The notes under the pieces were generated by a model that was not told where the DNA came from, did no database searches, and worked only from the letters and a program-made list of their open reading frames with translations. From the NCBI GenBank assembly GCA_965644315.1, contig CBFFRQ010000018.1, positions 310,001-374,000 on the forward strand: DNA of 64,000 bases, in the 5' to 3' direction. This DNA is from Caecitellus pseudoparvulus. Lineage: Eukaryota > Protista > Bigyra: Bicosoecida. Both the position numbers and the translations under genes were made by a program. Shown one piece after another: positions 1 to 64,000 of the stretch (its first letter is position 1; every line of letters starts with the position of its first letter).

Positions 1-521
1 CCCAGCGGGGGATCATTCTTCGCGACCTTGCTTGGCGGGTCGAGGCGGCGATTTCCCCAACTTTGCGTGGTGGCCAGCGCACCCGTCAACTGAACTGGGG
101 CTATGCGTTGCTGGGGGGCTGCGGTACCTTCCAGCTTGCGCTGGCTCTCAAGTATGGGATCGCAGGGGTGTCCGGGAAGCTACTTACGCACCTTTCTTGC
201 TGAGATGCCGGACACCCCAACGGGGGGGGGGGGTGCCCCCCGCATGGACCCCCCCTTCCCCACGCCGCCCGTGTCCAAGGTCCCAAGAAGGCTGCGAGGT
301 CGGAAAGGGCTGAGAGCCCCTCGAACCAGATACCCGGGTAAGGCTGAGACGGACACTTGAGACCCTTGATATAAAATCCAACGAAACATGCCAACGATGA
401 GTGGAGACTGTTTTGTCCTGACTCTTCCTGCCGACTGCTTGCGCTGATTGCCCGAGGGAGCCGAGCCACATTGCAGCTCAGAGAGCGCTCAGCGTCTGCC
501 CGACTAACCAGCAGCAGCAGC

Positions 522-1947
522 ATGAGTTACTCCAAGGACCATGTGTCTTCGGTGCGGCTGGATGCCACACCCTCGATGCAGTTTAACAACCTATCAGTCA
601 GCGGCGGCAGCAAGGGCTGCTTGGTGCGTGCAGGCGCCAATCTTGGGCTGAGCCAGAGCCAGCCACGCATCCCTGTCGGGCCGTTCTGCGCAGGCGTTCA
701 CGCATAAGCAGGAAGTTTGCATCTTGCCCATCGCAAGCACCCAAAGCGAAGCGTGTGTGTCCCCCACCAAGTTGCAAATTGCCACCGCGGGGCCTGAAGT
801 GAAGGTACGGCCGCTGCCTGGCGTGTTGGGCTGCAAACCGCCATGCAGCACTGCTGGCCGCCTGGCCGCGAACTGCTGCCTTGCAGGCAGTTCTGTGTGA
901 GGTTCCCGAGGCATACTTAGTAGTACTTTTGTTCAATGGCTTTCAGGTGCGTGAAAATGCCACATCCAGAGCAGGACGCTCGCACAGCGTGTGTGGTAAG
1001 CGTTTCACGCTGGTGTTGCTGCCGCCTGTGCAGGTGTGGGACGCAGAGGGACAGAGCATGCTGCTCACGCACACTTTGCACGACGATAGTGAAGGCCCCA
1101 TCAAGTCGCCCCAAGCCGCGGCAGCTGAGGAGGTGGCAGGTGCGGCCCGGGCCAAGGCTGGGTCGGCCGCAGTGAACGCTCTGCTCAGCCCAGCACGTGC
1201 GAACTGCGCCGTGGGCATCCCCTCTTCCTCCAGCATTCTCGTGGGCACATCCACTGGCTCCATCATCGTCTTGGATTGTGTGGGCTCGAAGGTGACGGTC
1301 AGCCAGTCGCTGACTGCGCACTCGGAGCCCATCTCTCACATGGCTGCCCGGGGCGACATTGTCATCACGGCAGACGAAGGAGGCGCAGCGACTGTGTGGG
1401 ACGCCAAGTCTCTCAGCGCCACCTGCACCCTTCCTCAGCAAGAGTGCGTGATTGGCTTCAGCGTTCCGCAGTCTTCCCCGCTGCATCCTGCACCCCGCAA
1501 CCCCCCTCGTCCACAGCGACTTTTGCACAAGTGTGGCGCTGCTGCCGCTGTTCATCATTGCAGGCTATGCTTCCGGCATTGTGCGCTTGTTCAGCGTGTC
1601 GGAAGGCCTATTGCTGGCTGAAGTGGCTGGGCATCCAAGGTGCATCACAGCTGTGGATGCGCACCCTGCCGCCGACGTGGTGCGTGCGACCGCCTTCCAC
1701 ACCAACAACCGCTCGCTGAACTGCTTTGCTGCGCGTCTCGCAGTTTTCTAGTGTGAGCGAAGATGGCACGTTGAATGTGTGGAGTGTTTCCGGCACGGCG
1801 GACTCCTGCAGCAAGGTCGGCCTCGTCACGACAGCGTCCGTGACGGACCACAGCCTGACAGGGGTGCAGTTCTTGAAAAGTGCCCCTCACCACATCATCA
1901 CTTCTGCCTACGATGTTCATAATCTCCGCATTCTCCTCAGTGTGTGA
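522..1947 (+). CDS. WDR54: WD40-repeat protein, WDR54-like (multi-exon)
   Basis: ATG at 522 reads MSYSKDHVSSVRLDATPSMQFNNLSV. Several short GT-AG introns join WD-type exons, e.g. 947-1033 (ILVGTSTGSIIVLD, AHSEPISHM, TADEGGAATVWD, GHPRCITAVD, SEDGTLNVWS). The NNLSV start and YD...SV end resemble human WDR54 as recalled. Confidence 0.7.
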
Positions 1948-2597
1948 GGAAGGCGATGCTACCACGTGGATACCATTCATCCACCTTGCGCCATCCAATG
2001 CAACCAAGGCAGGCCACACTAGCAACCAAGGCCACTTCAACCCAAGGCTAACTCGTGACGATGCAGCTCTTGTCACCACCCCCTCCCCCCTCGCGGCTTG
2101 GGGCCGTTTGCCAGCTCACCAACGTGCTCGCTTGCGTCCAGTTCCCGACGCGAGCACCACCGCCCGCCAACCAAAAAGAACCACACTACGGAAGGCTCTG
2201 GCAGCAGGCGACGTTCACTGCATCGCCACCCCCCGGAGAATTCTCCAGCCGTTTTTACTGCTGCCTTCAGGTGTGGAGGTGTCCCTCGTTGGTGCTGGTT
2301 CTGTGCCAACGCCGCCAGCTTCCGCTCGGCCATGGGCCCGCTTCTGGCGATACCAGGCTGCGTGATTTCTGCCTTTGCAGCCATGCTCTCACAAGCAGTG
2401 CTTCAAAAGGTACGCGTGGCCGCTTTTCGGCGCTCTCCAAGCGCATTGGGCGCCGCAGGTTATCCAGGGCTGGCTTTGCCGGGCTGGCTGTGTCGCCGCG
2501 ACGCAGCCTCGCGCACGCGCAGCTGCCAGCTGCAGCTGGATCCTGCAGAGGACGACACCCCAGCACGGCCACACTATGCTTCTTTGCTTCTCAGGCA

Positions 2598-5305
2598 ATG
2601 GAGGACACCGTGCGGCAGGACCCCCGCCCCGGCGCCAGGGCCGAGACGCAGGTGGCCCGACTGCGCCTCGCTGGCGTGATCTTGCCCGTGAGCCCCCGCG
2701 TGTGCTCACAAGCGTCGTTCCTGCGCACCCCCAACACGAGGCATCCTCCCTGATGCAGACTCTGATTCATGGTTCAAGCGCTGCTCAGTTGTGGGGAGCC
2801 GTTGCGCTTCCTCTGCCTAGTAGCCTGCCGTGGGCAGTGACGCTGCCTTTGTCCACGCCTCAATGGTTCTGGCAGCAGGAGCCTGGGCTGTCGCCTCTGG
2901 TTCTTTCCCTGGTCTTGCATTTGTTGCTCACTGTGTTGCTGCCTGGGGACCACCGCTTTGAGGAGTTGGTGGCCACCTCAGCTGGCTTACTGCAGGGCTG
3001 GCTTCGTGTCAAGGGCGCAGGAGGGGCAGCTGCTCAGCGAGACAAGCAGGCCATTCCGCGCCCAGCCGTGCAGCCAAAGGTGGGCGCTGAGTCTGAAGGA
3101 TCTGGGGACGCCACACCTCGCCCCCGAAAGCGCCTACCGAAGCGCCTTGACGTTACGCCTGAGGTGCTGAAGCCAGACTCCGCGAAACTCCATACCGCAC
3201 CGGGCTCCCCCGCTGCACGCAGCCCGGACATGGCAGGCCAGTCAGACAGCTTGACGCCCACTGCTCCACTGAGCCCGGGGGCCGGCTGTCACCCTGGCGA
3301 TTTGACTTCACCCGCCCACCGGCGCAAGAACACGCTGCTTTTGGCCAGCCCATCGCCCATCAAGGTGGAGAGTGACGAGTTGGTTGCTGTCCTGGGCGCT
3401 GCCTCCCCTCAAGGCTCAACAGAAGCCCCTTCAAGCGGCGTGGGCGGCAGCTCTGCGAGTGACGCTGTCGAATCTCAGGCGCCGGCGGCCGAGGTGTTTG
3501 AACTGGACCCAGTCGTTGCGCGCAATCGAGCAGCGGCCCTGAACGAGATCATCCAAAGCGAACTGTCCTACATCCAGCAGCTGCAGCGCCTGGTTGGCGT
3601 GTTCATGGAGCCCTTGTGGGGAACCCCGAACGTCGGCTGGCGCCATCTTTCCCGCAGCACCGGCACTGGGCGCGTTACTATGTCTGGCCAGGGCAAGAGC
3701 TCGGGCGTACGGAATCTGCTGGGCGGCGACGCAGAGGTGGGTGACAGTGACGTGGGCCAAGAGACCTCCGCCCAGCGTGCCGCTCGTCGCCTGCTGACGG
3801 AACAGGAGCACAAGTACTTGTTCGGGGGGGTGGAGACTCTCATCCCCCTCCACCAACGCCTCATGAGCCAGTTTCGTGTAGCGGTCTCCGCTGCCGAGTC
3901 CTCCCTGGAGGCAAGGGGTGCGCGAGCGGCAGTGGACACCGGCGGAGCGCGGCGCAGGTCGCGGGCCGTGCACGTGACTGGTCCCGCCTCCGGCCACGCT
4001 ACTGCAGCGGTGACGGCTGACATGGCGCCGCTGGTGTGCATGGGTAGCATTTTCCTGCGATTCTCGCACTTCTTCAAGGTGAGTCAGTCACCCCCGCGAT
4101 ACAAGGTGCTCACGTTTGCTCTTCGTAAACCCCCTCCGCCTTGCCTCGCACAGATGTATTCCATGTATGTTGCCAATCACGCAAGCGCCAATGAGCTTCT
4201 GGGCACTCTCGTAGACACGAACTCTGGCTTTGCTCAGTGGATGCAAAGCGAAGAGGTCCTGTCTAGTGCTGGCGGGCAGTCCCTGCAGAGCTTCCTCATC
4301 ATGCCCGTGCAGCGTGTGCCTCGCTACGAACTGCTGCTGTCCACGTTGCTGAAGCACACGCCCGAACACCTGCCAGACCATGCCGACCTCCTGCAGGCGC
4401 AGCGCGTTGTGAAGGAAGCAGCGTCGGCCATCAACCACAACATTACCCTCTTCCTGACGCAAAAGGCTGTCCTCCAAATCCAGCGCTGCTTGGTGCCTGA
4501 GCCAGAGCCTTCGTTGGTGTCCCCTTCGCGCCGCTTCGTGCGGGAGGGCGTGCTGCAAAAAGTCACGGGTTCCAACCTCCGAGAGTACAAGGTTTTCCTG
4601 TTCAACGACCTCCTCGTGTATGGCTCCTACGCCAACGCCTTTTCCGCGCTTTTGCCCAGTGTGTTCAACCGAGGCAGGCGCCCCAGCGCCGTCGCCGCCC
4701 CCCAGCAAGGCCAGCCAAACACCAGCACCCCCAAGACGCCTTCTCACCGCCTCCTTCACGACAGTTCCGGCGAAGAAGTGCCCGAGGCGCAGCCACCCGC
4801 TGGGGCGGCTGCCGCCTTCTCAGGCGTCGCAGTGCAGAGCGAAGCAGGAGGCGGCAGTCTCAAAGCGCACTGTGACAGCGAAGGCACGGAGGAGCAGCGT
4901 CCCCGCAGGCTGTCTGTGCTTTCGTCCACAGGCTTGCACAGCGTGGGGCTGGAGGAAACGGCAGCAGCAGGCGATGGCCGGCGGGTCTCCATGGCAGAGG
5001 ACACACTCTCCAGCCAAGAGCTCATGAAGGCACTGACCGACGCCGTCACGTCCGACTCGGACAAGGCTCGCCAGCGCGTGAAGCTGCACAATATCTTGTA
5101 CTTAGAGGACGCCGAGGACCTTCCAGATGTGGAAGGGCCCAAGGGATACAGCAACGTTTTCCGCATCATCGCGCACCCCAAGAACGTTACTCTCGTGGCA
5201 GAGTCTGCGTCTGAAAAGCAGGCGTGGTTGCGCTCTCTGGCTGCGTGTCTGGCCGGCGCACAGCAAGGGCGCCAGGAGCGCACAGCGGCCCTGGGGCGGC
5301 AGTAG
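2598..5305 (+). CDS. RhoGEF (DH-PH) protein with N-terminal hydrophobic segment
   Basis: DH motifs ALNEIIQSELSYIQQL and LQSFLIMPVQRVPRYELLL. PH motifs RRFVREGVLQK..VFLFNDLLVY and VAESASEKQAWLRSL. Inferred introns 2688-2758 and 4079-4153. Confidence 0.9.
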
Positions 5306-5426
5306 CGTTGCTGCTGCACGCTCCGTCGTCGCTTCCTCGCTGGTTCCCCACCGCTGCACTGTGGCGTGGGCCTGTGTTGCCGTACACTGCACGACGTGCT
5401 GTACATGCGTCCATACTGTGCTAGTG

Positions 5427-5434
5427 AATGCATT
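5427..5434. promoter_or_regulatory. AATGCATT palindrome, candidate bidirectional 3'-end element
   Basis: Lies about 120 nt from both convergent stops (5305 and 5554). Confidence 0.5.
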
Positions 5435-5553
5435 TATGCCTCCGTGGAGGCCACGGTGCTCAAGGAAGCTTGGCTGCGCGGCACGTTCTGGCGATGTCAG
5501 GGACGCAAGGCCTAAACCCAGGCCATCAGACCTTGCACAGCAACGGCGCCGAG

Positions 5554-7270
5554 CTACTTTGCCATGGCGTGCTGTGGGCCGTACACACCCTCGGCGATGG
5601 CCTTTGCTGCACACTGCAGACTTGTCAAGTCGCTTGGTAGCACTTGCAGGATCCAAGTCGCTTCAGGGTGCAGGGTCGGCAGCGGACCCGTCCACCACCC
5701 AGCTGCCGCCGCGCTCGCTTGCAGCAGTTCACCGAGCAGGGACAGCTCCAGCGCTACAAGGGGGTGCAAAGGAAGAGAAGGGGACGGAGCAGCCGAAGTG
5801 ACGTCATCGGCGGAGTCCAAGCCACCCGCTTCCAGGCTCAGGTCAGGCCAGGACGTGGCATAGATGTGCACGTACAGGGCCAGCGCGACAGCAGCATGCT
5901 CTGCCGCAGCAGTGGCGTCTCCAGCAAGCATGGCTGCTTGCTTGCAGCGATTATGCAGGGGTAGAAGGGCATGGTTGAGAGGGTGCAAGACGCTTGCCTT
6001 GAGCATGGTGGCTTGGCGCAGCAGGGCCAGCTCGCGATCAGGTACGTCCTCCTCGCCTTCCGCCAGCTCCACAGCCTTGGCCACCAGTTCGTCAGCGACT
6101 GCAAGGACAGAGGCCACATCAAGTCCCACTTTCAGTTTGGATCTGACATCAGACCCCCACGCTGCTGCTTCGGCAGGTGGGAGGGTGGCGGTTGACAGGG
6201 ACCACATGCCTGCAGCAGTGGCCGGGCGCGAGGTTGCCGAGGCCTCCTGCGCCGAGCCTGAGCTGTGTGTCACGGAGCACAACCTGCACGAACAGGAGAA
6301 GCCGTACTCTTCCTGCAGCTCCCTCTGCCGCCTGGCACGGGGGGTCATCGGGTCCAGGTAGGGGTGTGTGAGTTCTGTTCCGGCCGGCACCGCACACACT
6401 GTCCGCACACTCTGCACTTGTGTGCGCAAGTCGTACGTCATGATGCAGTTGGGAGCACACGAGTGGTTCAGCAAAGCCCCAAGCGGATACACGCCGGCTG
6501 CCTGTGACACAACCATGTCATCCGTCACGCTAAAGTTGTTTGAGCGAAAGGCAGCCAGGCAACCTGCCAGCACTGCCATGCTCTTCTGCGGCACAGCCCC
6601 CACGCTGGCCATGTGCACGACCAGCTGCTGGGACATGGTGCTGTGGGGGGGCTTGGTCGCATGCTCAGGCACGGCCATGCCCGCCACATCTGGCCACGAG
6701 TGCTGGTACGGCACGGCTGGGTGCGGCAGCGGCTGGGGAGAGTCACCCACCAGCACGCACCGGGCGTCTCCCGGCTCGCCTGGGCTCTTAAAATGCTGCT
6801 TGAGCAGCCTGTAGCACCGCATGAGCAACAAAGCTGTGCGAGGCGTTCGGGAAAGGCGTATGGGCGGCAGCTGCGCGCGGGTCAACGGGCGAGTCAGGCG
6901 ACGCACCATCCGTGAGGGCCGGCCCACTGCCCAAGCTCGCCATGTGTCTGCATTCAGCCTTGTGGCCGGCTTTCCAATCGGCCACTTGGCACCCCTTGCT
7001 GCAGTACCACACCTGCTTACACTGAACACACCGGCTCAGGTTCTTTACGGTTGGCTGCCGGCTGAGGCACCGAGCGCAGCGCAGCGGCCGCAAGTGATCG
7101 TGCACAACTGCTGCGGCTGGCAAGCTCGCCAGAACTGTGGTGCCTGGTTCCAAGTCACGCGCTGCGACAACGGCTCGACCGCCGCCAGTTGTGGAGGGTG
7201 CAAGCAGTGCGAGGCAATCCCCTGGCGAGTCGGCGTCCGCTGCTGGTGCGGTCTCCTGCACTGCAGCCAT
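5554..7270 (-). CDS. SET and MYND domain lysine methyltransferase (SMYD family)
   Basis: GRAVVAARDL, MYND finger (CARC..CVQCKQVWYCSKGCQVADWKAGHKAEC), LLNHSCAPNC, ELTHPY, post-SET YGFSCSCRLC. Intron 6834-6906 joins the two ORFs in frame. Confidence 0.9.
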
Positions 7271-7449
7271 TTCTGCCAGGGGGCGCTGCCGCTCTGGCAA
7301 GGGGAGAAGAACACTGACCCTCCCTCTCGCACTATCTTTTGGACCGAACCATTACACGATTCGAGCAAGCCTTAGTGTTTTGTGCTGGGTGCGCGAGTGC
7401 CCCAGTTGGCTGTGGGAACAGTTCCGGCACACAATTTCCGCTCGACACC

Positions 7450-10359
7450 ATGGAGTGGATGGGCACTGATGAGCTGGCCAGCGTCCTGCACCTGTACGCG
7501 CTGAAGTGTGTGCGTATCACATGCAGCGTTTTCTGTCTGCCTTGGACGGCCTGCACGGCCTTCCCCGTCCATCGCAGGCTGGAGCAACGCTGCAGGTGAC
7601 CGGCGCTGCCGCAGGCCAGACGAAGAAGGGCGACAAGAAGGGAGACAAGAAGGAACGTGCTGCCAAGGCCGAGGCAAGGAAAGCCAAGTACAAGCAAGGG
7701 GAGCTCAAGGCAAAGAAGGGCGGCAAGGCTCCCACAGCCGAGCCAGGGGATGTCCCGCGGCGCCAGCGCAAGCCACTTGTGAGTGCTGGCGTTTCAGGCT
7801 TGCGATGGACACTGGGGCGTGCCGGGAAAGTGGTCACCCACGCCTTCGCCCATGTCCCTGCCACGCTTCCCAGGCCGACGCGGGCGTGAAGCTGCCCAAG
7901 GAAGGGGAGGAGAACATTCTCGTCACATCTGCGCTCCCATACGTGAACAACGTCCCGCACCTGGGCAACATCATTGGCTGTGTGCTGTCGGCAGATGTCT
8001 ACGCGCGGTGCGTGCAGCCTGTGCGCTCGGTGGCACGCAACGCACACTGCACGAAATCGTCTTGCATGCTTCCTGCAGGTGGTGCCGGGCACGTGGCAAG
8101 AATGTCGTGTACATTTGCGGCACAGACGAGTACGGGACGGCCACCGAGACCAAAGCGCGAGCAGAGGGCCTGACCCCCCGCGCCATCTGCGACAAGTACC
8201 ACGCCTTGCACGCCGAGATTTACAAGTGGTTCGACATTTCCTTTGACCACTTCGGGCGCACGTCCACTGCTGACCCCGCAGCTGACACGGAGTGGCCTCA
8301 CACTCAAATTGCACACGAGATTTTCCACGACAATGCCGCCAACGACAACTTCGAGCAGAAGAACACCCAGCAGATGTACTGCGAAGGCTGCCAGACGTTC
8401 CTGGCCGACCGCTTGGTGGGCGGCACGTGTCCGAAGTGCTCCTACACTGACGCAAGCGGCGACCAGTGTGACAAGTGCGGCGCTCTGCTGTCCCCTCTCG
8501 AGTTGATCGACCCGTTCTGCAAGGCTGATGCCAGCCACACGCTGGCGGTGCGCAGCACGGACCATCTGTTCCTTAAGCTGGACAAGCTGCAGCCCCACCT
8601 GGAGGCCTTCACGGAGGCGGCAGCTGAGCGGGGTGACTGGACCTCCAATGCGCTGCAGATCACCCGTTCCTGGCTCAGTGGCGGCCTCATGCCGCGAGCC
8701 ATCACCCGTGATCTGAAGTGGGGCACGCCCGTCCCCCCCACCAGTGGCATGGAAGGCAAGGTGTTCTACGTGTGGTACGACGCGCCCATCGGGTACATCT
8801 CCATCACCGCCAACTACACTCCTGAATGGCGGCAGTGGTGGCAGCCCGCCCCCTCAAAGCCAGTGTCCCTGGTGCAGTTCATGGGCAAGGACAACGTCCC
8901 GTTCCACACCGTCATCTTCCCTGCCTGCCTGCATGGCACGGGGAAGCCATGGGTGTCCCTTGACAAGCTGTCCACGACGGAGTACCTGCAGTACGAAGAC
9001 GGCAAGTTCTCCAAGTCACGCGGCGTGGGCGTTTTCGGCGATGCAGCTGCCAGCACTGGCATCCCGTCCGAAGTGTGGCGCTACTACCTCCTGGCAGTTC
9101 GCCCGGAGAGCAGTGATGCCGCATTCAACTGGGATGACATGGGGGAGCGCAACAACAACGAGCTGCTGAAGAACCTGGGCAATTTCGTGCACCGCTCCCT
9201 CAGCCTGACCACATCGTACTTTGCCGGCGCGACACCCACCGACGCTGACCAAGTTGGTGGCGCCGTGGTGTCAGGCGATGGCACTGACCTGGAGGCTGAG
9301 CTGGCAACCACCTTGAACGGCCACTTGGCCGCCTACAACGCAGCCATGGAGAAGATGCAGCTGCGCGACGGGCTGTTCCAGGCCATGCGCATGTCTGCCG
9401 CTGGCAATGCGTACTTGGAGGCTGCCATGCCCTGGACCTTCAAGAGCAACAAGCCTCGCCAGGCGGTGATCTGCGCCACGGCCATGTCGGTGGTGCGCTT
9501 GCTGCAGGCAGTGTTGGAGCCATTCATGCCAGGCTTCGCTGACAAGGTGTGCCACCTGCTGAACCTGGATCACATGGACATCCCAGAGACGTTTGGACCC
9601 TTCGTCCCTGCAGGGCACGCTCTCCAGAGTCCCGTGCCTGTCATCCGGCAACTTGTGCCCGAGGAGCTGGAGGCGCTGCGCGCGCGCTTCAGCGGAGGCC
9701 AAGAGGCAGCAGGTGCGGCCGCACCTGCTGCTGCCGGAGCAGCAGCTGGCACAAAGGCAGGCAAAGGCAAAGGAAAGGACAAGAAGGGTGGCAAGGGAGG
9801 CAAGGGGCAGCAGAAGGGCGGCGGCAAGAAGAAGGGAGGCAAGGGGCAGCCAGATGAGCGGGACCCCATCGCCCGCCTGGATCTGCGCGTGGGAGTCATC
9901 AAGAAGGCTTGGGATCACCCTAAAGCGGACAAGCTGTTCTGCGAAGAGGTGGACATTGGGGAGGGCAGCACTCGGCAGATTGCCTCCGGGCTGAGGGAGC
10001 ACTACACGCTTGAGCAGATGCAGGGCAAGCGCATTGTGGTCGTTGCGAACTTGAAGCCTCGGCCCATGTTGGAGTTCGTTTCGTGCGGCATGGTGCTCTG
10101 CGCCAAGGCAAATGGCAAGGTGGAGTTCATTGACCCCCCTGCAGATGCCCCGATCGGTGCACGCCTCATGGTTCCGGGGCTCATGGAGGGCGAGGCAGAC
10201 CAGGAAGTGAACCCTGCGCGGAAGAAGAACCCTTGGAAGTTTGCTGTGGATAAACTGGCCACAGACGCCAACAAGGTAGCCTGCTACGGTGGCACGGCAT
10301 TCGAAGTGGCAGGTGGTGTGTGCACGGCGCCCACCCTTGCCGGAGCTCCCATCTCCTAG
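7450..10359 (+). CDS. MARS1: Cytosolic methionyl-tRNA synthetase with C-terminal EMAPII-like tRNA-binding OB domain
   Basis: [18 protein letters not shown] (HIGH), GTDEYGT, zinc knuckles, [20 protein letters not shown] (KMSKS), then LDLRVG..HPKADKL..RQIASGL..NLKPR. Introns 7510-7577, 7779-7873 and 8008-8078. The first exon is less certain. Confidence 0.96.
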
Positions 10360-10387
10360 ACCCCACGCAATGCATGCACGAGCTGCC

Positions 10388-12062
10388 TCAGCGTCGCGCC
10401 CGCCCCAGGTTGTGACAGCCCCACACCCGCACGATGCCGTCTGCGTGCCCTGTGTACATGGTGCCCAAAAACTCGTGGCAGTACACGGCTGTGATGTCTC
10501 GAAGCGCGTGGCGCGTGGCGGCAGGAAGCGTCCCATCCTCGCTGTGCCACTCCCTCACCGTGCAGCCATGGACAACGTCCACCATGGTGAGCGCATACAC
10601 ATGGTGTGTTCGACAGAAGCAGTAACTGAGCACGAGGTTCTGGCCCTCGGTGATGAAGACGTTCCTGGTCAAGCAGTTGCGCCCATGTTCGCAGTGCACT
10701 GGGCGAAGGTCACACACCACACGTCCTGACATGGTGTGGACTCGACTGCTGCTGGAACTGAACGTGAGGAACATGCCCAAGCGGTGCAAGAAGACAAAAC
10801 TGACCCCCTCCCGATTAGTGGAGGAGAGAGAGCTGGAGCTTGACAGCACACCAGAGTGAAGGTTGAACGCATGCAACGGCAGCCGGGACTGCTTCAACAG
10901 CATGTGATCAGCCGCCGCTTCGACTGTTTGCAGCGCCCGGATCGGCGCAAGCGGCATGCTCAGCACCCGCAAGGCATGTCCTGTGCGAAGGTCACGGATG
11001 TGGGTGGTCAGCGACGTCGCGCCTTCCTGCACCGCCTCGATGAGAAGCAGCAGGCCACCTGCGACTTTCACATCCTCGAGCCCGCGTCCACGAGACAGTG
11101 CTGCTCTGATGTTGACGGTGTGCAACCTGGAGTAGTCGTGCAGGTCCCACACCGACACCGTCTCTTGCCTGCGAGCTGCACCGGAGTACGTCAGCATGAC
11201 GTGGTTGTTCTCATCAAACTCCATCCACCCAGTCGCCTGGAGCCTGTCCTCGCGGTGACCATGGAGAGTTGCATGAGTCTGAATGCCAGATGTGTTGCCG
11301 CTTGCCCGCTGCTGCGCGAGGGCCTGGTGCACGTCTCGGACTGGAACGTGCCGGCACTGCATGACCACGTCATCGGGCACTCCCTGTTGTCGTCGGCGAG
11401 TCCTGCGGCGAGCCTGCCCCCCCCCTTCACAGCAAACACACATGACGTGCCCCTGGAGCTTGTTGAGGAAGATGGACTTGATGCCTTGCTCGTTTTCCCC
11501 AACCACCTCACCCACTCGCCGATATGCTGGCGCTGCAACGTGCCCCCACCTGCATTGCATGACAAAGACACAGCACTTTTGGTCGCCTGTGACAACAAAA
11601 ACAACGTTTTCATGGGCCACCATCTCCAGCACTACGGAAGCACTCTGCTGAGCTCGCTGCCTGGCGCCTGCTTGCGTGTCCATGAAGGCGCCCCTCCGCG
11701 GGTGTACCTGCGCCACAGGGAACAGGCCCTCGGGATGCATCCCAAGCAACAGCACGTGATTCTTGCAAGGCAACTGGGATACCAACCTCTTGCAGTCCAT
11801 GGTACTGGTATGCAGTGCGCCTTCGCAGCAAGCTGTGCAAGTGGTGGTACATCGCACACATGCTGCGTTGCCAACGCGCACCCTGCACTTCCGCTGCTTG
11901 CTCGGCAAGTCCGCACCTATCCACCGCCAGTTGCATTGGGCGATCACCCCACCGCCTGATTTTTATGGCTTGCAGCACCGCACAAGGCTTCTGGTCGCTG
12001 CGTCGCAGGCAGCGCGCGCTGCGTGGCTGGTGCTGCAGCTGCCGCAGTGCCCATGCAAACAT
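10388..12062 (-). CDS. Uncharacterised beta-propeller (WD40-like) protein
   Basis: GWMEFDENNHVMLTYS, FVFLHRLGMFLTF, NVFITEGQNLVLSYC and ALRDITAV..TMYTGHADGIVRVW match my recollection of a conserved plant/protist transducin-like family. Inferred introns 11833-11916 and 11708-11786 link ORF 11610..12077 to ORF 10388..11947. Confidence 0.65.
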
Positions 12063-12183
12063 GACGCAGGGCGCCAAACGACGACATGCGCATGCTCGAT
12101 GACGACCTTCAACTTTGCATTTCTAAACTGAGGAGCTCCCTTTATGACCTAAGGGATTTGTTGTGGGCCAGTGCCCCGTTTGC

Positions 12184-13152
12184 CTACCTCGCGTTATTGG
12201 CGTGCTCAGGTGCCGAAGCTGCAGCCTTTGCGGCAGCCTTGGCATAGCTGGCAGGAGCCCACCCCCCCAATCGTTGCTGGTCTGCCTCTGGGGCTCGCCC
12301 GCTGCTCGAGTCCAGGGGAATGTCGTGCACAGCAAGGGCCTCCAGCCTGTGCAGCTCCTGCTCAATGCGCGCAGTGATGGCTTTGTACAGCTCCTTCTCA
12401 GACTCATCTGAGCCGCGGTTTCCATCTGGGCGATGCACTTCCATAAGGTCATGGAAGTGCATGGGCGGCCCACACCGGATGCTGACGTGGTTCCCGGGCT
12501 GCACCGGGTTGTAGCCCCCTACGCCCATGATCTGCTCCATGCCTCGGTGGTAGATGGGTACCACCAGCGGCTGTGTTCTAGAGTCAGCAATGAGGCGCCC
12601 GACTCCCGGTCGAAGCGGCAGCATGGAGCCGTCGCGAGTACGCCGGCCTTCAGGGAAAACGTGCAGCCACTCGCCTTCATTCAGCAAGTCCACGGCATCG
12701 TCCATGAAGGCTTGCCACAGGCCCTTGCCCCGTTGGATGGGAATGGTCTTGCCATAGGACAACAATGGGCCAGTGATGGGGTGCTTGTAACACCGGTCCG
12801 TGGCGCACATGGTCCAGCGCACTCTCTCTGGCTCAAGAGCCGTGGTGCGCCAGCTGGTCAAGGCAGCTGGGAGGCCAGGGTCGTCCACTGCGCTCACATG
12901 GTTGCTGACAGTAATGAGCCCAACACCTGCCTCCCGGTTGTACATGGCCTCTGTCGCATGGTGGGCATCGTAGTAGTGGGTCGTGTTGATCACGTTGATG
13001 ATCCACTTCGCGAAGACACCCAGGGAGCCAGTCACCAGCATGGCCTTGAAGCGCTCGACACCTTCCAGAGGCACTTTCAGCTTCTTGAAGTAGTACCGCA
13101 CTTGTTCGTTCGAGGAATCTGATCCATGTTGCGGACCCTCTCTTGATGCCAT
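12184..13152 (-). CDS. TAZ: Tafazzin (cardiolipin transacylase)
   Basis: LITVSNHVSAVDDP (HxxxxD), RWTMCATDRCY, WLHVFPEG, GVGRLI, VVPIYHRGM. Intronless, 322 aa. Confidence 0.92.
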   Translation of the reverse strand: MASREGPQHGSDSSNEQVRYYFKKLKVPLEGVERFKAMLVTGSLGVFAKWIINVINTTHYYDAHHATEAMYNREAGVGLITVSNHVSAVDDPGLPAALTSWRTTALEPERVRWTMCATDRCYKHPITGPLLSYGKTIPIQRGKGLWQAFMDDAVDLLNEGEWLHVFPEGRRTRDGSMLPLRPGVGRLIADSRTQPLVVPIYHRGMEQIMGVGGYNPVQPGNHVSIRCGPPMHFHDLMEVHRPDGNRGSDESEKELYKAITARIEQELHRLEALAVHDIPLDSSSGRAPEADQQRLGGWAPASYAKAAAKAAASAPEHANNAR

Positions 13153-13431
13153 GCTGCACCCCTTGTGGCTGCCAGGTGAAGTGCAGTGCGGGATTACTGC
13201 GCCGCCAGTCTGCGCTTACCCGCCAAGGTGGGGGTGGGGCCTTTTCGCTGGAGAACACGCACCAGACTCACGGAAGTGGGACATTTAGTCCCAACTGAAC
13301 ATTTTATTCGTTCCCGAGTGCCACCGCTGCTTTCCAGTGCATCAAAGTGCGCCACCCGTGTGACCAGCTCCAAACGTCTTGTCACGCCAGGCTGCCGTGG
13401 GAGGTGTCACCCTTTCCTACCCGCACTCACC

Positions 13432-15347
13432 ATGGCTGAAGGCGAGCTCTCCAAGGCTTACATGCAGGCTGTGCCACACATTCATAGCTACGAGCACTTG
13501 AACGCGAGTGGATGGAGTCTCCTGTCGCCTGCGTCGAAGGGCACACAAGATGTCGCAACCACTGGCGCAAAATCCGCACCCACCTCCCCTCCAACGCCAG
13601 CTGCCGCTGCCGCTGAGCAACCGCAGAAGGGAGGGGCCGAAGGGCTGAAAGGCCATAGTAGCGTGACACCTGCTTTGCCACCTGCAGCTGAGTTGCCTGC
13701 CGCAGCTGCCGTGAGTGGAGCTTGGCGAGGCGGGGTTGGCAACACGCGTCCTTCACCGCCACCTGCCCTGTCCTGTCACCGCAGAAAGCTGACATTTCTC
13801 AGGACTTTGTGCCACGCGAGCAGCTACGTGTCGTTGAAGCCGAACGAGATGCCGCACTGGCTCAGGCCCAACAGAGCGAGTCTACCCTGACCATTGCCAA
13901 TGAAGCGCTGGAGCAGTACAGGACGCAACTGAAGGAGCTCTCGGCATCCACCCAGCGGTCAGTGGCAAGCATCGAAGCTCTGCAAGCAGAGAAGGCCCAG
14001 CTGCAGGCCCAGCTGCAGGCCTCACAGCAGCAGGCGGCGGTGCCTGGTGCCGGCCACGGACAGGCGGCAGACAGCGGAGAGACGGTGGAAGAGCTGCAGA
14101 AGAGGCTGGACGCGATGAGGCGCAAGTTCATGCATGCCGAGCAGGAAGTGGATGATCTCTCTCAAGAAGTTGAGAAGGGCAGGCAGGCAGTCCTGAAGGA
14201 AGCCGGGCTTGTGGCGCAGGTGGCGCAGCTGACGGCAGACTTGAAGCGCAAGACGACGCAGGTGGAAGTCTTGGAGGAGGAGCTGGTTGACGTGGAGGAC
14301 TTGAAGCAGCAGATTAAGGACCTGCAAGCTGAGCTGGTGGAGACGCGCCAAGATCAAAGGGAATCCGCTGGTTCGGCTGAACGAGTTGCAGAGCTGGAGG
14401 ACCAGCTGGAGCAGGCTCAGGCTGCCATGGGCCAGCAACGCGAGGCCCACTACGAGGCCCTCGGCGAGCTGCAAAGTGAGGTGCAGTCTGCACTTGGAAG
14501 CCTCGCGGAAGCCAAAGAGGCAGCTGAGAAGGCGACCGCTGAGAAGGACGCTGCAGAGAAGGCTGGAGCTGCAGAGCTGGCAGCGGCCAAGGCGGACATT
14601 GAGCGGCTGGCAGGAGAGAAGGACGCTGCGGAGAAGGCTGGAGCTGCAGAGCTGGCAGCGGCCAAGGCGGACATTGAGCGGCTGGCAGGAGAGAAGGACG
14701 CAGCGGAGAAGGCTGGAGCTGCAGAGCTGGCAGCGGCCAAGGCGGACATTGAGCGGCTAAACTTGCACGCCCGATCAGCAGCCAAGGAAGTCGCCTCTCT
14801 GAGAGCACAAGTTCAGGCGGCGCAGCAAAACGCGCAGTCTGCTCCTGCTGCCCTGCAAGCTCGAGTTGAAGCCGCGGAGAAAGGCCAGGCGGAAGCTCGC
14901 GAGGAAGCTGCCAAGGCAACTGCAGCTGCGAAGGCTTCCCGCAAGCAAGAGGAGCAGGCCCGCCAACGGGCAGATGCCACTGAGAAGCGTTTGAAGACCG
15001 TCCAGTCAGAGCTGGCGGTGTCTGAGCGGTCCTTGGCAACGATCCAGTCGAACCATGCTTCAAGAGTCGCTGCCATGAGGCAGAGCACGGCAGACTGCGC
15101 AGAGCTCCAAAAGAAGCTTGAGGAACACAAAGGCAAGCTGCGCGCAGCAGAGCTGGCCATCAAGCGGGCAGGAGAAGCAGGGAGCCCCGCTAAGGCAGCA
15201 CCTCCCGCGAAGGCGGCCGCCGTTGTGGCTCCAACCTCTCCGCCTTCCCCTGAGGGCCTTTCTGTTGCCAGCATGGCGCTCGCGTTCTTGGTGGTCGTGC
15301 TGGCCGCATATGTTGCCTACTTGCACCAAGTGTGCAGCTCCGAGTAA
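13432..15347 (+). CDS. Long coiled-coil protein with C-terminal transmembrane anchor (golgin-like topology)
   Basis: The body is E/K/A/Q-rich with heptad character. It ends with MALAFLVVVLAAYVAYL followed by 7 residues. Intron 13711-13784. Confidence 0.75.
14541..14759 (+). repeat. 75-bp coding tandem repeat x3 (EKDAAEKAGAAELAAAKADIERLAG)
   Basis: Near-identical units starting gagaaggacg at 14541, 14616 and 14691. Confidence 0.95.
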
Positions 15348-15352
15348 GCATG

Positions 15353-15364
15353 CCAATGCATTGG
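15353..15364. promoter_or_regulatory. CCAATGCATTGG palindrome, candidate bidirectional 3'-end element
   Basis: Lies in the 26-nt gap between convergent stops 15347 and 15374. Confidence 0.5.
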
Positions 15365-15373
15365 AGTGCCTTC

Positions 15374-16498
15374 TCAAGGCATGCTGATGAGGTGCCTGCA
15401 GTCCTCAGGCACAGCATCGAGCAACCCCTTGTTCTTCAGCCAAGACTCAGAGAACAGGCGTGACGCGTAGCGATCGGCGCCATCGCACAGCATTGTGACC
15501 ACCCGAGCTCCGGGGGGAAGATCCGCTGCAACCTTCGTCGCTGCCACCACGTTCAAGCACGTGGAGGCGCCAAGAAACAGCCCCTCATCTTTCAAGAGAC
15601 GGAAGACCATGGCGATGGTGGATGCGTCGTCCACTTGCACCGTGCTGTCCACTGGGGCGCCCTCCATGTTGGCTGTGACACGCCCCTGCCCGATGCCTTC
15701 TGTAATGGACGAGCCCACACGCTCCAGGCGCCCCTCACTGAACCAGGAGTGCAAGACAGATCCGGGGGGATCAGCTAGCACTGTTTGAACGGAAGGGTCC
15801 TGTTGCTTCAAGAAGGAGGCGACCCCTGCGAAGGTGCCCCCCGTTCCCGATGCACACGTGAATGCAGCCAGCTGCCCTTCGGCTTGCGCCCAGATCTCCG
15901 GCCCTGTCGTCTGAAAGTGAGCATCGCGGTTGGCTGTGTTGTCGAACTGGTTGGTCCACACAGCACCCTCCGTTTCTTGCGCGAAGGCCTGTGCTTGGTG
16001 GTTGTAATTCGCCGGGTCATCAAACGGCACCGCTGGCACCGGGCGGACTTCCGCTCCCAGCATGCGCAGGAGAGACACTTTTTCTTGACTTTGGGTGTCA
16101 GGCATGTAAATGACACATCGGTAACCTCGGGCTGCGCAGCAGTGAGCCAGCCCAATGCCTGTGTTGCCGGCAGTCCCCTCGACCACTGTGCCGCCAGGTT
16201 TCAGCTGACCGCTGTGCTCCGCAGCAGTGAGCAGGCCGAGGGCAGCCCTGTCTTTCACGCTGCCACCTGGATTCATGAACTCTGCTTTCCCATAGATATT
16301 TCTGCCTGTCGCATCGCTGACGGACTTTAGGTGGATGAGCGGTGTGTTGCCCACGGCCCCCAAGAAGCCTTCCACAGCAGGCGCCACCTGAGCCACCCGC
16401 ACCCCACCTCCGCTGTCGCTTACAAACCGCTGAGCATGTCGCCCCCACGACCGACGTGCTGCTGAGCTCGCTAATGTCGCTGCCTTGCTGCTTAGCAT
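15374..16498 (-). CDS. Cysteine synthase (O-acetylserine sulfhydrylase family), probable mitochondrial presequence
   Basis: GNTPLI, KAEFMNPGGSVKDRAA (PLP lysine), EGTAGNTGIGL, NQFDN, GTGGT, EGIG. The N-terminus is rich in R, S and A (MLSSKAATLASSAARRSWGR). Confidence 0.93.
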   Translation of the reverse strand: MLSSKAATLASSAARRSWGRHAQRFVSDSGGGVRVAQVAPAVEGFLGAVGNTPLIHLKSVSDATGRNIYGKAEFMNPGGSVKDRAALGLLTAAEHSGQLKPGGTVVEGTAGNTGIGLAHCCAARGYRCVIYMPDTQSQEKVSLLRMLGAEVRPVPAVPFDDPANYNHQAQAFAQETEGAVWTNQFDNTANRDAHFQTTGPEIWAQAEGQLAAFTCASGTGGTFAGVASFLKQQDPSVQTVLADPPGSVLHSWFSEGRLERVGSSITEGIGQGRVTANMEGAPVDSTVQVDDASTIAMVFRLLKDEGLFLGASTCLNVVAATKVAADLPPGARVVTMLCDGADRYASRLFSESWLKNKGLLDAVPEDCRHLISMP

Positions 16499-17172
16499 AG
16501 TACACAACCACCGCAAGCAGCGCTCCTGACTCTACCAGTGCTCACACGCCTCGGCGTGGTGTGCGGAAGTTGACGGGGTTGTGGAATTCCCCGCTCGAAA
16601 CTAAACGTCAGTGTGCGAGCTGGAAGCAAACGGCGACAGAAAGCTGCGAGTGAAGCACATGTGCAAGGTTTGATTTTTCCTATCGGCTGACTCCAGGCTT
16701 CTGCATGCATGGGGCCCCAGTGCTGAGCCGAGGCCAAGGTGCTCCTGCTGCATGTCAGGGGCACTTCTGGCAGAGCCGGCATTCTGTTTCAGCGCACCAG
16801 ATCTGCATCACAAGGCGCCTGGACGTCTACCCCGGTCGAAAGAGCCCCAAGGTTTGGCTTTCCTGCGCCCAGATCCCGCCATTTGCATCGTTTTCGTAGG
16901 CAACGCAGCGTTGCGAAGCGGTACACAGCACTTCAACACCCAAATTGGGAAGTACTACATGCTTTGCGAAGCTAACACTCTGTTCACGAGGACCAGAGTT
17001 GCCTAAGGCGGCGAGGGTGTGCAGCGCCGCATCCCTTCTTGCGTTGCGCCTCAAACATTGCCTGCTTTGACGGAGAGGTACCTCTGATTCTGCAGCACAC
17101 GTAGAGTCCTAACAACCCAGCCTGCCAAACTCTAGCACCTATTCGAGCTCCTTATCTGCTTCGCGCTTCCGT

Positions 17173-19122
17173 ATGGCACTTGCACGAGCACCATCATGCC
17201 AGACACTGCTGCTACTGCTCTGCGGATTTTGCACCTATTCCACATGTAGTCACACAGCTGCTCCCCCCCCAGGGCCTCCGGGCGCTAGACTAGGCACACA
17301 CCCCTCACCACTACTCGAGCAGGCCAAGAAAGTGCCAGCCAAGGCCCAGCATTCGCGCCAGGAGCACGTGGCTGCGTTCTCGGCTTGGCTTGCCAGCCAT
17401 GGCGCAGCCACGGATGCCGTACAGTTTACCTGGGTGGGGGAAGCTGGGCTCGGGGCGCTGGCTGCACGCGCCCTTTCTCCCGAGCAGCGTGCTATCGTTG
17501 TACCGGATCACCTCAGCATCTCACCGGCCACTATTCAGGCGAGCTCCGTCTTTCCACCTGATGTCGTGGCCGTCGCCATGAACGGGTTGCCGGCAAGGCT
17601 GGCAGAGGTCGCGTTGCTCTCTGCGTGGCTCGCACATGAAGCAGCGATGCAGGAGACGTCAGCCTTTGACCCATACTTTGACGTGCTCCCACACAGCTTG
17701 AGTTCGTTTCCTGCTCACTTTTCTGAGCCCCTCGCCGCGGTTCTGGCGGCGTCTCCAGCATCTGACATTCTGGTGCAGCAAGAACTGCAGCGCCAGCAAA
17801 GCGTGCAGCGTCAAGTAGAGGCCGCACTCCAGCTGCTGCACGGGCCAAGGAGTGCAGTTCGCCGATTCCCTGCAGGGTCGCCCTTGGCTCATGTTGCAAA
17901 GTGGGCTGTGAGCATCGTCGTGTCCCGAGCCCTTCCCTTCCCCGTCAGCGCGTCAGGAACGGAGCACAGCCTCACCCTCGTCCCTGGGATCGACTGCTTT
18001 AATGACGCACACCCCCACCTTGCCCATCAAACAGCGGTGCTTCTGCAGCGGTCCGGCGCTGGGATCGTTCGCTCAGGCTTCAGTTTAAAGGTCAAGCAGG
18101 CAACGCGGCCGGGTGAGGAGGTTCGCATGGCATACTTTTCCCACAACAGACGAAGGTGTGCGGCTGAGACTCTCGCAGTGTATGGATTCACCTCACCTCT
18201 ACAAGTCGATGACTGTGCTGTGGTGTTGTTCGACATGACACATGCACTGACACACGACAGCGTGCCTCCCCCGTTGCGCTTGGCAAGGCGGGCAAAACTT
18301 GTGGAGCAAGGCTTCTCAGTGCTAATTCCCAGCCTCAAGTCCGAAAGGCCATCGAATGTCTCCTTGACAGTTGTGTTAGAGAACAATGTGACTGTCCCAG
18401 GGCACGTCCTTCAGTTCTTGCGGCTATCCCAGGCGGACTTAGCGGACCTGGAGCCTGACACGTTCGATACCCGTGTCTTCGAGTTGGTGGCTGGGCTGCG
18501 CAGCAGAAGTGCGGAACACGAGGACTCCCTGTTCAGACTGGGAGGAGGGCCCGTGCTGGACAATGGGATCGTTGCACACTTCGCTTCGGAGGACTCGGCC
18601 GTTAGCGGCGTGGTTGCGTCTGCGAGTGCAGCAGATGGAGGATTGCGGCCCTGCCAAACTGGCCCTGCTGGATGCTCGTCCCAGCAGCACGATCCATCGG
18701 TGGCTACCATACACCATCAGCTGCACAAGGTCCTGAACACAACTTTGTCGCGGAAGGGATGGTCCGCAGTCCCAGTGTCTAACGCGTCAGGGTCAGGGAT
18801 GCTCTCCTGGCAGAACGAGCTTCGAGCCCTGCGGGCTTTCCTGCGCGCTCTTGTGACTTCTGAGCGGAGCCTGCTGGCACGGTTGAAGGCTCTGGTCGAG
18901 GCAGGTGTTACTACCCCTCAGCCTGATGCATGGAGCACGGCGGAAGCCCATGTCATGCGGGTTCACGAGGGAGTTGTGCGGACATTGCGGTGGCATGCTG
19001 CGCAAGCTGAGCAAATGTGGCTTCGACAATTGTATTCGCCAGAGCTGCACATTGAGCCAGGCCACAAAATCCGCCAAGGGCGCGCGGCTCATGGGGGAAT
19101 GTCAGGACTGCTACAAGGATAA
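17173..19122 (+). CDS. SET-domain protein, Rubisco LSMT/SETD3-like, with predicted signal peptide
   Basis: FSAWLASHG, GLGALAAR, FDPYFDVLP, WAVSIVVSRA, LVPGIDCFND, GEEVRMAY, LAVYGF. Hydrophobic N-terminus (LLLLLCGFC). Confidence 0.8.
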   Translation: MALARAPSCQTLLLLLCGFCTYSTCSHTAAPPPGPPGARLGTHPSPLLEQAKKVPAKAQHSRQEHVAAFSAWLASHGAATDAVQFTWVGEAGLGALAARALSPEQRAIVVPDHLSISPATIQASSVFPPDVVAVAMNGLPARLAEVALLSAWLAHEAAMQETSAFDPYFDVLPHSLSSFPAHFSEPLAAVLAASPASDILVQQELQRQQSVQRQVEAALQLLHGPRSAVRRFPAGSPLAHVAKWAVSIVVSRALPFPVSASGTEHSLTLVPGIDCFNDAHPHLAHQTAVLLQRSGAGIVRSGFSLKVKQATRPGEEVRMAYFSHNRRRCAAETLAVYGFTSPLQVDDCAVVLFDMTHALTHDSVPPPLRLARRAKLVEQGFSVLIPSLKSERPSNVSLTVVLENNVTVPGHVLQFLRLSQADLADLEPDTFDTRVFELVAGLRSRSAEHEDSLFRLGGGPVLDNGIVAHFASEDSAVSGVVASASAADGGLRPCQTGPAGCSSQQHDPSVATIHHQLHKVLNTTLSRKGWSAVPVSNASGSGMLSWQNELRALRAFLRALVTSERSLLARLKALVEAGVTTPQPDAWSTAEAHVMRVHEGVVRTLRWHAAQAEQMWLRQLYSPELHIEPGHKIRQGRAAHGGMSGLLQG

Positions 19123-19135
19123 TGCCCGTCTCCAA

Positions 19136-20437
19136 TCAGGGTGCCACGGGAATGTCTGACGCCCACTCCAACTCCTTCCCGTACTCAGGCACCACTGCCT
19201 CCATCATCATGCCAAAGAACAGCTCTGGGGTGAGCTTCTCCTCCACTGAATGCTGGGTTTGGTGCTGGTCACTTTGACTCGTCGGGATCGGAATGTGCGA
19301 CGGTGACGGGGAGGGAGGCGCGGCTGCTGGAGGAGGTGGCTGTGCGAGGGGCGCCTTGCACAGCGCAGGCACACACACTTTGGCCACGTAGGTGCAGAGG
19401 GACGGCTCTTGAATGGAGTCAAATGCAGGGGCTTTATTCTGGCTCTTTCCAGGGCAGCACTGCAAGCGCACCTCCGTGGAGCGGTGCTTATTGTTCTCGT
19501 CACACGGCTGCCCGCCTTCGTAGAACTGGCTCACGAAGTACAGCGGGTCGCGACTCCGTAGAGCCGCATTGTGCTCTGTGCTCTTGTACTGCCCCAGAGA
19601 CCAGTCTGTCTCGACCTGGGAGCCCTCTCCCACATGAATCTGGCGCACGTGCTGCTTGTAGCAGTACCGGTACGTCCACCAGCCAGTTGGTAGATCCAAG
19701 CAAGTCTGGCGGAGCGACACAAGCAGCCGCCGGGCAGTCTTTTCACTGAAGTCTTGAGCAAACTGAGCAAGGGCAGGCTGTTTGGTTGCCGTCGCAGCTG
19801 CTGCAGGTTGTCCGGCACCAGGCGTCGCAGACGCTGTCGGAGTTGCAGCTGCAGATGTCGGTTGCTTTCCGTGACTGGAAGCCGCGCGGTACGCCCAGCC
19901 AACGTGACTACCACACCGCCGGCATTTGACAGGCGTCTGAGCATACTTCGGGAAGAGGGAAGCTGCTGGTGGGTCTGGCGCTGCCATGACCAATGTGGGG
20001 GAGGCATGGCTGCTGTCTTTGAAGAGGCCCAGCGTGGAGTGGCCGGAATGCGGGCTGCTGAACGCAAACCTGTACTGCAGGAATGGATCCGCGCTCATGA
20101 ACATAAGGGCATCTACATCAGGGCTCGGGGAACCGTCCCACTCCAGCACTTCTCGCAGTGTGAACAGCGCTTTGCCACACTGTTTGCAGAGGAAGTTCAT
20201 GTCGGGGTCCAGCTCCACAGGAAGCGTGCCGCTTTTCGAAGCCGCTGAAATGGCGCCGGCTATGTTGGCAGGAGAGGAATCTGGAGTAATTCCCGCTGCA
20301 TCTAGCACCTGCTTCGTCGCACGTTTGAGGCCATCCTCGCCATGCTCACCGCTTGCGTGTGCGGAAGCGATGGTGGGTGAAACGCCGACGAAACAGGCGC
20401 AAGCCAGCACGGCTGCCACCTGGAACCAGCGCAGCAT
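19136..20437 (-). CDS. Secretory-pathway protein: CULT/Yippee-like zinc domain plus MRH (OS-9/PRKCSH-type) lectin domain
   Basis: Signal peptide, then CKQC...FPKYAQTPVKCRRCGSHVGWAY (CULT-like). GWWTYRYCYKQHVRQIH..YEGGQPCD..RSTEVRLQC..EPSLCTY is MRH-like. Confidence 0.85.
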   Translation of the reverse strand: MLRWFQVAAVLACACFVGVSPTIASAHASGEHGEDGLKRATKQVLDAAGITPDSSPANIAGAISAASKSGTLPVELDPDMNFLCKQCGKALFTLREVLEWDGSPSPDVDALMFMSADPFLQYRFAFSSPHSGHSTLGLFKDSSHASPTLVMAAPDPPAASLFPKYAQTPVKCRRCGSHVGWAYRAASSHGKQPTSAAATPTASATPGAGQPAAAATATKQPALAQFAQDFSEKTARRLLVSLRQTCLDLPTGWWTYRYCYKQHVRQIHVGEGSQVETDWSLGQYKSTEHNAALRSRDPLYFVSQFYEGGQPCDENNKHRSTEVRLQCCPGKSQNKAPAFDSIQEPSLCTYVAKVCVPALCKAPLAQPPPPAAAPPSPSPSHIPIPTSQSDQHQTQHSVEEKLTPELFFGMMMEAVVPEYGKELEWASDIPVAP

Positions 20438-20865
20438 GGCTCAACGATACAAGCGCCCAGAGAAAAGAAATGGTGCCACAATGGTAGCAGTTGCTGGGGC
20501 TGCGGGTTTCTAGAAGACCCAGCTCTAGGTGGGCACTTGGTGCCAACTGGCCTGCACACACACGTCAGCTGAGCACACCAGGCGCGTGGGCACTGTCCCT
20601 GACAGGTGTGGTTGGATGATAAGCACTTGCATATTCTGACACTGCCCGGATGGAGTGCACAGAGGAATTGCCCAAGCTGGTGACTTGCGCGAGGAAGTGC
20701 TGGGCAAGCGTGCCAGCACACCCCCCACGAACCTACCATGGTCAAGCAACATCAAAATAAACGTCAATACTCACACCGCAACCCGAAGCTGCTTGTGTGA
20801 CCGTGGTCCAGTGCGCCTCCCACGTTCTGCTCCCGCGGCGCCGCTCATCAGTTGCGGAAGTCGAC

Positions 20866-21808
20866 ATGGCAGGCAGCTCTGAGAAGCTGTCGGTGTACTT
20901 GCACCGTGCGAAGGGCGGCGGGGAGCTGGCAGCCCGGGCCGTGGAAGGGGCCATTGATGACGCTGACGTGTATGTGTTCGGGGAGCTGCTGGATGCGGAG
21001 CCAGTGCGCGCGGTGAGTGGAGTTGGTTGTTTGGCGTGTTGGCTTGGTGTCACGGCACGTTGCCTGCTCCGCAGCTTGAGGCGTCAGAACATGGGGGTGT
21101 GTGGAAGCTCCTGGCGCTGATGGCCTACGGGACGTATGCCGAGTACAAGGCAGACACTGCTGCTTTTCCGGGAATGACGCCTGGGCGGCTGGAGAAGCTC
21201 AAGCAGCTGTCCCTGGTGTCCCTTGCGGAGAGCACTCGGTGCTTGGAGTACGCAGAGGTCTGCGAGGCGTTGGACCTGGCATCGGACGAGGAGCTGGAGA
21301 GCTTGGTTGTGTCCTGCATTTACTCTGGGCTCATCGCGGCTTCGCTGGACCAGCGGGCGCGGCAGGTGGAGGTACAGGTTCGTGGTCTGCCAGCGCCAGG
21401 CAGCGGCTTTACTCGGGGCCACCCCTCACCCTTTCCATTCCCGCACAGCGAACAATGGGGCGTGACATGCGCACAGACCAACTGGATGGCCTGCTTGAGA
21501 AGCTCGATGCGTGGTGCGACGCATCGGACAGGATGATGCTGCAGCTGCAGCAGCAGGGCGTGGCAGCTCAAGGCATCGTCGCCCACAGTGCAGCCGAGCA
21601 GGTGGCACACTCCGAGCACGCCTCAGCGAGGTGTGCAGCGGTGAGCAAAGACATCCAGAGTGGCGCCTTCAAGCAGAGGCAACAGGAGCTTGCTCGCGAT
21701 ACGTACGGGGGGGGAGACATGGTGGGGGACATGGGCGTGGCTGCGGGCATTCCCCGCGGCTCCTCGGGTCCACAGAGCTTCCTTGGGGGGTTCCTGGGCA
21801 TGCGGTGA
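20866..21808 (+). CDS. CSN7: COP9 signalosome subunit 7 (PCI domain)
   Basis: YVFGELLD, LLALMAYGTYAEY, KLKQLSLVSLA, ELESLVVSCIYSGLI..LDQR, GRD. Introns 21013-21074 and 21378-21448. Confidence 0.9.
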
Positions 21809-21809
21809 A

Positions 21810-24380
21810 TCAATGCATGCCAGAATCAGGGGGAGCTGTGGCTTCGGGCACCTGTGGCGCGCGCTCAAACACCGCCACCAGCTCGGTGTGGGGCGTGTGT
21901 GGGAAGAGGTCCACTGGGACAGCCTTCACGAGCTGGAACGGGTGGCCTGGCCGTCTAGAATGGTAGCCGCCCCCCACTGCACACAGGGCCGCGGCGTCTG
22001 CCACAAAACTGCCTGTCGGGTTGCAGCTGACATACACGAGGCGGTCCACTGCCTTGCACTGGCGCAGAGCCAGCAGGACAGCTTTGTGCAGGCCTGCTCT
22101 GGGGGGGTCCAGCAGGGCTACAATGCGCCGGCTGGGGCCCTCGGAGGAGGCCACCCCCTCAGGGGCAGCCAGGCTGTCCAAGTTGCCTTGCCCGCCGCCC
22201 GCAATGGCGGCGGAGGCTTGCTCAATTTGGCTTGCCAGGGCAGCCGGGTCCTCAGTGGTGGCCAGGTTCACGACGCACTTCATGGCATGCTCGGCGCGGG
22301 AGGCAAGGAAGTGAGCACCGGACGTGATGCCGTTGGCTGCCGCATTGGCCACGGCATCCTTCACTGCGCCAGCGTCCAGCTCCACGCCGACCAGGCGTGC
22401 AACCGCAAGAGTGCCCAGAGATGGGGCCCCGCTCACAGCAGGCGCTGCAGGGGCGCCTGGGTCCCCTTCAGCGACAGGCTGGCGGGAGTTCGGGACAAAC
22501 CCAGTCGAGTGCGGCTCGCTGTCTGGCGATGGGGTGGTGGAAACAGCCCCCGCCCCCACGCTGAGGCCTATGGTACCTGTGCCACAGCACACGTCCAGGA
22601 GCACAGTATCGGGCGTGACCCCCGCCCACTCCCTGACTTGATCGTACAACACCTCTGTTCCGCCGATGTTGGTTTGGAAGAACGCCGAGGGAGACACGTG
22701 GAAGGTCAGGCCCTGCAGGCGTTGCTGCAGGCTGGCTGAGCCGGCCAAGTGCCGGAAGCCCGAGTTGTCGCTTGGAACAGACAAAGACGCGTACTCCTGC
22801 ACGTACAGGGATGTGACTCGGGGTGTGGCCAGAGCAGGCGCGCCGCTCGGGGCACTGGGCTCGGCAGGGTACACGAACCGCCGCTGCGCCACCCCCTGCC
22901 GCTCCCCAGCGGCGGCCATGTTCAGACACCAGTACCGCTTGTTCCCCGAAGTGTGCTGTGGTTGCTCATCGGCAGGAGCACCTTGCGCCACTGCCGCGTG
23001 TTTGGCGAGGAACCGATCCTGAGCTTCCTTGTGCTCTGCCAGCTCGCCGGCGTCACTGGCGTAGTCAGCTGGCAGGACCAGGCTGGCAGCCGCTGGCAGG
23101 TCTGCCTCGAGAAGCAGCGTCTGCAGGCGCTGTAGCTCCGCAGCGTACAGCACTTCAAGTTCTGCCTTTTGCAGCAGCTGCACGCCCTTGTCTGCGGTGT
23201 CTGGGGCTTCCACAGCTGAGGTGAGCAACTCCAGCGCTGCTTGCTGAGACGCTTGCACGCGCAAGACTGCCTTGCTGTGTGCAGGGCGGGCGGCATTCTC
23301 CAGCAGGACCTTGTAGGCGCGTGCGTTCAGCTCCACATCAGCGATGGTGCGCAGGCTATCGGGCGTGGTGGCAGCGGGTGCGACGGAGTCGGTGTTCAGC
23401 GGCACATGAGCGGCGGGGGGGCTGGCTGCCATGATGACCATGCACTCAGGGTGAGACGTGCTGGTGCGCACTGTCACAGACCGCCACACACCAGTGTGCA
23501 AGGCCAGGTCGTACACCTGCAGGGGGGATCCTCGCAGGAAGTCCGTGACAACGCCGGCCACTGCCCGAGCTGTGGGGTGCGTGTTGATGCTGTTGGCAGG
23601 GTCGGCCACGAGGCACCCGGCGCCTTCCCCGAACCCTCCCTGCCTATACCCAGCCAAGGGAGCCCCAGTCTCGTCCCTGCTCAGTGTGAAAGTGACCTTG
23701 TTTCTGAACTCGGTGGTGTGAGGTGAGGGCAGGATACGGTGCACCGCACAGGGCAGGGCCGAGCGTTGCCCTGGCTCCAGCCACTCAGGCAGCATGCTCT
23801 TGGCCTCCTCGTCGGTGGCTGCGGCGGCCTTGGACCGGCGGTGCTTGGACCGCAGCACCCCAATGCTGTCCTTCACCATCTCCCGCCCCGCTGCGCGGAG
23901 AGCTCGCATGATGTCGCACTGCTTGACCCGGAGCTGTTCAGGGTAGGCCACTCGGTACAGCGGCGTCACGACGTCATGCACGCTGCGCCCCGGCTCCTTG
24001 GCGCCTTCGCCTCTCGCCCGCTTGGCGGTGGGAGGCCCCTCAACTGAGCCACGGTGTGCAGACCCACCTCCCGCGACTCGCTCAGCCCATCGCCCGGACG
24101 CCTTGCGCACGGCTGCCGCTGCGTCACCTTGCAGCACCTCCCTCGCACGCTCCTTGGCCCGCAACTTCTTCGGAAGGGAGGGAATGATGCCTGTGGCAGC
24201 CTCGAGGGCTTCCAGGGACTCGAAGTCTGCCCACAGCGTCGTCGCAGTGGGCTTGGGCTTGGTCACCAGCAGCGCTGCGATGCCTGCAGAGTGGAGCGCG
24301 CCCAGAACCTTTCCTGGTCGGGCATACCGGTCACAGCCCATAACAAGTCGATGGATGGTGTCGTCTCCGCTGGCTGCCAT
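21810..24380 (-). CDS. TRMT2A: tRNA (uracil-54-C5)-methyltransferase, TRM2/TRMT2A family, with long insertions
   Basis: DVVTPL..YPEQL..KQ, FRNKVTF, SPSAFFQTN, LDVCCGTGTIG, DPPRAG, YVSCNP, VDLFPHTPHTE. An alternative in-frame upstream ATG lies at 24500. Confidence 0.92.
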   Translation of the reverse strand: MAASGDDTIHRLVMGCDRYARPGKVLGALHSAGIAALLVTKPKPTATTLWADFESLEALEAATGIIPSLPKKLRAKERAREVLQGDAAAAVRKASGRWAERVAGGGSAHRGSVEGPPTAKRARGEGAKEPGRSVHDVVTPLYRVAYPEQLRVKQCDIMRALRAAGREMVKDSIGVLRSKHRRSKAAAATDEEAKSMLPEWLEPGQRSALPCAVHRILPSPHTTEFRNKVTFTLSRDETGAPLAGYRQGGFGEGAGCLVADPANSINTHPTARAVAGVVTDFLRGSPLQVYDLALHTGVWRSVTVRTSTSHPECMVIMAASPPAAHVPLNTDSVAPAATTPDSLRTIADVELNARAYKVLLENAARPAHSKAVLRVQASQQAALELLTSAVEAPDTADKGVQLLQKAELEVLYAAELQRLQTLLLEADLPAAASLVLPADYASDAGELAEHKEAQDRFLAKHAAVAQGAPADEQPQHTSGNKRYWCLNMAAAGERQGVAQRRFVYPAEPSAPSGAPALATPRVTSLYVQEYASLSVPSDNSGFRHLAGSASLQQRLQGLTFHVSPSAFFQTNIGGTEVLYDQVREWAGVTPDTVLLDVCCGTGTIGLSVGAGAVSTTPSPDSEPHSTGFVPNSRQPVAEGDPGAPAAPAVSGAPSLGTLAVARLVGVELDAGAVKDAVANAAANGITSGAHFLASRAEHAMKCVVNLATTEDPAALASQIEQASAAIAGGGQGNLDSLAAPEGVASSEGPSRRIVALLDPPRAGLHKAVLLALRQCKAVDRLVYVSCNPTGSFVADAAALCAVGGGYHSRRPGHPFQLVKAVPVDLFPHTPHTELVAVFERAPQVPEATAPPDSGMH

Positions 24381-24855
24381 GCTGAAGAAGTTGTGCGGCG
24401 CGCGTTCCGACGGGCCTGGCAGAGGGGCACAGCGGAAAATGAAAGCACCACGCAGTCGGGGCGAGTCCTTTCTGGCCTGGCAGGCAAAGCGAGCAAGCAT
24501 AGCTCGGAAGTGCGCGCCTCTGCACACACTAGCAAGGCGTGCAGCGTGTACTCTACTCCGGATCGAGAATTTGCAGCCTTGCGGTGGACTGCCTGGGCCG
24601 CAGTCACTCTGCATCGCAATGCCGGGGCCGCAACACATTCGGTGACTGAAGGAGTCCGGACATCTACATGGCCGACGACATCGGGGCGCGATCTTTCCGC
24701 GCCCGCGTGTTGCCTGGCTGAGCAGTCGAGCTGCGGGCTGTTGAGTGCAGGTTCCTTGGCTCCTCGCCTCCCACCCCGACGAGCGCCGGAAGCTGGACTG
24801 AGGGGCCAGCTGGAGCCGCTAGGAGCACCTGGACTGACGCACCACTAGACTTACC

Positions 24856-27800
24856 ATGGGTTTCTTGAAGGGAGGCACTCCTCTGCCTTGGAGCAAGGCG
24901 ATGCGCCATCTCAAGTATGGTGAGCCGCGGAATTCGATGTTGCCTCAGCTTCCGAGCCGGTCCCGCACGTGACCTGCAACGCCCGCGCCTTCACAGTCAG
25001 GGAGCACGGTGTTGAGCAGTTCATTCGCACCTACAAACGTGTCAAAGACCGCAAGAACGACCAGCTGCGCTGGGGAGACGAGGTGAGACGCCGCAGCACG
25101 TTGCAATGTCGTGGTTTGACAGGGCGGACCCGCACCTGCAGCCATGGAACGTGCCACCTGAATGCGCGGGCTTTTGCAGTTGGAATACCACCTGGTGCTG
25201 TTCGACGAAGAAAAGCGCACAGTGCAAATGGCTTGCATTGCCCCGGAAGTGCTGGCAGCGTTGGAAGCCGAGGACGACGAGCATGACTTTCCTCAAACTG
25301 TGACCTGGCACCCTGAGTATGGCAGCTGGATGGTGGAGGCCACCCCGGGGCAGCCCTACGGCCGCATGACTTCTGACCTGCGCACGGTGGAGCCCAACAT
25401 GGCCTTTCGCCGCGCCCGCATCCAAGGCGTCCTCGACCGAGTGCAGCCAGCGGCGAGGCCCCTGTCCAGCGTCGTGTTTCCGCTCATGGGCGTGGGCGGC
25501 GCCTTCACCTTCCCAGCTGCAGCTGTGGGCGGCTTTCATTCGCGATCTGAGTACTTTTCGGACCTCGCCATTTCCCCACACCCGCGCTTCGGAACGCTGA
25601 CGGCCAACATCCGTCGGCGCCGTGGCGAGCGCGTGTGCATCCTGCTGCCGGTGTTTCCGGACACCAAGACGGACCTGGACCGGCCTGTGACGTACTTGGA
25701 TGAAGAGGCACAGCTGGCCTCCGGCCCGCAGCCGCTGTACCACACCACCCACCAAGTGCCCTTGCCAGACGAGGAGACACAGGGGGAGGAGGAGGTGGCG
25801 GAGGGGGCGGCGGCGGCGGTGCCCCCTCCTCTGCCTCACCATGACGCAGGCGGCATCCGGCACTCCGAGACACCCCACATGACGCTGCCGTCCATGCTCT
25901 TGGAGGCTGCGGCGAGGCAGGCGACAGACGGGGCGCTGGGGTCGGCTTCGGCTGACTCAAGCGAGGCCCCCGTCGATCAACCTACGACTGTTTTGGGTGG
26001 CGGCACTCACCCCACACGCCTCCCACTACCACCCAAGAGCGCTGCCACTGCTGCTGCCTGCTTGAAGGGCCCGCCAGTGTTCACTTCCCGTGCAGATGTG
26101 GGGCTGGATGTGCAGAGCGATGCCGCCAGCGCTGCCAGTGCGGGGTTCCTGCCACCTGGGTGGGTCCACGGCGACGCCATGGGGTTCGGCATGGGCTGCT
26201 GCTGCCTGCAGGTAACGTTTCAAGCGCGGGACCTTCGGGAAAGCAGGTTCTTGTACGACCAACTGGCCATCCTAGCTCCCATCCTGCTGGCGCTGACCGC
26301 CAACACCCCCATTTTCAGGGGGCGCCTGCTGAACACAGACACAAGGTGGGACATCATTGCCGCTTCGGTGGACTGCCGCACTCCCTCAGAGCGGCAGGGT
26401 GCGCTTGGCATGAACGGGCTGCCCCGTGCGGCTGAGCTGGCTCGCTCTGCAGCTGCGGCGGCAGTGCGTGCGGGGGAGGCTGAATCGCCCAGCGCCGCCA
26501 CAATGACACCTGCTGTGGGCGCAGCCGTGGAAGCGGCGCCGGCATTTCCCCATGGTGACGGGGCCTGGGGCGGCGAGTGGCCGGCGGCTGCATGGCAGCG
26601 GGACGCCTCCCCTGCCGAAGTGGCGGGGGCTGCCGGGGCGGGCGTGCGCGGCCTGCCCAAGAGCCGCTACGACAGCGTGTCCCTGTTCCTGTCGGAGTCT
26701 AAATGGGCTCTACCGGCGTACAATGATGTGCAGGCGCCCATTGACCAGGGGGCGTACGCGCAGCTCGTCGCTGGGGGGGTGGACGACAAGCTGGCCCAGC
26801 ACATTGCTCACTTGTTCATTCGGGACCCACTGGTGATTTTCACCGGCGCCATTTCCGAGGTGGATGACGACGCAAGCACTGAGCACTTCGAGAACATCCA
26901 GAGCACAAACTGGCAGAGCGTGAGGTGGAAGCCGCCGCCACCAGATCGAGAGGACATTGGCTGGCGTGTGGAGATCCGGACGATGGAGGTGCAGTTAACA
27001 GACTTTGAAAACGCCGCCTTCACCGTCTTCACAGTGCTGGCTTCCAGGGTGATCTTGTTCTTTGACCTGAACATGTACGTGCCCATGTCCCTGGTGCAGG
27101 AGAACTTTGCACGAGCGCGGGCTCCGGGGGCCGTCAGCCAGGGGAAGTTCTGGTTCCGGCGCAACGTCACGCCCCTGGCAGAGCAGAGCAAGCCGGCAGC
27201 TGGCACGACGTCGGCTGGTGCTGGCAGCGGTGCGCCTGCTGTGGATTGGGAGGAGATGAGCATGGCTGAGATCGTGCTGGGCAAGGGCTCAGATGGCCCT
27301 TCTGGCGCGTCTGTCGCCTTCCCAGGTCTCATCCCGCTCATTTTTGCGTACCTTGACATCATCAACTGCGATGCAGTAACCCGCATGACTGTGGACGGGT
27401 ACCTTCGCCTGGTTGCCGACAGGGCCAGGGGCATCGCGCAGAGTGGTGCCACGTGGACCCGGGCCTTTGTGCAGTCCCACCCAGACTACAAGCAAGACTC
27501 TGTCGTCTCTCCCAGCATTGCTCATGACTTGCTCAGGCGCATGGACGACGTCGCGAGTGGAAAGGTCATCGACAAGGACTTGCTGTGTGCCGCCGCCGAG
27601 CTGCATGCCGCCAACGCAGCTGCCGCACAGAGCGACGCTGCTTTGGGGCAAGGCGGAGCAGAGGGCGGCCCTGAAGCCCCTGGGGCAGCAATCGCTCCCG
27701 TGGCTCGGCCTTCGTCGGATGCACTGCTGCGTGGGGCATCCTTCGCCGAAGAGCTACGCTCCGTCCAGGATTGCTTGGTGCTGCAGTCCTTGGTGAGTCA

Positions 27801-27876
27801 GTACACCATCAAGTCCTCCTTTGCAGACACGCCTGCTTTCCTGCCACAGGCTCTGTTTACCAGCGGAGGGCAGTGA
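24856..27876 (+). CDS. GCLC: Glutamate-cysteine ligase catalytic subunit (animal/fungal type)
   Basis: MGFLKGGTPLPW..WGDELEY, WHPEYGSWMVEATP, DAMGFGMGCCCLQVTFQ, PKSRYDS, HFENIQSTNWQ, GWRVEIRTME. Introns 24920-24996 and 25083-25179. Confidence 0.96.
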
Positions 27877-27879
27877 GAC

Positions 27880-27887
27880 AATGCATT
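27880..27887. promoter_or_regulatory. AATGCATT palindrome, candidate bidirectional 3'-end element
   Basis: Lies in the 35-nt gap between convergent stops 27876 and 27912. Confidence 0.5.
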
Positions 27888-27911
27888 CGCGGCAAGCCTT
27901 TGTGGCACACC

Positions 27912-29304
27912 CTACCCCTTGTGCTCTCGGGCAATGTCTTGGGAGCAGAACGCTACGTGCAGCAGAGACGACTCATCCCAAAAGCCGGAATCATGGATGT
28001 AGGCATGCAACTTGGAATCCGGATCTGGGTACGGGTGGCCGCTCTGCAGCACCCAGTCCTCGATGCTTAGCTGGCTGGTGCCGATGAGGGCACCGATGAA
28101 GGGTGCGTGGATGTCTGTGATGGCGCGCTGCCATTCCGGGTGGCTTGAGCGCGTGAACTCCAACGCAGCCTTGGCATCCATGAACAGGGAAAAGATGCTG
28201 TTCCGCGAGAATTTGCTCGCCGCAGCGGACACGCTGTCGTACAAGCTGCCTCGCCCTGCTCCCCGAGCAAACTTTCGGCGGCGGTTGAGGACGTCCCGGC
28301 TCTCGCCGCCCAGCGGGTTCACTAGCGAGAACACCTCCCAGTACAAGGCAGATAGGTATGCGTTGAAGGCGGCAGGGTCCCGGGCCTTGTCCAGCAAAAA
28401 AGCCACCACATTGTCCTTCGTGGGCAGCGCGTCACACGGATGCTGCAAGAGCTTCCGCAGGCGCTGGCGATTGTACACCGGCACTTCAGCAAACACCTCC
28501 ACAGTGTAGTACAGGCGCAGAGAGAGGGCGCTATCGAAGCTCTCAAGCGCTCGTGCCACGGTGGTGTCCTCTGCCTCTGCCGCAGCTACCATCGCACAGG
28601 CTTGGGAGGTTGCGCGCATGAAGCGTGGGGATGCAACAAATGCAGCCATGTGAGCCAGGTCGTGCTCACACAAGCTCTGATTAGTGTGCTCACGGATGGG
28701 CTCCCCGATCGGGAAGTACCCAGAGGACAGCATGTTCACGAAGACCTTGGGTGTGAGGAGGTTCAGAGGTTCTGCTCCGGACGGCACGTCGCCTCCCAGC
28801 GGCACGAACCTGACCTCCCCAGTGGAGTCCTGGAATGCCTTGGCTGGCCACAGCACGCCCGCGGACCCAGATGATGCGGAGATCTCAGAGAGTTGATCAA
28901 AGACCCACCGCATTGAGGCATGGAACGGCGCCGGGCTCGGCGCTGCGGCAAAGAGGTCATACCCCATCCGCTGGAGGTCTGCCACGTACGGGTCCCCGTA
29001 CATCTGCAGGGGCGGCAAGGGAGACTAGGGGCTTGCACAGACAAGTGGACCAGCACCTGACTGGGCCCAGACTCACCCCTGCGTTTCGGTAGACGCCAAG
29101 GTTGCCATGGAAGTTCTCAGCAATGCAGGCATCGGCTGAAGCGAAGAAGTGCCGCCAGTACTCTGGCAGCTCCCGCTCAGGCCGCAGGGTGGGAACAGCG
29201 TCAGAGTGCAGCTGATGAATAGCACCATATACACTTGATAGGGAGCTCGTCGTGCCCCTCTGTAGCGCAGCTGGTGCTCTGCGCACCGCTGCTGTGGCCA
29301 GCAT
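27912..29304 (-). CDS. Hypothetical protein with possible mitochondrial presequence and an EHDxxH motif
   Basis: Exon 1 (MLATAAVRRAPAALQRG...YRNAG) splices via intron 29004-29076 to MYGDPY. The product has globular composition and contains CEHDLAHMAAF. Confidence 0.65.
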
Positions 29305-29431
29305 GGCGTGGTGGGCTGAGCGTCGCAGCAACCAGCCACCTGGCACGGGGCAGAGCGGTGCTGCCTGGGCTCACTGGCAAGTCCAGCATGCATTTCTGCC
29401 ACACTGGGGCAGTGTGTGTGTGTTCAGCTGA

Positions 29432-30852
29432 CTAATGCGCGGCCTGGCCAACTGACCGCTCTGCGGCAGCGTACTGCGTGATGCCAAACGGCATGGGTGA
29501 GTCATCTCCATCAGCCGGGAACTTGGCGGTCATGGGAGGCATCCACACCACTGGCGCAGGCTCATCAGCTGCCGTGGCCAGCCCCAGGACGTGCTTGAAG
29601 TACAGGATGGTGGGCTGGACGCCGTCCAGAGCAGCGACGCGAGGGCGCCACCCCAGGACCCTGGCAGCCTTGGAGTTGTCTGGCTTGCGCTTCTTGGGGT
29701 CGTCCACGACAGCAGGGATGCGAACGATGTCCACCGACGAACCGAGGGTGCCCTTGATGGCCTCGGCCCACTCGGAAATGGTGTACTCGTATGGGTTGCC
29801 CAAGTTCACAGGGCCCTGCTCATCAGATGCCATGAGGCAGATGAGGCCCTGCACCAAGTCAGAGACGTACTGGAAGGAGCGAGTCTGGCTCCCGTCGCCG
29901 TAGATTTGAATGGGCTGAGAGGGGTCCTCCTGCAGGGCGTACTTGATGAAGTTGCTGACGACGCGCCCATCGTTGGGCTCCATGCGAGGCCCGAAGGTGT
30001 TGAAGATGCGGGCAATGCGCACCTCCACGTTGTGTTGCTGGCGGTAGCAGTAGCACATGCTCTCAGCAACTCGCTTGCCCTCGTCGTAGCAGGAGCGAGG
30101 CCCGAGGGTGTTTACGTTGCCCCAGTAATCCTCTCGCTGGGGGTGCTGCTCGGGGTCGCCGTAGATCTCCGACGTGGAGGTAAACAGCAGCCTCGCCCCC
30201 ACACGCTTGGCCAGTCCAAGCATGTTCATGGTACCGTGGGTGGAGCACTTGATGGTCTTGATGGGGTTGTGCTGGTAGTGGGGCGGGGAGGCAGGGCACG
30301 CCAAGTGGTAGATCTGGTCCACCTCGACGTAGAATGGGTTGGTCACATCATGCTGGAAGAACTCGAAGTTCGGGTGGCCTGTGCAGGGGATGGAGGGGAC
30401 CACAGCAGTGGACATGGAGTCAGGCGGAGCGGAAATTGCACGCCAGCCTCACCAAGCCAGTGCTCAATGTTGCGGCGCCGCCCAGTGAACAGGTTGTCCA
30501 TGACATACACGATGTTTCCCTGCAGCATCAACACATCCACCAAGTTGCTGCCGACGAAGCCAGCCCCTCCAGTCACCAGGATACGCAGCGGAGAGAGGTT
30601 CTGTGCCACCTCCGGGTAAGTCTTGCCCAAAGTGCCGCCCTTGGAGACCATTGGGCGCTGCACAGCAAGCTGTGCCGCCACCTCACGCTTCACTGCTGCA
30701 GTCAAATCCTCCACCTTCTCCCCCGACTTCTCAGCTCGAGCGCGCAGCGCGATGGCCAAGCCGCCAAAGCCCACACCTGTTGCGAAGGCCACAGCAGCTG
30801 TGGCCCACTTCCAGGCGCTGCTATCCGACGAGGTTGTGCTGGAGGCGGCCAT
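29432..30852 (-). CDS. UXS1: UDP-glucuronate decarboxylase (UDP-xylose synthase) with N-terminal membrane anchor
   Basis: [60 protein letters not shown]. Intron 30379-30452. Confidence 0.96.
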
Positions 30853-31364
30853 TTTTCGAGATGGACTGCAAGTGAGACAATGCACACTCAGTGAAGGCAG
30901 GCAGGGAGCGTGTACGGCAGCAGCTAGCTCGCCAGAGTCGTCGGAGTGGCCGCACAGGAATTTGGACGAATGCTCACCTGCTTGACTGCGTGCCAGCGGC
31001 AAAGGTAGACCACACAGCGCCAACCAACGAAGAATGAACACACGAATTCCGATCGACGTATTTGATGTTTAGTCGCTAGCGAGTCTTTGCGGCTTCGCAG
31101 GCTTGTGCTCGAGTGCGGGAAGATCCAAACTGCCAAGCTTGCCAAAACCCCAAAGGGGCATACAAGTCTTGTGCCACATATTCGATCAACTAGCTATAAT
31201 TCAACCCAAGTCTTCTGCAGAGTTCACCCAGCAGCGTCTGTGCTCTGCCTGCCTGGGCATTGCTTGTCAGGAGGGTTGTCGCAGCGACCATCCAGACCTC
31301 CTGCTGCGAGGGCGCCGACCTGCAGCTTGCGACTTTGCGTGGGTGCTGCAGAGCTAAAGGCTAG

Positions 31365-34300
31365 ATGAGCGAGCAGGATGCCTTTGAAGTGGCGGTAGAC
31401 CAGGAGGCACAGCGAGGGTCTGCGGGCGCGCAGGGCGGCGCGGGTTCACTGTCCCCCCCTGGCTCTCCAACCGGCTCACCTCGAGCCTTCCGTGGGCCAG
31501 AGCATCCCCACTCAGCGTCAACAGCCGCGCTGCAGCTGCACGGGTCCCACCTGAGCGGGGGAATTGGCGCCTCCTTATCATCGGCACTGTCTCTGCCTGC
31601 CCTGCCCTCTGCGAGTCCAGAGGGAGCCTTGCCGGGCTGGTCTCCGCGTCGCAAGGCAGCGGCGGCCGACTGGGCACGGAACATTGCCCAGCGTGCGCCA
31701 AAGCCCTCATCGCAAGAAGCAGCTACGAAGCCATATGACCCTCGCTTCCTCCCGGCCTGGCTTCGAGAACGCGAAGAGTATGCGACCGTGCGGGCTGCGA
31801 CCAAGGCTGCGGCAGCCGCGGCGGCTGGCACCCACACTGCCGTTTTGACACACCAGCTTCTGTTCGTGAAGCAGGCGTTGCAAACACCCTCCCAGATGCG
31901 CGGAGAGCGGGAGATGGCGCTGCTCCTGCGCTGGCTGCGAGGCCAGCGTCGTTTCGCCCACCTGACCCATCCCCAACTGCGCACAGTGGCGCGGTGCATG
32001 ACGCTGTCATCCTTGCCTCAGGGCGCAGAGGTGCGTGAGGGAGTGGCTGCGGTGTACTTCGTGTTGGAGGGCGCCGTGCGCATCGTAAGGTGGGCGTCAG
32101 CCGCGGCCAAGAAGCGGCGCCAGGCTCCCGCATCTGTGCTCATCGTGCCGCCTGGCTGCGGCTTTGGCGGCCACAGTGGCTGGGATCGCCTGACAGCCCG
32201 CCTGGCAGAAGCAGCTCGGAAGGGCTCCTTCTCCGCGACATCGGAAGGTGGGCACATCCAGCGTGTGCTGCTGCGGGCTAAGGGGGCAGCTGCGAGGCTG
32301 AGGCTGAGTCAGCTGGGCTCAGCGAGTGGCACAGACAGCGTCTGGAAGGCAGCGGGAGCGGGAGACGGCGGCAGCAGCTCTGACAGCGAATCGAGCGTGG
32401 AAGGGGACATGGCAAGTGTAGTGCAAGGCACTGTGGATGCTGTGAGGGGCGGCGCCATGGCCCGTGCAGAGGCCGGCGTGGAGCGGCAGCGCATGCTCGG
32501 CCGCCTGCGCCGCATGACGTTCTTTGACCCTGCTACGTGCGAAGCCCGCGCAGCCTCACCGGAAGAGCTGCGAGCGGTGTTGCAAGGAGGCACGGCAGCA
32601 CCAATGGACTACTTGGCGCACTGCCGGAGCCAGGGACGGGAGGCGGATGCCTGGCGCGGGGCAGAGGCGAGCGGTCCTGCTTCGCCGCCACTCCTGGCCG
32701 CTCGAGGCATCAGTAGCTCCATGACTGTCGTGGCCCGCTTGGGTTCGGTGGAGTTTGCCACGGCGTGGACGCTGCAGCGAGAGGCGTTCGTGAAGTCTGT
32801 CTTGGATTGGCTGCGTGTCTCTGATGTGACGCTGCTGGCTGACTGTTCCCAGACGCGCCTGAAGGCTCTGGCAGCGGTGGTGGAGGAGCGGGTGTTCTCC
32901 CCCGGAGACGTCGTGTTCAAGCAGGGCGATGAGGCTCGCTGCATCGTGCTGATTAAGTCTGGCGAGGCAGACGTGGCAGTGCAGACCCTGGGGCACGCAA
33001 AGCAGTCTTGGCCTGTCACTGCAGCCTCGTGGAAGGTGCGCACCGTACAGCACGCCAAGCAGCGACACTTGGGTCGCATTGCGACAGGGGCCGTTTGTGG
33101 CCACGAAGCTGTGCTCAATATGCAGGAGTATCGGCCTGCACCGCACATTGGGGACGTGCCGACCTTCGTGGCAGTGAGACCAGCAGACTCATCGCCCACC
33201 CACACGTCACCAACGTCACCTACGGGGGGCTTTGCCTCAGTCGTGTACCAGAAGATGGCAGTGAGTGGCGCTGCGGCTACTGACCTACTCACACCAGGAG
33301 CTGAGAGTCCCGGAGAGGATGCTGCGTCCCCTGGGCCTGGGTCCCCCAAGCTGGGTTCCCCTGTGCACACCCCGCTGCCAACGTCAAGCAGAGGAGCAGC
33401 AGAGAGCGCTGCTCGGGACTCAGCTCTGAAGGCTCTCTCGCCTGGGGCTCAGCGCGTACTGGCTATGCTGGCCCCATCTCGGCCAAAGCACATCGAGCCC
33501 AGCGCACACCTTCCCAGCCGCAGAGCATTCACCCTCACAGCACACACGCCCCTCACAGTGCTGGTGCTCCCCCAAGACCGCATTTTCCACGTCCTGCAGG
33601 GCGCTGCAGCGCTGTCACGGCTGGCTGTGGCAGCTGAGGCCTTGGTGTGGGCGCAGTGGCTTGCCCGGCGGGCAGACGAGCTGGCCGATGCGGAGTCAGG
33701 CTGGCAGGACGGCGAGGTGGCCACCGCCGAGGTGCTGTCCACCTTCGCAGAGAGTGCCATGCGCAAGCGACTGGAGCGTATCCGTAAGCGTGCCAGTCGG
33801 TCTGGTAGCATGCCCAGCCTGGGCATGGGGCACCTTAGCACCAGCGCCATGGGGCGGCGCCTGCGTTCAGCACAGGGTCGAGCGCTTGAAGAGGACGGGC
33901 ATGCGCTGCGGTACACCAACTTCTTACCCCAGCCGACAGAGGCAGAGGTACAGGCAAGGGCCATTGGCCTGCCCATGGTGCTGCAGCCGAGTGCATACGC
34001 CAACGTTGTCGCTACGCTTCGGCGATCCAGCACATCGCGCGAGGGGAGCGGGGCGGGCAACCGCAGGGGCGGCCAGTGGCCCCGCCGGCCACTGCCCGCA
34101 GACAGTGTCAGCGGTGCTGTTGGCAGCGCCATCTTCGCAACGTCTCCCTCACCCAGCTTGGCCTTGGCGAGGAAATTGGCCGAGAAGGAGCGCAGAGGGG
34201 TGCTTGCAGCATGTGTGGGCGACAAGTATGGCAAGCAGATCGGCCTCGTGCATGAGGGCAGAGGGCACAGCGCCGACATGCCCCAGTGGAGCACAGACGT

Positions 34301-35222
34301 GAAGGTCCTGGCAAAGACTGTGCAGGATGGGAGCATGCCCTCGCTGGTTGGTAGCAAGTCTGTGGCTGCGCTGGTCCAGAACATGCACGCGTCCCAGGTG
34401 ACTGAGGCGCCCGCGTCCGTCGGTTCAGGCCCCAGGTCGAAGCGAGCAGGCATTCTGCAGACTGCTGTCGCCCAGCTTCGGGGCGCAGCAGCCTTCTCAG
34501 ATCGCCGAAACGCAGAGGTCGCTGTGGGGCGGCAGCTCCCAGGCGAGGGCGATGCGGCGAGTCACTCTGAGGCGGAGCAGCCTCTGTCAGCGTATGCCGT
34601 GTCGCACACGCCAACAAAGTATCACCACCACCTCCACGCGACGCCAGGCCAGAGAGAGGCATTGTCACAGGAAAGGGCATTTGAGGTGCAGATGGCGGAG
34701 CGCCGTCGTGCTCGCACCGCAGAACGAGCAGCCCGCAAGTGGCGGCGCACAAGGCGGCGCGGGCTCCTGCTCAAGGCTCTGTCGCACGCCAAGGGGGCGT
34801 CTTTGCAGGATGTGCGCGAGGCCTTGAATGGGGCACCTGCTGGGGTAGATGATGCTAGTGCTCACAAGACACAGGCTGCAGTGAGGGCCGTGTTGTCCTC
34901 TCCGGAGCTGAATCGAGACGCTTCGACACGCAAATTGTCTGACAAGGCGAAGCGACACATAGAAGGACACCTAGGGGACCTGCAGCGAACCTTGGAGCGC
35001 CAGGGATCCAAGGCCCCCGGACAAGTGGCAACCCCTGGCATGGCCAAGTTCTATTGGATGGGAAGCTCACCGTCCAAAAGTGAAGGGCGGCATGGTAAGC
35101 AGCTCCCGCCGTCGACTGGCAGTCGTTGGCGAGCGGCTGCTGCCAAGGCGAGCGAGCCAGAAGGGCCGCACGGCCCCACACCAGAACAACAAGACCTGAT
35201 CTCGGCCTTGGAGCGGCTGTAG
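31365..35222 (+). CDS. Cyclic-nucleotide-binding domain protein with two degenerate CNB domains and a low-complexity tail
   Basis: FAHLTHPQLRTVARCM..VYFVLEGAVRI..GCGFG, then FSPGDVVFKQGDEARCIVLIKSGEADV..GAVCGHEAVL..RRAFTLTAHT. 1285-aa ORF. Confidence 0.75.
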   Translation: MSEQDAFEVAVDQEAQRGSAGAQGGAGSLSPPGSPTGSPRAFRGPEHPHSASTAALQLHGSHLSGGIGASLSSALSLPALPSASPEGALPGWSPRRKAAAADWARNIAQRAPKPSSQEAATKPYDPRFLPAWLREREEYATVRAATKAAAAAAAGTHTAVLTHQLLFVKQALQTPSQMRGEREMALLLRWLRGQRRFAHLTHPQLRTVARCMTLSSLPQGAEVREGVAAVYFVLEGAVRIVRWASAAAKKRRQAPASVLIVPPGCGFGGHSGWDRLTARLAEAARKGSFSATSEGGHIQRVLLRAKGAAARLRLSQLGSASGTDSVWKAAGAGDGGSSSDSESSVEGDMASVVQGTVDAVRGGAMARAEAGVERQRMLGRLRRMTFFDPATCEARAASPEELRAVLQGGTAAPMDYLAHCRSQGREADAWRGAEASGPASPPLLAARGISSSMTVVARLGSVEFATAWTLQREAFVKSVLDWLRVSDVTLLADCSQTRLKALAAVVEERVFSPGDVVFKQGDEARCIVLIKSGEADVAVQTLGHAKQSWPVTAASWKVRTVQHAKQRHLGRIATGAVCGHEAVLNMQEYRPAPHIGDVPTFVAVRPADSSPTHTSPTSPTGGFASVVYQKMAVSGAAATDLLTPGAESPGEDAASPGPGSPKLGSPVHTPLPTSSRGAAESAARDSALKALSPGAQRVLAMLAPSRPKHIEPSAHLPSRRAFTLTAHTPLTVLVLPQDRIFHVLQGAAALSRLAVAAEALVWAQWLARRADELADAESGWQDGEVATAEVLSTFAESAMRKRLERIRKRASRSGSMPSLGMGHLSTSAMGRRLRSAQGRALEEDGHALRYTNFLPQPTEAEVQARAIGLPMVLQPSAYANVVATLRRSSTSREGSGAGNRRGGQWPRRPLPADSVSGAVGSAIFATSPSPSLALARKLAEKERRGVLAACVGDKYGKQIGLVHEGRGHSADMPQWSTDVKVLAKTVQDGSMPSLVGSKSVAALVQNMHASQVTEAPASVGSGPRSKRAGILQTAVAQLRGAAAFSDRRNAEVAVGRQLPGEGDAASHSEAEQPLSAYAVSHTPTKYHHHLHATPGQREALSQERAFEVQMAERRRARTAERAARKWRRTRRRGLLLKALSHAKGASLQDVREALNGAPAGVDDASAHKTQAAVRAVLSSPELNRDASTRKLSDKAKRHIEGHLGDLQRTLERQGSKAPGQVATPGMAKFYWMGSSPSKSEGRHGKQLPPSTGSRWRAAAAKASEPEGPHGPTPEQQDLISALERL

Positions 35223-35750
35223 GCGTGCGGTCCCATTGTGCTCATGGCGTGTAGGGGGGAACTGGACTCGCCCAGAGCAAGTCGCTCACGCCAGGCGAGG
35301 TGCACAGTCCGTGGCACGCTGCGTGGTGCAGGCCGCACTAGCAAAATAAACCCACCCATCCAACCCTTTGGCCAGCAGGTCGCAGGTTTTGCGCTCCACG
35401 GGCCTTGCCTCTACAGTCTGCACCTTGCCTTCCTGCTGTTCACCTGCTTGGAGTACTGATCGGCCTCGCCAACGAAGCTTGACGAGCGCCGAGAATCAGA
35501 CGGGCTGTCCTCGTCGCGGTCCACAGTTTCAGGCAAGCCTCACGTTTCAGTCCAGTCTTTCTGCCTGTCCACCCGCTCTCCCTGGCGGCTGCCCCCGCTT
35601 GCCTCTGCACGACTGCAGGTTCCGTTTTGCCCGAGTTTCACGCTGCTCTCCGTCGAGCCTCGGCTGGGAGGCAAGCTCGCTCGATAGGAACAGAAAGCGG
35701 ATTTTGTGCGCTGCTTTGAGGAAATCAGAGCTGCAAGCACATGAAATACC

Positions 35751-37911
35751 ATGCTTTTCCTTCCAAAGAAGCTGCTGGGTCCGCAGGGTCGCCGTAGAGG
35801 GTTGCTGGTGGCTCTCCTGGCTCTCGCAGGTCTGGCAGCATTTGGCTACGTGCTGTGGCACAGCTCAAACCACAGACCGGAGGCCCACCTGGGCCTGCGC
35901 ATTCCTCGTCCCCCCAAAACACACTCACCCTCCGCATCAGATGCTCTTCTGGTGTCTGGTACGACACACGGCACGCCCAGCGAACGTGCGCCAGGGCTGC
36001 AGGCTGCGACCGAGCCTGCGCCCCCGCCTGGCGCTGGGGGTGGCACTCCCAGCGAGTCAAGATCGGCTCGCATTCAGCAACTAGAAGCCACCATAAGACA
36101 GCTTCAGGCCGAGCTGGCTGCGGAGAAACACCGCAGCGTCGCAGCAGGCGCCGACATCGGCGCGCCCGGCCTCACCTCAACGGCACCAGCGATGCCAAGC
36201 CCGCTGCCAGCGGTGCTGGCCGCCTTCCGCGCAGGGCATCTTGACTGGCATGATGTCGTGAAGCCGTCTCCTCCGCCTGCCGAAGCGCAGCTGGCACAGC
36301 TCATCGCGGCTGAGCACGCGACCGTGGCCCTGCTACAGGGGTATACCCCAGCATACACCGGCGGGCGTGGGCCCTGGGAGAAACACCTTGCCTGCCCCAC
36401 CTTGCAAGATGTGTGCATGGTGCACAGCTCTGTGCGTGAGTGTGTGGAGGACGAGCTGTGTGGCTGGTGTGCGCCGCGGGGGCTGTGTGTGGACGTTCGC
36501 ACAGTGTGGCGGCGCACTCCCGTGCGCGGGCGTGCGGAGCCTGTATGCCCTGTGGGGCTGCTCGTGACGCAGGAAAGCCACGACTTTCTCACTCGCCCCA
36601 AGGCCGAACTGGAGCAGTACGAGGTGCTGCCCTTAAAAGGCAAGGCTCCCCGGGCAGCCCCCGTGGCGGGCATGCATTGCGACCTGGTCGTGCACCGGTA
36701 CCGGCCAGAAACGCTGGATCATGACGGCAATACTGCCATGTCCTACCACTTTGTCAAGGAGTACTGGGGCCAGCGCTTTGGTGCGCTGGTTCGCTCGTTC
36801 AAGGGCAGCTCAGACCCTCGACTGCACTTCTGGTACGCCCCACGCAGCAAGCGGCACTTCTGGGAGTTCTTCAACGTCGCATCTGATGCCTGCCATCGAT
36901 CGATGGACGATGAAGCTGCTGCTGGAGTGTGCTATCGAGCGAATCCGCTGAGCATGGCCGCGCCGTTGGTGGTGGCGCAGCTGCCCGGGCCGAGCAGGTT
37001 CAGCCAGCAGCTGGGTCTACAGGTTCCCTTCGGCGGCGAGGGAGACTGGCAGACAAACCAAGACGCAAGCCTGGAGAGAGGATTACCACAGGTGGAAACA
37101 CAAGCGGAAGCAGAGCGCCTGGGCGCATTGCCTAGAGGCCTCACACTGGATGAGAACCAGCTTGGCCGCTCGCTGGCCAAGCTGTTGAAGCTGGACACGG
37201 TGGCACAGGGCCTCACGCGCCCCGTCATGACCCTGATTTCGAGGCGGAACAAGCGACTGATACTGAACGAAGACGAACTTGTGCGTGTGGCAACGGACAT
37301 GGGCATGGAGGTGCAGCTGGTGGCGCTGGAGTCCATGCCGCTGTACGACCAGGTGAAGGCCTTCCAGCGAACAACTGTCCTCGTGGGCATCCACGGCAGT
37401 GGCCTGATCAACAGCATATTCCTGCCCAGCGGGGCCGCCATTGTGCAGCTCATGCCCCATGGTGTTCAGAAAGGGGCCGCCTTCTTCAAAAATACTGCGT
37501 TGGGAGCGGGGGTCAAGTACTTGGAGTGGTCCAACCCCAAGCGGGATAACGCTGTGCTGCACTGGGAATTCGTCGGAGAGGACAAGCAAGGACAGGCGGA
37601 TTCCATGTTGCAGGTGGGCGATGGCTGCTGTGGCGAGGGAACGTTCTTTTCCTTTTGGTGAGCTTCTGCCGAGCGCTGCCTGCGCAAGCAGCCCACATCA
37701 CCCGACCCTTCCCCCCTCGTGCACCTCGCAGGATCAATCAGGTATGACACGCAAGCATCTGACGGCGTTGCACTGCACTACCCACCCTTTTGCACGGCCC
37801 TTACACCCCGCTGCTGCGCAGGACACTCGGGTCGACCCGGCTGACTTTGCGAGCATCTTAGGCAGTGCTCTGCGTGCTTCATCCTTCAAGCCAGCGGAGC
37901 AGGCCAGATGA
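35751..37911 (+). CDS. Type II membrane glycosyltransferase family 61 (POMGNT2/EOGT-like)
   Basis: N-terminal TM, ISRRNKRLILNEDEL, DQV..TTVLVGIHGSGLINSIFLP..VQLMPHG, YLEWSN. Spliced C-terminus CC..FWINQDTRVD via introns 37658-37731 and 37742-37821. Confidence 0.88.
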
Positions 37912-38100
37912 GCAGCAGTGCTAGATGCACACAAATTCAAAATTCAATCCTCGCTTGCGGAGAGCTGAAGTGGGTCGTGCAGATCTTGCCACATGCTAGT
38001 GCATGTGAGAGCACCAGAGAGCGACGACTTGAGTTGGCGTGAGCCGGTTTTCTGGGCGAGGGCTCGTCCACGTGCACACGTACAACAAGGGAAGGGAAGC

Positions 38101-39918
38101 ATGACTGACACTGTTCTCCCATACAAGGCCTTTCCGCGGGACCCCTACAGGCCCTTCCGCAATGGCACTGCGAGCGTGCGTGGGCAGCATGCGGAAACTG
38201 CTTTGCTCGGCCCATTTCATTCACCCGCCTCCCCGGCCTTGATCGACAGGTGAGCGCCTTGCAGTGGGCGAAGATGATATTCAACTGGATTTTCATTGCA
38301 CCTCTGAAGGTTACAGCTTCCATCCTGGTCATGCTGATGGGATTGGTATGTTGCACCAGTCCTGCACGTTGCTGTACCGCCTGGCACACCCTCGCTGTTC
38401 CCCGCAGCTGGTCATGGCGCTGGCCACAGCCGGCATGTCTGAGGCAGACAAACAGCATCCCATGCCCGCGTGGAGGAACGCCATCAAAGCCCTCATGCAC
38501 CCCTTGGTGCGAGCGTACGCGTGCGTGTGAAACGCTTGCGGTCGCACGCTGCCCGCCCAGCACATTGCCGTCCGTCGCCGTCGCAGGTGGTGTCTGGGGT
38601 TCTTCTGGGTCCCAGTGGAGGGGTTATGTGCACCAGCAGATCAAGCGCCCATCATCGTGAGCAACCACATCAGCTTCACAGGTACGCAGGAAGAGTCGAG
38701 CAGCTGTCTCGCACGCGGGCAGATCACACCCCCGCGCCCCGCCCCGCAGACCCCATCATGCTCATGGCCCACAACATGGCTGCTGCCATGGCGGCAGGCG
38801 AGTTCAAAGACATCCCGGGGTTCGGGCCCCTCATGGCCGGGGCGCAGTGCATATTCCTGGACCGGCACGACCCACACTCGCGCAGCAAGGCCAAGGCCGA
38901 GATCGAGCGGCGCGCAAGGCAGCCGGGCTGGCCACACCTGCTCATTTTCCCCGAAGCCACCACCACCAACCAGTCCTGCCTGCTGCGTTTCAAGCGAGGC
39001 GCCTTCGACTTGGGCCTGCCCGTGCAGCCGGTGGTCGTGCGGCAGCCGTGGCAACATCACGACCCTTGCTGGGTCGACGAGGGCCCTGGAACAGGCGGGA
39101 TATGGGCGCGCATGCTAGGGCAGTTCTACATGTCCATGTCTGTGCAGTATCTGCCCGTCTGCGTGCCGTCGCCGGAGGAGGTGGCGGATCCAGACCTTTT
39201 TGCGGAGCGCGTGCGGCGTGTGATGGCGGAGGCGCTCCGCGTCCCCCTCAGCGCCCTTTCCCAGGATGACAACGCAGTTACTACGCATGCTGCCAGGCGG
39301 GGCTACCCCGTGGACCACGTCACTGTCGGGCTCATGCAGTTTCGGTCGCTGGGCGTGAAACCCAAAGCCTTCCGGCCCCTCGTGGACCTCTTCCAAACCC
39401 TGGACACCGCACGCGTGGGCCACCTTGAGCCAAAGCAACTTGCTGGACTGCTACGGTATCCTCTCTCTGGCGCAGGCTTGTCCCACCTGGCGGCCCTGCA
39501 TCGGCATGTGCTAGCTGATCGCGACGGCGCCTTCACTTTCCACGGCTTCATACTGCTGTGGCTGGCGCTAGCCGCACGCTTGCCAGGCGGGTGGCACACC
39601 CTTGCAAACATGGCTGTGATGCTGGCTGGGGCACAGGCAGGCCCCGGGCCCAGCCTGGACCGCCTCGCGGAATGTGTTGCGAGCTTTGCGCAAGATCCGT
39701 CGCAGGCCCGGCAGCACTTGCTCGACTCGTGGGCACCCGCACTGCCCGCTGCAGCAGTGCCAGTCGAAGAACTTGCGGCGTGGATGGAAGCTAACAGTGC
39801 CTCTGTGACTCAGGCTCTTCAGGCCGCTCTCGTCCCTGAGCACCCAGCTGTGGACTCAAACGCTCTGTGGAGCGGGTTCCTGCCAGCTGCGACGGCAGGG
39901 CGCGCGTCTGCCAAATAA
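38101..39918 (+). CDS. Lysophospholipid acyltransferase (LPCAT-like) with degenerate EF-hand
   Basis: Spliced APIIVSNHISFTD (HxxxxD), LIFPEATTTN, FKRGAF..PVQPV, DPDLFAERVRRVMA, EF-like FQTLDTARVGHL. Four inferred introns. Confidence 0.9.
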
Positions 39919-40056
39919 ATTTTCACCACCCGCACCGCAAAGATCAGTGTCGCAGGGGAAGTGGTGCGCACGTCCATGCTTCTGTGACCTGAACCCGCAC
40001 GTGACGCTGCCTGACTGGGAGCTGGTGGGCCAGGCAAGACTTGCAGTTTCCGCACC

Positions 40057-41809
40057 ATGGAAGCAACAACGAAGGGCCACCAGGGCAAGGAACTGCCCAC
40101 CTTGCAGAGTCAAATGTTCAAGTACTTTGGCGGCTTTGTGACAGCGGCAGTCGTGCTGATTTTCGCTGTGTGCGTTGCAGGCCGCGCTTGCGCGTCGCAT
40201 GGCTCTCTGCTGCACTGCACTTCGTGAGACTCTCAGGTTGGCGGGTGGCATCGCCCTGACGGGGGACAGGACCAGCACCATCTCCCGGGAGGGCCTGGAC
40301 AAGCAAATCAACACGCACCTGCGCACATCTGCGAGGGAGCTGTCTGCCCGTGTTGGCCTGGAGTTAGGCGCCGTGGAGAACAGCGTCGTGAGGTACACAG
40401 CCAGCATTCACTCGCAGGCCACAGAGTCAGACTTTCCCTGGGAGGTGCCAGAGGAGGACTACACGTTTGATGAAATCCCGCCACAGTTCGTGGGCCCTGT
40501 TGCCCGTGTGAACAACGCCCAGCGCTCTCTGCGTTTCAGCTCATACTACACAGCGCCGAACGTGGCGCGGACGGCTGCCGTCAACTCCAGCATCTCCACG
40601 TCCCTGTCCATGCAGTACTTGTACCGCGAGCTGTGGGATGCCCACCCCTCTGTTGTCGCGATGTACACCGGGTACGAAACGGGGTCCATGCGCCTGTACC
40701 CGGGGCAGGACCCTGCAGAGGTGTTGACAGACTACGACCCCCGCTTGCGTGGGTGGTACCGCAGTGCCATGCGCACAGAGAGCTCTGTCATCCAGACGTC
40801 GCCTTACATTGACGCGTTTGGACTGGGGTGGCTCGTCACTCTGGCCCAGCCGGTCCTGAGCCCCTCCTCCGTCTCAGCCACAGCAGTCGGCGTGGCGGGA
40901 GTTGACGTCACCATCCGCACCCTGCAGCGGTCCATCCTCTCAGTGGGCTTCTTTTCAGAGCAGTCCTCTGCGAGCATGATCCAATTTGATGGGCGCGTCG
41001 TGGCTGATCCGTTCTGGGACGCCGACGCCGACGCCGTGCGCGCGTACGCTGCAGCCGACAACGCGCAGACCGTCCAGGATGAGCTGGACATCCTGGACTC
41101 CTTCGTGGCGCCCAATTTCTTCGACGTGCACCCTGGCGTCTCCCGCGCGCTGTGGGAGAGCATCCGGGACCCACAGGGTGGCATCAAGACGCTGCAGTAC
41201 AGCCGAGACGGGGAGGTGTACATCCTGGCCCGCTCCTTTGTGCCAGTGCACCCGCTGGATGACGCCACCCTGACCCCCGCCGAGGCCAGTGCTGCAGCGG
41301 CCACGTTCCAGCCTCAGTACGTCATCACCGTGGAGGCCAAGCGAGCGGATGTGCACGCGACGCTGGACGATATGGCGGAGCGCATCTCCAGTGGGACTGG
41401 CACCCTCATCGGCATCGCAGCAGGAGTCTGCTTCGCCACGCTGGCGATCGTGCTGGGTGTGCTGTACTGGACATCGCGGTCTGTGACGTCCCCCCTGAAG
41501 GGCATGATGGAGGTAGCACGGGCCATCACATCCTCCGCTGAGATCGGCGTCGCGTCGGGAGACATTCAGGAGCGCACCGCCAACATCAAGGAGACAGATG
41601 ATGAAATCGGCGCCTTTGCAGGGCATTTCAAGCGCATGGTGGTGGGGCTGGACAACAAAGAAGTCACGCGCACGAGGGCAGCGGAAGCCGTCCCCAACAA
41701 GCTCTTCCGCACACTGGCTCCGTGTGAAGTTGGTGTGCAGGCGCCCCCCCGCGCCGAGCGCTTGCCGTGGGAAGACGGCTTCCGGGCCCTTGGCATCCCT
41801 ACTGAGTAA
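40057..41809 (+). CDS. TM-dCache-TM-HAMP sensor protein without an output domain
   Basis: Exon 1 (MEATTKG..FKYFGGFVTAAVVLIFAV) joins LAGGIAL through intron 40170-40236 to complete TM1. Cache motif MYTGYETGSMRLYPG..YDPRLRGWY..PYID..GVAGVD, TM2 LIGIAAGVCFATLAIVLGVLYW, HAMP-like VTSPLKGMMEVARAIT..DEIGAFAGHFKRMV. Confidence 0.85.
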
Positions 41810-41820
41810 TTGCTGCCGTA

Positions 41821-42601
41821 CTATCGTGCATTTCCCACCTGGTCCAACACCGCAGCGACCACTGTGGCGGCTTTGGCGTCAAAGCCACCCTCGGCAGGGT
41901 TCTCAGCTTTGCAGTGCACGGGGTGGGAGCCCCACGCGTCCAGCACGGCCTTGTCCAATGCACGCGCTTGTTCCGCAGTCTCTGTGCGAGCGGTGTTCGT
42001 CGAAAGGGTGTAGAACTCCTCTGCTCCGTCAGCAGCGGTGACCATGTGCACCACTCCATCGTATCGGGCCAGCACTCCCTTGCCAGTCAAGCCTTCCCGC
42101 TCCAGGAGCGCGCTCCACAAGTCCGCTGGAAGGTAGGCCGAAATGTCCAGCAGCGCTCTATCATGGATGATGACGCTGGGTGCACCAGTGCTCCTGGCAA
42201 TCTGTGCGGGGGGGAGAGCGCCAGGCAAGATGTGGCAGAGATGCACGACGCAATTTCCGCACGCCACCACGCCAACACACCTGTGCGAAAGAGTCCTCGG
42301 CGGCCAGCTGCATCCGAACGAGAGCAGACTCAAATTGCATGAGTCTCTCTCCAGCATCTGGTCCAGGGTACTTTGCTCCGCCGGACTGCAGAATGGTGGG
42401 GATCTCCGGCACAAGGTACACCTGCGGGCGCACGCCTGGTGTGTGCGCAAGCACTTCGGGCAGACCTCGCGAGCGTCGCCATACCTCCCATCCTTTGGAG
42501 CGCAGGGCCTTGTCCAGCACTGGAAGGACGCTTGTCTTGCCAGAGCACGGCCCTCCAGTGATCACAATGCGCCGAACTGGGGCAGCCGCTGCACTTGCCA
42601 T
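41821..42601 (-). CDS. NadR/TTD14-type P-loop NTPase (AAA_28-like)
   Basis: RIVITGGPCSGKTS, VPEIPTIL, HDRALLDISAY, RYDGVVHMVTAADGAE.FY..NTARTE. Two inferred introns. No C-terminal CYTH domain is visible. Confidence 0.88.
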
Positions 42602-43316
42602 GGCTGATGCTGTGTTGCTGTGCGGCGCAGATTGCTCTACACCCCACGGCAGATGGTGGAAAACAAGCGCTCTGTACGGTATGTACAGTAGGAGAACCGG
42701 GGGAGTAGGGATGGGTGTTTTGACTGCAGGCAAGCGTGGGCCGCAGCATGCCACTGCACAAGTTGGTGACAGCTGCCCACTGCAGCTGCAGCACAATCTC
42801 AAAATAGTAGACCCTCGAAACACAGTGCGCATGCTCTGACGATTACACAGCCGTATCACTCACATTCCTTGCAAACTCGTTGTGGCTGTTTTTTCGCGAA
42901 GTGCCACCACCGCTTCACCTTCGGGGGCGTTTCTTGCTCGGGCTGCACAAGCCAGCCACTCGTCGCGGGCAGCGCTGCTCAGCCCCCAAGCCTAGGGAGT
43001 CCTTCATTACCACCTTATAGCAGTGCTCTGTCGCTCACGCTGCACGCTGTACGTGCCGTGTGCGGGCTAGCTCCCCTGTCGGCGTGTGTGTCTGCTCGCA
43101 CCAGCCCTGGCACTGGCCGCTGTGTGCCGCAACGCCAGAAGCTTCCTTTGTGGCTTGCATCCCGGCCACGTGTGCTCCGAAGTTGCCTTGTTCTCTGTGT
43201 TTCTGTGTGATGGGGTTTTCATGGCCCGTGCACCAGTCGCCTGCTGGGGCAGGAACCTGCCTGCTTCCGGACTCTGCCACCTCGCACTCGCCGAGCGCCG
43301 CTGCAACACAGGCACC

Positions 43317-46300
43317 ATGAACGCACACCATCCTTCACGTCGGATGCCCTCCAATGCCTTGTACCTGACCGCCCTTGCTTTGCTCACGGCGGCTTGCGCG
43401 GCAGAACCACTGTGGGCATCTGTGCACATGCCGCTGATGGATGGTGAGTGCTGGCAAGAAACGCCGCTGTCAGGCACTTTGCACTGGGCACCTTGGCCAC
43501 TACCGTGTCGCAGGCGTCACCCTGGAGAGCAAGTTTGCTGCATCCAGCCACGATGTGCGCCAGCTGGCCATTTCCACGACCTCCGCGACCCTCACGGCGG
43601 GAGCGTGGAGCCCGGTCGACGCAAGAGATGGTGCACGCCTGGAGTACCTGCACGCCCCCGCCAGCGCTGGAGGTCTTTCTCTCAGCCGCCTGCCTGCCGA
43701 CATCAACCGTGATGGGCATGGTGACGTCATCATTGGCGACCCAGTCGCTGGGGAAGTGTACATCTTCCTCGGCGGAGAGGTTGGCGGGCGCGGCCTGGCC
43801 ACTGGGAAAGCCAACTTCACCATTTCACACTCCGGCCTCACCGGCGTGGGTTTCGGAGCAGAGGTGCACGTGGCCTACTTCTCCACATTCGAAGTGCTGA
43901 GTAGCTCCCTGCCTGACGTCATCATCACGACCGAGACAGGGAACCAGGTCTGGGTCGTGCCTGGCCGGGCTCTGACCACCCCCGCCTTGGACCTCGCTTC
44001 TCCTGGCTCCCTCGCCCTCTCCTTCACCTACTCGTCCAACACGGTGGACTTGGCTCAAGCCAGTGACAAGGGGCTGGCATTCGCCGACGTGAACGGGGAT
44101 GGCCTGGCGGACATGGTCACGAATGGCGGCCTGTCAGGGGAAGTCCTTCTTGTCTTTGGGCGCCTATTCTACGCACGCACTGCAGTGGACTTGCAGGCCG
44201 AAAAGAGCAGCGGTGCTCTGGGCACCATTTCCCTGGCTGGGGCGGGAGCCACGGCCCAGCGCCCCGCCTCCATCACCACGGGCGACTTCAACGCAGATGG
44301 CTTCCCAGACATCGCCTTGGGCTTCCCGTACTCAACTGACTTACCAGGCCAGGCCGCGGGCACTGGCGCTGTCGTGGTGGTGTTCCACGCCTACCTGCCA
44401 GGGGCAGGGGAGACCTTTACAGTCATGAGCATCGCCTCGTCTGCTGCGACCTCCTTGGCAGTGCTCTCCGACGGCCCGGGGTTGATCCTCAGCATTCAAA
44501 ATTCCAACCGCCAATGTGGCAGCTCCCTCGCTGCGCTCCCGTCGCCCATGGGGGGCTCCTCCCTGGCCATCGCATGCCGCCTGAACACGCCCACTGTCTT
44601 CGTCTTCACCCTCACAAAGCTGGGCTCAGACGGCTCCGTGCTGCCAGCGGCGTCTGCCAGCCTGGCTTCGGACACCGACCCCGAGTGGCTGGAGCTTGCC
44701 GGGTTTGTTGGGTACTCCCTGCCCACATCGTACCACACAGGCGTCGCGGCGCTCACTGTTGCGCACGCGGGTGACTTTGATGTCGACGGCTTGCCTGACC
44801 TGTGGGTGGGCGCTCAGGGCGCTAGCGGCGCAGGCGCTGCATTCCTTCTTCTCGGTCGCACACCGGCCGAGACAGCTGAAGATACGTTCCAAGACACTGG
44901 TATTGTTACACTGATGGGATCTGGGAACGCGGGACTCGGCAGCAGCGTTGGAGTGGCGACCGGGTTCTATCCTGCGGCGTCCACGACGCTGGTCACATGT
45001 CCCAGCAGGGGAGACACGTGCTTCCTGTTGGAGGGAAAGCAAGTGAACATCCCAACCTCCGCTGTGCAGTGGGAAGGGGGCGTGAGCGTGGTGCCCGTGG
45101 ACACGGCTGGTGCCCCTGGCGCCCCCATCACCCTGGAGGTGTGGGATCCCAACTTCCGCTCGGTGTCGGAGATCCCCCAACTGAACCTTCGGGCTCTGGG
45201 CGGCGACACTGCGCTGAATGAGGGTGGTCGCCTGCGCTCCGCCCTCGTGGACGTCGTCACCTCCAGCACCTGGCTGGAGTATGGCCGCGCGAAGTTCCAG
45301 TTCACCGTCGCAGCCTTTCCCTTCCTGGATGTGGCGGCCGCCATCGGGCGTGACTCAGACCCGTTGAACGTGAATGTGGCGGTTTCCACCGTGGAGGGAG
45401 GCTTGGTGTCCACGCCCTTCTCCTCGTTCCGCATCGCAGCGGCGAGGCCCACCCCCACCGCGACGCCATCACCAAGCAACACCCCGGTGTCCACGCCCAC
45501 GTCCAGCGTCTCGCCTTCGCCCTCTCAGAGCGCGGCGCCGACGCCCAGCCGCTCACCCAGCACCTCTGCAAGTGAGACAGCTTCCCCTTCCTCGCTGCCC
45601 ACAACGTCTTCCTCTGCATCGGTGACCCCCTCCGCATCAGTGAGCCCAACCACTTCCTCCACTGTGTCCATGTCCCCAACAGCGACACAGACACCCACTG
45701 CGACACAGACACCGTCTGCTTCCCCCACTGCTGACGTGACCAGGACACCGGAGCCAACGTCCTCACCAACAGTCACGCCATCAGCAACTACCTCTCAGAC
45801 CGCCACAGCCTCTGCATCGGCGCCGCCGACGTTCAAGCCCAACACCACCCCCACTGCCACCCCCACACCCTCTAACCTGAGGAAGGCCCCCCGGCTGGAG
45901 GGTGCCGTTTTCCAACGCACTGGTGCCCGGTTTGACGTCACTTTCCGGGATGCCACAGACCGAGCACAGCGCACAGGCGCCTTCGACTGCCTGCAGCTGC
46001 TCACGGTCAGCAGCCTTGGCTCTGGCGCCCCCGCCTCCTTGGACCTGGCCAGCTCTGCCGTGCAAGACCAAGCTGCGGCTGCGGGGCTCTCCACAGGAGC
46101 CTACGTTTTGCAGCAAATGCTGGGGCAAGGCGCTAGCTGCGCTTGGGCATCACCTTCAAAGCTCACCGTGTCTTTTGGCTTTGGCGCCTCACTGCCAGTT
46201 GGCCAGCCACTGGACATCCGGCCTGGCCGCATTCTCAGGGCGGGTGGGTACTCCCGCGCAGCATCTGGGACGGTCACCGTGGCTGCTCCAGCTGATGCCG

Positions 46301-49300
46301 TGAGCCCTGCGCCAGCGCTCAGTTTCCCCCAAACACTCGGGCAGTGCGACGACCTGGCCCTGGACGCTTCCCTGTCCACAGGTGGTGCAGGTCGAGGCCT
46401 GACCTTCACCTGGTCCCTCGCCTCGACCACCGCAAGCGCAGGGCCTGACTTGGATGACTTGAACTCCGCACTGGCGGATGCTACTGCGTCCAGCGCAGAG
46501 CGGCTGGTCGTACCGCGGAACCTGCTCCAATCCGGCGCCGTGTACACTTTCGACGTGTCTGTGGAGAACTTCTTCGGGCGCTCCTCGTCACTGGCGGGGC
46601 AGGGCCAGCTTGCGACCGTGGAGGTATTCAGTGCCGCCCTGCCGACCGTTGACATTGCCGGAGGCCTGTTCAAGACAACGGTGAGGTCCAAGGCGCTGAC
46701 TCTTCAGGCAAGCGGCTTTGCACCAGCTTGCGACCCCACCAACGTGGTCCCCTTGACGTACACGTGGAGTCAGCTCTCGGGTCCGTCCACAGTGCAGCTG
46801 AGCAGCCTGCCCGACCCACGTGCTGTGCGCATCCCAGCCGGGCAAATGTCGGGAGTGAGTGGCTCCCCCTTCGTCTTTCAAGTGGCGGTCACCGTCACGG
46901 GGAGCGACCCGCCTGTCACTAGCACTGCGTCCGTGTCGGTGGCCATCCAGCCTGCAGACCTGGTGGCCTTTGTCAGCGGAGGGGACCGCACCGTGGGCAT
47001 CACACGCCCCCTCACCGTCTCCGCTGCGGACAGCTTCGACCCTGATGTCCAGCCCAACGACAGCGGGGACACTGGCATCCCAGCGGGCGCCTCCCAAGCG
47101 TACACGTTCACGTGGACATGCTCGGCCTCTGGGCAAAGCTGCTCCGACCTGCTCTCAACCGCCACCTTCACGGACGACGGCGCCACCTTCACTGTCTCGG
47201 CTGAATCCTTGACGGCCTACCGCGCGTCAAACGTCGAATTCGAAGTGTCTGTGACCTCCACAGTGTCGCTGGGAGGCTCACCCACCAGCACAAAGCAAGC
47301 CTCTGCAGGGGCAACCATCACCGTGCTGGACGCGGCTCTGCCAGAAGTGGGTGTGGAGGCACCCGCCGACGCTGGCGTCGTCAGCACTGCGCTGGGGGTC
47401 GCCTTCAAGGTTGACACGACCAAGCGCCAGATCATGACAGGCAGTGCTACATTCAGCGCTGAAGGCACAGAGCAGGCGCCTGTGCTTGTGTATGAGTGGA
47501 GCCTGTTAGAGGGAGACCTGGACATGAGCCGCCCTGAGCTGAACTTCGGCACCCCCCTGAACCAGCCGACAGTGTCAGTTCGGCAGGGGGTCTTGACGCC
47601 GGGCTCTGTGTACACCTTCCAGCTGTCAGCGTGGCCGCAAGGCAACACCCTGCTTGTGGGCACGTCTACAGTGACCCTGCTCGCCAACCGCCCGCCGTCC
47701 TCGGGCACGCTTGAGGTGTCCCCCAGCTCCGGCGTGGCGCTGCAGGACCAGTTCACTCTCCGAGCAATCAGGTGGGTGGACGACCCTGAGGATCAGCCTT
47801 TCACGTACGAGTTCTGGGTGGACGAAGCTGGCGCAGAGCCATCGCCAGCGCAGCTGACTGCACAAAGCATTGGCTCACCGCTTGCAACTGGCTCCGAACA
47901 GAACACCCTCCGAGTCACGCTGCCCCAGGGCGGCGCCCCAGACTACCTGGTCACCCTCATCGTGTATGTGAAGGATGCGCTGGGCACCACGGCGACCAAG
48001 TGGACGCAGGTCCGCAGCAACCCTCCCGTGGCAGATGACGCCAGCGACGAAGAGGTGACCTCCTTCGTCTCAGGCAAGGCATCTGCCGCTGACAGGGCTC
48101 TCGCAGAGGGCAACGGCGCCGGCGCCATCTCCACAGTCTCTGCCTTGGGGTCCCTGCTGAATGATGATGCGAGGCGCCGCCGCCGGCGGCTGGTGGAAGC
48201 AGGCACCTCGGATACGGGCGCCCCCTCAAAATACGACGCTGTCGTTGCCGCGACGCTGGGAGTGCCGGAGCATGTTCTAACTGCATCAGGGCACGCCCGG
48301 CGCCTGTCCGACGACCGGGCGGCCCTGCGTGAGTCGTTCCTGTCCACGCTAGACTCAGCTCTGGATGCGCTGGTACTGGATGAGGCCAGCACCGCTGGTG
48401 CGTTGGCTGCTATGAACGAGCTCACTGGCGAAGCATCTGAAGTGAGCGACGGTATGGTGCAGTCTGCTCTTGTGACTGCAGGACGTCTGCTGGGGCAGGA
48501 TCTCGGCGCTTCGTCAGCCACTCGCCGCAATCTGCAGTCTGCGTCAAGCATTCAGGCGCTGTCCCCTTCCAGTGGTCAGGGCACTGCGCAGCTGATCGTG
48601 AATTTGATGTCTGCGAAGGAGGAGTCTGAGGCAGGGGCGGTGCGGCGTAGCAGGGCACGTGCACTGGCATTCCTCACGGCGCAGGGCACAGGTGACGGCG
48701 ACCTAGCTGCGCAGATGGTGGAAGTGGACGCTGCGCTGCGCCGTGCCCGTAGGCTGCAGCAGTGCGGCCCTGGGGGCTCTGTGACGGAGTTCGGAGAGCA
48801 GGTGCAGGGTGCGCTGCGAGCGGTGCACAACAGTGTCACAGCAGCTGCTATTCCGAACGAAGATGCCGTGGTCATCTCTGCCTCCTCCGGGGCTTCTTCT
48901 TCCCCATGCAGCCCCACCCAAGGTGTGGATTTAACTTCACAGCTGCTTGCTTGCGAGGCCAACTCTACGACCGGCATCCAGCAGACTATGTCGGGGCCTG
49001 GGGCGGGAGTGGATGCCGACGCGAGGTCCCAGTGTGGCTTGGGAGACTTGTTCGGGGCTGCAGGAGGGGCGGTAGGCGATGGCCCATCCCTCCCAGCGTT
49101 CACCTTCTCGGCAGCTGCTCTTCCAGACAGCTGTGCATCTGGCAGTGTTGCCCTGGCCATGGCCGAGTACGAAGTGTCCCCCTTCTGTGCCGACTTCGCC
49201 GGTGAGAGCCAGGCTCGCAGGGTCCAAGAGCTGGGCGTGAACGCCTCAGACCTCACTGCCGCCCTGAGCAGCCTCGCTTCTCAGACACTGTCCGTGACTT

Positions 49301-52300
49301 TGACACGGGATGGCAGCGAAGTGCCCATGAATCAGACTGCCGAGCCTCTCCTCCTGACCTTGCCTCTGTCGTCGGATCCAGGGGTGGCAGGGCTGCCCCT
49401 GGTGCTGCCGACAGCCGACTCCGGGCGAAGGCTTCAGTACAGTGACTTGCTCAGTGAGGCGTCAGCTGAAGTTGCCGTGCGCTTGCACGCGCCGCGGCTG
49501 AGTGCGCGGCAAGAAGCCCTTGTTCGAGCCTTGCAGGGTCGCACTGGCAACTTGTGGAGTGCCACAGGGGCGCACTCTGGACGGCGTGCATTGACAGTGG
49601 AGGAAGCCGACCTGTCCACTGCGAACTTGACGCGTGTTGTGCAATGTCCTGACAATGCCAGCGCTGCGTGGTGGGCTGGAGGTGAGCAGGACCCGGGCTG
49701 GGTGGACCCGTACGCGAACGGCAATGCGACCGTGGCGGTGTCGTGCACACAGCTATGGGACTCGCAGCCAGTCCTGCATTTGGTCCCTTGCAGCGAAGAC
49801 CAGGCAAGGGGCTTCATTGAGTATACCTGCCCTGTGCAGGCGTTCACTGCCGGCTGTGTATTCTTCGACGAGGCGGCCGGCCAATGGAGCGGCGAGGGGT
49901 GTGTCCTGGCCAGCCTGACCAACTCCCACATGACCTGCGCATGCGATCACTTGACGGCCTTTGCGGCCCGCTTCCGACAGCTGGGCGCGTCACAGAAGCG
50001 CACGTTCACCGCAGGGCCGAGCCGCTTCCGCGACATCGCAGACGACCTTGGCGGCGCGAAGAACCTGAACGATGTCGCTGCTGCGCTGACCCGCAACGAG
50101 CCACACGTGCTCATCCTGGTTGGCGCCTTGGCCTTGGCGTACGTCACCTTCCTGTTCATTTCCAACGCCCTGGATGCCAAGCAAGAGCGCATCTTCATTC
50201 GGCGCCTGGCAAGGGACGAGGAGGTCATGTTCATGAAGCACATCTCCAGCATGGCTGGGCAGCGCTGGAAGCTCGTGCAGCACCTCACGGACGACGAAGA
50301 GGAAGCCCTTGTGAGGGAGGCGCTGGGGACGTCTCAAGAGGACGAGGCTGCGGAGGTTACAAGGGCCATGGAGCTCCGGCGAGCCTGCCCTTGTGGCCTG
50401 GCGGCGTGCTGCCCTTCGTTCGTGCTGCAGGCCCTGGACAGCTGCTGCCTGCGCCCCGCACAAAGCATGGGTGTGGACAAGGATCCCAAGGGCCCGGATA
50501 CCGACGAGGATGACTGGGTCACGGCGAAGATCGACGGTGGTGTATCCTCCGTCCCGGCCTTTGCTCGGCGCATGAACAGCGTGTACCGAGGCGTGTCCTC
50601 GAGCGGAGTGAAACTTGCCGGTGCGACGCTGGACAGCCACATGGGCCTGCACCCGTCCCTGTCGCCTGTGAAGGACTCCCTGGAGGCGCGGCGCAGGGCG
50701 CTGGACGAAGATGCGCGGCATGCCTCCGACTCCTTCAACGTCTTCGTGCGCTGCTGGCAGATGCGGGGCCTGATCGTGAGGGCCATCCTGCTGCGCCTCG
50801 CCTTCCAGCACAGGTACTGGTCCGTCTTTTCTCGGTTCGACGCGAAACTGAGCCGAGCCAAGCGCCTCACCATTCTCTTCGTGGCTGTACTGGCAGCCAT
50901 GTGTGCCTCCGCTGCGCTCTTTGAGACCAACGGCATCGTGGATGGCCAGAAGATCACGTTCGGTGAGGTGCTGGTGTTCGCCTTCATTTCGGCGTGGGTG
51001 CAGATCCCCCTCGCTTTGGTGACGGCGCTTGCCTTGGACTGGGCAGCCGAGGCTGAGTTCGCCAACGCCTACACCGACCTGTCCAGGGAGATCCTGCGCC
51101 GGCAGCAGGTGGAAGATGACCACCGCAGCAACGCCCGCGTGTCCCCTCCGAAGAAAAGGGAGCTTCTCGAAGACCTGGACAGTGCGCTGCGGTCAGCCCC
51201 GCCCGGCGACGGCCCTTCAGCACGTGCCAGTGCTTCGCCGGGCATGCATGAGACATTCTTCGCGCTGGGGGATCGCATGGAATCTCAAGAGGAGGAAGAG
51301 GACGGCATCAGTGTGCCGAAGGTTGTTCTGCAGACACACTGGCGGTGGGAGGTGGACATGTGTCGCAGCGTGCGAACATCGTGTGCGCTGCACCAGTGCT
51401 GCGACGAACGCAAGTCCGATTTCCGTGTGCCTGAGCACCCCAACGACAGCGACATGGACACTGACGACGAGCTGCAGTACGGCTGGCACGATGCGCCGCT
51501 GTGCTGCCTGCAGAGCTTCCCTTGGCTCGTGAAAGCTTGCGGAAGGCACCCGTCGCAGCGAGCGATGTGGCTGCGTATGGCCCGCGAGGCGGACTTTGAG
51601 CCGTGGGGCTGCTGCTGGGTGGGCCACGTGCGGGAGCCCCCCCCTCCGGCAGAGTCCGCTGCTTCCCTGTGGACGAAGGAGGATCCCATGTATGCACTGG
51701 CTTCCGGCGGCTCGCGCATCCCGACACAGGTGCCTTCCCTGTCGCCCTCCATGATGGCGTCTGCGGAGCGCTTGGAGGCACGCCTGGAGGCTCGCAAGGA
51801 ACGCAAGGCGAAGGAGAGCAAGGCAGAGGCAGCTGTGGACGACCACGACGCCGCTGACTCCTTCACGTCCCCAGCCATGCTGTTCTTCATCTTCCTGCAG
51901 TACCTGAACGTCCGGTGCTGGTGCAGGCGCCGTGCCATTCTGGGCAAGGCGCGCCCCGCCACGGAGGATGAGATGAGTGCCACCCGGGCCAAGATCATCG
52001 CCCGCATTCACCACCTGCACGCGTCTGGGGAGGAGGGCGCGTCATCGTCAGCTTGTTGCGGTGTAGAGCGCCCCCCTGCAGGGGAGCCCAGGTGGTGCTT
52101 GCCTTGCTTGGATGCTATCTGCTGCTCACCCTGCACCCGATGCTGCCTGTGCATGGGCTGCTGTGTGACCCGCGGGGGGGCTCGAACCACGATGTCCTCG
52201 CTCGGCGGCTGGGAAAGCTCCATCGCATGGGCGCTGGCCTGGTCCATGATGGCCGCCATGCTGACGTTCGTGCTGCTGTTCGGTCTGGCTAGGGGGCAAG

Positions 52301-54213
52301 ATGTGTTGTGGGCCTTCCTCGGCGCTTTCGGTATGTCGCAGGGGCTTGCCTTTGGCCTGGTGCAGCCCATCGTCATCACGTCCGGCGTCATGTGGAGCTT
52401 GGTCCTGGCCCCCATCATCATGCACTTCTTCTCATGGGTGCCAGGGGTGGGCAACGCTGTCGCGCCCAAGGGTGGGCGCCGCGGCCCAGAAACGTCGTCC
52501 CTGTCAGGCCGCATTGAGAGTGTGTCGCTCGTGCAGGCAGCGGGAGCCGCTTCGGGTCTGCAACCCGGCGCAGCGTTGCTGGCCTACAGCGTCGCAAGTG
52601 CAGTTGGCTCTGTGCTGTTCGGTGCAGCTACGGCCCACCGCCGTCGACAAGAAGCGCGTGCCATGCTCATCGCTGAGCGCGAGCAGGCAGACGCCGAGCT
52701 GCGCATGATGGACGGCTCACAGCCGCTCGGTGCGGCGCAGCAGTCCACGGAGGACGTGTCCCCTGCTAAGTTTGCCATGATGGTGCTGCAAGGCAAGGCG
52801 CCGCCCCCTCACACAACGACGGAAATGCGGCGGCAGCTGTTCTTGATTTCTGCGTACCTCCAGCGCCGGTACCCTGGCAGCGTTTTGCAGGGTATCGCCG
52901 ATCGCTTCGCTGCAGCATTGGAGCAGCCCAGCGACGCCGGCAAAGCGCACGTGTACTTCAAGGGCACTTCTGGGCTGCAGGTGGACGTTGGCTCTCCGTC
53001 TGATGAGGAGGTGCCTCAAACCCCGCGATCTGGTGCAGGCGGTGACGCGGTGCTTCCAGCTGGACCGTTGGCATCCCCTGCGAGCTCACCAGCCCACTTG
53101 CGTGCAGAAGAGCGCCGTGTTGAAGAGGAAGAGGCCAGGCAGAGCATGGCAAGCATCATCGCCGCTGCCAAACGGGAGGCTGCCGAAAAGGCAGCTGCGG
53201 AGAAGGCTGAGGCTGACCGCATCGCCGCTGAGAAGGCCGAGGCCGAGCGCATCGCAGCGGAGAAGGCTGAGGCCGAGCGCATCGCCGCTGAGAAGGCTGA
53301 GGCCGAGCGCATCGCAGCAGAGAAGGCTGAGGCCGAGCGCATCGCAGCAGAGAAGGCCGAGGCCGAGCGCATCGCCGCGGAGAAGGCTGAGGCCGAGCGC
53401 ATCGCTGCTGAGAAAGCCGAGGCTGAGCGCATCGCAGCAGAGAAGGCTGAGGCTGAGCGCATCGCAGCAGAGAAGGCCGAGGCCGAGCGCATCGCAGCGG
53501 AGAAGGCTGAGGCTGACCGCATCGCCGCTGAGAAGGCCGAGGCCGAGCGCATCGCAGCAGAGAAGGCTGAGGCTGACCGCATCGCCGCTGAGAAGGCTGA
53601 GGCCGAGCGCATCGCAGCAGAGAAGGCTGAGGCTGACCGCATCGCAGCTGAGAAGGCTGAGGCCGAGCGCATCGCAGCAGAGAAGGCTGAGGCCGAGCGC
53701 ATCGCAGCAGAGAAGGCTGAGGCCGAGCGCATCGCAGCAGAGAAGGCTGAGGCCGAGCGCATCGCAGCAGAGAAGGCTGAGGCCGAGCGCATCGCAGCAG
53801 AGAAGGCCGAGGCCGAGCACATCGCAGCAGAGAAGGCTGAGGCCGAGCGCATCGCAGCAGAGAAGGCTGAGGCCGAGCGCATCGCAGCTGAGAAGGCTGA
53901 GGCCGAGCGCATCGCAGCAGAGAAGGCCGAAGCGAGACGACATGAAGCCGCGAACGTGATCCAGCGGTCCTACATGATATGGGCGGAGCAGAAGCAGCTT
54001 GCTAAAGATGCGTCAGCATTTGCGGCCGCCAGTGCAGAAGGGACGGCGGATTCTTCTGAGCCGTCAGGTGAGGGTGAGGGTGCCGCGGCCCCGGAAGCCG
54101 AGCCAGCAAAGGCGGAGCCCCGTGTGAAGAAGAGGGGCAAGAATCGGTGGAGGCGCAACCGGATGGCGAACATGGTGGAGGCTGCCGTGAAGGCTAGCAA
54201 GGGCCAGAAGTAG
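43317..54213 (+). CDS. Giant surface receptor: FG-GAP propeller, S/T/P stalk, PKD/REJ, GAIN/GPS, ~5 TM, helical repeat, IQ-like motif
   Basis: Signal-peptide exon (LYLTALALLTAACAA) and intron 43444-43513. FG-GAP calcium loops DINRDGHGD, DVNGDGLAD, DFNADGFPD, DFDVDGLPD. REJ motif NRPPSSGTLEVSPSSG..WVDD..FTYEF. GPS motif C..WSGEGC..CACDHLTAFA. PKD1-like HRYWSVF..SRAKRLTILF. Confidence 0.9.
45448..45875 (+). repeat. Mucin-like Ser/Thr/Pro low-complexity coding region
   Basis: PTPTATPSPSNTPVSTPTSSVSPSPS...TPTATQTPSASPT, about 140 aa. Confidence 0.85.
53191..53933 (+). repeat. 30-bp coding minisatellite, ~25 copies (AEKAEAERIA)
   Basis: Units of atcgcagcagagaaggctgaggccgagcgc with mostly synonymous variants, two per 60-nt line from 53221 to about 53933, plus one preceding unit. 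Confidence 0.97.
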
Positions 54214-54562
54214 CTGGTTCGTGTTTGTGGGATGTCCTCATGGGACTTGCAGTTCTATCTTTACTTTGCAATGAACGTCGACACGTAGAAGGCCAGCACA
54301 CGCCAGAGATCATGCTGGGCTCCGCACGCGGAGCAAATCGCGCTGCGTGCAATGGCCTCGCAGAGCTCAAATCAGGTATCTTGTGGGGTGTCCAGGAAGC
54401 TACTTCCGCACCTCTGTTGCTGAGATACCGGGCACCCCCTAGTAAGGGGGGTGTGAACCGCATTTGTGGACCCCCCCTCCCGCCACCCTGCGCCCGCTCT
54501 GGCTGGCAAGGTCATGAAGCAGCAGCAGCCCAAGCGGTACCAGGCGCTGGAGTTCCTACTGA

Positions 54563-55144
54563 GTGTGGGGAGGGGCAGACCCATCAGAGGTGTTCGCTTC
54601 CACGACACAGGCTGCTAAACGTTCTCAAATCGCGGACTGCCTGGCGCTGGACGCCTCAGCCGCCCCGCCTTCCCAGCTGCTCAGCCCAGTGAGCCAGGCA
54701 CTGAAGTGGCAGCAGCACGTGGGAATGCTGCCGCCTGGTGGCCGTTTCGACGTCTTTTGAGGCGTCACGCTGCGCCTGGGCCAGTTGGTGGACAAACCTG
54801 CTGTGGCAACCGTTGGCAAGCTGCGCCTCGGCAGCGCCCACACTCTTGCCGTGGCCTTCACGCCAGATGGCAGCTGCCTGGTAGCAGGGAACAATGGGGG
54901 CACTGAGGAGGTGTAGGATGCCCTGACGCGCAAGTTGGGCACCCGCCTGCCGAGCCATTTGGCAGGGGAGGGCGACGCGCCTGCCAGGTGCTTCCATTGC
55001 GTCACTCCTAGCCACACCGTGTTGGTTGGCAGCCTTGACTGCCGCATGCAAAAGCCACTTCCACTCACGTATCAAATGCAAATCTCATACTGCTCTTGCC
55101 AAACGGCGCAGTGCAGACTCGCCAGCGCCGCCTGTCCAGCCTAG
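54563..55144 (+). pseudogene. Degenerate WD40-repeat fragment with in-frame stops
   Basis: One frame reads DVF*GVTL..LAVAFTPDGSCLVAGNNGGTEEV*DALTRKL..SH..PARCF..VLVGSLD. The TAG at 54914-54916 sits at the W of a WD dipeptide, and there is a TGA at 54758-54760. Confidence 0.55.
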
Positions 55145-55207
55145 GCACTGTGCCAGCCTCGCATTTCTGCTGCTGCGGAAATTGGACTGGCAACGCAGCC
55201 TCTTGGA

Positions 55208-56581
55208 ATGGCCGCTCAGTGCCCAAACGAAGGGGAGTCACACCGCTTCCTCCAGGAGTACATGGATTCTTCGACATCGCCCGAAGACAATTTTCTGGAA
55301 GGCGTTCAGGCGCCTTCACACGTCCCGGGCAGCTGGCGAGACCAGCTGGAGAGCACTCTGGGCAAAATCCGAGTCAAGGAGCTGCCGGGTCGTGTGCTTC
55401 ACGACATCCTGTGTGCGCTTCCTGAAACAGTGTGTGTACTGAACGCACCACTGCATCCCTCATGCACGGGTAGCGAGTCAGTCATTCTTGTGGAGCAGGG
55501 CGCAGCGTCTGCACTGCAAGCGAAGCTTCTAGGCACCCCAGACGCCACTGGGTATCTCCTCGTCCCACACTGTCATCCAGCAGTGACGCATGTACAGCTG
55601 GCCTTGGCTTGCTGCCAAGTACTTGTGCAGCTGGCAAACGAGATCATGAGCGTGGCCAATCGTAACGGGCCTGGGTGCCCAGTTGAAATTGTTCCTGTCA
55701 AGGACTTGCAGAGGGTCGTGCTGGACCTACTGAACGAAGTCATGACACGAACTAGCAAGTGCCTGTCTGACGAGTGCCCTGACAGCACGTGGGGTGGGGT
55801 TCAGCTGGAAGAGGACCACGCAGAAGTGGTCCTTGATTGGGTTGAAGACCTGCACATCGTCCGCGAAGCGCCATTGCGCCACCCTGTTTGGAGGCAAGGC
55901 GCAGTGGAGTGCATTGCAGATAATGTGGTGCAGCCCTCTGACAGGTTCGACGTGTTGTGCTTCCGGCAACTGATGGACGCGGCGTGCGGGAGGCTGGAGT
56001 TTGCCCACCTCGCTGAGATCCTTCCTCTGCGGGAGGCGCTTCGACTTCCCCGCCTTCCACTGAACTGGCTGGTACACAACCCAAGCTATGAGCTTCGGCC
56101 ATCAAGAGTGCTGCTGCATGTGCTGTGGGAACAGTCTGACAACCGCCGCGTGAGCGTCGCATCCCACGAGATCAGCCTGGGGAAGCACATTCCGCGGAGC
56201 ACTGCTGCGGATCCTGAAAGCATGTTCACGTACATGATGAGCTGGTATGGGGTGGACGAGTGGCTGAAGCGGACGCCATTTTCCATGACAACATCCATGC
56301 CAGGCACTCCGCTGCTGCATGTCGAGCCACCTGCAGGAGAGGTGGAAGCAGATATGGACGAAGGTGTGGACCTGGAGGAAGATGGCAACCTTGCTCCTGG
56401 TGCGCCTCGCTTTCGAAAATTCTATGCCCGCTACTTGGTCATCCGCTCGAGTCGTGCCCTTCTCATGGTCGACATTCACTGGGAGGCTGTGATGTGGCAC
56501 GAGTTGCAGCAGCCAAGTGACCCCACTCATGTGGGGAGTGCCGCGTACACGCTGTGCGAAGGTGGTTGTGAAATTCAGTGA
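55208..56581 (+). CDS. Hypothetical protein (457 aa, no recognised domain)
   Basis: Long intronless ORF with an ATG start and globular acidic/hydrophobic composition, filling an otherwise empty interval. Confidence 0.65.
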   Translation: MAAQCPNEGESHRFLQEYMDSSTSPEDNFLEGVQAPSHVPGSWRDQLESTLGKIRVKELPGRVLHDILCALPETVCVLNAPLHPSCTGSESVILVEQGAASALQAKLLGTPDATGYLLVPHCHPAVTHVQLALACCQVLVQLANEIMSVANRNGPGCPVEIVPVKDLQRVVLDLLNEVMTRTSKCLSDECPDSTWGGVQLEEDHAEVVLDWVEDLHIVREAPLRHPVWRQGAVECIADNVVQPSDRFDVLCFRQLMDAACGRLEFAHLAEILPLREALRLPRLPLNWLVHNPSYELRPSRVLLHVLWEQSDNRRVSVASHEISLGKHIPRSTAADPESMFTYMMSWYGVDEWLKRTPFSMTTSMPGTPLLHVEPPAGEVEADMDEGVDLEEDGNLAPGAPRFRKFYARYLVIRSSRALLMVDIHWEAVMWHELQQPSDPTHVGSAAYTLCEGGCEIQ

Positions 56582-56908
56582 CGCTTGCAAGGTTGCACTA
56601 GTGCGAGGGTGTGCGTTTGGAAGGCAGGGCCGCTTTCGGTAGAGGTCGTCGTCTGCCGGAAGGAAGGCGCGGAGGTGGAGGGGGTCGACCACCCCCCTTC
56701 GAGCCAGACACCCGGTCGAGCGGAGCCGGACACCTTTGGGATCCCTGCGCCTCAAGTCTCCCCTTCCGCCTCAGTTTTCCACCTTCCGCCATCCACCTGA
56801 GTCTCACCTCCACAGTGTCTGTGAGAGGTCCTTTTGCGTGGCATTCAGGCTCGCTCTCCGATCCAAGGCGCAAGTTCCGCACATCAAGTGCTGGAGCGGT
56901 CTGCAGCC

Positions 56909-57854
56909 ATGAAGAGCGCTTTTGCAGCACTGCTGGCCTGCGCTGCCGCAGCATGCGCATTTGCTTCGGGGCATCTCGATTACACACGGGTGCACTTCGT
57001 GCGTGAAGCGGAGCGCAAGGCTGTTGCGCGGTGTGCGAAGTGCAGTGCAGCACACCCTGCGCTGCACACCCCAACGCAGATCGATCGCAACGCGACGACC
57101 GGGAACTGGCTGTTCCGCACCAACATTCCCATCAACGGTTCTGAGTTTGCGTATGCAACCCTGGTACAGTACCTTGGCAAGCGTGCCGTGCAGGAGGCTG
57201 GCGTGCCGCTGCCCAAGCAGTTCTACCTGCACGATATCGACTTCGACTTCATCGAGTTCTCTCACATCGAGGTGTGTAGTGTGCTCCAGAGCATGACGGC
57301 AGGTGCTGCATGCTCTCTGGATGCCATATGCAGACTGAGAAGACGTGGTTCCAGGAGAACCCGGACAAGGGCACGTTCACACAGTGGCCGCTCTTCGGTG
57401 CGGTCATCCCGCCTCAGTGGGTCAACGCAACGCAGCGTGATGCGACGGCACGGGACACAGACAAGTTGTGGGCCATCGACCAGCTCCCTGCTCGCCTGAA
57501 GCAAACCAAGGAGTGGCTGGACACCCAGTACGACATCCCCCACGTCATGTTCTGGCACTGCGAAGCTGGCTGCGACCGCACGGGAGAGTACGTGCCTTGC
57601 CGAGGAGGCTGGTCACTGCCTTGGCCGCGCATGCACACCCCCCACCCCACGCTGTTTTGCGCCTGTGCAGGATGTCAGCCGCCTACTACATGACCTACCA
57701 AGGCTACAATGTGACTGGAGCATTTGCCAAGGACACCGTGGACTGCGGGCGACCCCCCAACTACTTCTCGGCTGGCGCCATCTCCTGGTTCTGCCTGAAT
57801 CAGGAACTGACAAAGGGAGCTAAGCTCGGCGATTGCATGAGCCTCCCAATCTGA
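56909..57854 (+). CDS. Signal-peptide CX5R (PTP/DSP-superfamily) phosphatase
   Basis: Signal peptide MKSAFAALLACAAAACAFA, NWLFRTNIP, active-site loop FWHCEAGCDRTGE. Introns 56999-57079, 57272-57333 and 57588-57670. Confidence 0.85.
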
Positions 57855-58122
57855 GACGGGCCTCGCCCCTCCCAGCGCAATGCAATGCACTGAATGGCTC
57901 GCGAGGCAGCTACCAGCCTCCCGATCAGAAAAGGGGGGGGTCGCACGAACCTCAGCTTGGGCCTCACCTGACCGTCACCTCCACACTTTCCATTCTCTAA
58001 TCCTGTGTCATTCAGCCCCCACCCTCGCCAAGTACGGCCCACTCGTACTTCCCATCAGGAGCTCAGCGAAACGCTAGCCCCGCACTGCACAGAATCCCCT
58101 TTGACGAGACCTCCACACCAGC

Positions 58123-59286
58123 ATGGCGGCACAGGCAGCAAATGCTCTGGAAGCCTTGAAGGCTGTTACCCTCGTGGTCGCTGACACTGGTGCGTACTTG
58201 GCCCTGATCACGCGTGGTCCCAGAGCGTGGCGCGCGTTTCGTGTGCAGCTGAATGTACGCCACCCCGCCGGCGGCTGAAGCACGCAGGTGACATCGAGGC
58301 GATGAAGGAGTTCACCCCCACAGAGTGCGTTGTGGTGCACAAGTGTCCTGTGCCCCTGCCTTGCTCCTGTGTCACTGCCCAAGCGCCCGCACTTCCACAG
58401 CGCCACGACCAATCCATCCCTGATCAACAAGGCTGCTCGCTTGGAGGGCTACAAAGCCCTCGTGGCCGACGCCATCTCCCACGCCAAGGCCGCTGGCGGC
58501 AGCAAGCGGGAGCAAATGGACCTGGCCCTGGACAAGCTCTCCGTCAACTTTGGCTGCGAGATCCTGAAGATTGTGCCGGGCTACGTGTCCACTGAGGTGG
58601 ACGCCCGTCTGTCCTTCGACGTGGATGCCAACGTGGCCCGCGCCCGGCGCATCATCGGCATGTACGAGGCGGCGGGCGTGTCCCGGGACCGCATCTTGAT
58701 CAAGCTGGCCACCACGTGGGAGGGCATCCAGGCAGCAGCCATCTTGGAGAAGGAGGGCATCCACTGCAACATGACCCTGCTCTTCTGCTTCGCCCAGGCG
58801 GCAGCGGCGGCCGAGGCGGGGGCCACCCTCATCTCGCCCTTTGTTGGGCGCATCATGGATTGGTACAAGGCAGCCAACGGCGGCACAGACATCCCCCCCA
58901 CTGAGGACCCCGGCGTCGCGTCCGTGACCAGCATCTACAACTACTACAAGAAGCACGGGTACAGCACCATCGTCATGGGCGCGTCCTTCCGCAACACGGG
59001 GGAGATCCTGGAGCTGGCCGGCTGCGACCGCCTGACCATCTCTCCTGCCCTCCTGGCTTCCCTGCGTGACATGCCGGCAGACGTGCCCACTAAGCTGTCC
59101 GCTGAGGGAGCTGCTGCCGCCGGCGACGTGCCGGACAAGGTCACCTTCACAGAGGCCAGCTTCCGCTGGGCACTGAACGAGGACCCCATGGCCCATGAGA
59201 AGCTGGGTGATGGCATCCGCCGCTTCGCAGCTGACCTGCTGCTGCTGGAGCAGTACTTGGAGGGCATCTGGGAGGGGGCTGCCTGA
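58123..59286 (+). CDS. TAL1: Transaldolase
   Basis: VVADTGD, spliced [55 protein letters not shown]. Two 5' introns. Confidence 0.97.
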
Positions 59287-59315
59287 GAGGGCCAGCAATG
59301 CACGGTTCAGCGGCC

Positions 59316-60386
59316 TCAAGAGGCGCGACCCCGCCGCTGGCGGTTGCTCTCCACCATGGAGTAATACGCAGAGCTGTGCTGTCGGCGAAACGCGTCCAGC
59401 CGTGCGGACAGCTCGTCCCCCTCCTGTCCCCCAGGCGCTGACGGCCTGGCCCGACTGGCATCCGCCGGGCCGGCTCCCAGCCCCGTGCGGGAGGAGGTGG
59501 AGGAGGCAGAGTAGTGAGGGCGCCCACTGCTCCGCCCCCCCCCCCGCGGTCCGCCTGACCCCCCCGCCTCCGAGTCGGACCGCCCCCGCCGGGGCACAGT
59601 CACAGAGCCAGACAGCGCGGCACTGCGAGGTGGTCCACGGGGGACGGCAATGGGGGGGGGGTATGCCTCGGGTCCGAAGGCAGGGGGCGGTGCCCCTGCT
59701 GCTGCCGCTTCCCTCCGTGCTGCCCGCCGCCGAGATGCCATGGTGTCCCCCAGCGCCAGCCTGCGGAATTCGCGCATGCAGGAGGTGATGCGAGACGCCT
59801 CCTCCTTGGAGGGCGCCGGCAGGCCCGGGTCCACGCCTTGGATTGGCGTGTACAGCTGGGCGCCGCGCTCGGCAGCGGCAGCCTTGAGCATGTCCACCAT
59901 GACGCCCACAGGCACGCGTTCGAGAGACTGGGGCAGCCCTTGTGGCAAGCTGGGAGAACGAGGCTGCAAGGCATCGAAGCAGGCGGCCAGCACCTGCTGC
60001 GGCACGGCGGCGTGCGCCGCCCACAGGTTCACGGTCTCGCGCAGCTGAGCCACAGCAGCAGGCTCGCCGGCTGCTTCGTGCGCAGCTTGCAGCACTGGTG
60101 CTGCGATGGAGTGCAGAGGCGGACCCAGGGCCTTGCAAGTTGGGTGGTGGATGCCTAGGCCCAGTATGCCGCTGAAAGCTTCGTGCAGCAGCTGCACGTG
60201 GCGAACTTTGGCGTCAAAGCCTGGCGCTCGCTCTGCGCTTTGCTTGATGGCGGCCGCACACGCTGCAGCCGACTCCGGGTGGGCCAGCAGCCAGGCGGTA
60301 GCGTCTCCTACTTTGGTTGCATCTGATGCGGCGTGCAGCAGCAGGCCCATGAAGGGCCCTGTACCGGCAGGTTGGCTGGAGGCCAT
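59316..60386 (-). CDS. Compact CHERP-like splicing-associated protein (CID-like domain plus CHERP motifs)
   Basis: Helical CID-like N-terminus (KVRHVQLLHEAF..LRETVNLW). VPVGVMVDMLK..YTPI..P..SRITSCMREF resembles the CHERP LPAGLM..YKPL block. C-terminal GLG..LDAFRRQHSSAY. Confidence 0.6.
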   Translation of the reverse strand: MASSQPAGTGPFMGLLLHAASDATKVGDATAWLLAHPESAAACAAAIKQSAERAPGFDAKVRHVQLLHEAFSGILGLGIHHPTCKALGPPLHSIAAPVLQAAHEAAGEPAAVAQLRETVNLWAAHAAVPQQVLAACFDALQPRSPSLPQGLPQSLERVPVGVMVDMLKAAAAERGAQLYTPIQGVDPGLPAPSKEEASRITSCMREFRRLALGDTMASRRRAARREAAAAGAPPPAFGPEAYPPPIAVPRGPPRSAALSGSVTVPRRGRSDSEAGGSGGPRGGGRSSGRPHYSASSTSSRTGLGAGPADASRARPSAPGGQEGDELSARLDAFRRQHSSAYYSMVESNRQRRGRAS

Positions 60387-60946
60387 GCTGCACCCTGCGG
60401 AAATTGTCTGCCCACGCTTCCTGGCACTCCTCTGCTTTCGGAAGCGAGAGGAATTCCGCCAAGAGTGACCTATGAAGAGTTGTTGTGCAAGAGTGCCTTG
60501 GCCAGATCAGTACTTTGCGGTTGTGTGAAGTATCGTTTGCGGATTGCAGACTGGCCGCGCAGCTGTGCACGCCGAGGCCGGGCCAAATTGCCCACAGGAG
60601 CGACAGAAAAGCTCCCCCCCACTCAACACTCTACTCAGTATACATTCCTAGTACAATCAAGATTGCCTGCAGCCGCCACCACTGGACACCTGCAGGACTG
60701 CCTAGCTTTCTGCACTTTGCTACTCTCGTGTGGCTTGTCCAATTTCCGCAGCACAACTGCCAGCGGCGATTTCTCCGCCCCTTCTCAGTGCCACGAAGTG
60801 TGCGTGCCATGTGCCCTGTATGAAGCTGATTCTGTGTGCGGCTGGGCATGCAGGCTACTGGGCCGGGACGCCCTCAGCCGAAACACCTGCCGTTGACTTC
60901 TGTCGCCTGCCGCACCCGCCAGCGCTCCCGTTCCCGCAGGTCAGCC

Positions 60947-61729
60947 ATGGACGGCAGCGCATCCGCGAGGCGTCGGAGCGAGGCGCGCCAGCGCCGGGCC
61001 AGTCGCCGTGACCCTGACTCGCGCCTCATCGCCACCCCCAGCTCCGCCCGTACTGGGCCAGGCAGCGCGCCTCGCTCCCGCAGCCGGCATGGCATGCCCC
61101 CTCGCACTCCTCTGCACACTTCAGGCAGCCTGGCCGCGACACCGGCACGCAGCCTGGGCTTCAACCCCACCACACCACACTCTGCTTCTGGCCGCTCTGC
61201 CGGGGGCAGCTACGAGGCACACTGCGTGACGGTGGTGGGGTTCCCTCACGGGCAGGCAGGCGCCGTGCGGCAGTGGTTCACGGACCGGGGGGCACAGGTC
61301 ATGCGGTACGCAGAGGTAGGGGACCACGCCCTGCACATCTGCTTCGACCAGCTGGAAGACGCGGCCGGCGCCCTGAGCAAGTCGGGCACCACTGGCATCC
61401 TGCGTGGCGTGCCACTGGGCATCATTCCCTGCCGCGACCCCAGCTTCCTGGCGGGGCAGGGGGGCCACTCCCTCGCCACGCCCAGCGCAAAGGCCAACAC
61501 GTCCCTGCTCAGCACCAGCACCTTCCGGACCAGGGGCGGCAAGGGCGACACGCCCGCCCGGCGCCAGCCGGACGACGAAGCCAGCGCTGCGCTGACCTGT
61601 GCGGGCTTGCTGTGTCCCTGCTGCCAGCGGGGCAGCACCGTGTCCACCCCGAGTCAGTATGCTCCCCAGCGCAGGGGTGGCTGGGTGGGCTGGGCTGCGC
61701 GGCTGCTTGACGTGCTGTGCAGCATGTGA
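60947..61729 (+). CDS. NUP35: Nucleoporin Nup35/Nup53-like
   Basis: Atypical RRM CVTVVGFP..AVRQWF..G..LHICF..AAGALSKSG..LGIIPC, with a C-terminal amphipathic helix GWAARLLDVLCSM. Confidence 0.8.
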   Translation: MDGSASARRRSEARQRRASRRDPDSRLIATPSSARTGPGSAPRSRSRHGMPPRTPLHTSGSLAATPARSLGFNPTTPHSASGRSAGGSYEAHCVTVVGFPHGQAGAVRQWFTDRGAQVMRYAEVGDHALHICFDQLEDAAGALSKSGTTGILRGVPLGIIPCRDPSFLAGQGGHSLATPSAKANTSLLSTSTFRTRGGKGDTPARRQPDDEASAALTCAGLLCPCCQRGSTVSTPSQYAPQRRGGWVGWAARLLDVLCSM

Positions 61730-61819
61730 GGCCAGCGCCAGCTGCTCGAGGTGACCACTTGCCGTGGGCAGCTCGGGCGCTCCGCCGGAGTAACCTGCAC
61801 AAGCAGAAGTGGTTGTTAA

Positions 61820-63569
<1,750 letters not shown>

Positions 63570-63692
63570 TCAGGTCAGAGGGGGGGTAGGGTGGGGGGGG
63601 CATTCATGCCCGTGCGCGTGTCAATTCACCTTTTTCGACACTGCCCACTCCGCTGCATGCGCGCCTGCGACCTGCGCCACGTGCGGCAGTGC

Positions 63693-64000
63693 ATGGAGTT
63701 TCACGTCAAAATCCGCAACGCGCCTGGAGCGAGGACTGCCGCTGCCCCAGAGCCTGCTGCCGCGTGGAGCGACATCGCCTTCGAGCCTGACATGGCAGAC
63801 TTGGAGGCTGGAGGCACTGCCAGCCATGCCAGCTACGCCCGCATGGACCGAGGCGGGGAGCCAGGCACCGCCCCTCCTCCCACCAGCATGGCCGGCAGCG
63901 CAATGGACGCCCTCTCATCCTGCGCTGCGGCAGTGGCACGGGCTGTGACAGACTGCTTCGGCGGGGGGGCAGCCTCCACTCCTGGCTCCAAGCCTCGTCA
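63693..64000 (+). CDS. Probable 5' end of a gene running off the window
   Basis: ATG at 63693 opens a frame ([21 protein letters not shown]..) with no stop before the window end. Confidence 0.45.

Follow-up and report, generated by a model that had tools for sequence, protein, structure and literature searches.

Among the extracellular sensors of prokaryotes, Cache domains are the most common. To our knowledge, the only Cache type described in eukaryotes is that of the alpha2delta/CACHD1 proteins, which is interrupted by a VWA domain. In a published survey, all eukaryotic dCache_1 proteins carried a VWA domain inserted in one dCache domain (PMC8915833). Among bacterial receptors, a Cache_heme-HAMP protein that lacks an output domain uses HAMP to bind a kinase encoded in its operon (bioRxiv 10.64898/2026.05.25.727664).

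Here we analysed a stretch of 64,000 nucleotides from the protist Caecitellus pseudoparvulus (hereafter the window), with particular attention to a locus encoding a Cache-HAMP protein. The protist gene at this locus is expressed and spliced and encodes a two-pass plasma-membrane receptor, the eukaryotic counterpart of the "short" protein in an Asgard receptor pair. The short family, common to eukaryotes and Asgard archaea, was previously undescribed and is reported here for the first time along with its operon link.

Gene Structure and Expression

The predicted protein of 561 aa was obtained by joining two exons separated by a 67-nt intron:

40057-40169, + strand: exon 1, with the start codon, 23 cytosolic residues at the N-terminus and then the 15 residues that open the first transmembrane helix (TM1)
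40170-40236, + strand: intron, 67 nt, GT..AG, phase 2, the split codon GT/G linking the two frames
40237-41809, + strand: exon 2, an open frame with the rest of TM1, the ectodomain, TM2, the HAMP domain and the tail, and the TAA stop codon at 41807-41809

The ATG at 40057 was the first one past an in-frame stop, and the 38 codons of exon 1 were checked by direct reading and by alignment against the orthologue contigs. The splice joint (40169 to 40237) was present in the metatranscriptome contigs X3 (RNA-Seq) and X15 (oligo-dT), which are independent of each other and both started within exon 1 before splicing out. The intron was retained in X17, a DNA contig from a related strain. Two orthologues (L005 and L006), with 53-57% identity, retained exon 1 (peptide LPTLQ(S/A)QMFKYFG(G/S)FV..AAV..IF.V), an intron at the identical codon position, and the stop. 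The preliminary description of the locus had proposed the same ATG, intron and frame, with an exon missed by the ORF track supplying the first transmembrane helix; the X3/X15 splice and the conservation in L005 and L006 confirmed these boundaries, and exon 1 was found to provide most of TM1. A 536-aa model (P0001), starting inside the intron, was ruled out, the RNA contigs splicing that stretch away.

The orthologues aligned to exon 2 end to end with a stop position equal within one residue, and the ORF of a convergent gene ended 12 nt downstream of the stop. The 3' end was placed from these two observations, the stop codon itself lying outside the RNA contig coverage, and an output exon further downstream was ruled out on the same grounds. 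At the site of the convergent ORF, an AAA_28-type gene was called in contig L004, which matches this region. A tblastn search for synteny of neighbouring genes in the orthologue contigs, run without a positive control, gave no matches.

Topology and Fold of the Predicted Protein

The protein was laid out as TM1, an extracellular dCache_1 domain, TM2, HAMP and a 40-residue tail:

40126-40261, + strand: TM1, residues 24-46, a hydrophobic stretch in the spliced translation (FGGFVTAAVVLIFAV followed by LAGGIALT, the intron lying inside)
40262-41404, + strand: dCache_1 ectodomain, residues 47-427, with a long N-terminal helix, a membrane-distal and a membrane-proximal module
41405-41467, + strand: TM2, residues 428-448, from hydropathy
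41468-41686, + strand: HAMP domain, residues 449-521, with helix 1 from the conserved Pro, a long connector and helix 2 from DDEIG
41687-41806, + strand: cytosolic tail, 40 residues, no domain, with the motifs N-K-L and L-P-W-x-[DE]-x-F-x-x-L-G

The protein search and the fold tools were fed exon 2 alone (40238-41806, + strand), and the joined translation of both exons was used in the orthologue alignment, the trees and the SNP table. An N-terminal transmembrane helix was also visible in the aligned Asgard and eukaryote-type relatives.

The Pfam matches followed each other in the expected order along the protein, though all of them stood under the curated cut-offs: dCache_1 with 27.1 bits (E 3.8e-6, span 40643-41053, gathering cut-off 45), MCP-like_PDC_1 with 26.1 bits (cut-off 27) and HAMP with 23.0 bits (cut-off 25). 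The doubt raised by these scores was removed by the AF2 model (mean pLDDT 89.2, pTM 0.75, ectodomain mostly above 90) and by Foldseek. The best Foldseek matches were the ligand-binding domains of amino-acid chemoreceptors (target-normalised TM-scores of 0.79 for PctA 5t7m, 0.80 for CtaA 6py3 and 0.77 for Mlp24 6ioq, with E of about 1e-11) and full-length McpB/YvaQ models. A phmmer search against the PDB sequences returned CtaA (1.8e-9), PctA (6.5e-9) and CACHD1 (7.9e-9). In the model, the region between the two transmembrane helices is predicted to be external and to adopt a double Cache fold with a long N-terminal helix. The low Pfam dCache_1 score reflects divergence, with the fold unchanged.

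A single continuous helix ran in the AF2 model from the proximal module through TM2 into the first helix of HAMP, and a helix-connector-helix arrangement directly followed TM2. The sequence marks were SPLKG... at the start of helix 1 and DDEIGAF at the start of helix 2, and the signature Pro and Glu of HAMP were conserved in nearly all family members. The six-frame genome scan gave HAMP a score of 24.4 bits, or 25.6 bits (over the cut-off) when neighbouring in-frame matches were added. The modelled architecture and the two signature residues thus make this segment a predicted HAMP domain. The HMM scan and the structure prediction, both suggested in the preliminary description, gave sub-threshold matches and a confident model, respectively, and the topology put forward there (TM1, extracellular Cache, TM2, HAMP) stands on hydropathy, AF2 and Foldseek.

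A Short dCache-HAMP Family Common to Asgard Archaea and Eukaryotes

A word-index protein search with the exon-2 piece returned only the protein itself and the two orthologues, and a 90-sequence profile used in the same kind of search gave no useful new members. In a scan of the genome collection keyed on a generic HAMP peptide, bacterial kinases and chemoreceptors made up most of the matches, with an identity of 22-28%, and a single truncated match came from a Heimdallarchaeota genome; these matches served as the tree outgroup and as a route into the Asgard genomes. Membership of the short family was defined by a full-length match to the family profile and an end within about 100 residues after HAMP. 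The window protein scored 460 bits over positions 9-467 of the profile, a partly circular value as the profile was built from 20 sequences that included it. Asgard short proteins outside the building set scored 346-478 bits over the full profile length, and bacterial sequences 60-130 bits from the distal module onward only. By sequence, the window protein is assigned to the short dCache-HAMP family of Asgard archaea and eukaryotes. A dCache_1 match at E <= 0.001 was found in 82 of the 90 relatives, and at least about 50 tailed eukaryote-type members were counted among the best 150 matches, which shows a wide distribution of the family.

Two quick trees were calculated with limited bacterial sampling, one with LG+G4 and the other, of 52 rows, with LG+C20. 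In both, the short dCache-HAMP clade had a support of 99 and contained, nested among the Asgard short proteins, a eukaryote-type clade (support 96-99) with the window protein, the stramenopile Cafeteria, a chytrid and the giant virus Yasminevirus. The bacterial sequences were on the outgroup side. The view of the protein as a domesticated bacterial chemoreceptor, taken in the preliminary description, accordingly finds no support, as the window protein groups with Asgard and eukaryotic sequences, apart from the bacterial chemoreceptors and kinases.

It could be argued that a sensor module reached the protist by a recent horizontal transfer from a bacterial chemoreceptor or kinase, then gained an intron, lost its output domain and now works with an unrelated partner. 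The closest solved structures are indeed bacterial chemoreceptor domains, as are the closest solved sequences except CACHD1; the look-alikes in the ESM Atlas include bacterial clusters of short Cache-HAMP proteins, and the Cache superfamily itself is thought to be of bacterial origin (PMC8915833). However, such a transfer is hardly credible in view of the nested position in both trees, the gap between bacterial and Asgard profile scores, the host-like composition of the locus (GC 0.61-0.66) and an intron position common to diverged species. The whole Asgard-plus-eukaryote family may ultimately be of bacterial origin, given the limited bacterial sampling.

Amino-Acid-Binding Motif

The membrane-distal module contained the following element:

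40733-40906, + strand: predicted amino-acid-binding motif, residues Y204, R209, W211, Y212, Y228 and D261 (full-length numbering)

The motif, of the form YDPRLRGWY-x15-Y-x32-D, lay exactly at these positions. In the HMMER alignment to PctA (5ltx), the segments YDPRLRGWY, SPYIDA and GVAGVD faced YDPRSRPWY, EPYVDA and GVVGGD. All six residues aligned with the AA_motif of PctA (Y121, R126, W128, Y129, Y144 and D173; PMC8915833), with spacings that differ by +1 and +4 residues in loops. Neither orthologue departed from the motif at any of the six positions, and 40 of the 46 eukaryote-type relatives also had all six. The amino-acid motif of dCache_1 had already been recognised in the preliminary description, and this complete match, together with the family-wide conservation, points to an amino acid as the ligand class. 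The carboxylate-binding Arg was lost in most Asgard short proteins, so their ligand would differ from the one predicted here.

Long Receptors and the Asgard Operon

The protist possesses one short gene (the window locus, on contig C18) and two long genes (on contig C64), the short gene being unlinked to the long ones. A search for paralogues with further domains, advised in the preliminary description, was productive, as both long genes continue into TPR and VWA after HAMP:

G000:C64:303147-306221, + strand: long gene 1, dCache-HAMP-TPR-VWA
G000:C64:307784-311143, - strand: long gene 2, dCache-HAMP-TPR-VWA

The Asgard long proteins and both C64 genes formed a long clade with a support of 88-98. 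The C64 proteins were strongly diverged: their stem branch measured 2.1-2.4 changes per column, and their score against the short-family profile was only 80 bits. A word-index search with the TPR-VWA part of a C64 long protein returned four proteins.

In Asgard archaea the short gene as a rule directly follows a long dCache-HAMP-TPR-VWA gene. In the L013/L014 and P0008 contigs the long gene preceded the short one by 10-13 nt, and the long-then-short order was seen again in one Heimdallarchaeota MAG, from a phylum with matches in 120 of 400 genomes. Among the 40 long-type matches listed, 31 had the short gene directly downstream on the same strand. The ORFs were read in 24 of the Asgard loci L099-L127, and the end of a long gene was found upstream of the short gene in 23 of them, the exception being L099, where the upstream ORF did not have the long-gene ending.

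The interface predicted between an Asgard long protein (residues 1-480) and the short protein of the pair reached an ipSAE of 0.73, compared with 0.00 for the best of three controls, although this model of the Asgard pair does not separate a heterodimer from the homodimers likewise predictable for paralogous dCache receptors. The pass mark applied to the pair lets through 58 of 80 solved complexes and 2 of 110 mismatched pairs. At least 85% of the contacts agreed between runs, the partner pLDDT was at least 79, and HAMP residues of both chains were in contact. The long sister receptor is probably the signalling partner of the short protein in Asgard archaea. A partner in trans had been anticipated in the preliminary description without being named; the long dCache-HAMP-TPR-VWA paralogues, as operon-mates in Asgard archaea and as two copies on C64, now constitute a concrete candidate.

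Absence of an Output Domain and the Cytosolic Tail

No VWA, MCP-signal (PF00015), kinase or cyclase domain was detected in the Pfam and NCBIfam scans. VWA_N gave no Pfam match, and the dCache was uninterrupted in the AF2 model. The CXXCH heme motif was absent, the only cysteines being C436 in TM2 and C534 in the tail, with none in the ectodomain. A known output domain was found in only four of 90 relatives of similar length. These scans and the orthologue stop bear out the earlier observation that VWA and output domains are missing, and support the need for signalling in trans that had been deduced from it.

Both tail motifs were kept in three orthologues; P0004 has P-N-R-W...K-P-W..L-G. In the AF2 model, residues 549-555 (511-517 of the exon-2 piece) formed a short helix within a 10-residue block with a mean pLDDT of 80, and the tail outside this block was disordered.

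The lack of an output domain might mean that the protein does not signal at all. It could serve as a decoy that binds ligand, regulate the long receptors in a dominant-negative manner, or be a truncated paralogue in decay, and HAMP-only truncations could poison dimers of the full-length paralogues. We regard this as very improbable. The full length, including the HAMP signature and the tail, was kept in three species, the family was kept from Asgard archaea to eukaryotes, and the gene is transcribed and spliced. As dS was saturated between the orthologues, dN/dS was uninformative and the SNP pattern against the related strain X17 was used instead: 3 SNPs were present in the 67 intron nt and 20 in the 1683 coding nt, the latter being 14 synonymous and 6 non-synonymous. 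Moreover, a dominant-negative role would itself amount to pairing with long receptors.

The tail could alternatively make the protein a self-sufficient homodimeric receptor, in which the movement of HAMP would expose or hide tail motifs recruiting adaptors or the endocytic/ubiquitin machinery, with no contribution from a long paralogue. PPxY and P(T/S)AP are established binding motifs for Nedd4-WW and ESCRT-I. The median number of residues after HAMP was 55 in the eukaryote-type proteins versus 0 in the Asgard ones. The motifs N-x-x-[FYW], PPxY and P[ST]AP occurred in 30, 15 and 13 of 50 eukaryote-type tails, respectively, compared with 7, 0 and 0 of 44 Asgard and tail-less sequences and 2, 2 and 0 of 50 length-matched control windows from the ectodomain. 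The tails gained in the eukaryote-type proteins, with conserved motifs of their own, suggest an output without the long partner and thereby count against a co-receptor role; the three-species conservation of the window tail motifs and its predicted C-terminal helix go in the same direction. However, matches to short motifs are weak evidence, PPxY and P[ST]AP are both absent from the window protein, and the aromatic residue of its N-K-L-F is lost in the orthologues. Self-sufficiency would also leave the two retained long paralogues unaccounted for, and is compatible with a co-receptor role and not exclusive of it. Overall it appears rather unlikely.

Proposed Mode of Signalling

We propose, with moderate confidence, that the window protein is an amino-acid-sensing co-receptor which relays its signal in trans by way of the long TPR-VWA receptors. 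An amino acid would bind the membrane-distal pocket, and the conformational change would travel down TM2 to HAMP. Because HAMP would be unable to act alone, it would work through a long paralogue. This could occur in a parallel short/long heterodimer formed along TM1, the N-terminal helix, TM2 and HAMP, or by contact of the helical TPR region of the partner with the HAMP dimer of the short protein. The actual output would be the TPR-VWA scaffold of the partner. We infer that the short and long proteins pair physically, and that this pairing has survived in the protist, where the genes are unlinked. Against the proposal stand the separate contigs of short and long genes in the protist, the strong divergence of the C64 long proteins, the sub-threshold Pfam scores and the loss of the carboxylate-binding Arg from most Asgard short proteins. 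A role in prey or nutrient chemosensing is a matter of speculation.

The protein represents a eukaryotic receptor in which the prokaryotic dCache-TM-HAMP wiring is intact and the ligand motif is readable. It offers a tractable system for HAMP signalling without an attached enzyme, for which the Asgard operon points to a specific partner that can be tested. More tentatively, and with somewhat more doubt than belief, the pair can be read as older than LECA: a short co-receptor and a long scaffold receptor inherited from Asgard archaea and still paired in protists, chytrids and some giant viruses. Asgard descent of the short/long pair would add a ligand-sensing membrane receptor to the pre-LECA signalling equipment. 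If this pre-LECA reading is true, the pair would constitute an undescribed ligand-gated signalling system of archaeal descent, and the generalisation that every eukaryotic dCache_1 carries a VWA insertion would be overturned.

Comparison with Known Systems

The window protein resembles the dCache_1AA domains of PctA, CtaA, Mlp24 and Tlp3 (Gumerov et al. 2022, PMC8915833) in fold, in motif and in the order TM1-dCache-TM2-HAMP. It differs from bacterial chemoreceptors by ending 40 residues past HAMP with no methyl-accepting signalling domain, by being encoded by an intron-containing eukaryotic gene and by its grouping with Asgard and eukaryotic sequences.

With alpha2delta/CACHD1 it shares a dCache_1 domain with an amino-acid motif, as reflected by the CACHD1 match among the PDB sequences. 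In contrast to these proteins, it has no VWA or VWA_N, its dCache is unbroken, a HAMP domain is present and the chain crosses the membrane twice. The short family is therefore an exception to the published VWA-insertion rule (PMC8915833). The genome also has an alpha2delta-like gene of its own, on contig C79, with VWA_N, VWA and dCache.

The proteobacterial Cache_heme-HAMP (CHH) receptors offer an analogy for signalling in trans, in which helical modules of an operon-encoded partner bind HAMP (bioRxiv 10.64898/2026.05.25.727664), a mechanism known there and which, by analogy, we infer here. Unlike in CHH, the sensor is a double Cache with an amino-acid motif and no CXXCH, the candidate partner is a paralogous TPR-VWA receptor and not a Ser/Thr kinase, and the lineage is Asgard/eukaryote. 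A further likeness is with the Asgard/eukaryote dCache-HAMP-TPR-VWA receptors, which have a homologous sensor-TM-HAMP part over the full short-family profile, form the sister clade and are operon-mates of the short genes in Asgard archaea; the short protein stops after HAMP, whereas the long ones continue into TPR and VWA.

Gene Structure and Transcript

The sensor gene (40057–41809) starts in an exon missed by the open reading frame track, as the preliminary description had proposed. The ATG at 40057 lies on the plus strand, as do the intron borders, a GT at 40170 and an AG that ends at 40236. Excision of the 67 nt joined a split GT|G codon in frame with the long open reading frame, and the spliced product has 561 residues. 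Two metatranscriptome contigs, X3 (from RNA-Seq) and X15 (from oligo-dT), independently showed the exact joint from 40169 to 40237. The intron was retained in X17, a 5983-nt DNA contig of a related strain which differed from the window by 14 synonymous and 6 non-synonymous changes in the coding region and by 3 changes in the 67-nt intron alone. Two metagenomic orthologues, on contigs L005 and L006 (57% and 53% identity over exon 2, respectively), shared the first exon (LPTLQAQMFKYFGSFVVAAV...) and carried the intron at the identical codon. A second short intron, after ...DKQTDT, was present in both orthologues (L005:2238–2292 and the corresponding place in L006) and absent from the window gene, so that an intron has been gained or lost among these related species.

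The window protein and its two orthologues aligned from start to stop, their ends being no more than one residue apart. The gene is faced by a convergent frame:

41821–42450, minus strand: convergent open reading frame, ending 12 nt after the stop of the Cache gene

The 3' UTRs of both genes must overlap or be very short. Since the stop codon was covered by no RNA contig, the evidence for the 3' end is its conservation and the absence of room downstream. On contig L004, which matches this region, the gene predicted at the place of 41821–42450 showed a weak AAA_28 match.

Sensor Fold and Amino-Acid Motif

The Pfam domains dCache_1, MCP-like_PDC_1 and HAMP were matched in the expected order, but all under the curated cut-off (27.1 bits versus 45, 26.1 versus 27 and 23.0 versus 25, respectively). 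The AlphaFold2 model of the exon-2 piece, built from a 90-sequence alignment, had a mean pLDDT of 89.2 and a pTM of 0.75. It showed a long N-terminal helix followed by two alpha/beta modules, and a single helix running from the proximal module via TM2 into the first HAMP helix. This helix led, through a connector, to the second HAMP helix, giving the helix-connector-helix of the HAMP reading. The tail was mostly disordered, with one short C-terminal helix. After HAMP there were 40 residues and nothing else, and the reported lack of an output domain stands.

The solved structures ranked best by Foldseek were models of full-length Bacillus chemoreceptors, together with amino-acid chemoreceptor ligand-binding domains (PctA, CtaA, Mlp24, Mlp37 and Tlp3; target TM-scores up to 0.80), with CACHD1 and alpha2delta ranking after them. 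The six residues of the amino-acid motif as defined by Gumerov et al. (PMC8915833) were all aligned in the window protein. In the HMMER comparison with PDB sequences, YDPRLRGWY, SPYIDA and GVAGVD paired with YDPRSRPWY, EPYVDA and GVVGGD of PctA. The TM-Cache-TM-HAMP topology was upheld, and the sensor belongs to the dCache_1AA class by its fold and its motif.

Relatives and Origin

An exhaustive HMMER search gave 1223 relatives at E ≤ 0.001. The best 150 were mostly of 450–600 residues, with two TM helices and the layout of the window protein. Among 90 relatives of similar length, 82 had a dCache_1 match and four a known output domain. We call these output-less dCache-HAMP proteins short, and their dCache-HAMP-TPR-VWA paralogues long. 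Named short members came from Cafeteria roenbergensis (P0012), the chytrid Cladochytrium tenue (P0083, KAJ1559861.1) and a giant virus, Yasminevirus sp. GU-2018 (P0039, VBB17673.1). The nearest ESM Atlas cluster was all eukaryotic. Other family members were on prokaryote-like contigs.

Two trees (114 rows, LG+G4; 52 rows, LG+C20 PMSF), both quick searches with SH-aLRT as sole support and a small bacterial sampling, were concordant. Bacterial kinases and chemoreceptors fell outside a long and short clade (support 96–99), which divided in two. The long group (88–98) joined the two long genes of the protist to the long proteins of Asgard, and the short group had a support of 99. Nested amid the Asgard short proteins was a eukaryote-type clade (96–99) containing the window protein, its orthologues, Cafeteria, the chytrid and Yasminevirus. 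Most eukaryote-type rows were unnamed metagenomic proteins, classed by clade membership and tail features and not by taxonomy; the protist long proteins and Cafeteria formed long branches. Against the few bacterial sequences sampled, this placement makes a recent bacterial acquisition of the window gene very unlikely, and the idea of a domesticated bacterial chemoreceptor is not supported. By these trees, short and long are old paralogues, with eukaryotes represented in both.

The Asgard Gene Pair

The short genes of P0017 and P0008 were located 10–13 nt downstream of an 895–899-aa dCache-HAMP-TPR-VWA gene, and the order was also long then short in a Candidatus Heimdallarchaeota MAG matched in the genome collection. 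When 400 genomes of the phylum of this MAG were searched with P0017, 120 had matches, in most cases a single open frame of each type, short and long. Among the 40 long-type matches listed, 31 had the short gene directly downstream on the same contig and strand, and in one pair the distance was 185 kb; the other long-type matches had their partner on another contig or unlisted. In the flanks of the 24 loci with ORFs read (within L099–L127), the end of a long gene was visible upstream of the short gene in all except L099, where the upstream ORF had no such ending.

The short gene was followed, in most of the Asgard loci, by a same-strand third gene for a PLP-dependent Orn/Arg decarboxylase (Pfam Orn_Arg_deC_N, 3.4e-30):

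L101–L103, L108, L110–L113, L116, L117, L119–L121, L123–L127: decarboxylase-bearing Asgard loci (e.g., L103:2969–4372, plus strand)

The carboxylate-binding Arg of the motif was replaced by E, D or Q in most Asgard short proteins of this search. Together with the decarboxylase neighbour, this suggests that the ligand of the archaeal pair is an amine such as agmatine or putrescine, not an amino acid. Some Asgard short genes (L107, L118, L122 and L104; 544–664 aa) had a C-terminal extension starting with a zinc-ribbon-like CPxC...CxxCG, so that not every member of the short family is output-less.

Proposed Partner and Mechanism

HAMP domains relay signals as dimers and lack any intrinsic activity, which means that the window protein must act through something else. 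Signalling in trans, as earlier proposed, agrees with the missing output domain, and the partner, then unknown, now has a candidate. The strongest lead is the operon partner, the long receptor. The protist genome had one short gene and exactly two long paralogues, convergent on contig C64, whose domain content and grouping with the Asgard long proteins were verified. The window gene was the sole Pfam-detectable HAMP match in the genome, the HAMP-like regions of the C64 proteins being visible to the family profile only.

Interface prediction for an Asgard pair, long (residues 1–480) with short, passed with a score of 0.73, against 0.00 for the best of three controls. Of 80 solved complexes, 58 attained this mark, as did 2 of 110 mismatched pairs. 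Contact agreement between runs was at least 85% and partner pLDDT at least 79. In the model the two chains formed a parallel dimer, meeting along TM1, the N-terminal helix, TM2 and HAMP. The model makes a long/short heterodimer plausible and is mute on its preference over homodimers. Another mode is known from experiment: in a bacterial Cache_heme-HAMP receptor devoid of output domain, a kinase encoded in the operon binds the HAMP dimer with its helical repeat modules (bioRxiv 10.64898/2026.05.25.727664). Two modes can be proposed. Short and long would pair as a parallel heterodimer, or, by analogy, the TPR region of the long protein could take the role of the helical repeats of the kinase and bind the short HAMP dimer.

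The main rival reading, which we regard as rather unlikely, has the output come from the cytosolic tail; such an output may replace the long partner or add to it. Eukaryote-type members have such tails, unlike Asgard ones. N-x-x-aromatic, PPxY and P[ST]AP were present in 30, 15 and 13 of 50 eukaryote-type tails (e.g., P0047, P0050, P0033, P0099 and P0013), compared with 7, 0 and 0 of 44 Asgard and tail-less members and 2, 2 and 0 of 50 control windows. This suggests that the tails may recruit adaptors, Nedd4-type ligases or ESCRT-I. The three classes are NPxY-like, PPxY and P[ST]AP ("late-domain") motifs, which may connect to Nedd4 and ESCRT sorting. The tail of the window protein, however, holds only N-K-L-F and L-P-W-E-D-G-F-R-A-L-G; the latter motif and N-K-L are kept in its orthologues. 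On balance we lean slightly towards reading the window protein as a co-receptor of the long TPR-VWA receptors that senses amino acids; the motif points to the ligand class, and the Asgard gene order to the pairing.

Comparison with Known Systems

The window protein shares the sensor fold and motif of chemoreceptors, yet it is no chemoreceptor. It is not a CHH (Cache_heme-HAMP) receptor either, its ectodomain having no cysteine and no CXXCH, nor is it of the alpha2delta/CACHD1 type. The protist has a separate gene of this last type, with VWA_N, VWA and two Cache regions:

Contig C79, about 152125–155994 (L007:6125–9994), minus strand: alpha2delta/CACHD1-like gene, 1290 aa when counted from its first ATG, in a 1557-aa open frame

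According to PMC8915833, every eukaryotic dCache_1 protein has a VWA inserted in one dCache domain, and dCache_1AA proteins are not found in fungi. The first of these statements does not hold for the short family, and the chytrid member may be an exception to the second. What is new is the short family, together with its operon linkage to the long proteins and its position in the trees.
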